Positions 1 through 64,000 of a stretch of 64,000 nt of DNA are shown one piece after another. Below the pieces are notes generated by a model. The model had not been told where the DNA came from. It worked only from the letters and a program-made list of their open reading frames with translations, and ran no database searches. The stretch lies in contig CM039009.1 of assembly GCA_017499595.2 (NCBI GenBank), positions 1,426,001 through 1,490,000 on the forward strand, written 5' to 3'. Both the position numbers and the translations under genes were made by a program. Origin of the DNA: Psilocybe cubensis. Lineage: Eukaryota. Each line of letters begins with the position of its first letter. Positions within the stretch are counted from its first letter, which is position 1.

Positions 1-620
1 CCCACACCCGCGACATCGACTCGGCGTTTGCGATGTCAAAAGATGTCCTTCAATATGTGGCTACTCATGTATGTTAACCTGATACTTCCTTTACCGCTGC
101 TGATCATGCTTACCTTACTCTTTCCCCAAAGGATTCGTTTTGGAAAAACCGAATTCGCCGCCGCGCCATCGTCGTACATGCACAGGAGGTCCTGGCACAA
201 GCTCTCCTTTCAGATTCTTCATCCGACGATAAGAAACCTCCACCGGGGTCACTGTGGAAGAAGATACTTGACTCAAAAGTCAGCGAGACGGACACCAAGG
301 GAAGAGTAGAACTTGTAAAAGAACTCTTATCGACCTTTGCAAATACGACAGACACCGCCGCTGTGACGAAGACCTTGATCGACAATCTGACGGCAAATGA
401 CCTAGCTATGAAATGGATCTCTGACGATTTTGGTGAGCTCAGAAACCTTGGAAACGAGTCTGATGCCCCGCATCCCCAGTACAACAAAATGGCCTGGCAG
501 GAAGTTCTCGACGACATGAACACTGAAAAACAGATCAGTGATGATGAAAAGATAAGTTTACGGCTCCTTGTGGAAGCAATGACTCACATCGAGAATGAAT
601 ACCCCGCGCAGTCGCGTTGA
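1..620 (+). CDS. 3' end of a multi-exon gene, hypothetical protein (5' part outside the window)
   Basis: Exon 1-68 (HTRDIDSAFAMSKDVLQYVATH), GTATGT..AAG intron 69-131, then exon 132-620 in frame with track ORF 363..620 (DSFWKNRIRRRAIVV...EYPAQSR*). No family recognised. Confidence 0.65.
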
Positions 621-2943
621 TTTTCTTTTCTCTTTCTTTCTTTGCTTGCTTTTGAAAAGATTTTCACCATTCCAATCTCGCTCGACTACGCTTTCTTCGC
701 TATACTCCGACTTGCTTTCCTGCTCTGTGACATCGTATCTACATGCTCTAAGCCTGTTGTGCTCGATTTCTGTTTTTGTTTCTAGTACCAATGAAGACAT
801 CAGTTATCTTCACCTGTCAACACTGTGATAATACAACGTGGCTCAAAGCTGCACTGTTTAACTCACCAGATGTGGAAGTAGCATTGATGTCCCTTCATTG
901 TTCTGATACGTGAATGAGTTCTAAAATCATATCAGAGAAATAGCGAGAGAGTCTAGAATCTAGTTATCGCCTTGTTTTGGCAAACAGTTGACTCTTGGAT
1001 TGAATTCCAAAGTAGTATGTATGCGTCAAGATTCGAGTCAAACAGTGGGGGTGTACAATGTAAATGTGAATTTTATCAGCGTGGATCCCAGGCTCCAGAA
1101 GACAATGAACAGAGTAGGCGCCGCTGAGAAAAAATGGGAACGTTCCAGAATCCAGTCTCGCTGCTTCCCAAAGTTTTCAAGGTTCGACCAACTGTTGAAA
1201 TGACGGTGGCTGATGGAGTTGGCCGTGATGTTTACGCATAACCATCCTCAAGTTGCCTCGCTTTTCGCGTGAGGTGTCCAGAAAGTGTGAGTGCCAGTAC
1301 TGTGTTCGATGAAGCAGTGGGCGCCGAAATAAATTGAATAGGGAGGAAATGAGAACACCCGACAACAGAACGAGACACTGTACGTATCGGCCTCAGCGTT
1401 TGCTTCTGAACCGACGAGGCTTCATAATGTTTCATCCCGAAAGTGGAATTAAGATTTGAAGCGATGTATAAGAGGTTGAATGACTCGCTAATGGCAGAGA
1501 TATCAAGACGCCGTTCTCTTGTCCTATTCCAGACGACTTGAGACATCAATTGAAACAACCCGCTTGGGCCAAGGTGCCAGACGGTAGTCGGGCTTATGAG
1601 CGTACTATGTACACTTTATCTCCAAAAGAATCACCGAGACCGAAGTCATTGGTATGAGTCCCACCCATACCATTATGTGCACGTCATAATCGGTTTCTTA
1701 AGCATAGCGGCGTGAATCGGAAGGACAGTTTGGCATACATCTGCATACATGCGCCTCGAATTGTTGTGCTGAGAAGCCGAAGAAGACCGGAGAAACGAGC
1801 CATGGCCAGCTAAGATAAGAAGGCCCCAAGAAGGCTCCAAAGCTGCAAAAGAAAGCCTCGGGGTTACAGCGTCTGTCGAGTCGGGGACACAGTCGGACAG
1901 CCATGGGATATCTTGGCTCATTGAGGTTGCCAGCGATGCCCTCGATGAAGTGACCAAGGTAAAATATGAGGATATCGAGGCCCTTTCCGAACCTCGGAAA
2001 ACGATGCATATCAGACATCTGGCGTACTGTGGTAAAGTTCCACGACATAGCATCATATGTACCTTGAGGATCTGCACCGAGGCTTTGGAGTGCCTGGATG
2101 GGTGGCAATAATGAAGGTGTAAATCCGAGTGACCGCCGCTTATCGTTTTCTTATCGATGGCGAGTGAATAGAGTCAGTACATTTCACCTGCATGCGCAGT
2201 GGAGGTGGAGTCTAGAGAGTAATGTTGGTGAAAAGTGAAGGCCAAATAAGAAGGGGCTTTGCATTCAAGTGGAAAAGCCATAACAAACGTGGTAGAAACG
2301 CATGATAAGATAAGGTTGAAATAGGGGAGAAGTGATGGCGGGGTTTGAAAAATAAAATAGCGAGTCGCTTAGCAGTACGTTACGGCGAGTGCGCAACCTC
2401 AACTTGGCCAACACATCCGGTACGAAACGACTTGCACCTGAACCTGGATAATTTCTGAACATACACATTCTGACCCATTATCATACAGAAAACAAACATA
2501 CCGCTATATCGCCTTATGAACGGTGCCCAAAATCGGGATACCACCAACGCTCACCAATACCCAAGCACGCTTCTCCAAACTCCGAGCTCATAGTTGAATC
2601 AATACCACCAGCGTCCATTCTTCCAACTTACAATCTGGCCGACTCAATCAAATCTACTACACCGCTGTTCGAACGGGAGTCGAAGCGGAAATCTTTTGTA
2701 CATGCCACCACTACCAGCGCGCAAAGCTTAAAAGGATCATCACCATTGACCAAACCGAAGCGGTTGTCTCGTCCAAACTTCAATTCAACATTCCTTGCAC
2801 AGAAATCTGTATCATCTCCGTTTCTTTCAGACCTACACGCATCCGCGACACCTCCTCCATACACAAAGCATCCCGAACACGCACCATCACCTGCATTCCC
2901 GTTCACAGCGTTGCCTTTCACGAATCCACAACCGCACCCACAC

Positions 2944-4413
2944 ATGAACTCCGACACGGAAGATGACGATGGCTCTTCCGTGATATACACCTCACGCCTT
3001 GGGTCGTCAAGCATCACCCCAAGCACCAGCAGTAGCGGCCACCTCAACGTCGGCGGCAATAGCCTCGGGCATACGTATACACGCGCAAGTAGTTCGCAGA
3101 GTTTGAGGAGTCGGATCTTCTCGCTAGCGTCGTCCACATCCTCGCCGCGGGTGCGCGATAAACCAATATGTACGACGCCGGGCGTGCTGTGCGCAGGAGA
3201 GACCGAGACCGAGACTGATGAGCCTGTGAGTTGTCGCTGTGTTTCGTCTTCATTCGTTCATCACGCCTTTCACCGTCTTTGTTGCGAGTTTCCGTCTTCG
3301 GGTGCACTATGTCAGTCCACCTAGATCAACGACTAGAACCTTCTTTCAATACACCCGCTTTAAAATCTATTTTTTGGCGGCATTCAATGCCACCTTGATC
3401 ACTTGCCATCTTTTTGTGCTTATTTTGTTCTTATTTTTGGCTACAACGCAGACACGCGTATTCTAAACTCTATTCTTATTCACTTTTTCCTAACTCAATC
3501 TCATATGATTTTCTTTACTAGTCTCGCGCCCTCCCCACCGCCCGCATCATTCCCCCGTCGCTCCCACTTATCCCGCCCTCGACGCTGGAACAGCGTCTCA
3601 CGCCCCTACTTTTCGAATTTGCGCGCCTCCTCTCCATCGTCCCTGCCGTGTTTGGAACTTTGTACAATATTTACTTTATTATATGGCCGCCAAAGCCAAC
3701 GGGTGTGGGGCGGCCACCACCTGAGAGGATAGATTACTTCATTTCTGCTCTATGGGTAAGCAGAAGCACGTTTTGCTTTCATATAACAGCTATTAATTCT
3801 AACCTCTCGATCACACAAATAGGCTATCCTGACAGGCTATCAATGCCTCGCCCTCGCCACGGGGCTCTTGACACGATGGCGACTGTATTACCCTCCGCTT
3901 TCTACCCTTGTTCGTCTCTTGGCGTTGCAGGGTATCTGTTGGCCTGCTACGCATCTCACTCTAACGATGCTTGGCCATGAAGTAAGGCCAATTGTCACAT
4001 GGGCCGCCATAGGCACGACGACGTGTTGCAGTCGAAGCATCCAGATATGGGTGACGAGCAATCTATGGTGGGAACGGAGGGGGGCAGGGGAAGATAGTAA
4101 TGCCAGTGTACCTCTGGGGGACACGGCGACTTCCACAATGGCCGATGGGTCTTCGGCGTCGACGGTATCGCATACACCACTGCATAAACCTCCTGCACCT
4201 GCACCGCGGCAGACGTACTGGAAGCGGTGGGGAGGCGGTGGAAAGTGGGGTGGGCGCCGTTGGGACTGGCGAGAGGTCGGTGTGAAATGTGCGCTCCCTG
4301 CTGGCGTGGTTTATTTTATCATGGCTTGGGCCGAGCAGCTCCGACGCGAGTTGGCTGTGGGTGGGGGTTTGAATTTGAGCAGTACGTATAACGAGGCTGG
4401 GATCGCACGGTGA
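2944..4413 (+). CDS. EOS1: EOS1-family N-glycosylation membrane protein (3 coding exons; start uncertain, the frame is open upstream to ~2452 without ATG)
   Basis: Splicing GTGAGT ~3226/TAG ~3521 and GTAAGC ~3756/TAG ~3822 gives ...FEFARLLSIVPAVFG...DYFISALW-AILTGYQCLALATGLLTRWRLYYPPLSTLVRLLALQGICWP...SRSIQIWVTSN, matching the EOS1 family motif as I recall it. Confidence 0.75.
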
Positions 4414-4864
4414 ATCTTATTTTTTTTGCCGATTCTTTGTTATGTGTTTTTTGTATGCCTCATTTTCGCATGTTCACTCCTTTGTATTGATGACCGTGAT
4501 GATGATGTATCGGGTTATGCATGTCGTTTATTTTCTCTTCTTTCCTCGTCTCTGTCTGTTTTTTTCAATTTTCTGTCGATGTCTGGTCTCTCGCTTGCAT
4601 ACAGTTCCTTTATTTTCTTTCCTTCCTTCTTTCTTCACTTGCATGTTTTATTGTAGGATGGATTTTTTACATATTGTTATTTTATCATATGCAATTGTTG
4701 ACTGTTACACTATAGAGTATTCAGATTTTTTTCTCTAGTTTCGTCTCAATATTAAATCGTCTTAAATTCGGGCTTATACTGGGCCCTGGGGCATTTTAAG
4801 AAATGAACGAAAGAATTATACACCTATCAGGAGCTTTATAACTGCGGACAGTAAATGTGCGACC

Positions 4865-6100
4865 TTAATGGATCTCTTTCGACCAGCCCCCAGACGCATC
4901 GCTGAGAAGGTCCTCCGAATTCGGGTCGTATTTTAGTACCAGGGACTTTGGATCTTTGGATTTAGACTGCCGTAGGATATCTTTCGCGACTTTGATGCAG
5001 CTACCCTCCATTGCATTATTTAGAGCTTCCTCGGGTGTCCTGCGTTCTGATGGCAATGTGATATGTGATAGGTTCTTCAATGCGGTAAGGGGTTTCAAGA
5101 TCGCCTGACATTACAAAAAAAATGGTTGATTGGGTATATGTGAACACGAGAGATAAGGATACAATCTTACAGCATGTTGTATGGGAAGATAAAGTTTGAT
5201 TGAACGAAGGTTTGGAGTAGCCTTTACGAGACCTGTGAACACGTTTTCGAATCAGATGCTAAGGTGTACATGCGTATAGAAACACCCTACTTTTCATTGA
5301 CTTTTCGTCTGGAAAATTAAACCGTTCGATTTCTTCGACCTTCTTACAAGCTTTGGATATAGCATCGATTAAATGGCCTGGGCTGTATCCGTCGACACAG
5401 ATGACCCGTTTGACGTTGGGACACGACCTCAGAATGTGGTGGGTGTAGATTGGAAGTGCGATTGTTTCTATTTGAGGGAAAGTATGACCTTTTAATGCTG
5501 CTTGGAGGGCGGTTCCCATTCGGTCGTGCGCGCATACTATGTAGAGTAGTTTTAAGTTTGGGAGGGATTTGAGCCCTTGGACAAAGATTGGGAGTACTGT
5601 GGAAGCCGAAGAAGTTGAAAGGATGACCGTCATAGAGCTTCAGTGCTGGAGTTAATATCAGAGATTGATTTTTGAAAGTATGTAGCATACCGAACGTGCT
5701 GCGCTATAATTTTGTTTTCCTCTAGAGTTATCGCGGTGCACTTCTTGATCAAAGACTTTGCAAGAAATCGATACCATGACGCAGGCGCAGAGTACGTGGC
5801 ATATACGTCCAGCGTTTTCCATAGCAAAGGAAAAAATATAGTTCTCCAAAACTTGCATGTTTGAGACAGGCTGCGCAGAGTGATAGTCCGCTCGAGATAT
5901 TTAACGACCGTCCGCTGAGAGTAGTGGCCGCGATGAAGACCTGCAAAGCTGTCCGGGAGGCCCTTGAAGTGAGAGGCTATCTCCATGAGAAGTTCAACAG
6001 GTAACTTGAGCGCCTTAACATTCTCGTTAGAAGAGGATGCATGGGCATTCCCGTGTCCGGTGGTTTGAATCCTAGAGCGCTTGTTTGGCTTACGAGTCAT
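4865..6100 (-). CDS. F-box-like/LRR-type protein (basidiomycete expanded family), 4 exons
   Basis: LKLPVELLMEIASHF...LRSLSQTCKFWRTIFFPLLW F-box-like motif, then LKSLPNLKLLYI and ILRSCPNVKRVIC repeats. Exon-for-exon paralog of 45947..47208. Confidence 0.8.
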
Positions 6101-6849
6101 GTTCGTGAAAAGGTCAACAGTGGCTAAAATGAAGATGATGGACGACTTGTCTTAATAGAAGGATTCAGCCTTCCGTTGGCAACCAAGGGAAAAGCTGGCA
6201 GGTGCATGGTCGCTGAGTCTGCCAATGTCACTTGTACCTGCCACAGGATGATTGTGGAGGTTACGAGATCAACACAAATTGTTCTAAAAATAAACTGCAT
6301 ACTTGACATCAATCTGGATTCTGTAACGGCTGTGGATTCGCCTGAGATGCGCTTGTGGATGTTGCTGGTATATTTAGAAGCTAGCTCTTTCATGAGGACA
6401 TCCGAAAGAAATATCATGAGCAACGCTGTTTTCAGTATTTTTTTTTGCTTTTCAGTGCAGATGGGATGAGTACTGGGATTAGGGGACAGATTAAAGTGCC
6501 GCATTATATAATCACTGATCGTTCTCAAACCTGCAGTGGCGACTTTCCAGACGCCCTTGATCAATCGCACTCACAGCCCAGCGACAGTCGGTGGTTTGCA
6601 CGAGTGTTTGTAAGTCCGTAAAATTCCATAAAATACCAAGCTAATTCGCTCTTACCCATAGATTCGTTGTTTGCCGAGGTAAATGTTCCATCTCGTTCCC
6701 CGCGATTGATATGATGGCCTCGGGCTCATGTCTGCCTGATAATAACACGAACGGAGCAATCAATGTTCCATCAAGTGGGTCAAAGACCGTAACGATGCGT
6801 CGATCTCAGTGTTAACAATTTTTCTGAGGCAGGTATTCGACTCGATTCA

Positions 6850-9452
6850 ATGCGTGGGCAAAAGAGAGGCCCAGATAACAATTTTGTTCAGTCGCCTCAT
6901 GAAGCGAATGGGCAAACCAATGGTAATAGCAATGAAGAACACCGACAGACGCCCATCCAAAATAGTAACGCAGGTCAGGAGTCCGAAGTCCAACCGACGA
7001 AAAGAAGGCGAATTGCTGGCGGACCAGCAGACCCAAAAACGCAGACTACCGCCGCTTCCTCGTTCTCTGGTGTGTACCTTGCTACTTTCATTGAATCTTT
7101 TAATAGTTATTCTTTTTATAAGAAGGATCAGCACACAGCACACACATTACGTCCCATCCTTGGCAAGAACCCACCGTGAACACGGTCCAATCATCTATCT
7201 TTTCAAATGATCGTGTAAATCCGTCCCTGCATATTCATAATTCACCACCTACACCACCGAATGCTTTACCATATGTCTATCCTGTACCATCTATCGCAAT
7301 CCCTGTTATACATCCCTTTCCTACATCACAGCCACTGCAACATGAATATATGTAAATCCTAATTCTCTCTCTCGTATTTTTTTTTCTGACAGAATCTTTT
7401 CTTAGGTTTCCCGGGCCTACACCCGCATATAACCAGCCTGGCAGGCCTGCAACTGCACCTAATATTATCAATCCAACGCCAGTGCCTTTCTCTCCTTCAA
7501 CCGCAAGGCGTGCAAACTCGAAGGCTTCTACTAGTATTCCATCAAGCTCTCATGAATCTACACTAGGCGAGCGCCGCGGGACACCACAGTCAAATTCTGC
7601 ACAACAACCCGCTGGTCCATCTTCCATCACTCATTTCAATCTGGATGGGTCGCTCTCTGCAGAATCTACAGATCAACCTCAGCTAACCGCGTTTTCGAAC
7701 ATAATCAACAATAGCGCAGACGCCATTCTTGATTTCCTCGACCGCGAACTCCAACTCGTGCAGACTAAACATGAAGCTGACATGTTAACTATCAGAACCG
7801 AACACGAGAGGAGTTTGACTGCGGTCAAGGCTGAACACGAGCAGCAGGTTGATCTCCTCCGCAGAGAATTTGCGGATAGCATGCAAAATGTTGTGGAAGC
7901 CCATCAGATCACGATGGATGAGAAAGATAGGAGGCTGCGGGAGGCGGAAGAGAGGATCAAGGAAAACGCCGCGACCGCGGAACGCCTGAAGTCTGAGCTA
8001 GAGGACACCAAACTCACTTTAGTCAAAGCACGCGACCATGCAAACATGGCTTTGGAGGATCTTCGGTTGCGCAAAGACGAATTGCAACGGTCGGCCGAAG
8101 CTCATTTCCAACTCGAACGTGTTGCATGGGAGGAGGAGAGGAAGAAAAGTGAGCAAAGGAAGGTTGCGCTTTCCCAAGAAGTTGCGCTTTGGTCGTCGCG
8201 ACATCGGGAGCTTCTGCAGAAGTCGGAGGAGCACACCAAATTGCTGTCGGGTGCGGAGAAGGCAAGAGATGAACTCGAACAGGAGGCGGCGTTGTTAAAA
8301 CAGTTGACCGTCAGCCTTGAGGCCGAAAAATGGGAGCTTCAAAATAGATTGGACACTCAATCGCGTGAATTTGAGGAAGAGCGAAAGGTGCGGGTGGAGC
8401 ATGAATTGGCGAGAAAGGCGCTTGAGGAAGAGAGTGGGGCTCTGAGCCAGCGCATTGCCAAGCTTGAGGCAGAGGCATTGGAATCGGAGAAGGCGAAAAC
8501 TGGCTTGGAGGAGTGGGTTGGAAAAATGAAGATGGCGCTGCAGCAGCAAGCGGAGGATGATAAGAAGAGGATGTCGTCTATCACTCTGGCGTGGCAATCA
8601 CGAATGGAACGGGCGTTAAGAGAGGCGAAAGAGAAGGGAGACGAAGAGGGCTACAAGCGGGGCGAGAAGGTTGGGCATCAGCAGGGAGAAAAGGATGGAT
8701 TCGAGAAAGGTGAAAAGGCTGGATTCGAGAGAGGTGAAAAGGCTGGATTCGAGAAAGGAGAAACAGAGGCGTATAAAAGAGGTGATGCAAATGGGTTTGA
8801 ACGAGGAAAATTTGATTCACTCAACCGTATCACTGCTGCGACTACTGCTCTGAGTGACGCAGAGAAAAAATACGCTCTGGAGAAGGAAGATTGGGCTCAA
8901 GAAAAGAAGCAGTTGGAAGATATTTTGACGGCACTGCGAGACAAACACGATAAAGAAGTCGAGAAAATGAAGGAAGATATGGTCAAGGCAAAACAACGAC
9001 TCGACCAGCATTGGGCCAAGGAGATCGAGATACGCTGGGAAGCACTATTGGTAGAAGAAGCAAAGAAAATGGAGGCAGAGTTAGCACGACGGGCTCAACT
9101 GGATGCTGAAAGAGATGCACAGAAGGAGAACCTTGAAGCAGAGGTCGAGAAGCTGGGGAAAAGGCTGCTAGATTTTGACCAGAAAGCCATTGATTGGGCT
9201 AGAGCAGAGGCGGCGGCAGAGGCAGAGATCAACGTTTTGCAGAAAAAGATCGAAAAATTGGAACTGCAAATAAAGGCTCGAAAACTGGCGACTGAGGAAG
9301 ATATACTTCTAGGACAAGATGCCACTGCTCGCTCTTATTCAAGATCAGAAGCCAAACATGTGCTGGAGCAGCTTGTTTATGGAGGGCAAGGCTCTACTTC
9401 AACCGATGCACCGACCGATGCGCCGACCGACCGACCTTGTCACCTGCAGTAA
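6850..9452 (+). CDS. Long coiled-coil protein with a low-complexity N-terminus and a GxxxG glycine-repeat segment
   Basis: 656-aa ORF 7482..9452 is rich in E/K/R/L heptads. Upstream exons from ATG 6850 are joined by introns at ~7070-7120 and ~7352-7405. Contains GYKRGEKVGHQQGEKDGFEKGEKAGFERGEKAGFEKGE. Confidence 0.8.
8697..8758 (+). repeat. 24-bp coding tandem repeat (GGATTCGAGARAGGTGAAAAGGCT, ~2.6 copies), core of a longer degenerate array ~8637-8812
   Basis: Units 8697-8720, 8721-8744 and 8745-8758 seen directly; each encodes GFE(K/R)GEKA. Confidence 0.9.
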
Positions 9453-9670
9453 TATTCACGCCATTGCATTTGAGATACGCGACGCAGATCGCTGTATAAT
9501 TTCCTTGTACTATTTGCATGCAGTGTTCAATATTACAGTCGTCGGGGATGCCTCATTGCAGGTTAGGCAGATGCTTCGACAGGGTCAGCGCAATCGTCGC
9601 CCAGCAAACCTCCGCTGTTCCTATGACAGTTGTACTCGTGGCGTCGTCGTCTGTGCCTTCAGCTTCTTGC

Positions 9671-11478
9671 TCAAACATAGAATCCATCTAGATCGTCTGA
9701 ATCGTCGTCGAATTGCTGATTCGATGATTCAGCTATGCCCGCATTTTCTGCATCTGCTCCATCAGAGTCATCCCCTGCTCTTTCTTGCTCCTGCTCTTCG
9801 TATCTTTGCTCCCAGCCCACTCCTCTCAACTCTTCTGCTGCTCTGATGGGAGCATCCTCTGTATTGTTGAAGTCCCACTTTGCTCTTTCCCACTCCCAGT
9901 TCACTCCTTCCCGCTCCCAGTTCGCTCCTTCCCACTCTCCTTCTGCTCCTTCCCGCTCAATTTCTGCTCCCCCACACTCCTCGCCTGTTCCTTCCCACTC
10001 TCCAACTGCTCCTTCCATCTCCTCGTCCCCAGGGCTCTCATCATCATCCTCGTATACGTCAACCTTTGCTTTCTTGTTGCCTGCTGTGAACGTTGTCTCG
10101 CTATCGTCTCCCCTCTTCCTCTTTGCCTCGCGTTCCTGTATTTTGTTCTTCAACTGTGTTGAAACGTCCCTTTCGTTTTTTAGTCTTGTCACGAGGATTG
10201 ACTTTTCCGTGTCCCATATTTCCTTTTGCTGTTGTAATTGAGTAGATAGTTCTTCTTCCTCGCTTTTCAAATTTTCGATATCCATTTCCAACATGTACAT
10301 TTTTGAAACAGTTTCGTGGTGCTTTTTCCTTTCTGATTCAAGTTCCTTTTTTGTCTGTAACAGTTCTTGAATCAAAGCATTTTTGTGCGCCTCCCATGTA
10401 CTTCGTTCTTCTTCCATACTTTCCTCTTGCTCTTTCTTTTCTTCCTCCATCTCTTGGAGTTGACTGACCAACAATTGATCATCGCTTGCAATAACCTCTT
10501 CCAGCCTTCTGTTTTCCTGTTCTAGCTCATCGACCCTCTTTGACATCTCGTCTTTCTCTTTGGCCCATGCTTTCTTTTTGGCCTCGTATTTTTCGACAAG
10601 CTTCCGGTTAACCTTATCATGTTCCTCCTTTTCACGACGTGCTTCTTCCTCCTGCATTTTCCTCCTTTCCCTCCGTTCCGCGTCATTCTCGCCCTGCTCC
10701 AACTGACGCATCAAGTTTTTCCTCTCAACCTCCCATCGACTTCTCTCTTCACTTCGCAGCTTCTCCACCGACAACAAGCGCTCCCTTAACTGTTCGTTCT
10801 GTTTCTCTGTTTCTGCAAGCCTTGATTTCGTTTCATTGTGCTGAGCTGCTATATGTATTTGATGTGCATTGTACTGATGTTGAAAGTCAGCAGCTACGCT
10901 GGAGCGCATAGTTTCGAAGAGGTTAAGGAACACCTCTTCGGGAGGTAAGTATTGGGCTTGAGACTGGGCTTCAAGGGCAGCGCGACGGGCAACACTGGAC
11001 GTAGCAGGCTGGCCAACAGGAACGTGCGTTACAGAGGAGGATGGTGGGATGTGTGTTGACGACGAACTTGCGGTGGCCGCGATAGGACGTGCTTTGGCTT
11101 TCTTTCGTTGGACCACACTCGGACTCGGGCTTTCTTCCATGACCTGCGACTCGGCAGCCATGGCTGTTTCGATATAGTATGAGAGCGGTTGTGTCTTTGG
11201 AGTACGAGGCGACTCTGTGTCCCGCTTCTTTGAGTGAGATGATTTGCTAGGGGATCTCTTTGTGGAACGAGTGGCGCGACTCGGCGTGGATGGCGGTGGA
11301 GTGGTGGGGCCTTCGACAGGAACTTGACAATTCACAAAGATCAGCTTTCAAAGATCGATGCAGGACCGGTTAGTGTGGACGTACTGGTTAGAACTATGCC
11401 GTTGTTATCTTGTTCGATCCACTGTCCGCTAGTTCCGCTGGGGCCTGCTTGACTCAGGCTGCTGTCGGGCAAACTCAT
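9671..11478 (-). CDS. Coiled-coil protein with an S/P-rich N-terminus and an acidic repeat C-terminus
   Basis: ATG 11478 (MSLPDSSLSQAGPSG...), then a GTACGT..AAG intron ~11324-11384 joining the 554-aa ORF 9671..11335. Long heptad region. Confidence 0.8.
9880..10020 (-). repeat. Degenerate 21-bp coding repeat (7-aa units such as EWEGANW, EREGVNW)
   Basis: Plus-strand units of the type cttcccactcccagttcgctc recur every 21 nt; protein reads GEWEGTGEECGGAEIEREGAEGEWEGANWEREGVNWEWERAKW. Confidence 0.75.
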
Positions 11479-11695
11479 GTGCGTTCGAATATGCTTCAAT
11501 GTCTCAGAATTATCAAGAGGCGTGAAAGAGAAGAGGTTTGATTTAATTTCTGAGGTTCAGAAATGGTTGAATGGCTATGATGGCGGAAAAACGACAACCA
11601 CAGAGACCGTTAACCGGTGAAAAATGAGATGAAATTGAAATTGATGTGCCAAGATAGTCTGCATTAGGGGTTGCTGGGTATCACTCAGGGGCTAG

Positions 11696-11714
11696 ACGCG
11701 ACGCGTCGACGCGT
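11696..11714. promoter_or_regulatory. Cluster of MCB-like (ACGCGT/ACGCG) boxes
   Basis: ACGCG-ACGCGT-CG-ACGCGT lies ~220 bp upstream of the ATG at 11478; GACGCGTCGACGCGTC is a perfect palindrome. Confidence 0.45.
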
Positions 11715-11931
11715 CAGATATGGCATGTCCCCTATTGTGGAAGGATATTGAAGGATATTGTTGTCGACACCAAGTTCAACAGAGCAAAAATGTATTTTAA
11801 GGGATGATAGAATTGCCTTTAGATTTGAATTTACTCAGAAATTACACGAAATAATTACAAATAACGTAGCTACAAATGACTAGAGTACAATATGATTTGT
11901 TGCGAAGTGTACATGGAGTTGATTTATTCAT

Positions 11932-13689
11932 CTATGTGTCGAAAGGTTTTGTGCGTTCGCCCAGATCGACAATCAACTTGCCTTCTTCAGAGCATGGTGT
12001 GTTACTGTCGAGCATATGTCCTCGGCCGGCAAAACTCCGCACAGAGGGAACGGAATATGCAATAGCGTTCATACACGCCCAGTTGTACTGATGTCCTACT
12101 TTAAACTCCCAGTGCATAATTGAAATGTCGGAGAGCAGCCAAGTTCTGTACCGCCATCGGTCGTTATCAAGGTCGACAGCATAGTTGGCCAGAGCCTCCG
12201 AAAACCCGTCCTATCACAGTAAGATATTCATCAATCGCACCACCCATCAACAATCCTGAAGAAACTAACTCACCACATCATTGTTACGGCGATCGGTAGC
12301 ATCTTCTGATTTGACGATCGTTTCAACATCCAGGGAAAGGGAATTGAGAGCGGGGCAGACTTTCGCAATGTGATCAATGAGTTGCGGTGTCAATAGTTGG
12401 GCAAAGAGAGACAGCCTCTTGAGGCGATAACTAGGGAAAAGCCTCAATATTGCCTTGACCTCATCAAGCTTCAGGCTACGATCTTTCAGCGTCAGAGATG
12501 TGAGGCTGGTCCCCAACCTCGCAATACTGTAATATAAAGGGTCTGTCGCACCAACTGCCATAGGGATATGCAACCCTAACTCCAGAGTGTGCATGGCGGG
12601 GAGTGTGATGTTTCGAAACAATTTGTGCTTCCCGTCGAACGTACTAAACCCATCATACGCGCAGTCTGTACAGCAACGTATGTAGCGTATACTAAAATTC
12701 TGCAGCTTTGGATGGTTCTGAAGAAACTGATTGAAGCCGGATGGGTCGGGGAGATGTCGGGCGTCAAGGGGCATTCCAATGGACAGATGAGTCAGGTGCG
12801 GAAGGATCCCTAAAAGCTGGAAAATAAGGGATAAGTCCTGATGTCCGATCGTCTTTAAAGAAAGCCGTCGGAGTGTCGATGCGTGGTTGTTGATGAAGTA
12901 CGGAACGATGGTATCGCCAGGGTGTCCGCGAGCGTTATCGCACCTCAGCACCAAGGTCAGTTCTTCCAGATTGGGCAGGGATCCACAATATTTGACGGCG
13001 TCGTTCATTTTGTAGACCTGGATATCTATGGATAGTCGTTGAAGGTTCTGGCCAATGTGTTTCCAAATTTCCGGGAAGAATGCGAACGTCCACGCATCGC
13101 CACCAACGCCCTTGTCGTAATACCAGTCAATCCGCATTTCCTCCACTCGGGTTAGATTTCGGATGGCGTCAAAAAACATTTGCCGGCGCTCGTGGGCCGA
13201 ACCTGAAGACTTTACACCAGCTCGCGATGAGGGTACAGATGGCGATCTGCGGTGTCCAAGCAATTCTCCAACATACTCGCGACCTCTCATCAGATATCGA
13301 GCGTGTTTGAACTTTGGGCTGGGGGATCGATTACGTGTAGATCCTTCGTCGTCCGATGAATCCTCTCCACCTTTTCCTCCAATAGCATCTCGGATTGCTC
13401 CTGGCCAAAGGGTCAACACTCGAACCCTTTCAGCCAGACTTGTGCTGCTAGAAATATAGAAGAAAATTCAGAGATCGATAACGGAAAAAAATTGGATCGA
13501 AACTCACTTTAATGCCTGTACCTTCTCTGTGAACACACGAGTATCCGAGCTAATGAAGCTTAATTGGTTGTACAGCTGATCCATAATCGCCTCGAAGAAC
13601 AACCTGTTCACTCCAGCAAACCTCGGGAGGTCGTAGGGCGGTATGTAGTCAGCGATATGGATCCAAAGCTCGAACGGAAGTGCCGGCAT
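11932..13689 (-). CDS. F-box protein with an LRR/RNI-like body, 3 exons
   Basis: N-terminal MPALPFELWIHIADYIPPYDLPRFAGVNRLF; LRR-like LPNLEELTL, LRRLSLK, LPHLTHLSI, LKRLSL. GTGAGT donors at ~13507 and ~12273. Confidence 0.85.
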
Positions 13690-14534
13690 CTTGTCCTTGG
13701 AGTATTTGTATATATAAGGCCTCGTTTCAGGACGGATTTCGAAACGCGCCGCCGGTGTCGGTACAAGGCGAGGTGAAAATGATGGGCTTGACTGCAGGGT
13801 TCAGCGAGTGTGTAGCGGAGAGGATATCCAAAACCCTTGTAGTTGCCCTAGATGCTTTGAAGGGTTATCCTATCGACGGCTGTGCGTTTGCAGGACATAG
13901 TGAATTGCGCAATCAGTGTCATGTTGAACGCTGTATACTGCCTGTTCTGGTCAAGACTCGACAAGTGATGTTCCTTGTGCGCTATAAATGGTGCGCCGGT
14001 GGTCGCCGATGGCGGTGAGCGCTCCGGTAATCACACGACACTTTCAGTTTCTCCACTCAATAGCTCGATTGTATTATCTGATAGGCCAAATGACCTGGTT
14101 ACTCAAAGAACGGCGTGAGTGGTGACATTTTCTTGCGATAGTATAAACCTCCTCTGGCGGGTAAAGCAGTACTTGGTGAAATATTATCAGCAAATTTAGC
14201 CCTACTTACTCCCGCATTTTGCTATCTTTAGATACAACATAAAAGCATAGCTTTGGATGGACAATTGGCGGACTTATCTCTCGATCTTTCATCTCGCGTG
14301 TAAATCTATGGATCACAGTGTTTTGCGGATCACCCCTTGAAATCAGGTATTGGCTTTGTACTCACGATACCCCGACATCTGCCCGACAAGCACTTGATTT
14401 CATATAGTGGCATGCCGCAGGTCTACTACTTACTATTGCCTTACTGTCATGTCACGAATACAAAAATTCATATTGCGTGAACAATCCAATAAATTATTTG
14501 ATCGAATCTACGAAATCATTGGGTTGCTTTTAGC

Positions 14535-14913
14535 TCACTTAACCCATTCCATTTGAGCTCTTGTCTTCCATGAAATTTCCTCTTCCATACCGGTTTCCAT
14601 GGAATCTATATAGACAGAGGTAAAGATAATCATAGCACTCTCCGCATATGTACCTGGTCGGCGCCTCCAGCTCTCATTGGTTTCCAATCCGTTACGTTTT
14701 CGGTGTCGAAAGATTAGAAGGATAACGCGGTTTGAAAAGATGGAATGCAAAGTGCGTTGTACTGGTAGGAACATTGGCTTGAATGCATACTGTATACACC
14801 ATTACTCGGAAGAAAAATGGCGGAGTGGATGATTGTACTTACTGGTGCTGCTAATATCACAATCCCGTTTGCCATGCTTATTGCTGTATTAGATGGTTTA
14901 GGTTAATGCAAAC

Positions 14914-14949
<36 letters not shown>

Positions 14950-17699
14950 TTTATGTTATAGCCTCTGAGGGGTGGGCCCCTCCCTTGGCTTAGTACTACC
15001 ATTACAGTTTCTCTATATAGGTTGTAATCCTACTGTTCCATGTGTACTGTGTAAAGGAATAAGAAGTGTTGCTTATGAGAGATTACTAACATTTATTGCG
15101 GCGTGGTGTTTTCTGCGTGGGGTGCTGGAGTTGGAGTTGAAGGTTGAGGTTTCCTCTTCCGCTCCCGATATCGAGAGACTCGACACCAGGAGCCAAAGAG
15201 AAAAATGCCAGAGTGATAGAGCCGTTCTGTGATGTTCTTGTCTTCAAACCTAATGAGAATAGAAAGTCGGTCCTTCTGGAACTCCTCCCCATCGCGACAA
15301 AGAGCCCGTATTTGCCCTCGGATATCCTGCCTAGATACCCCTGCCTCATTTTCAAGTAATGACCATATGCTGTTTTTTGGAGTGGCGGAGTCGAAAGAGT
15401 CGCGAAGTGAATCGGCTGGGAGATCATGGACCACTATACCATGCCATGGCACATCCGAGTGAACTGTGGGTGGGTCACCAATAGTTGAATCAAAATTAGG
15501 AAAGCAATCGGAGGCCTGAGCTGCTTGAAGAATAGTCATCGGGCGAGCTTTTATTCTAGCAGTTCCAGTGTCGTTTGCAGTGTGGATAATGAGCCTTCCT
15601 GATTTTGAGACATTAGCTCCGAGAACATGACGAGGGGGGTCCCGTGACATTGGTGAGAGCTCGCTATTGAGTCGCTCCACAAAATCAGTGAGTGGACCAG
15701 ATGGCTGTGTAAGTGGAAAGTCATCCCAGGATGCAATAAGGCGATTATTTGAGGAGTAATGGCGGGTTGGACGAGTGACGTGAGGGCGGGTCTTAACAGG
15801 GCCTCCAGCAATTGGGGCTGGGGATGTCCTCTGCGGCGTGTGAGCTGGCTGAGCCACTGGTGTAGTTTTGGCCACTGTAGCGTATGACCGGGGCTCAGTA
15901 ACCCTTTCAGGGTTTTGGGGGTGATATTCCGGGTCTGCCGGGAATAAGGTTGAGTGTAGCAGCAGAGCGGCGTGCATCGTTCGGTCACTGAGTGTGACGG
16001 TACCGTGAGAAATGCTCTGTATAATCGCGACCGTTGCCAGAATGGAGTCCAGCAGCGTCTCGAGGTGAGCAACCTGTCCGGCAACAATGTCCGAAGACAC
16101 AGCTGGCGGGGGCAGAGTAGATGGGGGTGCAGCATCGGTGTTTGGGGCACTGTGTGGGTCCGCCAATGGTATGGGTGTGTTGACAGAGTGCTGTGGAGAG
16201 GGACCCGGAGGGGCATCCACTGATTTCCGAGGGTGAGTTCTGCCTTTCTTTATAAGGCGCTTCGTATGGGGTGACCTCTTGGTCTGTAGCAGCTTTCGGC
16301 CATCACTCTCTGACTCTGTTGGGCCTGGGGTTGAGTCTGGAGAGCGCTGTCGCCGTGTACCCAGCAGCGGGGCCGGTGAGCTGGCACGCTGACCATGTTG
16401 ATGGTGGTGGTTAGTGCGTGAGAACATCCTAATGCAAACTATATGGAGTCTAACACACTTACCAAGCATGCAAATACAGTATACAATGCCGTTTTTATAC
16501 AGCTGAGATACCCACAGGGGAGAAAGTCGAGTAACTAGACGGTTGGAAATGTGTCATCAATTTCTACTGTGTGAAAAAACATCCCACCAACTTACCGTGC
16601 TGGTTTGCTTTGATGACTGTCAAAATGACAGTTACTTGAAATCAAAGCCAGAAAAGTAAGCGATGAGAATATCTTTCGATGGTTGTATAGACGTACACGC
16701 CTCGCCCACAAACACCAGTACATAGAGGCCTAGTAAAGCAAACCGTCGTTCCCTGTCCAATGTGATGGCGGCTAATGCACACTGTTGGCGCCGTACCACA
16801 TCCGTAGCAGTGGAGGAAATAGCTCGCATATTACGAACATCAAGGTATGTCTTCCATGCTGTCACACTTAGCATCCCGCTAAGCAGAGTCTTTTCAACGG
16901 GAAAAAGTCAGCTTTGCGAGATTCGAACGTGGGCACCGTAGGAATACTTGCAATGGCGACGGGCGTCAAAACCCTCAAAATCAGGCGCCGGCGTCCCCAT
17001 AACGCGTATGTACGAAGAAGCATTATGACTACCGGAGGTTTATTCAGTGAAGAATATGTGTATTCTGCCGGCAAAACACTTACGCTGTGAGATAATGAGG
17101 CCAACAGTGACAAGCCCTACAGGGACAATTAATATGGCCCATTAACTAAGAACAAAGGAACTTACAGAAGGTCACAGGGTAAAGAAATAGACACTCCTAA
17201 TAAATTCAATTTTTACTCGAGAATCTACAAAACTGAAGTCCTGGGAATCAAACCATTATGGGGAGTGGACCCGCCAAAACAGCTGAAATATGTTATATCA
17301 AAATAGATCTTGCGGAAAAATGCTGAAACACTCACGTCGCAGGAATAGAAAAATATCCAATATGGGCAAGTATCGATTAAGGTAAAAGAGAGTCAATCCC
17401 AAAGACCATTGCGACGACCAGACATCGTCGATCTTTGATGGAGATGAAACGTATCAGGGTGTCATTGTTGGTGACATAGTCTGAGCTCAAAAAGTACCTC
17501 AGCTTCAAGAGTACAGAAATAATCATAAATCTGTGTGCAAAAGAACTCAATACTCCACGTCCAAGGTAATCTGAGGGGGGAGAGGACGTACTAGAACTGT
17601 GTAACTGACAAACCAAAAGCTTAAACATGCCCTCGCAGGTGGCATAGCTGATAGCGCTGGACTAAGGGCTGCGCGTGCTGAGATAGGAAGTGGTCCCAT
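14535..17699 (-). CDS. DUF6533-type multi-pass membrane protein (many small exons); one intron carries a retroelement
   Basis: MGPLP...WFVSYTVL / IYDYFCTLEAE / ...IMLLRTYALWGRRRLIL / ...WVSQLYKNGIVYCICML / ...PVQRTLHSIFSNRVILLI...RAQMEWVK*. The YDY..TL..E and LRTYALW motifs are typical of DUF6533. Paralog of 37644..39355. Confidence 0.75.
14916..16429 (-). mobile_element. Non-autonomous non-LTR retroelement encoding ORF1 only (HAL1-like), with poly(A) tail and TSD
   Basis: 32-nt T run at 14916-14947 is the poly(A) on the minus strand. Direct repeat TAATGCAAACTA(T) at 14904-14915/6 and 16430-16441/2. Single 444-aa ORF, ~145-nt 3' UTR, no RT or endonuclease. Confidence 0.9.
15093..16427 (-). 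CDS. LINE (Tad1-like) ORF1/Gag-like nucleic-acid-binding protein lacking the CCHC knuckle
   Basis: Motifs RSYATVAK, VLGANVSKSGRLIIHT, PWHGIVVHDLP and SILIRFED...GIFLFGSWCRVSRY resemble fungal LINE ORF1. First ATG inside the element is at 16427. Confidence 0.75.
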   Translation of the reverse strand: MFSRTNHHHQHGQRASSPAPLLGTRRQRSPDSTPGPTESESDGRKLLQTKRSPHTKRLIKKGRTHPRKSVDAPPGPSPQHSVNTPIPLADPHSAPNTDAAPPSTLPPPAVSSDIVAGQVAHLETLLDSILATVAIIQSISHGTVTLSDRTMHAALLLHSTLFPADPEYHPQNPERVTEPRSYATVAKTTPVAQPAHTPQRTSPAPIAGGPVKTRPHVTRPTRHYSSNNRLIASWDDFPLTQPSGPLTDFVERLNSELSPMSRDPPRHVLGANVSKSGRLIIHTANDTGTARIKARPMTILQAAQASDCFPNFDSTIGDPPTVHSDVPWHGIVVHDLPADSLRDSFDSATPKNSIWSLLENEAGVSRQDIRGQIRALCRDGEEFQKDRLSILIRFEDKNITERLYHSGIFLFGSWCRVSRYRERKRKPQPSTPTPAPHAENTTPQ

Positions 17700-18840
17700 A
17701 ATTGAATGTAGTAAATAAGCAAGAACCATTTCGATTTGGACCGGCTTTCATGGGATGTCTGAGGAGAAATACACCTGGTTTCTGACCTTTCCGCGTGTAT
17801 TGAGAAATGATTCAGGACGTACACGATTTTTCAATGGCACGCAAAGCCGACAATGTCGAAGGTGGAGATCAAATCCGATGAGTGAACAAAAAAGAAATGG
17901 GACAAAGCTTTTATTGGGTCCCGCTTGCTTACTGTTTGGTCAGTAACATGGTCGGTTTTGACGGCATGGGTAGGGCTGCTTCACCGAGAGAGTAATACTA
18001 ATAAATGTATGGTTTCGGCAGTTTCCAGGTACCTGACATACCCGTAACGCGTAAATGGCCGTTTGAGGCTTGACCTCTAGCCATTGATTGGCAGTACGTA
18101 ACCGACTTGATATCGAACGCGCTAATTTTTGTCCCAATAAACTTGTTGCGTATAGTTGAGTCGCTTCAAGAAGGGCTTGGCACTTCGGTTTATATCACTG
18201 TCTCAGAGATCGCATAAGTACAGTAGATGTTCAAGTTTTCAGTACCGTATTTTTGGAATTTCCGTTTGACTGTTGACAGCAGCTGATTTGCAGCTGACAT
18301 GGATCGGTCACTAAGGGTAAATATTAATTTGGGATTTCCCCACCGACCCACAACTGGTACAATTTGAATTTTTAGAAAGCATCAAGTTAGTGCTCATAAA
18401 ACCTTGTAATGTTGATCATTGGCAGCAAAATTGATAACCGGAACCGGTGAGGTGTAGCCAACAGCTATGGAAATGAATCAGAATTTCCATGAGATCAGAC
18501 TGTCGCAGTACGTGAACGTATTGCAAATTTAAATTGTTTGATAAGGGGCCAATGTTTTACGGCGGACGATCGTTGGGTTCTGTGTTATATGGCTGTACGA
18601 GCACCTATATTGATAAGAATCACTGCAAGGAGTAGATATTCATCAGTAAGAAAAATGTGATCCTGTAACGAAGAGAACGAATCAGGAACTGGTTATCCAA
18701 TTGCCTCTTTACACCCTTCAAGTTTAAATAAGCGCCCAGAGCATAATCTGAAACTTTGTTGTTTCTTCGTCAGACACAAATAGGAAAACAAGTTGGTAGA
18801 AGTATGTCTATAATCTCTACATGTTTTTCATGAAAGGCCT

Positions 18841-21345
18841 CTATCTCGATGTATACACACCCCAGCCATTCATGATAAAGAAAAGCCATCGCAGCCTGTC
18901 CGGTCGCAACAAATGAAATCCAAGTAGCCAAATAGCTGAACAAAAAGACACTGTCAGCGACTGGGCCATATGGTCCTCACTAAGAGATGCACTTACTCAA
19001 TTCCATATAGGTGAAGAACCCTAAAGCACCGCCGGTGGCGCCGCGTTTGATAAAGCGGAGGACGTCCACCCAAAGCTTCATATCCTTAGGGGTTGGCCGT
19101 GCACTTTTGTCCAATAGGAGAGTGAGGAGAATGCGAGTGTCTAAATAAAGGCAACATTGAATTTGGTGAGAAGGACATGCCAAACCCATAGCAACCTACA
19201 TATTCCAATATGACTGCGGACGTTGGAATTGGGCATCAGAATCGGGAAGGAAAATCGCATATACAGTTTCTTACAAATGTCCACTGCGTCGAAATTTCAA
19301 TAGACGGTAGCGACAAGAAAAAGAAGAGATTTACACAGTTCCAATGGCGTTCATGTATGCAGAATTTGTCATTAGAATAGACCAGTCTTCCGTTGAAAAG
19401 TTTTGAAGGTATAAGTCGGGGCGCTACAGAAAGTGCGTTAAGTGTTGGTATAGGAGACCTGTAAGTAGAGGTATTGCGAACCTGGTAACCATCCGGGAAT
19501 AAATCTTGAGGTAAGAAGTCAATTGACGGTTTTTTGTATCCGGTCGCGAGTATGATAACATCGGCTTCGACGAGTTTCTCTTCGCCCTGCTGAATTTCTT
19601 CGACAAAAGAACTTGGCTTCATGTTGGCTTTGTTCTCCAATCGCCTGCTCTTTTTACGGGCTTCTGTTACAACACCCTTACTGGTTAGACGGATGGGTGA
19701 TCCCCTGACGTAGTGGCAGCGTCCTGTGCGTACGTGTGAGAGGAACACGTCATTTACAACCTAGATTAAAATCTTTACGTCAGATCCCAGCCAAAATCCA
19801 ATTGTTAAATGTTCTGTTTACTGGTGTGCCCTCATATATCCCGGTCGTCTTCGGAATTAATTCCTCTATTCCATGATACTGAAAGTATCTTAAGAAAGTC
19901 TCCCACAGGAAGCTGAAGAAAGGATTGCGTTGGAATAAGATACAACAGGTAAAAGGGACCTTCACGCGCACCTTAGGGGCATTTCTCGTCCAAACGGCTG
20001 TCCCGCAATGCAGGTGTCGATAATGATATTACGAGGGATAATCCATTTGTCGTCGCGGGCAATCATCGTTACCTCAACGCCTTTGGTCTGGCTTTGGTCT
20101 TTTTCACCCTTGGAGGACTGGCCTTGATGATCGACAACACTACCAAATTTATCGATCACGGTCTCAACGGCCTCTACCCCGCTGGCCCCGCTTCCAATGA
20201 CCACAACGCGCTCACCTCCTTTGAGTTTAAAGGTGGGAGAGTCAAGCTCGGAGGAATGGATTATAGTTTTCATGAACTTGTCCCCGTGCTCCTTCTGGAC
20301 GTCCTCGCCAGGTTCAGGTAAAGGAGGGAATTCATTGTCATTATGCAAATCCGGAGAGGGCGAGTCTTGTGATGGATGCCAAGGATCGTTCGTGTCTTCC
20401 TTCTCTTTGGATTTGTTCGTTTCATTCGCAATTTTGTCAGGCATGCCAGGGAGAGTAATCCAATTTGGTTCCCCGCATGTACCAATGGTTACAATGACAG
20501 CGTCAAAAACACCCTCCTTCCCGTCATTGATTAGCCACCTGGTCCTGTCAGGATCGCTTTCCCATTCGCGTTTATCCTTGGGTTCTGGCGCTCTGCTCAC
20601 GCATGTGACTTTGGTCTGTTAAATTGAGCATGAGTAATTTACATGCGAAAAGAAAACATGGTTTCGGTACGTCAAAACGCGTTCTTGTGTCGAGGTGGTA
20701 CTCTTTCCAAATTCTTCGAATCTCTTTAGAAGCGGGTTAGAACGAAAAACTACGGGCGAATGGTGAACAATGACATACCCCCAAGGATTTCGTCTCTGAG
20801 AGGAAACGCCTTGCTCCAGATAATCGCGGGGTGAAAGCGATAAAGTAATGAATTCAACTGGAGGCCGGAGGTCGTGTTTACGTGTGACCAAATCCCCCCA
20901 ACGCTGTCTTTCGATCCCGCTTCGAAAATCACCACTTCGAACCCATGTGAAATTGCATGCCTAATGGGACGTGGAACGCTGAGCTCATTCACGCCGAGGG
21001 TAGTTTATGACCTACGCAGCTGAACTAATGCCAGTTACTCCAGCTCCAATGACGGCTATTCTTCCGTGAGGTTTGGATATGCTATCGGAACGTTTGGGAG
21101 GCGGCTAGGTAGGATGGAGACGGCAGAGAAATCAGTGAAAGAAAGCATAAACATTTCAGACTTACCGCCTTGAAGAGGTAAACAATGACAAGTTGTGTCA
21201 GGATATAGGAAATTCGCCACAAATATTTGAAGATCCTCATTGGACTCGCCAACGCAAAGAATTGACTCCCGTGATATAGCTTGGCGGATTCATCGAGAAA
21301 TTCGTTTGTGGTCTGGTAAATTGGTTTGTGCGCGTCAGATAACAT
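18841..21345 (-). CDS. Flavin-containing monooxygenase (FMO/BVMO-like FAD/NAD(P)-binding protein), multi-exon
   Basis: FAD Rossmann GRIAVIGAGVTGISSAA-HAISHGFEVVIFEAG..VGGIW; IIHSSEL; second Rossmann VVVIGSGASGVE; ADVIILATGY; last exon ends WLFFIMNGWGVYTSR*. Confidence 0.9.
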
Positions 21346-21767
21346 TGGACGGAAGTTGGAGAACAGGATATGCAATACCAAACGACTTATGAGGAGCGAG
21401 AGAGTTGTGATGTCAGAATTTCATGACGTCATGTATTGACAGTTTCGAAGGATCTCCATTTTAGTCGCATATAGGATGGATCAGATACAAAATATAGAAT
21501 AGAACAGTAGTGCGCTGGCTGCTCAAAGGATTGGTGGACATGGGCGAATGCATTGATGAGCTTCTCGTTGCCATGCAAAGTCCAACAACAACATTTTGGC
21601 ATGTACACGTGCTGTGACGAGGCGCGTCAGGACAATTAAATGACGCGTCTTCCAACAGGGGTTTTGATCTTCAAGGGCTTCGACATAACGATATGTCAAT
21701 TTATACCCCAATTATTTATTCTAAACTCGAAGTGGGTACGTTATCTCTACCATTCTCCCGTGTAATC

Positions 21768-22252
21768 CTAGAGTTTACTAAGCTTCCCCAAGGTAAACAG
21801 CTTCAAGGTTTCGGCCTTCAATGTCGTAGACAAATGCACCATAATAAGTTGGTCCGTAGTGAGGGCGCAAGCCAGGGGCTCCATTATCTTTTGCGCCAGC
21901 AGCACTGGTTTAAGTTAGTCTCGAAAATGCGAAGGTCACCCAACAATGAATATTCTCACATGGCTGCTTCGTAGAATTGATCGACTTCATCACGGCTCTT
22001 AGCACTAAACGCGAGATGAATGAATTCTCCAGCTGGACCGGACTGCGGTGGAAGTGCTTTCTTCTCTTCTTCCGTCTTGCGCGCGTTCACTTCAGAAATC
22101 CAAAAATCGGGATAGTGTTCTCCCAAACCGAGGACCTTGTCATCTAGGAAAGTGACTTGGACCGTGTATCCCAAGGGCTTGAGGGCAGCTTCGTAGAAGG
22201 CGCGTGCCTTGCTGATATCTTGCACGGTAATACCAAGATGGGCTAACGGCAT
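21768..22252 (-). CDS. Glyoxalase/bleomycin-resistance/dioxygenase (VOC) family protein, 2 exons
   Basis: MPLAHLGITVQDISKARAFYEAALKPLG...HLAFSAKSRDEVDQFYEAA / AAGAKDNGAPGLRPHYGPTYYGAFVYDIEGRNLEAV. Confidence 0.92.
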
Positions 22253-23343
22253 GTTGCTTTGTTATAGTCGTGAAGTGGATAATATGGTTGTCGTCTCAAC
22301 TTCTGGGCACAAATGGCCTTTTCTTCTCCGCCTTTTATAGAATTCAGAGCTAGTCAGCTGATTCTGGCGTTTGACTCATGGCTCGGTTCCATTGTGATTG
22401 GAAGTTTGAATTCGCGCTTTGTTCCCACTCGATTCGCAATCCACTTGAAATGGGAGTTAATGCTCGAAGCGCTTCCCCTTATTAGGATACTATTATACTA
22501 TCCATACTATAGCCTAACCACATCTTATTCTTATAGAATTCGTGGAAGCATCCAGTCGGTGAGTATCAACCTCTGAGCTTAGGAATGAGAAAATGTCTTG
22601 AAATTTCGGGATCGTGGTTTGCTTGATCCTTGTTGTTGATTCATGAACATTCGATCACCAAAACTGGTTTTCATCATTGAAACGTATGCTTGGGCCGAAG
22701 CATCCAGAAAGATAACCTTAGATGAGTAGGGGTGTTAATTGATTGTTAATTGATTGCAATAAGCGCGTACGCATCCTTGGGTGTTAGTCCGTGGTCCCCT
22801 GCACAATATCTATTCCAATCATATTAGCTTATCCTCTTAGCTTCTCCTAGATTTCATGCCTATAGCTCTTGAGGGAACGATTGCAAGTTAGCATAGAATA
22901 TTTCTAAATAATTCTTTCCTTTGAATTTGATCCATTCGTCGATAATTATCGATGAATGTACTTCAATGCGGTTTTATTATGGTTCTATCATTCCCACGTA
23001 TCCGTATTGTTGCGAAGGACATACGGATGACAAATTTCGTTTTACATGATCACAATCCGGATACGTACCGGTACCCAATCCTTGCGGGATGTTTCGACGG
23101 AACGGCGATTATTATCCGCAATATGCATACCGATTTGAACTTGGGCTGCTTTTTACTTAAAAGTTGAACGCCTTACATTTTCCTTGAGATAAGATTAGAT
23201 GAACTTCTTATCTTATCTATGGTCATATGACTCATTACGCTGGACAGTGACGCGTCCTTGAGGCGTATTGATGCCTTCGACTTTAACTCTTCGACTTTTA
23301 ACTAATTCATCTCCACAAAAGATCTTTTGCTTTTTATTCAAAG

Positions 23344-24850
23344 ATGTCCGATAACAACAATTCTGGTGGCCGTACCCTTGGAGGTGACCCGGCTGAACCC
23401 TTGCCGTCCAATTGGGCGCGTCCTGCTGCAGCTCCAAGAGTTGGAAGGATTGGCGATTGGTCTGGTTCATCATCAACAAGGTGCACAGTTTTATGCTATA
23501 GATCTGGTCTCCTGACTGAATTGTACGTTGCAGCGCACCTAGAGGAGGCGGCCGATTCGCCACGATTTCGGGCTTGGGCGGTGGTGCCGGTGGTGGAGGT
23601 CAAAGACAGCCACAGGGTGACGATGAGGACGAGGATGACGAGAATAAGGGTGCCGAGAGCTGGTTTGCTGGTGGTGAACGAAGGTGTGAACTTGCATAGA
23701 CACCTCGGATGACATATCAGTATATCTTACATCTCTTCCAGTGGTATTAACGTGCAGAATCCCGATCGACAACGTGCGGTCCCTGGAGGTGATATGGTCC
23801 GAGATCTTCTTAGACGCGCGGCACAGTATGTTCAGATTGTGTTTCCAAAACAGACGCAGCTCAATATTTGACTTAATCAGGGCAGGCCCCCCTCCCGAAG
23901 CTCCGGCCAGATCGTCTAATGTCTTCACTGGCGGTGGTCACACCCTGGGTAGCGATGAAGTTGAAAGCTCCTATATCCCAGGCAATGTACAAGAGCCAGA
24001 AGGCACGTAATTCTCTCGCTGGATTGCTGAATCTCTCTCAATGAATGCGAATGACAGAGGAAACCGCTATTCGCCATTTAACCTTTTGGCGTGATGGATT
24101 CCAGGTTGAAGATGGGGAGCTCATGCGATATGACGACCCCGCGAATGCCCAAATATTGGCAGAAATAAATGCAGGGTCTGATTTTCTCTTTCTTCCATTG
24201 AACGCAATTCTAATTTGAATTTTCTCCAGCCATGCTCCACCTTCTATTCTCAATGTTCGACGCGGCCAACCTGTCGAATTGCGTGTAAACAAACGAACGG
24301 AAGATGACTATGTTCCCCCGAAAGGAACAAAAGTCTTCTCAGGATCAGGTCATAGACTTGGAGCCGTCGTCCCTGACTTCAATGCTGAGGCAGGCAGGAG
24401 CACTACCCAAATGCCCGGAACGTTCCCTCCATCAGCTCCAGCCACTTCCGCGTCATCCGAAGACCGTCCTAAAATTGCTACCAAATTCGAAGTTGATCAA
24501 GACAAGCCTAGTACTAGTATTCAAATAAGACTGGCCGATGGAACTAGGTTTGTCTCTTGGTCATTTTGTTTATCTATCGTTGATTTAATCAAATATATTT
24601 AGAATGGTTGCTCGTATGAACTTGACTCACACCGTTGGAGATATCAGGAATTTCATCAACGCGTTCGTCCTGTTTCCAATTCGATTAAATACCTGTATTC
24701 ATATCTATTCCAATTAGCTCTCGCCCTGAAAATTTGACACGCCCTTACACTATCGGCACCACCTTCCCAAACCGAACATTGGATGACGATACCGCGACTA
24801 TCCAAGGAGCAGGCCTCGTCAACAGTGTTGTCGTACAACGATGGGCATAA
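23344..24850 (+). CDS. SHP1: Shp1/p47 (NSFL1C) Cdc48 cofactor with SEP and UBX domains
   Basis: [100 protein letters not shown]. Confidence 0.93.
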
Positions 24851-25050
24851 TTGATATCGCTTTCTTGTGGAGTGGAACGTACATCGGTTCAATACGATTT
24901 CAGAAATGTATCATAGCAAAACTTTCGTCTGCGATACCGTTCTTTTTGCGGTTAACATGATTGTCACGTGATTACGAAGAGCTCGGAAAAACAACGACAT
25001 CAATGCGATTTTCTTCTTTTACACTCTGACATCGATTCATAGGATCTCAT

Positions 25051-26976
25051 ATGCCCGAGATGACTGAATTCTCAACTCTCCTTTCACATCCTGTAGAACT
25101 GATTCAATCTATCAGCGATGAGGTGAGAAGCATGAAATTGGCCATAGGTACTTACATCGAAGTGAGGGGTTAAGCTTATCAACGTCATTTATCATTTTGT
25201 AGCTTGATATCCCAGACGTGTGTAGGCTTCGTCTGACGTGCAAAGAGCTTACTGCACATCTCGGCCCTCAACTTTTTCACACTTTCACATTAGATATCTC
25301 GAGATCCACTATTGCAAAGGTTATACCTCGACTCGAAGCCCTTTCCAGGGGAGATCACGTTGTCTGTTATTCTGCCAAAAAATTAGTAATCCGGTCCCTC
25401 TCGCCGTCGCATAACCAGGACCTGTATGGGACCATATGTTCATTGACGCGAACAAGACCCAGCAACAGATTGGGACAATCAGAATCCTCGGAAGAGTCCT
25501 ATGACGTCGCCCGCGCAAAGGAATTCATGATGGCACATTTGTTTGATGCTATAGCTTCTCTGAAGAACGTTCGAAATGTAGAGTAAGTGAACTGGTACTT
25601 TTTTTCCGTTTGCCCTACGCGCTCAATTTTCTGGGTCGACATAGATGGTCACCAAGTTCGACCGATAAAGCATGGTCTCATCAAACCGTTATGAATGCTC
25701 TAAGTAGCTTACCAACTCTAAATCGCATCAGCATCCGTCTTTCCGATGTTAAAATTGCACTGGATCTTCAATTTCTGAAATATCTGCACGAGGTGAACCT
25801 GGATGGAGTTACATTGCTGCGTCAGGGAGACATATTCGAAAGTCTGGCAAAAGCCATAGCCCAGAACCAATGTCTTACTTCAATCACTCTTTCCAGAAGT
25901 TGGCGTCAGCCGTTTGGCGGTACTTTGAATCAACAAAATCTTCATCAACTTTTCAAATACTACCCTGCTACTGCCCCGCCCCTCCGTTTGCGTCACCTCT
26001 CCTTGCGCTCATTTCTGGTTCGACTGGACAGTATCACTCTTCATCACTTATCGCATCTAACTTCTCTGAGCTTGACATGCATCGAGGATCCAGATGTCCC
26101 TGTCGTTGCTACATTCCCGACGGGTGTACAGGACGACTCATTAGTACACGAAAGAAGCAAATATGGCTCAACATTGGATGATATCTGGAAAGCACTGATT
26201 AATGCTGGAATACATCTGGTAGAAATTACTGTGGATGTGGTGCCAAGCGCATTGCTTGATTATCTGGCGCTCTACACAGGTCTGAAGATACTGCGGCTGA
26301 TGCCCGGTGGATTTCACGGGGGAGGTTCATCAGACACAGCAGCTGATCAGTTCTTTTCTGTGGCACTTAAATATCATGTCCAGACCTTGGAGGACCTCCA
26401 GATAGCTTCGTTGTTTGAAGGCCGCTGGTGCTTTGGATCTCACAACGTGGATGTTATATCGCAATGTACAAAGCTCAGGAAACTACGCATGTGTATCAAC
26501 TCAGACCAGCTGCCGTCACAGCAACCACATTCTATCGAGGAAGCAAATGACATGGTGAGCCCCATATTCCAATAATCGATATCATTCAGTTTTCTGAATA
26601 CCCGCGGGCGTCTTAGAAACTGCTTTTAGACACTGTTGTGCTGCACATGCCAAGAATCAGCATTGTTCTGATAGCTGGCGCCAACCAGGAAGCTCTTCGC
26701 CCCTCTCGAAGTGGATACATCTCAATGGTTCATTTTGCAGCTGTCAATAGAAAGCTATCAAAAATTATTGATGAATACGAGCCCCCGCCTTCTTGTCACC
26801 GCCTTCCATTGCTAATGGTTTCTAGCTCAGGAAAACTGGTGTACCAGTGTAAAACCAAACAGAATATCGGCACTTACTCGAACAACGAAGCTGGTTTGAA
26901 AGAGAGTCGCGGTCTTAAATACGTGAAGGCTCCAGTTTTTACCTCTGTTAATGATACATATAGTGAATGGCTTTAA
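25051..26976 (+). CDS. F-box-like/LRR-type protein, 4 exons (intact paralog of the disrupted gene downstream)
   Basis: LLSHPVELIQSISDE / LDIPDVCRLRLTCKEL F-box-like start; LHQLFKYYPATAPPLRLRHLSL; EGRWCFG. Confidence 0.8.
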
Positions 26977-28007
26977 ATATAAGGTAAAAGTGAAAGCCAC
27001 ATAGAATTTTTATAAATGCTCAGTCACCAGAGTGGCGTGCAAAAATGCAAACGTCCAATTTAACCATGCGCATTAAACAGCTTTGGAAATCTGTAACTTT
27101 TTTCATCTCATAACTAGCCCCGGGCTGGATTCAACAAATATTAGAATCTCTTTCATTGAATGCCGCTGTAAGCCTGAGGGATTTAACTCATAAACCTGCC
27201 CTAATTTTTGGCTGTAGACCTATAGTCATGATGGGTAAACCGCTCAGGATAATGTTCATGGTGGGTTCGCTTATGTGCTGTCGGATGGCCATTGGCCATG
27301 CACGTCATCCAAATTTGGCAGGTAATTACTCAAATTTAGAAACGCTATAGTTGATTACATCATATCACGTGTCACCCTGTGGAAGGCCGTAAATTCCCGG
27401 GCTCTCCTCTTGAAGTCCGCTTATCCACTGGTCCAAATTCAATATTCAACGTTAAACGTTAGCCGATAACCTTTTACAGTATCATACCTGGCGCTGACTG
27501 GGACATATAATAAATCGACAACTTCACTCTTGTACTACACACAAATATTCAACGTGACGGACAATTTAGTTTGGTAAGCATTCGGTGCAACAAAATTGTG
27601 TTTGCCTTTTTGACGAGCGGCGAGCCGTCAAAGTTATCTGGACTGTTTCTGTTCCGGTGGGTCAGATGGCATGTAACACATATGATACGATTACGACCCA
27701 TATATTCCTTCCCATGGTTGCTTCTTACCCTGACACTTGCTTTTTCTGCGAATCGTCTACCTCAGTGAAGTCCCAATGATTAACAGTTCCGCCCTTCTCT
27801 CTCTTGCACCTGAGCTAAGTAATCGCATTGGTATGGAGGTGTGTACCTTGTCACTTTCGCTGTATTATTGACCATAATGGAACATACAGTTAGAAGCGGC
27901 TGATGTCAAGCAGCTTCGTTTGACTTGCAAAGAAATGGCGGCACTATTGGAACCGTGTATCTATCGTACACTTTCACTTTCTATCAACAGGAACAATATG
28001 CATGAGG

Positions 28008-29272
28008 TATGGCTGTCCGTTTGCACATTTAATACCAATCATTGAACTTTTTGTCCCATAAATATAGAGAACAGTTTTACACAACCCCCACTATATATCT
28101 TGGTGTCCCACTCATAGAGAACTAGTTTCCGAGCATGGAGGAAATCATCCCGATCATTGTATTTACAGAATCTTCAATTTTAATGAATGGTGCACATTTA
28201 ATACCAATCTATAAACTTTTTGTTCCATACATAGAAATTTCAGAAGTAAGACTCCAATAAGTATTTGCTCTTATTTCCGCAGATAGAGAAGAGATTGCCA
28301 AACATATAGATCCAGTGTCCATACATTTACAGGTTGCACCATCAGATACAACTTTGAGTACCATACATATAGTTTTGGTGCCCACATATTCAAAGAACAA
28401 TCCCTTGGAGAGTTCAAACACGCCCTTTCATATATATTTTGCTTCCTCACATATGTTTTCAGGTTCCCCGTATGAGTGATTTGACCTTTCTTTTGCCTTT
28501 CTTCCTCCCAAAGATATATAGTCGTTTTTCGGCATGTGTCTATGCCGTGCTTGCCTGGACATCGTGAGAATTCGGCAAATATCGGCAAATGAGGAGGCAA
28601 ATAACAGTACATTACCTGTTCCTGTCGACACACACTAATTGAGCAATGAAAAAGATTTACATATCTGATAGAAGTAATTATCTGCCAGTATTAGACCTGA
28701 TTACAAAAGTATCACGTCTCTATAGCTTTCGACGAGTATTTTGGCCACTCCTACTTAAAAAGGCCTAAAGTTGAGATTGCAGGTAAAACTCTGCAATGAA
28801 TTTCCCTTTATAGCCTATACATACGTTTACACTGCTAAATAGTATAAATTAATACTCCTAAAGAGTTTTGTGACCTTGCAACGGTCGTCCTAAATCCTTC
28901 ACAAGTAGCAATTCCACTGCAAAGCGGAACGAAAGCTGAGTTCCCACGCTTGTACGGCAAGGACGGCACGCATGATAGTCATCTTGACAACTCTATATCT
29001 TCGGGCAAAAGTCGAGGTATTATGCGGAGAGGGTCACAGAATGTGGTGCTACGTTTTTTATGTACGGTTTATCTCCTTCTATGTGTGTACCTCTCATTCA
29101 AACTGGAGGGCATGCAAAAACAATGACCGGGATGGTTTCCTCTATATTCGGAAAACATCTGTCTATAACCGGGACACCAAAGAATGTATTTGGAATTATA
29201 TTCAATTGTGACTTATATGTGTGGGACAAGAAGTTTATATATTGGTATTAAATGTGCAAACGGACAGCCATA
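28008..29272. mobile_element. Non-autonomous TIR DNA transposon, 1265 bp, IS3EU-like termini
   Basis: Perfect 32-bp TIR TATGGCTGTCCGTTTGCACATTTAATACCAAT (28008-28039 / 29241-29272), with imperfect inverted similarity extending ~155 bp. 6-bp TSD ATGAGG at 28002-28007 and 29273-29278. No transposase ORF seen. Confidence 0.92.
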
Positions 29273-29741
29273 ATGAGGGAGTAAGAAAACTTGAGGCCTT
29301 AGCAACATCTAACCACCCGGCTCGTTATGCTTGTCGAATTCTTTTCATCGGGTCGCTTTCCCCTTCCTATGACCCGTTATCATATCAACCACGGTCTACC
29401 GCGACCGACTCATCTTCACATGAAGAACTCACAGAGGTTTTTAATACCGAGGGGAAGCTGGTTACACACCTGTTCGATGCGCTTACTTCCCTGCGCGGCG
29501 TTCAATATGTAAAGTGAGCATCAAATCGTCAATTATTTATTATACTTATTCAAACCGTTATTTGAAGGTGGTCACCTATTGGTAAAGGTGACCACGTAAT
29601 ACATCACATCGTAATGAACTCCTTAAAAATTCTTCCAAGCTTACGACGCCTTGAAATTGTCTGCGCTGATTGCGATATCCCACTGGAATTAGACGATCTC
29701 AGAGGTCTAGACGAAATCTCCATATCTACACAGAATACTTC

Positions 29742-29922
29742 TGTTAGGAGGAGACCCTACGGACGACGGAGAACGAGAAACGAGAACGAAACGTGTTGAT
29801 GGGTGAGTGAACAAAGAAGGAACTGGTGTCTATGTAGCTACTGAGTCCGACTAAGTAGCTACGGGCGTGTGACTCAAGCACGTGTGTGTGTCTACTGTTA
29901 GAGTAGGGGAACTACTCTAACA
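29742..29922 (-). repeat. 3' LTR (181 bp)
   Basis: TGTTAG...CTAACA termini; identical by eye to 36017..36197. Confidence 0.97.
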
Positions 29923-32900
29923 TCACCCCTCCCTTAAAGGTGGGTCCGCGGCACTGATACCGTGGTGTTTCTTGTAGTTGGTCAAGACAATTGAATTGGA
30001 AAAGTCAGCAGCGTTGGTCCAAGTAGCGTCGTCATCGGACGACCCTTCGAGGACGATTAAGTATTGAGTACGGTTTCGCAGAGATCTGTGTTGGAGCACC
30101 TTTGCGATGCCTGGAGGGGGTGTCGCGAGTGGGATGGAAACGGGGGCCTCAGTTGTGTTTTGAGAGTCAAAAGCGGGGGGCGTGAAACGAGATAACTTAG
30201 AAACATGGAAAGTTGGGTGAATAGACCAAGAGGGCGGTAGTTGTAGTGTGTAGGACTGTAAGCCAACACGTTTGGTAACGGGGAAGGGACCGTGGCGTTT
30301 AACGTCGAGTTTTTTCGATGGGCGAGAGGATTTTATGTCGGACGCGCTAAGCATAACGAGGTCGCCTACGTTGAAAACAGGGGCTTCGCGATGAGACGCG
30401 TCATACGATCGCTTCATGGCCTCCGCAGCGAGGCATAGTGCGGAGCTAGATTCCTTCGCGAGTGCTTCCATTTGGGACGCGAACTCGAGCGCGCGGGGAA
30501 CACGGTCGTCGGACAGGCGTGAGGGTTGCATGGGGCGTTTGGGATTGGTGCCATAATTGAGGAAGAAGGGTGAGTAACCGGTTGAGGAGTTGACCTTGTT
30601 ATTGATCGCAAATTCCGCGCAGGCGAGCCACTCCACCCAGTCATTCTGGCGCGCGTTGACGAAGTGACGTAGGTACTGCTCAATCTCTTGATTGGCACGT
30701 TCCGTCTGCCCGTCTGTTTGAGGTCTGAAGGCGGTGGAGGCGTTGTGGGAGATACCGAGCAAGTCGTTAAGTGCGCGAGTGAAGTTGGAGAGGAAAACTG
30801 AGCCGCGGTCGGATATGATTCTCCGTGGCAGCCCGAAATCCTTCCAGACGTGGTCACGGAATAGCTTGGCCAGGCCTTCGGAGGTGATTGTCTTTTTGCA
30901 TGGGATGATTCGCACCATTTTCGAGAGGCGGTCGACGACAACGAAGATTGAGTCGAGCCCGCGGGATTTAGGTAGGTCAACAATGAGATCACACGAGATG
31001 ATTTCCCAGTTTCGCGTTGGAATTTCGTTGGGCGTGAGCAGTCCTGCGGGAGCCATGCGTAGCGGTTTAGAGGACTGGCAACGGGTGCAGCCGTCGACGA
31101 AGCGGCGAGTGTCCTTAGCGAGAGTTGGCCACCAAAAGTCGCGCAAGACAAGTTCGGTTGTCTTCATCCGACCAGGGTGTCCGGCGGTGTGATGGTCATG
31201 GCAGTTTGAAAGAATGCGCTGACGAAGGTTGCCCTTGTTGGGTACGAAGACGCGGTTGTGCCAACACAACAGGCCATCCTCCAAAGTCCAACCAGGTAAG
31301 TTCTTGTGCTTGTCCCACATCTCCATGATTTGATGCTTGTGGACCCGAATGTCGGTGAGGATGGGGTCATCTGGGAGGTCGCAGGAGACAGTCCGACGGA
31401 TGTGCTCGGGTTTTAGTAGGGTGACGTCAATGTTGTCGGACTCGCCTTTGTCATGGTCGGGACGGCGAGATAAAGAATCAGCACATACCATCGTAGGGCC
31501 AGGTTTGTGGACAAGAACGAAGTTGAATTCGGCCAGTTGTAGGGACCATCGGGCTTGTCGCCTGTTGAGCTTCTGTGCCGTCATGAAGTACTGCAGGTTT
31601 TTGTGGTCAGTATGGATTTCCACGGGCGTATCGGAACCATGCAGGTAACGTCTCCAGTCTTCGAGCGATCGCATTATGGACAGGAGCTCGCGGTCATGTA
31701 TCTCGTAGTTTCGTTCAACAGGGGATAGCGATTTGGAAGCAAATGCGACAGGCCTCCATGTACCGTCAACAAACTGACTGAGTACGGCGCCAGTTGCATA
31801 GCCAGAGCTGTCGGCCTCGATGCGGAAGGGCGCGCCATCGCGGGGGAGCAGTAACACGGGGTGCAAGGCGCAGTCGGCCTTGAGCCTTGAGAAAGCGTCG
31901 TCTTCTGTGGATGTCCACTGCCAGGGTGAGGAGCCACCCAAAGCATGCAAGGGTGCGGCGGTGCGGGAGAAGTTCTTGATAAAGCGTCGGTAGAAATTGA
32001 TGAATCCCAAAAATTGCTGAACATCCTTGCGGTTCCGAGGTGTGGGCCATGAGGTGATAGCATTGACTTTCTTCGGATCCATTGACATGACGCCATTACC
32101 AACGATGACACCCAAGTACTCAACCTGTTCTTGTTCAAAGCAGCACTTCTCAGGGCGTAGGTATAACTTGTTCTCCTCCAGAATTGAGAGAACGCGTCGT
32201 ACGAGCAAGCGGTGGGAGTCCACATCGTCCGAAAAGATGAGAATGTCATCCATGTAGATGACAACGTGGCCCTCGGCGATGAGGTCTTTGAACAAGTCGT
32301 TCATCATGTTCTGGAAGGTAGCTGGTGAGTTGGTCAGCCCAAAGAACATTACCAGCGGTTCGAAGAGGCCACATTCGGTAATGAAGGCGGCCTTATGCTC
32401 GTCGCCTTCGCGGATGCGCACATTGTTGAAACCCCAGCGGACATCCAGCTTTGTGAAAACCTTCGCACCTTTTAGCTTGTCCATGAGATCGGATATGAGA
32501 GGCAGCGGGTAACGGTTCTTGATCGTCATGTCGTTCAGACGGCGATAGTCCTGTACCGGGCGCAGAGAGCCATCTTTCTTTTGGATGAAGAAGAAAGGTG
32601 CGGCGAAGGGGGAGATAGAATCGCGGATCCGGCCGGTTTGCTTTTCTTCTTCAATCCATTCCTTCACCTTCGCGCATTCGGCGGGGGACATGCGGTAGGG
32701 CTTAGCTTTGAAAGACTTTGCATCCGGCTTGAGGTTGATAGCGTGGTCCCACGGGCGACGTGGCGGGAGCTCATCAAACTCCTCTTTCGAAAAGACAGGG
32801 GCAAAGTCTTTCAGATAACGATCAGGGTAGGAAGCCGCCTCACGTTGTGCTCGTAGGTATTCCGCGGTGCATGGGTCGATTGATGAAGGGGTGTGGGTCG

Positions 32901-34104
32901 GGGGCAAGAAGTCATTCATGTCAATGGCGCACATTGATTCGCCGTCGGCAAGTTCGGTGGCGAACGCAGCAGCCCAGTCTTCCGCTGACAAGTTTTCAAA
33001 GGAGTCGTTGCAGTGTTCACCAGGGTCATGAGTGTCGTGGGTGGTGTCGGGGCATTCACGACAGACATTGATATAATCACCGTCAGGGTGGTGTGTGTTA
33101 ACAACATCAGCGCCACAAGATGTTGGACAGCGTGAAAAGCACAACTTGGCGGCACGCCAGTCGACAAGGGGGTTGTGGAACCATAGCCAGGAGTGTCCGA
33201 GTATCAGCGCAGATGACCCCGTGTTGGTGACTGAGAGGCGCAGACGTTCGACATGATCGTCGATGCGTATAATGAGGTGCACAACTTCCGTGATGGCTCC
33301 ATTGGAGTTACGGGAGCCGTCCGCGTTGTAAACACTCACCGGGTGTGGCAGTTGCTCGGTTGGTAGGTTGTGCGCACGCACGAAATCGGGGTGCACGTAG
33401 CAACCAGTTGCACCACTATCAAGCAAAGCATTTAGGGACACCGCAGATGCAGAGTCCGGCGCTGCCACATTGACAGCAATGTTGAGGCACTTGCTGCCGA
33501 TGCGGGAAATGTAATCGCGAGGCCTTTTGAGTTGGGAGAGGACTTCAGCGGCTTGTGTCCAGGGTAGGGTGCACAAGGCACTGATGAGGTCGTCATCAAT
33601 GTCAATCCACCTTTCCTTCGGAGCCCAAGCTTTCAGTAACTTCTCGGAGCGCCAGGAAGCACCCTTCAGTTGTCGTATTTGGGTTATGAGAGAGCGCGTG
33701 GCGGACGGAATCGAAGGCGGACATTCGAGAGAGGCATCGACGTTGGTTGGCGCTGGCAGGCATTCAAGAGAGGCGTCAACGCCGGCTGGGGCTGTGGGTA
33801 AAGTGGTGGGAAGTGTAGCGTTAGTTGTAAGGTTGACAATATCGTCAATGGGTGTTTTGTTGTGTGTGTCAGGTGGATGGGTGCGGTTTGAGGGGGGCGG
33901 CTCGTCAGGTTCGCACTCAGAGTCGCTGGAGTCGTCAGACTCTTCAGGCTGTTCGAGTGGTGGCGGCGAATCCGGGTCCGGGAGAAAGAACTCATCAGCC
34001 GAGAGTGCGAGGGGTGCGGGTACGGTTTGTAGTTGTGGACAGTCATGTAATTGAGATGTAATTACAGGGGAAGCGTACACAGGCGTCGAGGACGTACAGA
34101 TCAC
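29923..34104 (-). CDS. pol: Pol polyprotein (protease, reverse transcriptase, RNase H, integrase, degenerate chromodomain), probably expressed by -1 frameshift from gag
   Basis: ALLDSGATG (PR); VIYMDDILIF (RT); EADSSGYATGAVL and HTDHKNL (RNase H); HDHHTAGH..C..C, SCDLI, ISDRG, TERANQ (IN); GPF motif; YLIVLEG..DATW (chromo-like). Confidence 0.97.
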   Translation of the reverse strand: MICTSSTPVYASPVITSQLHDCPQLQTVPAPLALSADEFFLPDPDSPPPLEQPEESDDSSDSECEPDEPPPSNRTHPPDTHNKTPIDDIVNLTTNATLPTTLPTAPAGVDASLECLPAPTNVDASLECPPSIPSATRSLITQIRQLKGASWRSEKLLKAWAPKERWIDIDDDLISALCTLPWTQAAEVLSQLKRPRDYISRIGSKCLNIAVNVAAPDSASAVSLNALLDSGATGCYVHPDFVRAHNLPTEQLPHPVSVYNADGSRNSNGAITEVVHLIIRIDDHVERLRLSVTNTGSSALILGHSWLWFHNPLVDWRAAKLCFSRCPTSCGADVVNTHHPDGDYINVCRECPDTTHDTHDPGEHCNDSFENLSAEDWAAAFATELADGESMCAIDMNDFLPPTHTPSSIDPCTAEYLRAQREAASYPDRYLKDFAPVFSKEEFDELPPRRPWDHAINLKPDAKSFKAKPYRMSPAECAKVKEWIEEEKQTGRIRDSISPFAAPFFFIQKKDGSLRPVQDYRRLNDMTIKNRYPLPLISDLMDKLKGAKVFTKLDVRWGFNNVRIREGDEHKAAFITECGLFEPLVMFFGLTNSPATFQNMMNDLFKDLIAEGHVVIYMDDILIFSDDVDSHRLLVRRVLSILEENKLYLRPEKCCFEQEQVEYLGVIVGNGVMSMDPKKVNAITSWPTPRNRKDVQQFLGFINFYRRFIKNFSRTAAPLHALGGSSPWQWTSTEDDAFSRLKADCALHPVLLLPRDGAPFRIEADSSGYATGAVLSQFVDGTWRPVAFASKSLSPVERNYEIHDRELLSIMRSLEDWRRYLHGSDTPVEIHTDHKNLQYFMTAQKLNRRQARWSLQLAEFNFVLVHKPGPTMVCADSLSRRPDHDKGESDNIDVTLLKPEHIRRTVSCDLPDDPILTDIRVHKHQIMEMWDKHKNLPGWTLEDGLLCWHNRVFVPNKGNLRQRILSNCHDHHTAGHPGRMKTTELVLRDFWWPTLAKDTRRFVDGCTRCQSSKPLRMAPAGLLTPNEIPTRNWEIISCDLIVDLPKSRGLDSIFVVVDRLSKMVRIIPCKKTITSEGLAKLFRDHVWKDFGLPRRIISDRGSVFLSNFTRALNDLLGISHNASTAFRPQTDGQTERANQEIEQYLRHFVNARQNDWVEWLACAEFAINNKVNSSTGYSPFFLNYGTNPKRPMQPSRLSDDRVPRALEFASQMEALAKESSSALCLAAEAMKRSYDASHREAPVFNVGDLVMLSASDIKSSRPSKKLDVKRHGPFPVTKRVGLQSYTLQLPPSWSIHPTFHVSKLSRFTPPAFDSQNTTEAPVSIPLATPPPGIAKVLQHRSLRNRTQYLIVLEGSSDDDATWTNAADFSNSIVLTNYKKHHGISAADPPLREG
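29926..29935 (-). other. Polypurine tract AAGGGAGGGG
   Basis: Lies 3 nt (the pol TGA stop) before the 3' LTR and overlaps the last pol codons (LREG*). Confidence 0.85.
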
Positions 34105-34125
34105 TCGACGCAGAAAACAAAATCC
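34083..34125 (-). promoter_or_regulatory. Putative -1 programmed ribosomal frameshift signal (G GAU UUU plus downstream stem)
   Basis: GGATTTT at 34125-34119 in the gag frame, 7-nt spacer, 8-bp stem GCGTCGAG/CTCGACGC (34111-34104 with 34090-34083). Pol is in the -1 frame and opens just upstream of the slip site. Confidence 0.75.
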
Positions 34126-35354
34126 GGATCACTTAGCATGAAATCCTCATCAACCTCGACACACCGAATTTCCTCCTTATCGCCATCGGGGAGTGCATCG
34201 TAGCACTCTAGTACCGCTCGAGCGCGTTCAAGTTTGGCGCGAGATTTCTTCTGGAAGTCGAGATCTTTGGGCTTAGGGCAGGAGCGCATGAAGTGGCCGA
34301 AGGCACCACAGTTGAAACAGGGTAGAGACGCGCGAGTGTTCTGGGGGGCACTGACAGTGGAGGGAAGGGATGCATTTGGGGCGGGAGTGGTCTGGGGCAG
34401 GGGAGTTGTGTTTCGCAAAGCGGAGTTGGTCGTAGTCGAGGCAGAAGAAGCGGAGTTCGGTTTCCAAGTGGGGTTCCAATTCGCACGATGCTTCGAATTA
34501 ATAGTGGCGTCGCTCTCACGCAGTCTATGGTCCATAAGAATGGCAGCACTCTTCCATTCGGCAAAGGTAGTCATCTCCCTGTGCGTGCGACCGATTTCGG
34601 TGAGGATCCGCTCGTTGAGAGCCTGCTTGAAACATTGTATTAGCGACTCGTCATTGAACTTTGAGCGAAAAGCCAAATCATCAAAAATAATGATGAACTC
34701 TTGAGCGGGGAGAGAGTCTTGCTTGATAGACATAATCTCCCGGCCTGCGCGCTGCTGGATGTAATGGTGGAGGAAGGAATCCCTCACGCGCTGTTCAAAA
34801 TCGGCCCAGGTAGTAACGACGTATGCCCCGGTGTCCATCTGATCGATAATTTGATTGCGCCAGATGGCAGGGGCACCCGTTTTGAAAGAACTTAGTGCAG
34901 TGCGGACTTTAGCCTCATCGTTTTTGTAGGCATCCGGATCCGAGTGAAAGAAGTTACGCCAGGACGCCAAAAGGTCTTCGACAGCACCAGAGGAACCGTC
35001 GAACGCACCCGGAAAAGGGACTTTGTAGCTGCGGGAGTCGTGACGACACGATGGTTGAGGAGGGGGGTGTACAGGTGCAGGTGCGACCGTTTGGAGTTGT
35101 GGTAACGCGAGAAAAGAGCGGAACATTGTTTCGGTTTGAATGCGTGAGAGTTCCAATATGTCTTTCATTGATTCCCTGCTCGCTTCTTGATTGGCTTTGA
35201 TGAGTGCAATGATAGCGGGGTCGACACGCGAGTGCGGGTCGCGGGTACGGCCACGTTCACCTGTTCTGGCGGATTGAGCGTCGCCAGAATCATCGTCATC
35301 GCTGCGGCGTGGGGAGACAGATTTTGATTTACCCTTAGCTTTAGGGCCCGGCAT
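34101..35354 (-). CDS. gag: Gag protein with CCHC zinc knuckle
   Basis: FDGS..VEDLL..W, AKVRTALS..TGAPAIW, WADFEQ, IKQ retrotransposon-gag motifs; CFNCGAFGHFMRSC knuckle. Confidence 0.95.
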   Translation of the reverse strand: MPGPKAKGKSKSVSPRRSDDDDSGDAQSARTGERGRTRDPHSRVDPAIIALIKANQEASRESMKDILELSRIQTETMFRSFLALPQLQTVAPAPVHPPPQPSCRHDSRSYKVPFPGAFDGSSGAVEDLLASWRNFFHSDPDAYKNDEAKVRTALSSFKTGAPAIWRNQIIDQMDTGAYVVTTWADFEQRVRDSFLHHYIQQRAGREIMSIKQDSLPAQEFIIIFDDLAFRSKFNDESLIQCFKQALNERILTEIGRTHREMTTFAEWKSAAILMDHRLRESDATINSKHRANWNPTWKPNSASSASTTTNSALRNTTPLPQTTPAPNASLPSTVSAPQNTRASLPCFNCGAFGHFMRSCPKPKDLDFQKKSRAKLERARAVLECYDALPDGDKEEIRCVEVDEDFMLSDPDFVFCVE

Positions 35355-35483
35355 CGCAGAAAGAATATAAGGATACCAAGAAGAAAGAGAATAAGACGTG
35401 TAGGGGAGGAAACAAGAGAAAAAAATAACAGAGGAGTCGAGTATATGCGCGAAAACAGTGTAAGAAACGGAATATATGCGCTT

Positions 35484-36104
35484 TTAATTTTGGAATTCAA
35501 GTTCGGGGAGGCTGTCAGGGGTGGAAGGACGAGAGGGGAACAGAATATCTGCTTGTTCGCGAAGACGATTCTCGAAATCAGAGAGCAGAGCGGGATCCAA
35601 GGACAGAGACGAGCAGAGATGTTCAAAGTCTAGGCACAGTGCGTTATGGCGTTCCTGAAGTTCAAGGATCTGGTCAGCACGGGCTAGAAGACAGCGGCGT
35701 TGGTTCTCAGCGGCAGTCAAGAGCTCGGTTGTACGAGAGATTTCAGCTTTGCAATCAATTACTGCAAGAGTGAGGTCACGAAGCACGTTGAAAGATTCGC
35801 CTTTGTCAGAAGCAAAACGAAGAATATCTTCGTGTGCTAAAAGATCGCCTTGCAGGGAAAAGAGGCGCCAGGCGAGACGGTCGCAGATGTCGGTGCAAGA
35901 TGCAATGTCACGTTGGAGAGACGAGGGGAAAGGGGTGCAAGTTAAGGTAGACAGTTTGGCGAGTGGGGGGAAAGTAGAGAAAAGGGGTTTTGGTTTGTTG
36001 TTTAGTTCCTTCTTGATGTTAGGAGGAGACCCTACGGACGACGGAGAACGAGAAACGAGAACGAAACGTGTTGATGGGTGAGTGAACAAAGAAGGAACTG
36101 GTGT
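35484..36104 (-). CDS. Extra ORF upstream of gag (ORF0), predicted helical/coiled-coil, no AUG
   Basis: Stop-free from 36104 to 35484 (about 206 codons; 201 aa from TTG at 36089). Heptad-like LRDLTLAVIDCKAEISRTTELLTAAENQRRCLLARADQILELQERHNAL. Confidence 0.45.
   Translation of the reverse strand, partial: TPVPSLFTHPSTRFVLVSRSPSSVGSPPNIKKELNNKPKPLFSTFPPLAKLSTLTCTPFPSSLQRDIASCTDICDRLAWRLFSLQGDLLAHEDILRFASDKGESFNVLRDLTLAVIDCKAEISRTTELLTAAENQRRCLLARADQILELQERHNALCLDFEHLCSSLSLDPALLSDFENRLREQADILFPSRPSTPDSLPELEFQN
36004..36014 (-). other. Self-priming primer-binding site AAGAAGGAACT (Tf1-type)
   Basis: Starts 2 nt after the 5' LTR, lacks TGG, and is exactly complementary over 11 nt to AGTTCCTTCTT inside the LTR (36099-36089). 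Confidence 0.85.
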
Positions 36105-36197
36105 CTATGTAGCTACTGAGTCCGACTAAGTAGCTACGGGCGTGTGACTCAAGCACGTGTGTGTGTCTACTGTTAGAGTAGGGGAACTACTCTAACA
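36017..36197 (-). repeat. 5' LTR (181 bp)
   Basis: Identical to 29742..29922; on the element strand it is followed by the PBS-like 11-mer. Confidence 0.97.
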
Positions 36198-37643
36198 ACT
36201 TCGCGGGTAAAACAAGCACTAATATTGGACAACGTGGCTAAAGCAATATCTCACAATCCTAATCTGACCTCCATTGATGTATGCACCATTCGACAATATG
36301 GGCACATGGCCGATAAATCTCAAAGCTTCCATCAGCTTTTTAAGTATTATCCCACTTCTGCTTCGCCTCTGCGCCTCCGAAATTTGCGCCTGCAAGCCTG
36401 TCTCACGCGTTTTGACGAGATAACAATGCCACACCTTGTACACTTAACCTCCTTGATCCTGCTCGACGTGGATGATCCTTTCAGCGGCAATCACTTGGTG
36501 GAGACAGGTCAACACTCCAATCCAGACGTTTTGGCTCTATTCAAAGAGAGAAAACGCTATGGATCGTGTACAAAAGACATATGGAACGCATTGACCGCCG
36601 CTCGGGTCCGTTTAGAGAAAATTGTTATCGATAATATACCCCAATCTTTCCTCGATTATCTCTTGTCATACTCGGGGCTAAAAAAATTGTGCTTGATTTA
36701 TCCTGGCTCAGTGCATAGTGACTTTTCCGATGGGAAAGCTTCCGACGCCATGGCTGCTCTCCTTTTTGAACAATCGCTGAGCAACCACGCCAGGTCGCTG
36801 GAAAATCTCAATATATACGCGGCCTGGGAAGGTCTTTGGTGTTTTGGGGGCCATAACCGTAATGCCATCTCAAATCTTACAAAACTGAAGAATCTTGGTA
36901 TGAGTGTTAGATCATCGGACTTGTGGAATTACCGCGATAAAAGAAAGGACAAGAACTCTCTTCCCAAACGAGATCCTATAGTGAGTGCTTTGGGGTCATG
37001 ATCAAATAATATAATTATTTACTACCCTTTGACATTATAGCACGATCTCTTAGACATGACGGCACACTATATGCCAGATATTACAACTATTCGGATAAAT
37101 CCGGCCAGAAGGCGTCGAACTGGACCTAAGCTAATAAGACCTAAATCCCGATCTGGCGAAAAAATCAAAGACAGTGTGGAGAATTATGAACCTCCTCCCG
37201 GTTGCAGGCATATCCGAGCAATGAACATTGACTCTGGGGTTACCATATATGTTGGGGGGACGCATTCAACCGTTTAACAGTGACAAGAACTTTGCAAAAA
37301 GGGATGATGACCAAGCTCAAGAATCTGGCATCCTGATGTATGTTGCCAGAATTACGAACGATTAAAGGGCAGTGATTCTAAGTACTGGTGGTGGAGCGAT
37401 CCTTTTGATTGGGTGTGAGTTATGTATTCTGATAGCACATTGTCGAGAAATGCAGAATCATAAAAGCGCCTGTCTAGAACTGGTTGATGGTCTTTTGAAA
37501 TAAATTCTTGGTCATTTCAGACACTTGACATGGATGAAAATATTCCACGTTGAATCTAATAATACAATTGGTGTCCATATATACAGTCCGAATACTAATA
37601 TTACAACTTGAACATGTCAGTCTAGGTAGAAACATACTATCCA

Positions 37644-39355
37644 TCATCGTATCCATTCAATTTGTGCCCTTGTACGCCATGAAGGCTGCTCAAACTCAAA
37701 ATCTTCAGGATATACAGATGTGAAGAGATCCATGGTCGTACTGCGCCTGCTTGAATTGGAGCCAGTAACACTACCTGTTGCCTTCAATCGCCTTCGATTT
37801 TGGAATATCAAAAGCATCACTCGATTGGCGAAAATGGAATGGAGGATACGCTGTGCAGGTATAAAAATGATTCTGTAATGCACCTGTGCCGAGGAATCGA
37901 TCAAGGATGAGCTTATATGTACCCAAGAGAAGTTGAAACAGCGCTTACGGGTGCACTGAGGACTACTATCGCATTAATTAGGCTTAGCCCTGCAAGTCAA
38001 AATATGATGTCAGTCATTGCAAGTATGGTATGTATAGGCTGCTTACCAGCCATGCATACACAAAAAACTATCCCGTTTTTGTACAATTGGCCTACCCACT
38101 GTGGGGAAAATTCGGTCACTAACATTTTTTGCACGAAGAGTTAGAATTACTTTCTCAAAGCCCATGAGATCCGTACTTACTGTGATAGTTCGCCCTAATC
38201 AAGGTCAGGACAACAATGGCTGCAGCACCAGATCAGAAGTAAACTTAGGAGTGCAAGGAACTGCACATACCAGTTTCTCCGATAGTGACAATTAAAAACA
38301 GAACAAACATGCCTAGGCGGTCATTTTTGTCGTATGTGATGGATGCCAATGTACATTTAAAGTCTTCTGGTAGGAAAGGGACCCCAGGTATTGAGAAATC
38401 CCGAGTCTTAACGTGATATAGGTAGGTTTTCCAACTTGTGACGGCTAGCATTGAACCAAAGAGAATCTTCAAATTTGGTTGTGGGTAATTATTTCGGCAT
38501 ATTCATGTTGAATACCACTTACGGTGACAATCGGTGTTAAGATATATAATATGAGACGGCGGCGGCCCCATATCGCATATGTTCGAAGGATAATGACGGC
38601 TGTAAAACCAAAATTCATATTTAATGAGACCATTGACTGTCATCTTTTTGCAGAGAAAATGCTCGGTACTTTGGGAAGTTATCAGGCCAACCGTAATAAG
38701 CCCTTGTAATGCATGTTAGATAATGGTCGAGGAAGAGAATATACGAATGACAGACTAACAAAATGCTGTCGGGAAATTGAATTTACACTCCTGGTTCATA
38801 TGGTACGAAATTTAATGTGCGTTTTGTTTGAACTACCATATGACATACCTTGGCTGACAATGGCCCTGCTAGAACCGCTGAACATGTATAACAATTAGCG
38901 CAAAGCAATAAAATACCAAAAAATTATGCTCACGACGCAAGAAGATAACCAAATCGAATAACGGCAAGTATCGATTAACATAGAATAAAAGCACCCCAAA
39001 AGATAGTTCACATGTCCAAACGTCACTGATCTACAGAAAAGTCATCATCAGGCTTGACTTACATACAGTGTCACTCCAGAACATGACGAAAATACCTCTA
39101 TTTCTAGAGTACTGAAATAATCGCAAAACTAGTAAGCATACCACAGACGTCAGCCGCACCGAATGCCCAAGGTTGTATGAAAAGAAATCATGAGCGCAAT
39201 CAAAATGGACAAGTTCACGGAAGAGAAAAATGGCCTACCATCAATGTATAGCTGACAAACCATATGTTTGTGGTGGTCCTCGCAGGGATAAGGGATGAAA
39301 GCAAATTGAAAAAGTTGGAGGAGAAACCGGTGGATACGGGTGCCGTGTGAGACAT
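37644..39355 (-). CDS. DUF6533-type multi-pass membrane protein (paralog of 14535..17699)
   Basis: MSHTAP...WFVSYTLM / CDYFSTLEIE / ILRTYAIWGRRRLII / WVGQLYKNGIVFC / PAQRILHSIFANRVMLLI...RAQIEWIR*. Confidence 0.78.
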
Positions 39356-40703
39356 GACTTCAATTGCTTTGATGACTTCAACGGTTTTAGCCGAGTCGAC
39401 GTCCCAGTCCAAATTTTGGAAAGGGCGTCTGCAACTGATAAAACTCTCAACGCAAGTGGTAGGACGGGGAGTTGGGTATACCGTATCTCTTGTGCTCGAA
39501 AGCTTTTGAGTTTTCCTCGATTCCACCCTGGAGACAGGGTTGAATAAGTCCGGGAATGCCATACTTCCGGGACGGCTGTCTCCAGGCACTCGGAATGCAA
39601 CGAAGTGAGCGTCAGGCCGTTGAACTTTTAAGTGTTTAAACATAAGGCATTCAAGGCCGTTATATTTTTTAACCATACTCTGATTATCATTTTGATAAGC
39701 TTCAGAGTCATAACTTCTAATAAACCAATATAGCTATCGTTTCAGTGACGTGAATTTGCGCACATCCTGCGAGCCGGTGTGGTTAAGTTACCCTGAAGCT
39801 ACTTACCATAACTTGCCTGTCGCCGGTCACCTGTGTGGCTATCTCGGACACCTAAGTATAACCTAAGATATCTTTGCCTAGCAAATGTAAGCACTATTAC
39901 TAAGAATCAGATATCTTTCTTACTGGTGGACGGAAAAACTTAAGGCACCTTCATCGTACGAAATCAAGGGGAAAGAAGGGGAAAGGAGAGTGAAAAGATA
40001 TCAATCGAAGCTTTTGCCCAGAACGACGCTGACGGTTGACTTTGGCTTACATCTTCCGATGCCAGGAGGCAAGAGCGGCTCGGGCGACGTGTTTCATAGA
40101 ACACACCATGAATGCACTGTGTGGTCATGATCTAAAACATGATTCACAAGGTACAAGTGTACTGTTTCGATAATAAGCGCTCAGTACAAACAAAATACCA
40201 AGAACGAATATCATCAGAGCGTTTTACGAAATACGTGTATTTCCGCTGGATTTTAATTGTAGTACGAGGCAATAACGAAAACGGGCAAATTGCAGCCGTG
40301 TAGTAATCCCGGGTTGACTGAAGCTTGAAGCTTGAAGGTTTTAGCTTGTGGGAGATTGGTATGATGTTACAGGAGGTTACGCGTCACACCAAAGGAGCCG
40401 GGTTGACTTCAGGGCACAATTCTTATTGGATACATTTGTGGACGGCGTGCCTAAGCTCAAGACGCACCCATAACAGTGACAAGCGGCAGCCGCTGATCGA
40501 GAAAGACGGTGCTTTGACGGACATTCAAAGTTTTATGTTCAGTTTTAACTTTTAAACTCAAAAAGGGTTTTGACACCCTGGCCACACCATCCTCACTATC
40601 CCGCTTCCACGTCATATTATATCAAACAATCGACTTAATACATGCAACTACTGCAATACGCTGTGGAACGCACATTAAACTATCGTTTGCTTTTAATCTG
40701 CTA

Positions 40704-41817
40704 GCCTATCCAGTGTCCCTGACCAGCCCAAATGGTCTGATCGATTAAAAACTTGTCCAAAGCAGACAATCTTTCGAAGGTTGTCAGCCAAGGCTCGCCA
40801 GTAAAGTTCTTTAAGTTGCTAGTGTTTCTCCAAAAAATTTGCCCATTGATATGATGACCCAGCTCCAGTTCATTATTAGATTCTTTCAATATCTCACGCA
40901 CTTTTTTGCATTGGTCAAGGTCTTTTGCCTCAGGAAGCAAGCGTCACAATCGCAACCCACGTCGATTTATGAGTCATCTGATGTGACTGGTCCAATGGAG
41001 CAGGTGCTTTCTCTTCCTTGCCTGCATTATGTGTTTCTCTGACTAGTCCTACTGGACAGGGGGCCCTGGAGGCCCGAAGTCAAAATAGAAGTAAGCCTAC
41101 GTCGTGGTATTTGACAATTTTTGCCATTTACTTGAAATAGGTATCGTTGAAGCATCAGAATATGTACAGCCAGCTCCTCGTGGTAAAGGGGTGTACTTTC
41201 TTTCGACTTCAACAATTGCAGAAGAGGACTCTCCTGTCATTCTACCGTGGCGAGTAGACTCGAATCTGTCGAACGGTAAGAGACGCACTTCGACTAATGA
41301 ATGCGAAGCAGCGCTCATTCCTTGTGATGACCCGCTATGGCATGTAGACAAGGATTGCAACGAGACTCAAGAACATTCTTCCCAGGACATTTCTTCTTTT
41401 GCTAAAAGCATCTATGACGACTCGTCGCTATGCGGCCTTTCTTTCATGCTTGACTCCGAAGGTGAAAGCTACGAGATAGACGACAACAGCTATGAGATTT
41501 TACCGGCCGGCTTACCAGAAGTTTCCTTAAACGACGACTCGCCTTCCCACTGGGCGGAACCAGTTGGTTCAATTTGGAAAAACGAAGTTGCCACCGCGAT
41601 GAATGCTTTCAGGTCGTGCCGCGTGGATCACGATGATATCGTCACCTTCCGGGATCGTGATGAAATTGAGGTCGCACAATCATTTGTTGGCGGATCGAAG
41701 GAAACAGATCGACTCGAGGAAATAAAAAATTGGCGAAACGACTTCATCGCAACGGATGAAATCAACACATCTTCTTCCGCTGCGGATTCAATTACCTTTT
41801 GCTTTCGTTTTCCTTGA
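40704..41817 (+). CDS. Hypothetical protein with an acidic C-terminal exon; 5' exons uncertain
   Basis: 237-aa ORF 41104..41817, plus candidate short upstream exons bounded by TAG/GT sites (~40704-40800, ~40880-41003). No family recognised. Confidence 0.5.
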
Positions 41818-42198
41818 ACACCCTTTTTCCTTTGATTTTGCTGTGTGAACTGCACTGCGTTCGTTCTTCTGGTTATCTTCATAATCGTTTAAAGCGTTTC
41901 CTGGTGGTACTATCTTCTTGTTTAATGCTATCTGTCGCTATCAAATTTTGTCACCACCGATAGCACTCACTTAGATACAGTTCACCAAGTCTTGTGGATA
42001 TCTGGACTCTGGCCTCGCGTCGATCATTTGAGTTTATCACACGAAAGGTTCCAGAACAAGATAATGAGCGAATAGTCGATCGAGTACAAAATGAGGTCGT
42101 CATGGCTGTTACTCGTAACAACGCTTGATCAACTCTTCTGTCTGTTTTATACAGACTCGAGATATTTCGACCATCTTCACTATCCTTCACTATCCACC

Positions 42199-43324
42199 AT
42201 GCAGCGGCCCAGCGTTGAGATTCAGGCCGTTATCAAAATGGCCCATTCATCGGCCTCACCCGACATCCAAAAGGCTGCTATCAATAAATACTTCACGTCC
42301 GACGCTGGTCTCCGTCATCCTCTTTATAATGTTAAACCTGGTTTTCTGTCTCGGGAAGGAGTTTTGGGAATCTATCAGTGCGTTTTCTATTAGGCGGGGC
42401 ACAGAATTTTGGCATATTGATCGTACATGCAACTACAGGTGGGAGAGAGCACTCGCCCCAAAGATAGACGTTGATATTCGGGATGTTGGCAAGTTCGACC
42501 ATTTCACCTCGGTTGGATCTTTCATCTAACGTCAGACGTTCAAAGTTTTCGACAGACTTCGTGGCATGGTCTACGTAGATCTCTCTCTGTTATTGCATGT
42601 TCGCCTTTCCCCTTTCAAACCTGTGCCTTTTCGGTGAGTGCTATGCAGTGCAGAAGCCGTGTCTGAAACTGACAATCCTGAACAGGACGATGTCACGCTA
42701 TACTCTCCGCATGATAGACGGTCTTCACTATATATGTATGCAAGAAGATTTTGCCCACCCAGACGTGAGCCTCATACACCTGTTTTTGGGGAGTCTCGCT
42801 GAAGAACATGACAGGATATGGCTGCTCTTATCCTTCCACCTTTCACTCCCATGATCAAATCGCTTTTGTCGCTCAACACCATGGTGTCCATTGTTTGGGG
42901 GAAGTGGGCCCAGGTATTCGGGGTTTGGCGAGCACCTTTAGGCGTGGACCACGTCCCAAGCCAAGATATAGCCACCATACCCGCTAGACGCCGCTCAGGC
43001 GAAAGCAGACTACGACAGAAAGAGAGACGAGAGCATAACAGGTCCATAAGGCGAACGCCTCCGTTGACACCGCCCGAACTTGAAGATAGTACCTTCGTTG
43101 GCGACGACAGCTATAACGCAGATTTTGACATTTTCGAGAGAGAACCGTTTATCATCGAGCCAGAGGAGGGGATCGCCAATTGGTTCAGACCACCGGAGAC
43201 GGTACTGGATCGACCTTTGCTAAGAACGAACGGCAAGAGATTCAGCGACGATTTGCGAAGCATGACTGCATTTGCATCGTTTGTAGTACCACCAGAAGAC
43301 ACTCCAGGATCTCCAAAGAAATAG
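42199..43324 (+). CDS. Fungal NTF2-like (SnoaL-fold) domain protein, 5 exons
   Basis: MQRPSVEIQAVI...DIQKAAINKYFTSDAGLRHP...REGVLGIYQW...PKIDVDIRDVVFD...HYICMQEDFAHPDD resembles a conserved fungal NTF2-like family (from memory). Confidence 0.65.
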
Positions 43325-43577
43325 GCCAGATTTTCAGGCACTTTTCAATCCCTTCATTACGACTTTTTACGCATAACGAGCAGCTCGTCAAACAAACTAG
43401 AAGATAGACTTAATATGTTGTATGTCCAAATTAATATAATTATGTTTTGTAGAAAAAACTGCACCTCAGGTCCGACCAGGTTCCGACTCCCAAAACAACC
43501 ATTTCGGACAACGTTGCTTCGGCACACGCACCCAAATAGTCTAAAAAAGCCAAAGTATTGAGATTCGCAATGCGTCT

Positions 43578-45351
43578 TCAAGCAAAATCCCATGTTTTGA
43601 TGGTCGAGTCGAAGGAAACTGGTTTAGAATGTTTTTTATGTCTAGCATGTCGACCAAAATCATCATCAGAACCCTCGTCCGACGATGAGTAATCGTCAGT
43701 AAAATGGCGGGCGCCAGAGACAGATACTAGCTTAGATTGGAAGGGATGGAAAGCTACTGAGCCAACCGTATCTAGAGCGTGGGTTGAGCTTTGTCAATGA
43801 TACTATCCAACGAATAGAAGGGATGAACCAACCTTTATGTGCTTTGAACGTCAAGCATGGTCCATCCACTTGTATACTTTGTGAATGGGAGTCGGATAAG
43901 TCATCAGTACTTGTCCCATCGCCTAGATCAAATACGGATATGTTTCCGGCCTGAAAGGTCGAAGTTGAATATGAAGTATCGTAATTAAGGGTTTAATAAC
44001 CAACCTGATCACCTATGCTGAGTTTGCGTCCAGCTGGGTCAATGTCAAAACGTATTCTTTGATTTGTTCGGGATTGGTGAACATTCGGCAATGACGTAGA
44101 AGCTCGAAATATTTTCATCGGGGCGTGTACATTGGATCGAATATCCCAGCTATATACTAAACCACTGCCTTTTCCGCGATATGACGCATACATGATATTA
44201 GGCTGCATCGGATTGAATTGTAGCTATTAAAAATGGATAAGCTTTGTCACGAAGGTGAAGAAAAAAAATCAACCTGTGTAACGCCCGCTTGTGGCCCTCC
44301 TCCGATGAACATTACAGGCTCGGAGCTCACATCACTGAACAATGCAATATTATTCTCCGTCGGTGAAAAGCTCCCAGCAGCATAGAAACATTCTTCGGGG
44401 CTGTATGAGGGACAAAAAGCAAGAGACGATATGATTCCTGCGGTATTCATTGAGATGAAAAGCATCACGTTCTTCGGGAGTAAAAAATACCTTTCAGACC
44501 ATCTTTGCTTTTCTTTGAAGGAGTTGTATGGATCCGGGTGCCCTCTCCAGGTCGGGAGAGGTCAAACACCTCGATAGCATCTTCGAATCCGCAATACAGT
44601 CTATGCAAACGGTTACCGAGGGGGATTTGCACCGAGTTGAAACACGAACTTCTGTGCTGTCAAATTGAAAGAAAGGCTATGTGGGCCTATTTGCCTTTCT
44701 CGATGATCAACTATTCTGTAGGATGCACGGAGCTAATTCAGTGACAAGTCAACACAAGAAATGACAGCAAAATAAGGGGAGTGGGCACTTACTCTGCCAT
44801 CGGATGCATCCAGAAGTTTTACGGGACATTCACGGACAGATGCTACAAAGCAAAATGAGGCTGGATCAAGAGAGGTTGTTGATGGATACCACAGAAAATC
44901 TAGAATAGGTGCCGCCTGTTTGAATTGTCGAACAGGTGTAGACGTGCACTGGACTGTCGTAATTTTAGCATTGAGATCAGAGATATAACGTGTAATTTGC
45001 CTGTTTGTGTTGAATCATTTTTCGGCGACCTGTGATGTTTTCAGTGAGCATATGTCGACACGGACCTATCAGAAAGTAGCACCTACGACGGATCAAAGAA
45101 TTGGAAAGTATGATCCTCGCATACTGCAAGGATAAAAGATCCGTCAGGACACCTTGGTGAGATAATAGACTCGTTGAGCACAGCATGTGTTATGCAAGAG
45201 GCAAATCCAGTAACCATTTAGCAGATCGAGGGAAATTTCCGCGTGACGAGGCTGTTTCGGATTCAGGGCCAGTGCTGAAGGTAGCACATAATCTGGGGGG
45301 TTTTGATGTATCGTATTCCGCTAGTGACCAGTCCTGGTTTGAATTTTCCAT
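43578..45351 (-). CDS. WRAP53: WRAP53/TCAB1 (WDR79, Swt21-like) WD40 protein
   Basis: NFPRSAKW; APILDFLWYP...FCFVASVRECPVKLLDASDGR; IVDHRERQIGPHSLSFN; LYCGFEDAIEVFDLSRPG; KGIISSLAF; WDIR; TNQRIRFDID; VGSVAFHP. Confidence 0.85.
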
Positions 45352-45946
45352 GATATATGTTAAGAATGTCGCTTTAATTTTCGTCGCAGGTTGAAGTTAG
45401 GAAAGCTCAGTCGCCAAAGTTTCGTGTCTGTCGTGGTTGAAAGCAAGTCGGCAGATCCACGTGATCCACCTTGATCAAGAACCAATTTTTAACTCTGAGG
45501 CAAACATCCCACAACAGGCCCCTAAGTTCTTCAAAGTCGGCATTTGTTTTCCTACCACCACCATGGACAAGGAAAAGGTTTTGCATGATACACTTCACCT
45601 ACTTTTCACACTTAATTAGACTAACTGAGTGAGTTCTACTTAATTTGGGCATAAAAGCTGATAAGAAGCGTATCACAGTCTGGCGGTCCCGAACTTATTG
45701 AATGATGGCGGGATTTAAGCCCATTTGTGCAAACGCGCCCCGACATCCCGCCATCACCATCAGATTCTGACTCGATCAAGTGCCTTGCGGTTGTCACCTT
45801 TCACTTACCGATTGGCCACGAACAGGCCCGCGCCATTGCCGCAGACGAGCGTCGAGTGACTCGAACGTGCCCTATTAATAATTCTGTCTCTATTTAAGCG
45901 CGTTCTTCACCATCGTCCAACTATCAACCTTCATCTCACCTCAGAT

Positions 45947-47208
45947 ATGGCTCCCAAAGTCAACAAACGGGCAAAAATTTCTGCTAAATCCAAACCATCC
46001 GTTGCTGGTCCAATTTCTACTGGATTAGGCCTGCAAGTTGATGCAACTTTCCCAATTAAAAAGTCCAAAGCCTTGCAGTTGCCCCTTGAATTGCTATTGG
46101 AAATCGTCACTTACTTCAACGCCTTCCCAAGTGAACCGGTTGGTTTCTACGATAGGCGTTACTTCGACCGTGAAGCTAGCAAATATCTCGAACGGACTGA
46201 TGCTCTTCGCAGTCTCTCTCAAACATGCAGGCTTTGGAGATATATTTTTCTCCCTTTGCTATGGGAGAGACTTGACGTGCTTGCGACACACTCTGAATCA
46301 GGAGCATGGTATCAAGTATTTGGCGAAACGTTGATCAGGAAGTGCTTCCTTGTCACAGAAAACAGGGATATTGCATCGCACGTACGGTAGGTTGAACCCT
46401 TCAAAAATAACGTCGTCTTCCATTGACCGTGACTTTCATCTCCAAAGGTCTGTGTCAGTAGTTCTTTCTCGCTATTCAGCTTCCACGGTGCTTCCTGCCT
46501 TTGTGCGTGGAATCGAGGCACTGCCGAACTTGAAAACACTCTATATTGCGACTGCCCACGACAAGATGTCAACGGCTCTCAAAACGGCGTTCGACGGGCA
46601 CGTTTTCTCCCAGATAGAAACCGCCATGCTTCCTACCTACGCCCATAATATCCTGAGATCGTGTCCCGAAGTCAAGAAAGTCGTTTGCGTCGATTTTATG
46701 GACGCAAGCAAATTAATCAGTGCAAATGCAAAGTGTTGCAAAAAGGTGGAAGAGATTGAACAGTTCGCGTTTGAGGGGGAGCGACAGATGAGACGTGCGT
46801 CATTCTTTAACGGCACAGAATGTAACATTTAATAATTGGCTTCAAATCACCTCAGGTCTGGTAAAGGCAGCACCGAACCTCCGCTCGATTAAATTTCAAC
46901 GCTCTATTGATGTGGTAAGCCAGCTCCACTATCTTATCTACTCGCCTTATTGATTGCCACAATTCAAGGCGATACTGAAGCCTCTTGCTGCATTGAGAAA
47001 CCTATCTCATATCACCTTGCAATCTAGTTGTACGACATTTGAAGACGCATTGAATCATAGCTCGGAGATGGCCTGTGTTAAAGCGGCAAAAGACATTCTG
47101 AAACAGTCCAAATTTGACGGTCCAAAGTCTCTGGTGCTAGAACACTACTCAAGTATTTATATTAGAACCCACGATCAGAGGATGTGGTCAGAAAGAATTG
47201 ACTTGTAA
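45947..47208 (+). CDS. F-box-like/LRR-type protein, 4 exons (inverted paralog of 4865..6100)
   Basis: ALQLPLELLLEIVTYF...LRSLSQTCRLWRYIFLPLLW; same exon boundaries as 4865..6100. Confidence 0.8.
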
Positions 47209-48119
47209 CTTGGTTAAACGGTCATAAATTTGTTTTTTAAAAAATTAATTCAGCCTCGCATATCAATGGACCTCGGATTTGTTGTGCATTATGAAAGAGA
47301 ATATAAAATTTCTATCTTTCAGGATTTATCTTCATATGTTGTAATCAATTTCCACTCATATATGTGGCTGTTATGATTTATCACAGGCTAGTTGCAACTT
47401 GTACTGGTATGATGGATCGTACGGTTATTCTAAAAATAACATCATCACCTTCACCTTATCCACTTGACGAAGAGGCTGCGGTCAGTATCAATGATCATGC
47501 GTTGGAGTCCGCGATTTTGATAAATATGATGCACAGGAAGAAAATCCACATCTTTCATTGAATTAAAGGAATGCCCGAGTTCGCCATCCAGTGCAAGCGG
47601 TGTATGAATGTAAGCGTTAAGACGTCATAGCCGACACCGCCCACACCGTCAAAAGGTTGAGTTATATAACATCTGAGCATTGACTGATTTTAATCATGGG
47701 CATGATCATCATTAGGGGCTTTTTATATGGCCACGCTCCTCGGCACCATTTAATTTAAAACATTTTTATTGGTACTATAGTTATGAGCATAGATATGCCT
47801 ATCCGCGAAGTACGAAGTGAGTTGAAAGGAAAGGATTTAGATATGGGGGGCGACGTTTAAGACGATGAAGACAAAATAGCGAGTCATTACGGACGAAGGG
47901 GGTATGATAAAAACCATAAATGAAAGGAAAAAGGAAGCCTCTTCCTAAGAGCGTGAAGTGGGGATATATGCACAAGATAGATGGCGATAACAAAAAACGC
48001 AGCAAAAAGAAAAAAAAGACAGCGAGAGCTAGCCCGTACGCACACAACGAACGCTCCACACCAATGGTAAAACTCATACACACACGAATATCGTACAAAT
48101 TCCTTCCCTCCGGCACGAC

Positions 48120-49673
48120 TCAAAGCCTCAGCCCAGGCGGTCGGTTGGCGGTGTTTCCAAGAGCCCTGGTTGTCATGTCGTTGCTCGCCCTGCTGCGAAT
48201 GCGGGGACCTGCGGGGCCGCCCAGGGGCGAACGTACGGAATTCGGCCGGGGTACTTGCTGCTGCCCCTGCTGAGCTGAAGTTGTGGAATGTGTAGCAGGA
48301 ACAGTGGCAAAGCGCGAAGGAGTGGGCTGCATTGGATTCGATGCTACGCGTTTGGGAGCATGTGGCTGAGGCTGAGGCTGAGGCTGAGGTTGCGATTGCG
48401 ATCGTGTCTGCGACTGACTTCGGGATTGAGGTTGGGAATCCACTGTCGGTGGCTTGGATGGCGTCGAAGGCCGTGACATATTCTCAGGAGGGATGCTGGG
48501 CAGTCGACGTCCCTGCCTTGACGGGGTCCCTTCCCTTGAGGGAGCCGTGCTGGTTGAATGCGACCTGGAGACCGGAAGGGCAGGAGATTGTGCCCTGGCG
48601 TATGGCGGGGGCGCTGTCATGCGTAAGGGGCGGCCGCGTTCAGAACTGTTCGGAAGAGATGCAGCCGGCTCAGGTGCTGACTCCGTTCGACCTGCCGGCT
48701 TATCCTCTTCCCTCATTGGAGATGGAGAGCGAGGAAGGTCCGGAGGCGTCGGTGGCCGAGACTCCGAAAATGAAGTGAAGGATGGAGGGTCAAGACCTGG
48801 CGGAGGAACGGAGGAGGAACGTTTCGTATTGCGGGTGAGCGTTTCATCAGTGCCAGACGTGGGACTGAGCAACGATATTGGACGGGCTGCATGTCTTGGC
48901 GATGGCACCTGTAACAATGGCGTTTTCAGCCGTGCAGACTTTGGTTGCATCCGTCGACCATTGATGTCCAACCTAGGCGAGTCTGGAAAGATACCATACC
49001 ACTCAAGGAAACTCAATGTAGCTGAGGCCGAGTAAATGTTGACAGGTGATGGTGATATTTCTCCAGCATTGTTGGGGGCGATGGAAGACGTCTGCAAATG
49101 TAGCGGCGTGTTGAGGGTACCATTTGTGCTACTGGTAGAGGGCGGAGAGAGAGCGGAGGAATGGGGAATTGGACGAATATGGTGTGGAATCCCGCCAGAA
49201 TCAAGAATTTTGGATAGCTGCTGTTGTATTTCGGTCGAAAAGTCTTCGTTGGAGTTTTCGAAGAGGGCAGCAAGAGAAATAGGACGCATGCCGGTTTTCT
49301 TACCGATGCTTTTCCAGGTATCACGCCTAGCCAGCGATCCCTGGCTGGATGTGGGTGTCGTGATGAGATGGGCAGCTTTGTCCGTCGGGGTTGAAGGTGA
49401 ATCATCGGAGTCGTCAAAGCGTAGCTTGTTAGGCTCGACCCCAGCCCTGAATTTCTCAATTTCCTCCGCTAGCCAGGCGAGCTGGTCGACATCCTCGGGA
49501 AAATCCCCCTCATCTCCGTCTGTTTCCTCCCAAGAATCAGGGTCATTGAAGATCCTTTCTGCAATGGCGCTTCCTGGTATGCTGCTGAGTGAGCCGCTTC
49601 CAAAGGGTGAAGGTGACAATACGGGAGAGTCCAGAACGTCGAGGTCGGGGTAGTTGAATCGTCCTCTCAACAT
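48120..49673 (-). CDS. Pro/Ser-rich, largely disordered hypothetical protein, single exon, 517 aa
   Basis: Long ATG-initiated ORF with short ordered-looking blocks (LAWLAEEIEK, RPISLAALF, TLSFLEWYGIFPDSP) and a QP repeat. Confidence 0.75.
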   Translation of the reverse strand: MLRGRFNYPDLDVLDSPVLSPSPFGSGSLSSIPGSAIAERIFNDPDSWEETDGDEGDFPEDVDQLAWLAEEIEKFRAGVEPNKLRFDDSDDSPSTPTDKAAHLITTPTSSQGSLARRDTWKSIGKKTGMRPISLAALFENSNEDFSTEIQQQLSKILDSGGIPHHIRPIPHSSALSPPSTSSTNGTLNTPLHLQTSSIAPNNAGEISPSPVNIYSASATLSFLEWYGIFPDSPRLDINGRRMQPKSARLKTPLLQVPSPRHAARPISLLSPTSGTDETLTRNTKRSSSVPPPGLDPPSFTSFSESRPPTPPDLPRSPSPMREEDKPAGRTESAPEPAASLPNSSERGRPLRMTAPPPYARAQSPALPVSRSHSTSTAPSREGTPSRQGRRLPSIPPENMSRPSTPSKPPTVDSQPQSRSQSQTRSQSQPQPQPQPQPHAPKRVASNPMQPTPSRFATVPATHSTTSAQQGQQQVPRPNSVRSPLGGPAGPRIRSRASNDMTTRALGNTANRPPGLRL

Positions 49674-50804
49674 GATTGTAAAGATAAGAATCTGAATGAA
49701 GGGATGTCGGTACTACAGTTCCAGACTGTCGACGGTGAATGGTACCGGTCAGTAGAAAAGAGTAAGAGACTGATAAACTACCAGAAAACGGTATTGAAGC
49801 GAGGGTAGAAGTATTGGATTAAGCAAAGAGGATAAGTAATGCTTGTGTGGTAACAACGTTTGGCACAGCCGCAAACTGATGCCGGTGAAACTCGTTTGTC
49901 AGACCCTTTAATTGCCTTGTATGGGTCGGATCCATTGGGCGCTTTCCATCAGCTTCCTTACCCGCTTCTCCTGGCTTCTCTAACGCGATCACAATGCCTA
50001 AAAATATATCTGGCACGTTTGTCTCCACACTGATATTCACATCCTTCAGATTGCCGGATGGTAGCATTGAATCATAGTTTTTGCTAGGTGGTGTGATCAA
50101 AGTAAACGCACTAGTACAACTTGAAGGGCCCATTGATTACACCACTAGTTGATTACTATCTTTCTCACTTCCAAGTTGAGTGATTATAATTACGACGGAG
50201 TCGGACGTCCGGACCTCATTGAAACATGCGCAAAAGGTCCCGCTCCCGCTATGGATTGACGCAGGATTGACGTGTACTGCGTGTACCTAGCTCGGTGTCC
50301 ATCGTCGCTAGAAAATAATCACAAAAATGTGATTGCTTGTTATGAGACACATCCCCTGCGGCACTTTCTATGTAAAGCTTGATGTTGGTGCGTTCTCCCT
50401 TGCTCAACTCCACGCAATGTTCTGATAAAACAAACGCAGTACATTTTTGACAACCTTGTGTGTGCTCGCCAGTTTTTGTCATCCTGCCGAACCGCTTTCG
50501 TGATAGAAATGATACTACCCGAACACACCGCATAGAGACAGCATTTCCACTTCATGATGTCAGCTCCAATGTGATTTATGACTAATACATCGCAGCGGCC
50601 AGATCGACAATCCCTTTTATTTTGCTACGTATTTTTAGAATAGCACAGGATGGTTGCAGGACCTAATTCACATGAGCGTCAGTTGTACAATTTCTACAGC
50701 CTCGAATCCAGTTCTGGACTTGGCATGAAAATGCTTTTTTGGCAGGTTTACATTTCTTATGTTACTCTCCAATTTTTAGTTCTTTCATCATATCGTTGCC
50801 ATCA

Positions 50805-51323
50805 CTATTCCATCTCGTGAGTTGGAAAATGGAGTTTGAATGTGGGGTAATTATATTGTCGATATATGGGTGTAAGCAATGTTGGACATGTTCCGTCGCC
50901 TGTGCCAGTAATTATGCACGTCGGTGTCTTCCTTTCGCTGTCGTCAATTACACTTACTGTAATGATATATCCGCGTTGAGCACATCGAGCTGCGCAACAT
51001 GACTGCCAAACCTCTAGATCAATTTCAGAGATACAATCACACTCGACGTCAATATCGATCATTTCCATAGTAGCAATCCTGGGGTTAAAAGATACATTGG
51101 GGATATGGATGTGTAGAGCATGTCTCAGTGGACATAGAGGCGACCTCGGAAGTGTGAAGGGACATTCAATGGGCAACGATTCGGTGGCAAGGCACGAGGC
51201 AGTTCTGTGCAGAGACAAAGGTCTTTTCGGCCAGAAGTTCTCAACATCCACCGGTAGTGCTGCAACAGAGATACCACCAGAAGAGTTCCTGTACCTCAGG
51301 TGCGCTTCACCATTCAAAGCCAT
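50805..51323 (-). CDS. Hypothetical Cys-rich protein, 172 aa
   Basis: ATG-initiated single ORF with protein-like composition; no family recognised. Confidence 0.35.
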   Translation of the reverse strand: MALNGEAHLRYRNSSGGISVAALPVDVENFWPKRPLSLHRTASCLATESLPIECPFTLPRSPLCPLRHALHIHIPNVSFNPRIATMEMIDIDVECDCISEIDLEVWQSCCAARCAQRGYIITVSVIDDSERKTPTCIITGTGDGTCPTLLTPIYRQYNYPTFKLHFPTHEME

Positions 51324-51925
51324 CTCATGTTATCTCCAAGCCGTAGCAAATCTTGAATGAATAGGGGTTCTGTATACGAATGGTTGAACGACAGTAGTGA
51401 AGTGTTGCTTGTCGACGAGGAGGCAGTAGGCGTTATAGACCAGTCGGATTAAGGAGATTAAGCAGCGTTAGGCGGTTCCTTTGGTGCTCGAGCAGGGCCG
51501 CAAAGGGTATCCTTACACGTCAGCAAGGTTGGGGCTGTTGAAAACGACTGCTCGCGACGGCAGGCCAAGCAGGTTAGCATCACTACGAATCTATTTCAGC
51601 GTTGAATACGATAGGTGATTAAGCGGGGCGTCGAGAGCGAGACGAAGGTGATTGTGCGGAATCTCGGGAGTGTGATGTTACAGCTTGAGCATGCATTGAA
51701 ACATGACTTGAATTTCCATGAAAAAAGTCCAATCACTGCAATCACTCGGCAAGCTGTTCCGTCTGGAAAACGCCGAATATTCTCACGTAGAGAGATCCAA
51801 AGATCATTGACGACATTCGTGGCGCGTTCGTTTGCGCTTCACCTGTGAGCTCCAATATTTCACAAGTCATTTATTGTTGCTACTACAGAGTTTTGATTTG
51901 GTAATATTAAGGGCATTACCAAACT

Positions 51926-52700
51926 TTAAAGGGACGCCAAAACAGACTGGGCGCTCGTGACGGTGACGTTGGGTGGCGCCTCCTCGACAGCAACGGAAAC
52001 AACTTTGTCTCCTTCAGTAACAATGGCAAAGCGCTGAAAAAAATGACATGGTACAATTAAACACCCGTATCCTCTGAATGAAGCAATGAAACTTACTTTT
52101 GAGCGTATTCCCCCCAACAAACCAGACGCATCAAAGGCAAGACCGACAGAGCTGACGAACGAAGCTTTATCATCGGCAATAAAATGAATAGCTGTTGGTT
52201 TAACGATTAGGTACGAGTCAAATAGAATAATGAGACGCTTCTCACGAGTTCCGTTGGGTGCTAGTTTCTCCTTCCACGCTCTAATCGCTTGAAGTTAGCA
52301 AAGGTTTTCGTCAGCCAATCAATTCAACACACTTGGTCACAAAGGTGTCGTTGACGCCAAAGATGTATATGGCATTTACACCTTTTGCCTTGAACTCTTC
52401 GTAGCTTTCGATGAATGGGGGAATGTGTCCATTGCATGGGGTTGTGAAGGCTCCAGGCACTCCAATCTACAGTACCATTCCTTTAGCGATCGTGGTTTCC
52501 CATTTGTATTCGGGTCCAGGGTACTTAGGACTTACGAGAACATTCTTTCCGGTGAGAACTAAAGGCACTGTCTGGTCAGGGGCATCCTCTTTGATCTCGG
52601 TTTTTGGAATGGTGTCTCCAGGGTTGATTTGAGCATGCGCAAGTAGAGAGGCGACAAAACTGTGCGCAGCTTCTCCAGCAGATGCAATAATAGAGGACAT
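51926..52700 (-). CDS. Peroxiredoxin, Prx5/Ahp1/Pmp20 (redoxin) family
   Basis: GKNVL/IGVPGAFTTPCNGHIP (PxxxTxxC active site), GVNDTFVTKAWK, FIADD, RSKRFAIV. Confidence 0.93.
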
Positions 52701-53224
52701 GATGATAATGGGTAGGGATATGGGAAGGCTGAGCTCTGCACCCCAGGCTTGGGGCCTCTTTAAATCACTCAGAGAAGAAGGCGTAATCGGTGGCTATACT
52801 CGCGATTTAAAGATAACTCGGTGATTGCCACCTAACTTTGTTGATGAGGCTCCTGCATACCATGCTGGAAAGACAAAGAAGTCTCGAGAACCACGCTTGA
52901 GCTCTGAACCTCCGAATGTACAATGGCTTGTATATCTCAAGCGTGCTGCAATGTTTGGCTGACTGCCTAATTTCAATAAAATATCGCTAATGAGCCACAT
53001 GAGAAGCATGAGTAATCGATGGCAAATCGTGACTTGCGGGAGGAATAGTATGGGAGTTGCATTGCCTCATAATTCACAAGCCAGCCAATAGGGCCGACCC
53101 AACAAATAACGGTTCACGCAGTCTAGAATAGATAGAGAACCATGAAGATCTATAAATAGGTGCCAAGCGTTGCTTGAACTTAAGTTAGAGACGCCTGATT
53201 TCTGCGTTCCTAGTGTTATCGCTC

Positions 53225-54877
53225 TTAGCTACTAAACGCTGGCGCAGGCATGGGATTGAGCGGGATGACATTCCGCATCTGGCGAGAAATGGCGCGCAAT
53301 TGACGACTAGTCGTCGGGACACCATGCTCTCTAAGTTGTATAATGCTAGAACGCGCTACGGCTTCAACAAAATTAGTCAAGTACTAAAATACACTATACT
53401 TACAATCTGCAGGCCTACAGTATGCAATCATTCAGCAAGAAAAATAGTCTATAAAAAGGAGAATAATGCGGACCAGAACATTGGGGAGTATCAAGATGGT
53501 AGAGAACGCAAATGCGCCTGCACTATCAATATGCCTTATTGAATCGAAGAGTCAATTCTCATTGGGTGAAATAAATTACAAGACCTACTTCAAAAGAGTA
53601 ATGACTGCTAACAAATTTATTCCAAGCATTAAAGCATAGAATACGAAGCCTAGTAAGCCGCTTAGATATTATTCGTAAGGAAATATTCAAGTTGATAAAT
53701 ACGTACACTGTCGAAGGAAGAGCTTTCCCAATTTGCCGTACAGGCTCTTTGTACGAAAGCAGTGCTATGTAGAGGGTTAGTATCGTCGGTTGCAAAGGAA
53801 TTATGCCTACCATGCCCACAACAGTAACGCCAACTGTATCGAGTATCATAGCTGATGCCTTGGCGTCAAAATTAATCATTTCCCTCCACAACTAGTACAC
53901 CCTGACTTACAGCAACAACCTATACACGTACAATATAATTACTGTCAACAGAACGTTACGGAGAAAACTTACAGCATAAGCGGTTCTGTTCTTCTTATTC
54001 CTCCTGAAGCACCCATCCTGTATTATTATCGTAGAAAACGTGCCAGTATTGCGAAGATTGCCAGTGAAGGCCCATAGGTCTACCGCTAGAAACCCTAGTA
54101 GAAATATCAACAAGATCGCCAAGGTCGCTCTTTCTCGCCCACAAAAGGTCCACGAACGTAGAACGAGTATGCAGTGGGGAAAAAATTGCTTCAAGGCGTG
54201 TGTCAAGATGAGATAAATTGAGTCAGTTTTAGATCCCTTGCCTTTATGTGGAGTGTTGTCGTACCAGTGGAAGATATGTTATTTGCACAACGGTTGCCAT
54301 TACCGCGCAGGTATGAGATTCAAGTTTAGAGACAGTAGTCCAGACGGTCATAGGCCAAAGGAGTAAGGGGAGGTAGCGGCAAATTAGATAAAGTACTTTT
54401 GTTATAGTCCATCTCGACTGATAAATCTAGACGTCCGGCTTCAAGTTCAAATGCTAGACCTAGTCTTATGTTGAGCAGTGACGTACATGACTGTACTCTT
54501 GGTCAAATCTTTATGAAATCCATCCAGAATTATTTTTACACAGCCAGGATAAGGGATGAAGTGACTTACAGTAGCAAGACATCCAACACAGGGATAACAT
54601 CTACGGAATTGGAGCATGGGTCATGTTGATGTTGTTAAACGTCAGCAATTAAATGAATATCGAACTCCCTCACAAATGGCTGTTATTGAAAGTTTTTTAA
54701 GGTCAATATACCGGATGGCGCGGGCGAGTTGAAACTGATGGTTCACGATACTAACCGACAGACGTGTAGCGAATTCTTTTATGACAACATCAGCACCGGC
54801 GCTAGTATGGTTTAAAGAGATTGAACCTACGCTCTTGCTTCAAAGTAGAATTCCATTGGAACATGGGATGTCACCAT
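53225..54877 (-). CDS. DUF6533-type membrane protein (5' structure uncertain)
   Basis: VLDVLLL/FDQEYSH/IYQSRWTITKVLYLICRY; QFFPHCILVLRSWTFCGR; CFRTKSLYGKLGKLFLRQ; IIQLREHGVPTTSRQLRAISRQ. Confidence 0.7.
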
Positions 54878-57183
54878 GGTTTCACCTTTTTCTCTCTTAT
54901 TTGAATGGAAAACTTTATCTCGTAGATAACTGGCAGTACGTGGCTCAGCAGAAGATCCTGAAAAACAAAGATCAGCGGCATGTAATTGGGCAAACGACAT
55001 TGCTAACAAACTTGCTCGACGGGTGGTGTTGTCAAACCTTTGTTATAGATTCACGGCAGTGGAGTAAAGGAAGGCATTGCAGGAAATTAGCTGCTGGCAG
55101 CTTTTATAGTGGCTAACACGTAAGTAGATCGGTGAATATAAATTATCTATATTGACTAGGTATGAAGCCGTTGAAGAATAGTGATTCGGTCAGGAGCACC
55201 TATTAATAGTTAAGGGTCGGTACTCTATAGTGGAGATTATTTTTGGACTACGAGGACTCGAGGAGCAAGCCAGTGCGATAACTTATGGTCAAGATGTAAC
55301 TTAACAATGTATACATGCAACAGGAGGGACACCATGACTGGCAAGAACATTCGATTATTGAAACGGTTACAAGACCAAAGAAGAAAAACGCAAGTATGTA
55401 CTATTTAGTTCTACACGAACTGAATTACGAGAATAGGATCAGGTACCCACATAAGCAGTTAGGTTAAGTTATGTGGTGAAACACCATCCAGATGCAATTG
55501 AAAATTTGAAATACAGGTCAATCACCTGCTTATGTGTTCTGAAAAGTTGAGAGTGAGCCTAAACGTAGAACTGGAACTTCCTGTAAATATTAATAGGAGC
55601 TATGTTTCTGTACCTTTTTATTCAGACATAGTCTGGCAGCGCTACTAATATTACTTCCCCCAATATAATCGTCGATGGTTACACTACTACTCCGCATCTC
55701 ACTGTGAATCCAGGGATCAAGGCCGCAAAGTAGGTTGCATTCAGCTTACTTATTCGGAATCGCTCCTCATCATCGAATTCCTAATACGCATTAATCCCTC
55801 GTCTACCCGGATGGGGAAAAGGATATGGGGCGTAGGCCGCCTAGTGACGAGTCGCGACCCACGAACTAGACGCCCTACGAGGCTCGAGCAGACATTGGGA
55901 GTTAATACCTTGACAATGTCATGAAATGGTAGCCATTCCCCACAACTAGCGTCAGGGGATAGTGTGCATGAGGTGTCGAGGACTTGAGGACTCGAGGAGG
56001 GCAGATACAGATTCCCCAATGGGAATATTGCGACACTGAGAAACAAGAATGTACATACATACATAAATGTTCAAATTCACTTGCATGAGTCCAAACTACA
56101 GGCTTTCTCGGTTGCGTCAGTAGTAACTGTAAGTACCGACACCGACAACGCTGAGTGTTTTTGAGTTTATAAGTTATAACTTACGAGGGAACAACCGGTT
56201 TGACCTTCAGAACAGCGTTGTAAACCTGCAATCTGCGATCTTCAATCTGCATCGTCACTCGGACTTGTACAATGTGTACGACCGCCACATGATGTTTAAA
56301 ACAAAACCCCAGAACAACGTTTCATGTACATGTTCATGTTCAGTTCTTCTATAGAAGATGTGTACATACATACCCTAAACTTTAAATTCTAAAGAGTATC
56401 GACTGAATTAGAAATTAGGAACTTCGAAAGTACTAACATTTTCGGTTTCGGACCTGCCACATTCACAAGTGCAGAGTAACGACAATGATGGCGTAGATAA
56501 ATAGATATTGTAACCATCGCCAAGTCTGTTCAGTTATCAGGGGTGGGACAACTCCGACTTCACTGATCAAGCCGTCGGGGCCCGAAGTCGAACCTCGAAC
56601 TCGACAGCGAGACAAAGAGGGTAGGGTAGGGAGGGAGGGTAGGGAGGTAGATAATAACCAACGCTAAGCCCAACCCACCATCCCAACCCCCAACGCAGGG
56701 CCGGTGGGCGTTGCGTGTTGAGTGTAGTACGTGAAGATTCGAGAAGGACCGAATTCGGTGTGGCTGAGTGGTGGCGTGGTGGCGTCGTAACCCCCTCGTA
56801 ACTGGCCGGTTTGGTCTGTGGATCGTGGGCGTGGATCGTGGTCGTGGATCGTGGGTGTAAGAGTAGGATTTACAGCATGCACTCGCAACCGCATAGCCTA
56901 TCCTGCAGATAACATCATCATCAGTCACTGCTCCCAAAACAATTCGCATATTTTTCAATATATTTGAACAGGCTCACGTACAATTCTGTCGATAATGGGC
57001 AAATGTCCGAAGTCTGAAAGAAGTCGTAACGAGAATTTTTTAAATGTCCGTGTCCATGTCCATGTATAGCAAGGCTATATGCGAATCGTTCTGAACAGAG
57101 TCGAAAACGGGCCGAGGCGGCGCAGACGCATACGCAGAGTTTAGAGACGGTATCTCTAAGCTCACTCCCTCAGGCCTTAGGCC

Positions 57184-59199
57184 TCAAGCTGGAGAGGAAG
57201 GAGAGGAAGGAGGGGAGGAAGGATAACTATCCGCTGGAATTTTCGCAGCACTTTCCGCACTTTCGTCTAAAAGGATATCCCGCCGAATCTGTTTCGATAC
57301 GAGGCGGAGCTGCTGTGTTTTGGTTTGACCGCCACCTGAATGTTCTCGGAGTTGGATTATGCTGCAAAAAATGGCAAAAAAATAGAAAAGGATGTCAAAT
57401 ATAAATATTTTGATGATGATGATAAGTAGTGGAAGTGGACACGTACAATCGACATGCCTATAATTCACGTTCACGAGTAAGCTAACCATTTCAAAAAGAA
57501 AAAAAGACAGACTAATTTTTCTTACCAAGATATTAGGAAGCATGACAACGTTGACGTATGATATACCACCCAGTCCTTCCGTAGGCCTGAATTGCACAAA
57601 ATTAGCCAACAGGGTAGGGATTAAATAGTAGATACTAACTCGAAAAATAAGATGAGAGCTAAAATGTAAATTCCCAACATCGACATGAAGAATACAAGGC
57701 CTGTTGTATAGATAGGATCAATCATGAATCACCATTCAACATCCGTCACGCTTGGTACTTGGTACTTGGGATGGTACCACTACCACTACCACAATACAGC
57801 ATAATACAACAGAACTACTCACATTGTCGTAGAAAGAGCTTGCCGAGCTGTCCGTATACAATGCCCGTTCGGTAACAATACTGCGGAAAGCAAAAGCAAA
57901 GAAATTGTCACGCAAAGTCAGGAAAACGGGTTCGCATGTAACAGAGGGACAAAAATGTGAAACGCACCACGACAATCACGAGTAATCCAGCTGCATCAAC
58001 TAACATCCCGGACATCTAACCAACCAGAACAAAAAAATAATCAATTTGCCGATTCTCATCATTCCAATATTCAATCCGGACTCGGCCAACTTACGACGTT
58101 ACCCTGTATAACGACAACAAAAATGCAAGTGCAAATGCGAGATTGAGCATGTACTCCGGTCAGCAAACGATTACGATTTAGAGAAAGGCGGTGGTTCAAG
58201 AGCAAGAGTAGATGGGGAAATTTCAACAGTGATAAAGAAAACTTCAACTCACCAAAATCGTCGACTTATTAAGCGGATAAGTCTGAAAACACCCCGGCTT
58301 CTCAATGGGCTTATAAAACTTGATATTCTGGACCACAGCCGTGAACGCCCAGATCTCGACGCTCAGGCAACAGGCGAGGCAGGTTAGGAGGAAGGAGAGA
58401 GTGAGTTTTGTGCGGCCGCTGAATGTCCATGCGCGGAGGACGAGGACGCAGTGCGGGGTGAATTGCTGGGAGGGGGATGGGCAAGTAATACGCAAAGATA
58501 TGATGTAGATATATGTGCAACCCCATGGAAATGAGCAGGTTAGTTTTGATATTGATGGTGATGGAGGACAGGACTGGAGTGTGGAATAGAAAGGGAAGGG
58601 GAAGAGAAAACCAAACACATACCAAAAAAATCACAAAAAGCTGCTGCCACACCGCATTAAACATACACACCGTGCCACTGGTGCGGAAGATGAATGTCCA
58701 GAGGGAGAGGGGCCAGGCGAGGAGCGGGCAGAAGCGGCAGATGAGGTAGAGGATTTTGAGGGTGTTCCAGCGCGAGCGGTAGATCTGTGGGCAAACAGGA
58801 CAGGGTTAGTGTGTGTGTTTGATGAGAACGACGACGACCCGCGTTGCATTGCATGTGCGGGTGGTTTGGGGAAGGTTGACACTTGCATAGCGGATTTCTT
58901 TATCGAGTCTAGTCAGGAACAACGTCATTTATACATAAGTGGTTATTGACAAAGTGATGCGGTAGTACTCACAATAGCAGAAAATCATACACGGACAGAA
59001 TATCTGTGCGATGTATCACGGTTCATCAGCACCTTTCCGTGAATCTCATAGTGCGGAAAAAGATAGTTACATGTGCCTGTAGAGATACACGCGTCCAACG
59101 AAACGCGTCAATGTTAGTGAGAGTTTCAGAATTAGGCGTGAGGGTGCTGACCAGCGACAGTATACCTAATACTATACCCCACACTTCGTAAGTAACCAT
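57184..59199 (-). CDS. DUF6533-type membrane protein, tandem paralog of 53225..54877 with longer introns
   Basis: VYDFLLL/LDKEIRY/IYRSRWNTLKILYLICRF; QFTPHCVLVLRAWTFSGR; CYRTGIVYGQLGKLFLRQ; IIQLREHSGGGQTKTQQLRLVSKQ. Confidence 0.7.
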
Positions 59200-60704
59200 G
59201 ATAACGATGACGAGAGACAGAGGCAGAGATGGAGCGTGTGTGGGGGCGGGGGTGGGGGGAGGATGACGAGAGAAAGTAGAAACACGCACATTTGCAGTTG
59301 GCTGTCGGTATACACTGTAAAGAACGAGTTCGTCGAGGCCTCCATTCCTAGCGCTAAATCCTAATCCTATCCCTCCCCTCTCTGATATAAGTTGGAACTT
59401 GGAAACTTTTGCGTCAAGCGAAAGCGAAAGCGAGTTCTTTTGCGGGTCGAAGTCAATGATACAACACAAAGAAGGAAGAAAGGGAAGAGCAGACGGAATG
59501 AACAAAGCAATGGAGTGGCAAGAGGGTAAGGGAGAGAAAGAGGGGAAACAAGATACGGGGACACCGCCTCTGATATGTATAGGGATCCGCGTATACATGA
59601 CATTTCCCAACATATCGACAAACGCGACAAACGACAAAAACGCAAAAAAAAGGAGAAAGGAGAAGCAACTCACTGAATAAGCACGGTAAAAACGGTAAAA
59701 ACGTACCCTCCCAGGCTTGACAACGGATAGAACAGGATAGGATGGGATGGGACAGAGATCGAGAGCCCCGCGGAGTTTTTTTTGTCGTTTCCTAGTTCCT
59801 GGAGGGTTGTCGCATCCCGCGCAAAGGGAAAGGGCTCTCGAGGGTGTACCGTTGTATGTAATATAAAATAGGGTAATTATAAGACCCTTGCTCAAATTAC
59901 AACGCTGGTCGGTCCTGGGTTGGGTTGGGTCTCGGGCTTTATATATGTGCTTAAAGGTATGATATATGGAGCGCGGCGGCGGCGGCGGCTCGGGAAAACC
60001 TCTGGTTCTGGCAGACTGGTGCTGGTGGCTACGTATGCCTATACTTACCTGTAACTGCAAGTGCAATCCTTGGGCTGGGCAGGTTCATTCGGCCGCTTTG
60101 TGGGCTGAATGAATGGGTGGATCTGGACGGACGATCTGGGGGCCAGAAAAGGATATTAATGTGGGTGTCGAGGTCGGGGTTAAGCTATTGCGATTGCTAT
60201 GATGTGAATGTGAAGGAGGGGAAAGGGACCAGGGGGAGCGGTGATTGGCTCGAGATAACTATGTACATAATTCAACTTACCGGGGCCAGATGTATATGAA
60301 TGTACATAAAAGAGAAGGGCGGTCCTCGCTGGCTTTGAAACTCCTTCAATGCGAGTGCATGTAACGAGGTCCGAGGAACAGGTGGATAGAGAGACATGCG
60401 CTGCCAGTGGTAATTAATAATGATAATGCGCCGGGGCCGGATGATTGCTGATCTGGACAGAAACGAGAAAAATGAAAAGGTATAACATAACAAGAAGTAC
60501 TTACCAGGGTCCGCCGCTGGCTGACCAAGTGAGGCTCCAAGACGGGCCAGAACCCAGGACCCGCGAACTGACATTGGCGCTGAGGTTTGCATACGTAAAT
60601 GAAACTTTTTGATACATCAGTGATGCAGTGATGTAGTGATTCACCGATGTATGATAACCAGGCCCAGGTTGATGGAATGCGACACTGGACTGTAAACTCT
60701 AAGA

Positions 60705-60756
60705 CGTCTGAGTATCAACTTGTCGCACTGAGCGTCTGAGTATCAGCTTGTCGCAC
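60705..60756. repeat. 28-bp tandem duplication (CGTCTGAGTATCARCTTGTCGCAC x2)
   Basis: Seen directly downstream of EAF3; one mismatch over 24 nt. Confidence 0.8.
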
Positions 60757-61174
60757 GAACGTAGATTCGCAAAAAAGCGTACGTACCTTCCTACGTCTCT
60801 TAAACACAAACACACCCGCAACCGCAACAAAAGACAAGAAAGGAAAAGATGAGGACGGAGATTCCGACTTTTAACTTGAAGCAGACTTCAAGTGAATTGC
60901 ATGCGTATAATATTGATGATATTGATGTTGGGAATTCAGTAATGACACAATGAAAGGAAAGAAAGAAAAGAAAGTGAATAAAAAAAGAGAAACAAGAACA
61001 AGCAGAAAAAGACAAGAAAAGACGCTAAGGCTAAAGCTAAAGCTAACGGCAAAACGAAGAAGCGGTTACATAAACTGAACAAAGAAAAACAAGGATAAGT
61101 ACGTACGTAGACAAGACTACATAGAGAAGGGAAGTCGGGATGGGTTGGGAGCGAAGAAGAGGAAAGGAGCAATA

Positions 61175-62861
61175 TCATGCTCTAGATAGATTCTGATAAT
61201 CCAGCGCAGCATTCTGATACTGCTTCAAAAACAGTCTATCCTTCTCGCGCACCATGTATCTAGAATAAGCATGTGTTAGTCGATATGGGATATGGGCAAA
61301 TAGGGGAAATGAAGGTGAAGATGAATCAACGAGTGAAGGAATGGATAGATAGAAGAGAAATGGGAAATGGGATGCAAATACGAAATATGGGTAAATGAGG
61401 AAATGGAAAAGGAAAAGATAAACTTACGCCATCAATTCATTCGCATAATCGCGGATGAGAATGACAGACTCCGAGTCGAGTGACGTAGCTGCTATCATTT
61501 GTGGCAGGCTCACTGTAACGTATATGAATAGTTATAAGTCAGATATTCACAAAACGACGGGTAAAAAGATGAGGAGACGTAAGAGAGGGGACTAGAATCA
61601 GCCCGCAGTCGGGGTTCAACGGCGACACCGGTACGAAGGGACGAGCGACCAAGGAAGGAGAGCAAACCCAAAAAAAAAACAACGCAGACGTACCCAACAT
61701 CCTCAACAAATGCTCCGCGCCATAAATGCAACTCATCTCCTTCTCCTGCCCCACAATAACCTTCGGACCCGTCCAATACTCCCTCCGGACATTCGCGTAC
61801 TGGACCCGCTCGAAGCGGTAGAGAAGCGTGCTTCCGAGCGCTTTGTCAAAGTAGATTTGGAGGCCTTCGATTACGGTTTGGATTACGAGCGTTGGTTCTT
61901 TTAGACTGGAAGCGAGCGATAACAGGGAGGGAGGTGGTGGAAGGACGATTATGAGAAGTGCACAGCCTGAATGAATGGGAAGTAAACGCGGCTTACTGAG
62001 GCGGCTTCGTCGTCTTCACATACTCCGCAAAGTCAGCGAGAACCTGTACGACATTCGGCTCGCGAGGTAGTGTCACCAGCTATATTCAAGTTTACATATA
62101 TACATGTATTTGTATTGTGTTCGTTAGACGATAGTCGTTCGTAAGTTGCTAAGCTGCGCACCTGGTTGTTTTTTGTCACTGCTTCCCAGTCGTCTACTAG
62201 TACGGATTTGAGAGCTTCTGGCACGTTGAGTTTCATGTCGATTTTTTTGTTGCTGTCATCCTGAGCATGAAAGAGGGCATCCAGTCAGTCACAGAACAAA
62301 AAACGCAAGACGCCCCATAAAGAACCACAGAACCCTCCAAAGCCAAACTCCCACCCAAACCGCAAAAAAAAGCAGCACACTCACCTCCTCCCGCGCCCTC
62401 TTCGTCCCGCGCGTCCCATCCTTCCTCGTCACTGCCCTCGTACTGACATTATCCTTACTCCCAGCACCACCACCAGCCGCCGACTTGTTCTGCGCCTTGG
62501 AGGCCGTCGAGCCGCCGTGGATGTTGCCCGGGTTCGCCTGCTGCAGGCTCTTCTGCGTTGCGAGGTTCGCTTCGGTGAGCTTGAGGAGGCGGGTGGAGGG
62601 TACCCATTCATCCCAGCTGTGGAGGGGGGTGTTAAGAAAGCCTAAAAACCGAAAAAAAGTAAAACACACGTACGTCTGCTTCCACCCTTTATAATGTACC
62701 AAATAATGCGGGCCCGCAACGCCCGTGGTAGGACTAGGCGAGGCCGCGTCGAAAGTTTTCGTTTTGAGGACTTTGGCTTCGTAGATGAGCGGGCCGTGGT
62801 AGCACAGCACGCGCTCTTGGGCGTTGAAGATGGGTTGGGCGGTGGAGGATGTCGTGGACAT
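61175..62861 (-). CDS. EAF3: Eaf3/MRG15 (chromo-barrel plus MRG domain; NuA4/Rpd3S subunit)
   Basis: ERVLCYHGPLIYEAKVLK...HYLVHYKGWKQT/WDEWVP; LKSVLVDDWEAVTKNNQ; GLQIYFDKALGSTLLYRFERVQY; IYGAEHLLRML. Confidence 0.95.
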
Positions 62862-64000
62862 GGTGGTGGTGAAGGTGAGTGAGGAAGGTGAGTGATTCAG
62901 AGATGCCGTCACGGTGCGGGTCGGCGGTCACGTAGTCGGGTCGGACGGCGGTTCGCTGCTCGCTGCTCGCTGCTCGATGCTCGATGCTCGACGGATTCCG
63001 GTCACTGTTCGATGCTCGACGTCCGGTGTCCAATCTTCAATATAATCTTCAGCTTCAACGTCCAGCCGTAGTTATAGTCGCAGTCGTAGACAGCTTGATT
63101 TACAATCACAACCAGAAACGCTCCTTGTCAGACCTTGTTTCCCTTTGCCCAAAAACGAAAAACACAAAAAAATTGAGTTGGCGAGAGAGAGAGAGAGAGA
63201 CGCGAAGATGAAAGACCCGTCGGTCGAAAACCTTCTGTGGCGTGGAACAAATAAATTGTCGCGCGGGTTTACGTTTTTGTGTGTCACCGTTGAAAGGACT
63301 TTTTGATGATTTGCGCCTTTGTTTTACTAACGTCGCGTTGCGTTGCGTATGTGTAGTATGGCGTTTTATCTGTGCAAGTGTGTGGGTGATTAATGGCAGT
63401 CCGAGTCAACGAATGCAAGGGTTGTTAGTGGCAGAACTCTGCTGTATTCTGGTGGTATTCCGCCAACCAGGTGTTCGGGAGTGTCCCGGCGGAGAACGAA
63501 ACAGAGTCATCGAAGTACAAATTCGTGGGAGATATATTCTTTAACCTCCACTTCATTGAAGATCATCACAGACAATTGTGATGAACGTCGGTATGCTTTT
63601 GGGTACGCCCTCTTCCTGAATCCTAAAATACTTACTCATATTGGGAAAAATCAACTCCGCAGCGCGAAAGGGCTGAAAACTGGAGCCGGCAAATTGGGAC
63701 TTGTCTGACATTCCTTAAAATTTCTATGCATAACCAGCTTCATCACCGTTATTCTTACATGTAAGTGACTTGATATGTACTTCCTGATTTTATTCTTGAA
63801 ATCAGTTGATATAGCTGCACGGCCCTTCCCATACCTTCCTACCTCAGATTACACCCCAGCGTTTAAACCCGCCAGTTCATTGAGAAAATGTGACCGTGGA
63901 CTGGCATCAGGCGCGCATCATCATGATTATCTGCCAACCGTATTTTCTTCAAAATTAACATATACTATGGCTCTCGATGAAAGGACACGGTACTTCTCCA

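Follow-up and report, generated by a model that had tools for sequence, protein, structure and literature searches.

A long ATG-free open reading frame ahead of gag in a Ty3/Gypsy retrotransposon of Psilocybe cubensis, and the case for a candidate accessory protein

Can a retrotransposon make a protein from an open reading frame that contains no ATG? The question is raised by a locus on the minus strand of a 64-kb stretch of Psilocybe cubensis DNA (hereafter the window, to which all coordinates refer), where a complete Ty3/Gypsy LTR retrotransposon (29742-36197) carries, ahead of gag, an open frame that we call ORF0 (Table 1). The original prediction had described an uninterrupted sense frame of about 620 nt, running from inside the 5' LTR across the PBS to about 130 nt before gag and lacking an ATG throughout. 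The coordinates of this frame proved right, its strand being the minus strand, and the absence of ATG was confirmed, none of the 206 codons encoding Met; the ATG-free feature is in fact wider than had been stated, as described below.

Table 1. Positions of the element, its leader and ORF0 in the 64-kb window.
Feature	Position	Strand	Remarks
Target-site duplication, ACTTC	36198-36202; second copy 29737-29741		5 bp
5' LTR	36017-36197	-	181 nt, ends TG..CA; 100% identical to 29742-29922
Putative self-primer	36089-36099	-	11-nt exact complement of the PBS; taken as the genomic RNA 5' end
PBS, self-priming type	36004-36014	-	starts 2 nt after the LTR
ORF0 open frame	35487-36104	-	206 sense codons, no ATG, same frame as gag
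Candidate near-cognate start, CUG	35952-35954	-	codon 51; A at -3; shortly before the folded part
Probable ORF0 coding core	35487-35936	-	codons 57-206; based on codon usage, AlphaFold2 and homology over codons 87-206
ORF0 stop, TAA	35484-35486	-	stop of the second version at the same aligned position
Spacer	35355-35483	-	75% C+T, no ATG, no stop in any frame
gag	34101-35354	-	Retrotrans_gag domain, CCHC zinc knuckle; 417 aa; its ATG is the first in the transcript
pol frame	29923-34128	-	-1 frame relative to gag, 25-nt overlap
3' LTR	29742-29922	-	polypurine tract ahead of the LTR, overlapping the pol stop

The element and its ATG-free leader

The TG..CA LTRs with their target-site duplication, the domains of gag and the order of the pol domains place the element in the Metaviridae. 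Pol runs from protease through RT, RNase H and integrase (zinc finger and core) to a Tf2-type SH3 domain and a weak chromodomain. Matches above the curated Pfam cut-offs were obtained, in this order, for Retrotrans_gag, zf-CCHC, RVT_1, RT_RNaseH, Integrase_H2C2 and SH3_Tf2-1, and the Chromo match at residues 1342-1387 (E=0.026, 14.9 bits) stayed under its cut-off of 25.1 bits. No canonical slippery heptamer of the form X XXY YYZ was seen in the overlap of gag and pol (34101-34128). Within the window, tblastn and blastn matched the element itself only, and no further copies were found.

The site is empty in three sequencing runs (X11, X6 and X13). Sixty-one raw reads of X11 pass from the flank at 36198 into window positions 29707-29736, and the empty site is also spanned by one contig of X6 and one of X13, the latter guessed to be an RNA run, with coverage confined to the host flank and uninformative on expression. 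Despite its empty site, X6 contains near-identical pieces of the element (0-1 differences per 177-600 nt), whose word depth is roughly one third that of the flank, and the element must therefore be located elsewhere in that sample. Excision of the element in silico yields a plus-strand host frame of 324 codons across the site, which the insertion interrupts. Together, the identical LTRs and the empty sites indicate very recent mobility of the copy that carries ORF0 in its present form. Separately, the LTR depth in X11 is about twice that of the single-copy flank, with several indel variants, and the internal ORF0 region lies below single-copy depth; related LTRs or elements seem to be present in this strain and this exact copy absent.

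No tRNA-type PBS (TGG) was seen next to the 5' LTR. The PBS found there has its exact complement within the LTR itself (Table 1), a self-complementarity of 11 nt that was matched by 3 of 5000 shuffled LTRs, and when 36099-35340 is folded in silico, the MFE and centroid structures alike show the initial ~15 nt base-paired to the PBS. Judged by these features, the element appears to use self-priming of the Tf1 type, and its transcription would start at about 36099. As to other features of the LTR, its start (36171-36197, minus strand) is a perfect 11-nt inverted repeat with a 5-nt gap, the first 11 nt being complementary to nucleotides 17-27. The U3 region contains CACGTG (36159-36154) and TGAGTCA (36151-36145), 60 and 52 nt upstream of the putative RNA start, which we take to resemble bHLH and Gcn4/AP-1-type binding sites, respectively; no TATA box was seen in U3.

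ORF0 begins 94 nt inside the 5' LTR, crosses the PBS and ends 129 nt ahead of the gag ATG (35354), so that it lies in the same frame as gag, with one TAA and 43 sense codons between them. All 843 nt from the start of the LTR to gag are free of ATG in all three sense frames. Absence of ATG was found in 7 of 5000 dinucleotide-preserving shuffles of the leader, where the mean count was 5.4, and together with its flank the ATG-free gap reaches 920 nt, the longest on either strand of the window, ahead of gaps of 649 and 447 nt. The two other sense frames hold 13 and 15 stops over the leader, whereas the frame of ORF0 has none between 36104 and 35487. An open frame of 206 codons was reached by 33 of the 5000 shuffled leaders (p about 0.007; mean longest frame 105 codons), a test that is only moderately strong because the strand is rich in pyrimidines.

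At the start of the spacer that follows the ORF0 stop, the 9-mer GCGCATATA occurs twice, 31 nt apart (35442-35481, minus strand). The creation of an AUG by splicing within the leader was also considered and rejected, inspection by eye having revealed no donor ending in A combined with an acceptor followed by TG.

Coding signal, predicted fold and relatives of ORF0

Codon-usage log-odds trained on gag and pol of the same element gave +0.209 bits per codon for codons 57-206 of ORF0 in frame, against -0.228 and -0.737 out of frame, and all three antisense frames were negative (-0.56 to -0.64 bits per codon). Three control pieces of gag scored +0.20 to +0.30 in frame and were negative out of frame, and two control pieces of pol were positive in the pol frame only (+0.14 and +0.32). 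No coding signal was obtained for codons 1-56, which correspond to the R-U5 part of the LTR and the PBS (-0.12), or for the spacer before gag in any frame (-0.71 or lower). Since codons 1-56 lack the signal, the likely protein is one of about 150 residues and not of 206. The extra coding region proposed for the leader is supported by codon usage, by the predicted fold and by a second version of the sequence, but not over its first 56 codons, which do not look coding.

A fold was predicted for ORF0 by AlphaFold2 from a four-row alignment containing two distinct sequences. Helices are predicted at residues 61-100, 105-167 and 171-188, with 75 residues at a pLDDT of at least 90 and values of 88-98 over residues 61-140; residues 1-56 and 192-206 fall below 50. 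The predicted shape is a long helical hairpin followed by a third helix and a Ser/Thr-Pro-acidic tail. As a control, a 140-aa antisense ORF had no residue at or above 90 and a mean pLDDT of 55.6, a comparison that is imperfectly matched, the control having been folded from a single sequence. Hydrophobic periodicity peaks at 105, 105 and 100 degrees per residue, as expected for amphipathic or coiled-coil helices, and in this it agrees with the AlphaFold2 helices, so that the earlier description of the distal codons as an amphipathic helix holds. A homodimer prediction for residues 57-206, run without controls, returned a score of 0.01 and a mark of 0.32, values that speak neither for nor against a dimer.

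ORF0 belongs to no known family. No Pfam entry matched above its cut-off, the best being DUF7273 (E=0.026-0.059; 14-15 bits against a cut-off of 31). The ESM Atlas yielded nothing useful (best score 0.77), the best match among PDB sequences had E=0.11, and Foldseek searches of PDB and BFVD gave no match at E<=0.001, the top rows holding helical hairpins of a generic kind, ESCRT-III/Snf7 among them. Outside the helices, conservation is highest in the C-terminal Ser/Thr-Pro-acidic motif, where 11 of 13 residues are identical to the second version; its conservation in a tail predicted to be disordered suggests a short docking or phosphorylation motif. Among the read variants listed, those in ORF0 are one synonymous change (35883) and one Ala to Thr change (35873) and are uninformative; in gag the method works, with 26 of the 34 listed variants at third codon positions.

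A HMMER search with codons 56-206 against 1.84 billion cluster representatives returned two proteins at E<=0.001. One of them, P0002, is the Psilocybe cubensis gene model of this very locus, in which ORF0 from codon 25 onwards is joined to an upstream exon across most of the LTR; this join is probably spurious, the annotation having had to deal with a frame that lacks an ATG. The first 21-23 residues of the model come from the host flank (36332-36264, minus strand), antisense to the interrupted host frame. A further model, P0004, consists of 'ME' followed by all 206 codons of ORF0.

The other protein, P0003 (E=1.3e-19), represents a second, diverged version, with 56 of 120 residues identical to ORF0 (47%) and 75 of 120 positive, aligned without a gap up to the same stop. 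Its 120 residues contain no Met and are identical across P0003, P0005, P0006 and P0007, of which the last three were retrieved by profile and cluster look-ups, from sources that name Psilocybe cubensis. They are found in three contexts, namely behind a SERF-like exon (P0003 and P0006; Pfam E=0.0055, under the cut-off), behind 'MLE' (P0005) and behind an unrelated N-terminus of 165 residues (P0007), and in P0006 the likeness to ORF0 seems to extend about six residues further upstream. The occurrence of 120 identical residues behind three different upstream exons suggests several recent copies, and we infer from these sequences that the second version is likely a second family, to the copies of which gene predictors add any upstream ATG. 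The borrowed-exon pattern of P0002 recurs in three of the four second-version models, and an upstream ATG-bearing piece is joined to the frame in five of six models overall (P0002, P0003, P0004, P0006 and P0007). In P0005 a Met stands three residues ahead of the conserved block, so that the second version may have an ordinary AUG. The second version is known here from protein models.

The divergence between the two versions was compared with a neutral simulation, in which the 360-nt ORF0 segment was mutated at random (kappa 2) and the 7621 outcomes with 53-59 identical residues were kept; the simulation covered substitutions only, and the real alignment is free of indels. At this matching identity, 565 of the 7621 simulated sequences were free of stops. 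The mean BLOSUM62 score of the mismatches was -0.45, as against -0.80 (sd 0.20) in the simulations, and 305 of the 7621 reached the observed value; measured in this way, the mismatches between the versions are more conservative than neutral drift would leave them. The stop-freeness of the second version is partly a selection effect, because a protein database lists open frames only. This weakens the first of the two results and leaves that on substitution quality unaffected.

Relatives were confined to this species. A protein search termed 'near' matched 1 of 328 candidates and a profile search matched 4 of 419, all from Psilocybe cubensis. Pattern matches to the ORF0 profile (131) and to gag (127) in a metagenome scan, and 50 matches in a scan of viral contigs, yielded no confirmed hit, so that the protein, metagenome and viral-contig searches found no relatives of ORF0 in other organisms.

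A possible route of translation and its rivals

We consider ORF0 probably coding. The fuller reading that we prefer, with a probability of roughly one half, is that ORF0 is a genuine accessory gene whose product, of about 150 aa, arises by weak near-cognate initiation, while most ribosomes scan on to the gag AUG; included in it as a whole is the assignment of the element to a self-priming Ty3/Gypsy (chromovirus-type) family of Psilocybe cubensis or a close relative. The full-length RNA would begin near 36099 and, with the last upstream stop at 36107-36105, the frame of ORF0 would be open from the cap. Along an AUG-free leader of 745 nt, a minority of scanning 40S subunits would initiate at a near-cognate codon in good context, and most ribosomes would continue to the first AUG, which is that of gag, such that a single RNA would give rise to a little ORF0 protein and much Gag. 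A frame open from the cap and a coding-like signal in the last 150 codons fit a protein started in this manner, and the avoidance of ATG fits scanning to gag, given the ATG-free leader and, by analogy, the case of RTBV discussed below.

Possible starts were ranked among CTG, GTG and ACG codons with a purine at -3. The first is an ACG at 36069, which is out of frame and gives 16 codons, and the second is the in-frame CTG at 35954, which by its sequence context is the best candidate start codon of these three types. As to function, our guess of a particle-associated or Gag-regulating factor derives from the analogy with badna- and tungroviruses, which encode small proteins ahead of their polyprotein. 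A more specific scenario, in which the element follows a pararetrovirus-like polycistronic strategy and depends on a new, lineage-specific helical protein in order to transpose, perhaps one that associates with particles or doses Gag, is put forward tentatively and may well be wrong.

Several features would also suit an untranslated relic, namely a fragment of some host or foreign gene, or what was once the N-terminus of gag, acquired or cut off so recently that it still looks coding, in a leader kept clear of ATG solely by the need of ribosomes to scan 745 nt before gag. ORF0 has no start codon, it lies in the gag frame with a single stop between, its relatives are limited to one species, and P0005 of the second version starts with Met like an ordinary small gene. 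We nevertheless find such an origin unlikely, since two versions that are just 47% identical are both open, gap-free and Met-free and share the same end. The identical second version behind three upstream exons looks like a repeat and not like a single host gene. Moreover, the ORF0 domain was found in no longer protein, such as Gag or Gag-Pol, among the 1.84 billion representatives, nor in any of the 2670 candidates of a search termed 'longer'. Translation by a different route, either from the AUG of a host exon through chimeric spliced read-in or through rare read-through of the TAA into an ORF0-Gag fusion, strikes us as improbable. It is true that in five of the six gene models the frame is preceded by a piece that supplies an ATG, but this exon varies among the models, as expected from ATG-seeking predictors, and in a mobile element selection cannot act on a mechanism tied to the site of insertion. 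The continuity with gag, broken by one stop, would lend itself to read-through; yet an upstream start would still be required, and we know of no tendency of TAA followed by A to favour it.

Least credible to us is a chance frame in a pyrimidine-rich non-coding leader that acts at the RNA level, in packaging, dimerisation or a self-priming structure. Long frames do come easily to such a leader, shuffled versions of which average 105 open codons and reach 206 in 33 of 5000 cases, and codons 1-56 are LTR and PBS devoid of coding signal. However, the codon-usage signal is specific to one frame, and the homologue at E=1.3e-19 is recognised at the protein level, with conservative substitutions. Furthermore, the leader RNA is no more stable than its shuffles (z = +0.26; an equal or better fold in 11 of 20) and has no Rfam match at E<=1, so that strong RNA structure does not explain the open frame.

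If ORF0 is translated, fungal LTR retrotransposons can hide accessory genes that are missed by ORF finders based on start codons, and such frames are currently mis-annotated as chimeras with neighbouring host exons, as in five of six models here. It would also mean that the AUG-depleted, leaky-scanning polycistron of the Caulimoviridae extends to the Metaviridae, either through convergence or because both inherited an old strategy of translation. The element lends itself well to testing, with identical LTRs, an insertion that is absent from this site in three other sequenced samples and an interrupted host frame of 324 codons; expression, translation and transposition could be compared in nature between carriers and non-carriers.

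Comparison with known systems

Pairing of the PBS with the 5' end of the element's own mRNA has been described for Tf1 and proposed for Tj1 (PMC4600332). The present element resembles these in that the 11-nt complement of its PBS lies within its own 5' LTR instead of in a tRNA, and in that its integrase carries a Tf2-type SH3 domain. Tf1 and Tj1 are described with gag-pol only, whereas the element studied here adds a long ATG-free leader and ORF0.

Additional ORFs of unknown function in non-standard places are on record for other LTR retrotransposons. Plant Ty3/Gypsy elements of the Tat/Ogre group are described as having eORFs upstream of gag with PMD or transposase-28 (Tr28) domains (PMC4408406), and ORF0 is like these eORFs in kind and place, but has neither a PMD nor a transposase-28 domain and matches no Pfam family at its cut-off. 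In fungi, Gypsy elements are mostly described with one or two ORFs, and some are drawn with an 'add. ORF' of unknown function (PMC2864245), to which ORF0 can be likened as far as that description goes. An ATG-less ORF upstream of gag in a fungal Gypsy element was named in none of the titles and abstract openings that literature searches brought up, which is weak evidence that none has been published. Conserved non-AUG initiation as such has been reported in a filamentous fungus (PMC5487733).

Among retroviruses, glyco-Gag of murine leukemia virus (MLV) is described as starting, in frame with gag, at a leader CUG of the unspliced genomic RNA (PMC3042739), and ORF0 likewise has a candidate near-cognate start in the leader and in the frame of gag. 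Glyco-Gag runs on into Gag, whereas ORF0 ends at a TAA (35486-35484) 129 nt before the gag AUG; owing to this intervening stop, the ORF0 product would be a separate protein and not an extension of Gag of the glyco-Gag type.

A documented parallel in layout is rice tungro bacilliform virus (RTBV; Caulimoviridae), which like the present element is reverse-transcribing and related to Ty3/Gypsy. About 10% of ribosomes are reported to start at the AUU of its ORF I, and the rest to scan 900 nt without internal AUGs; changing this AUU to AUG drastically cut the translation of the downstream ORF III (PMC5902531). There are differences. In RTBV, ribosomes arrive at ORF I by shunting past a structured leader that contains short uORFs, whereas no shunt structure was seen here; RTBV also has a second upstream ORF, ORF II, which starts with AUG, whereas the present element has one upstream ORF. 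The start codon here is a candidate drawn from the sequence. ORF0 itself showed no similarity to viral proteins, in sequence by the HMMER scan or in fold by Foldseek. The likeness is one of arrangement, as both have a long AUG-less ORF upstream of the sequence for the capsid and polymerase (PMC5902531). In both, this ORF stands in an AUG-free stretch that ribosomes must cross (900 nt in RTBV, 745-843 nt in this element), and the first AUG belongs to the next gene; in the present element, no ATG occurs in any frame in the 843 nt that lead up to gag.
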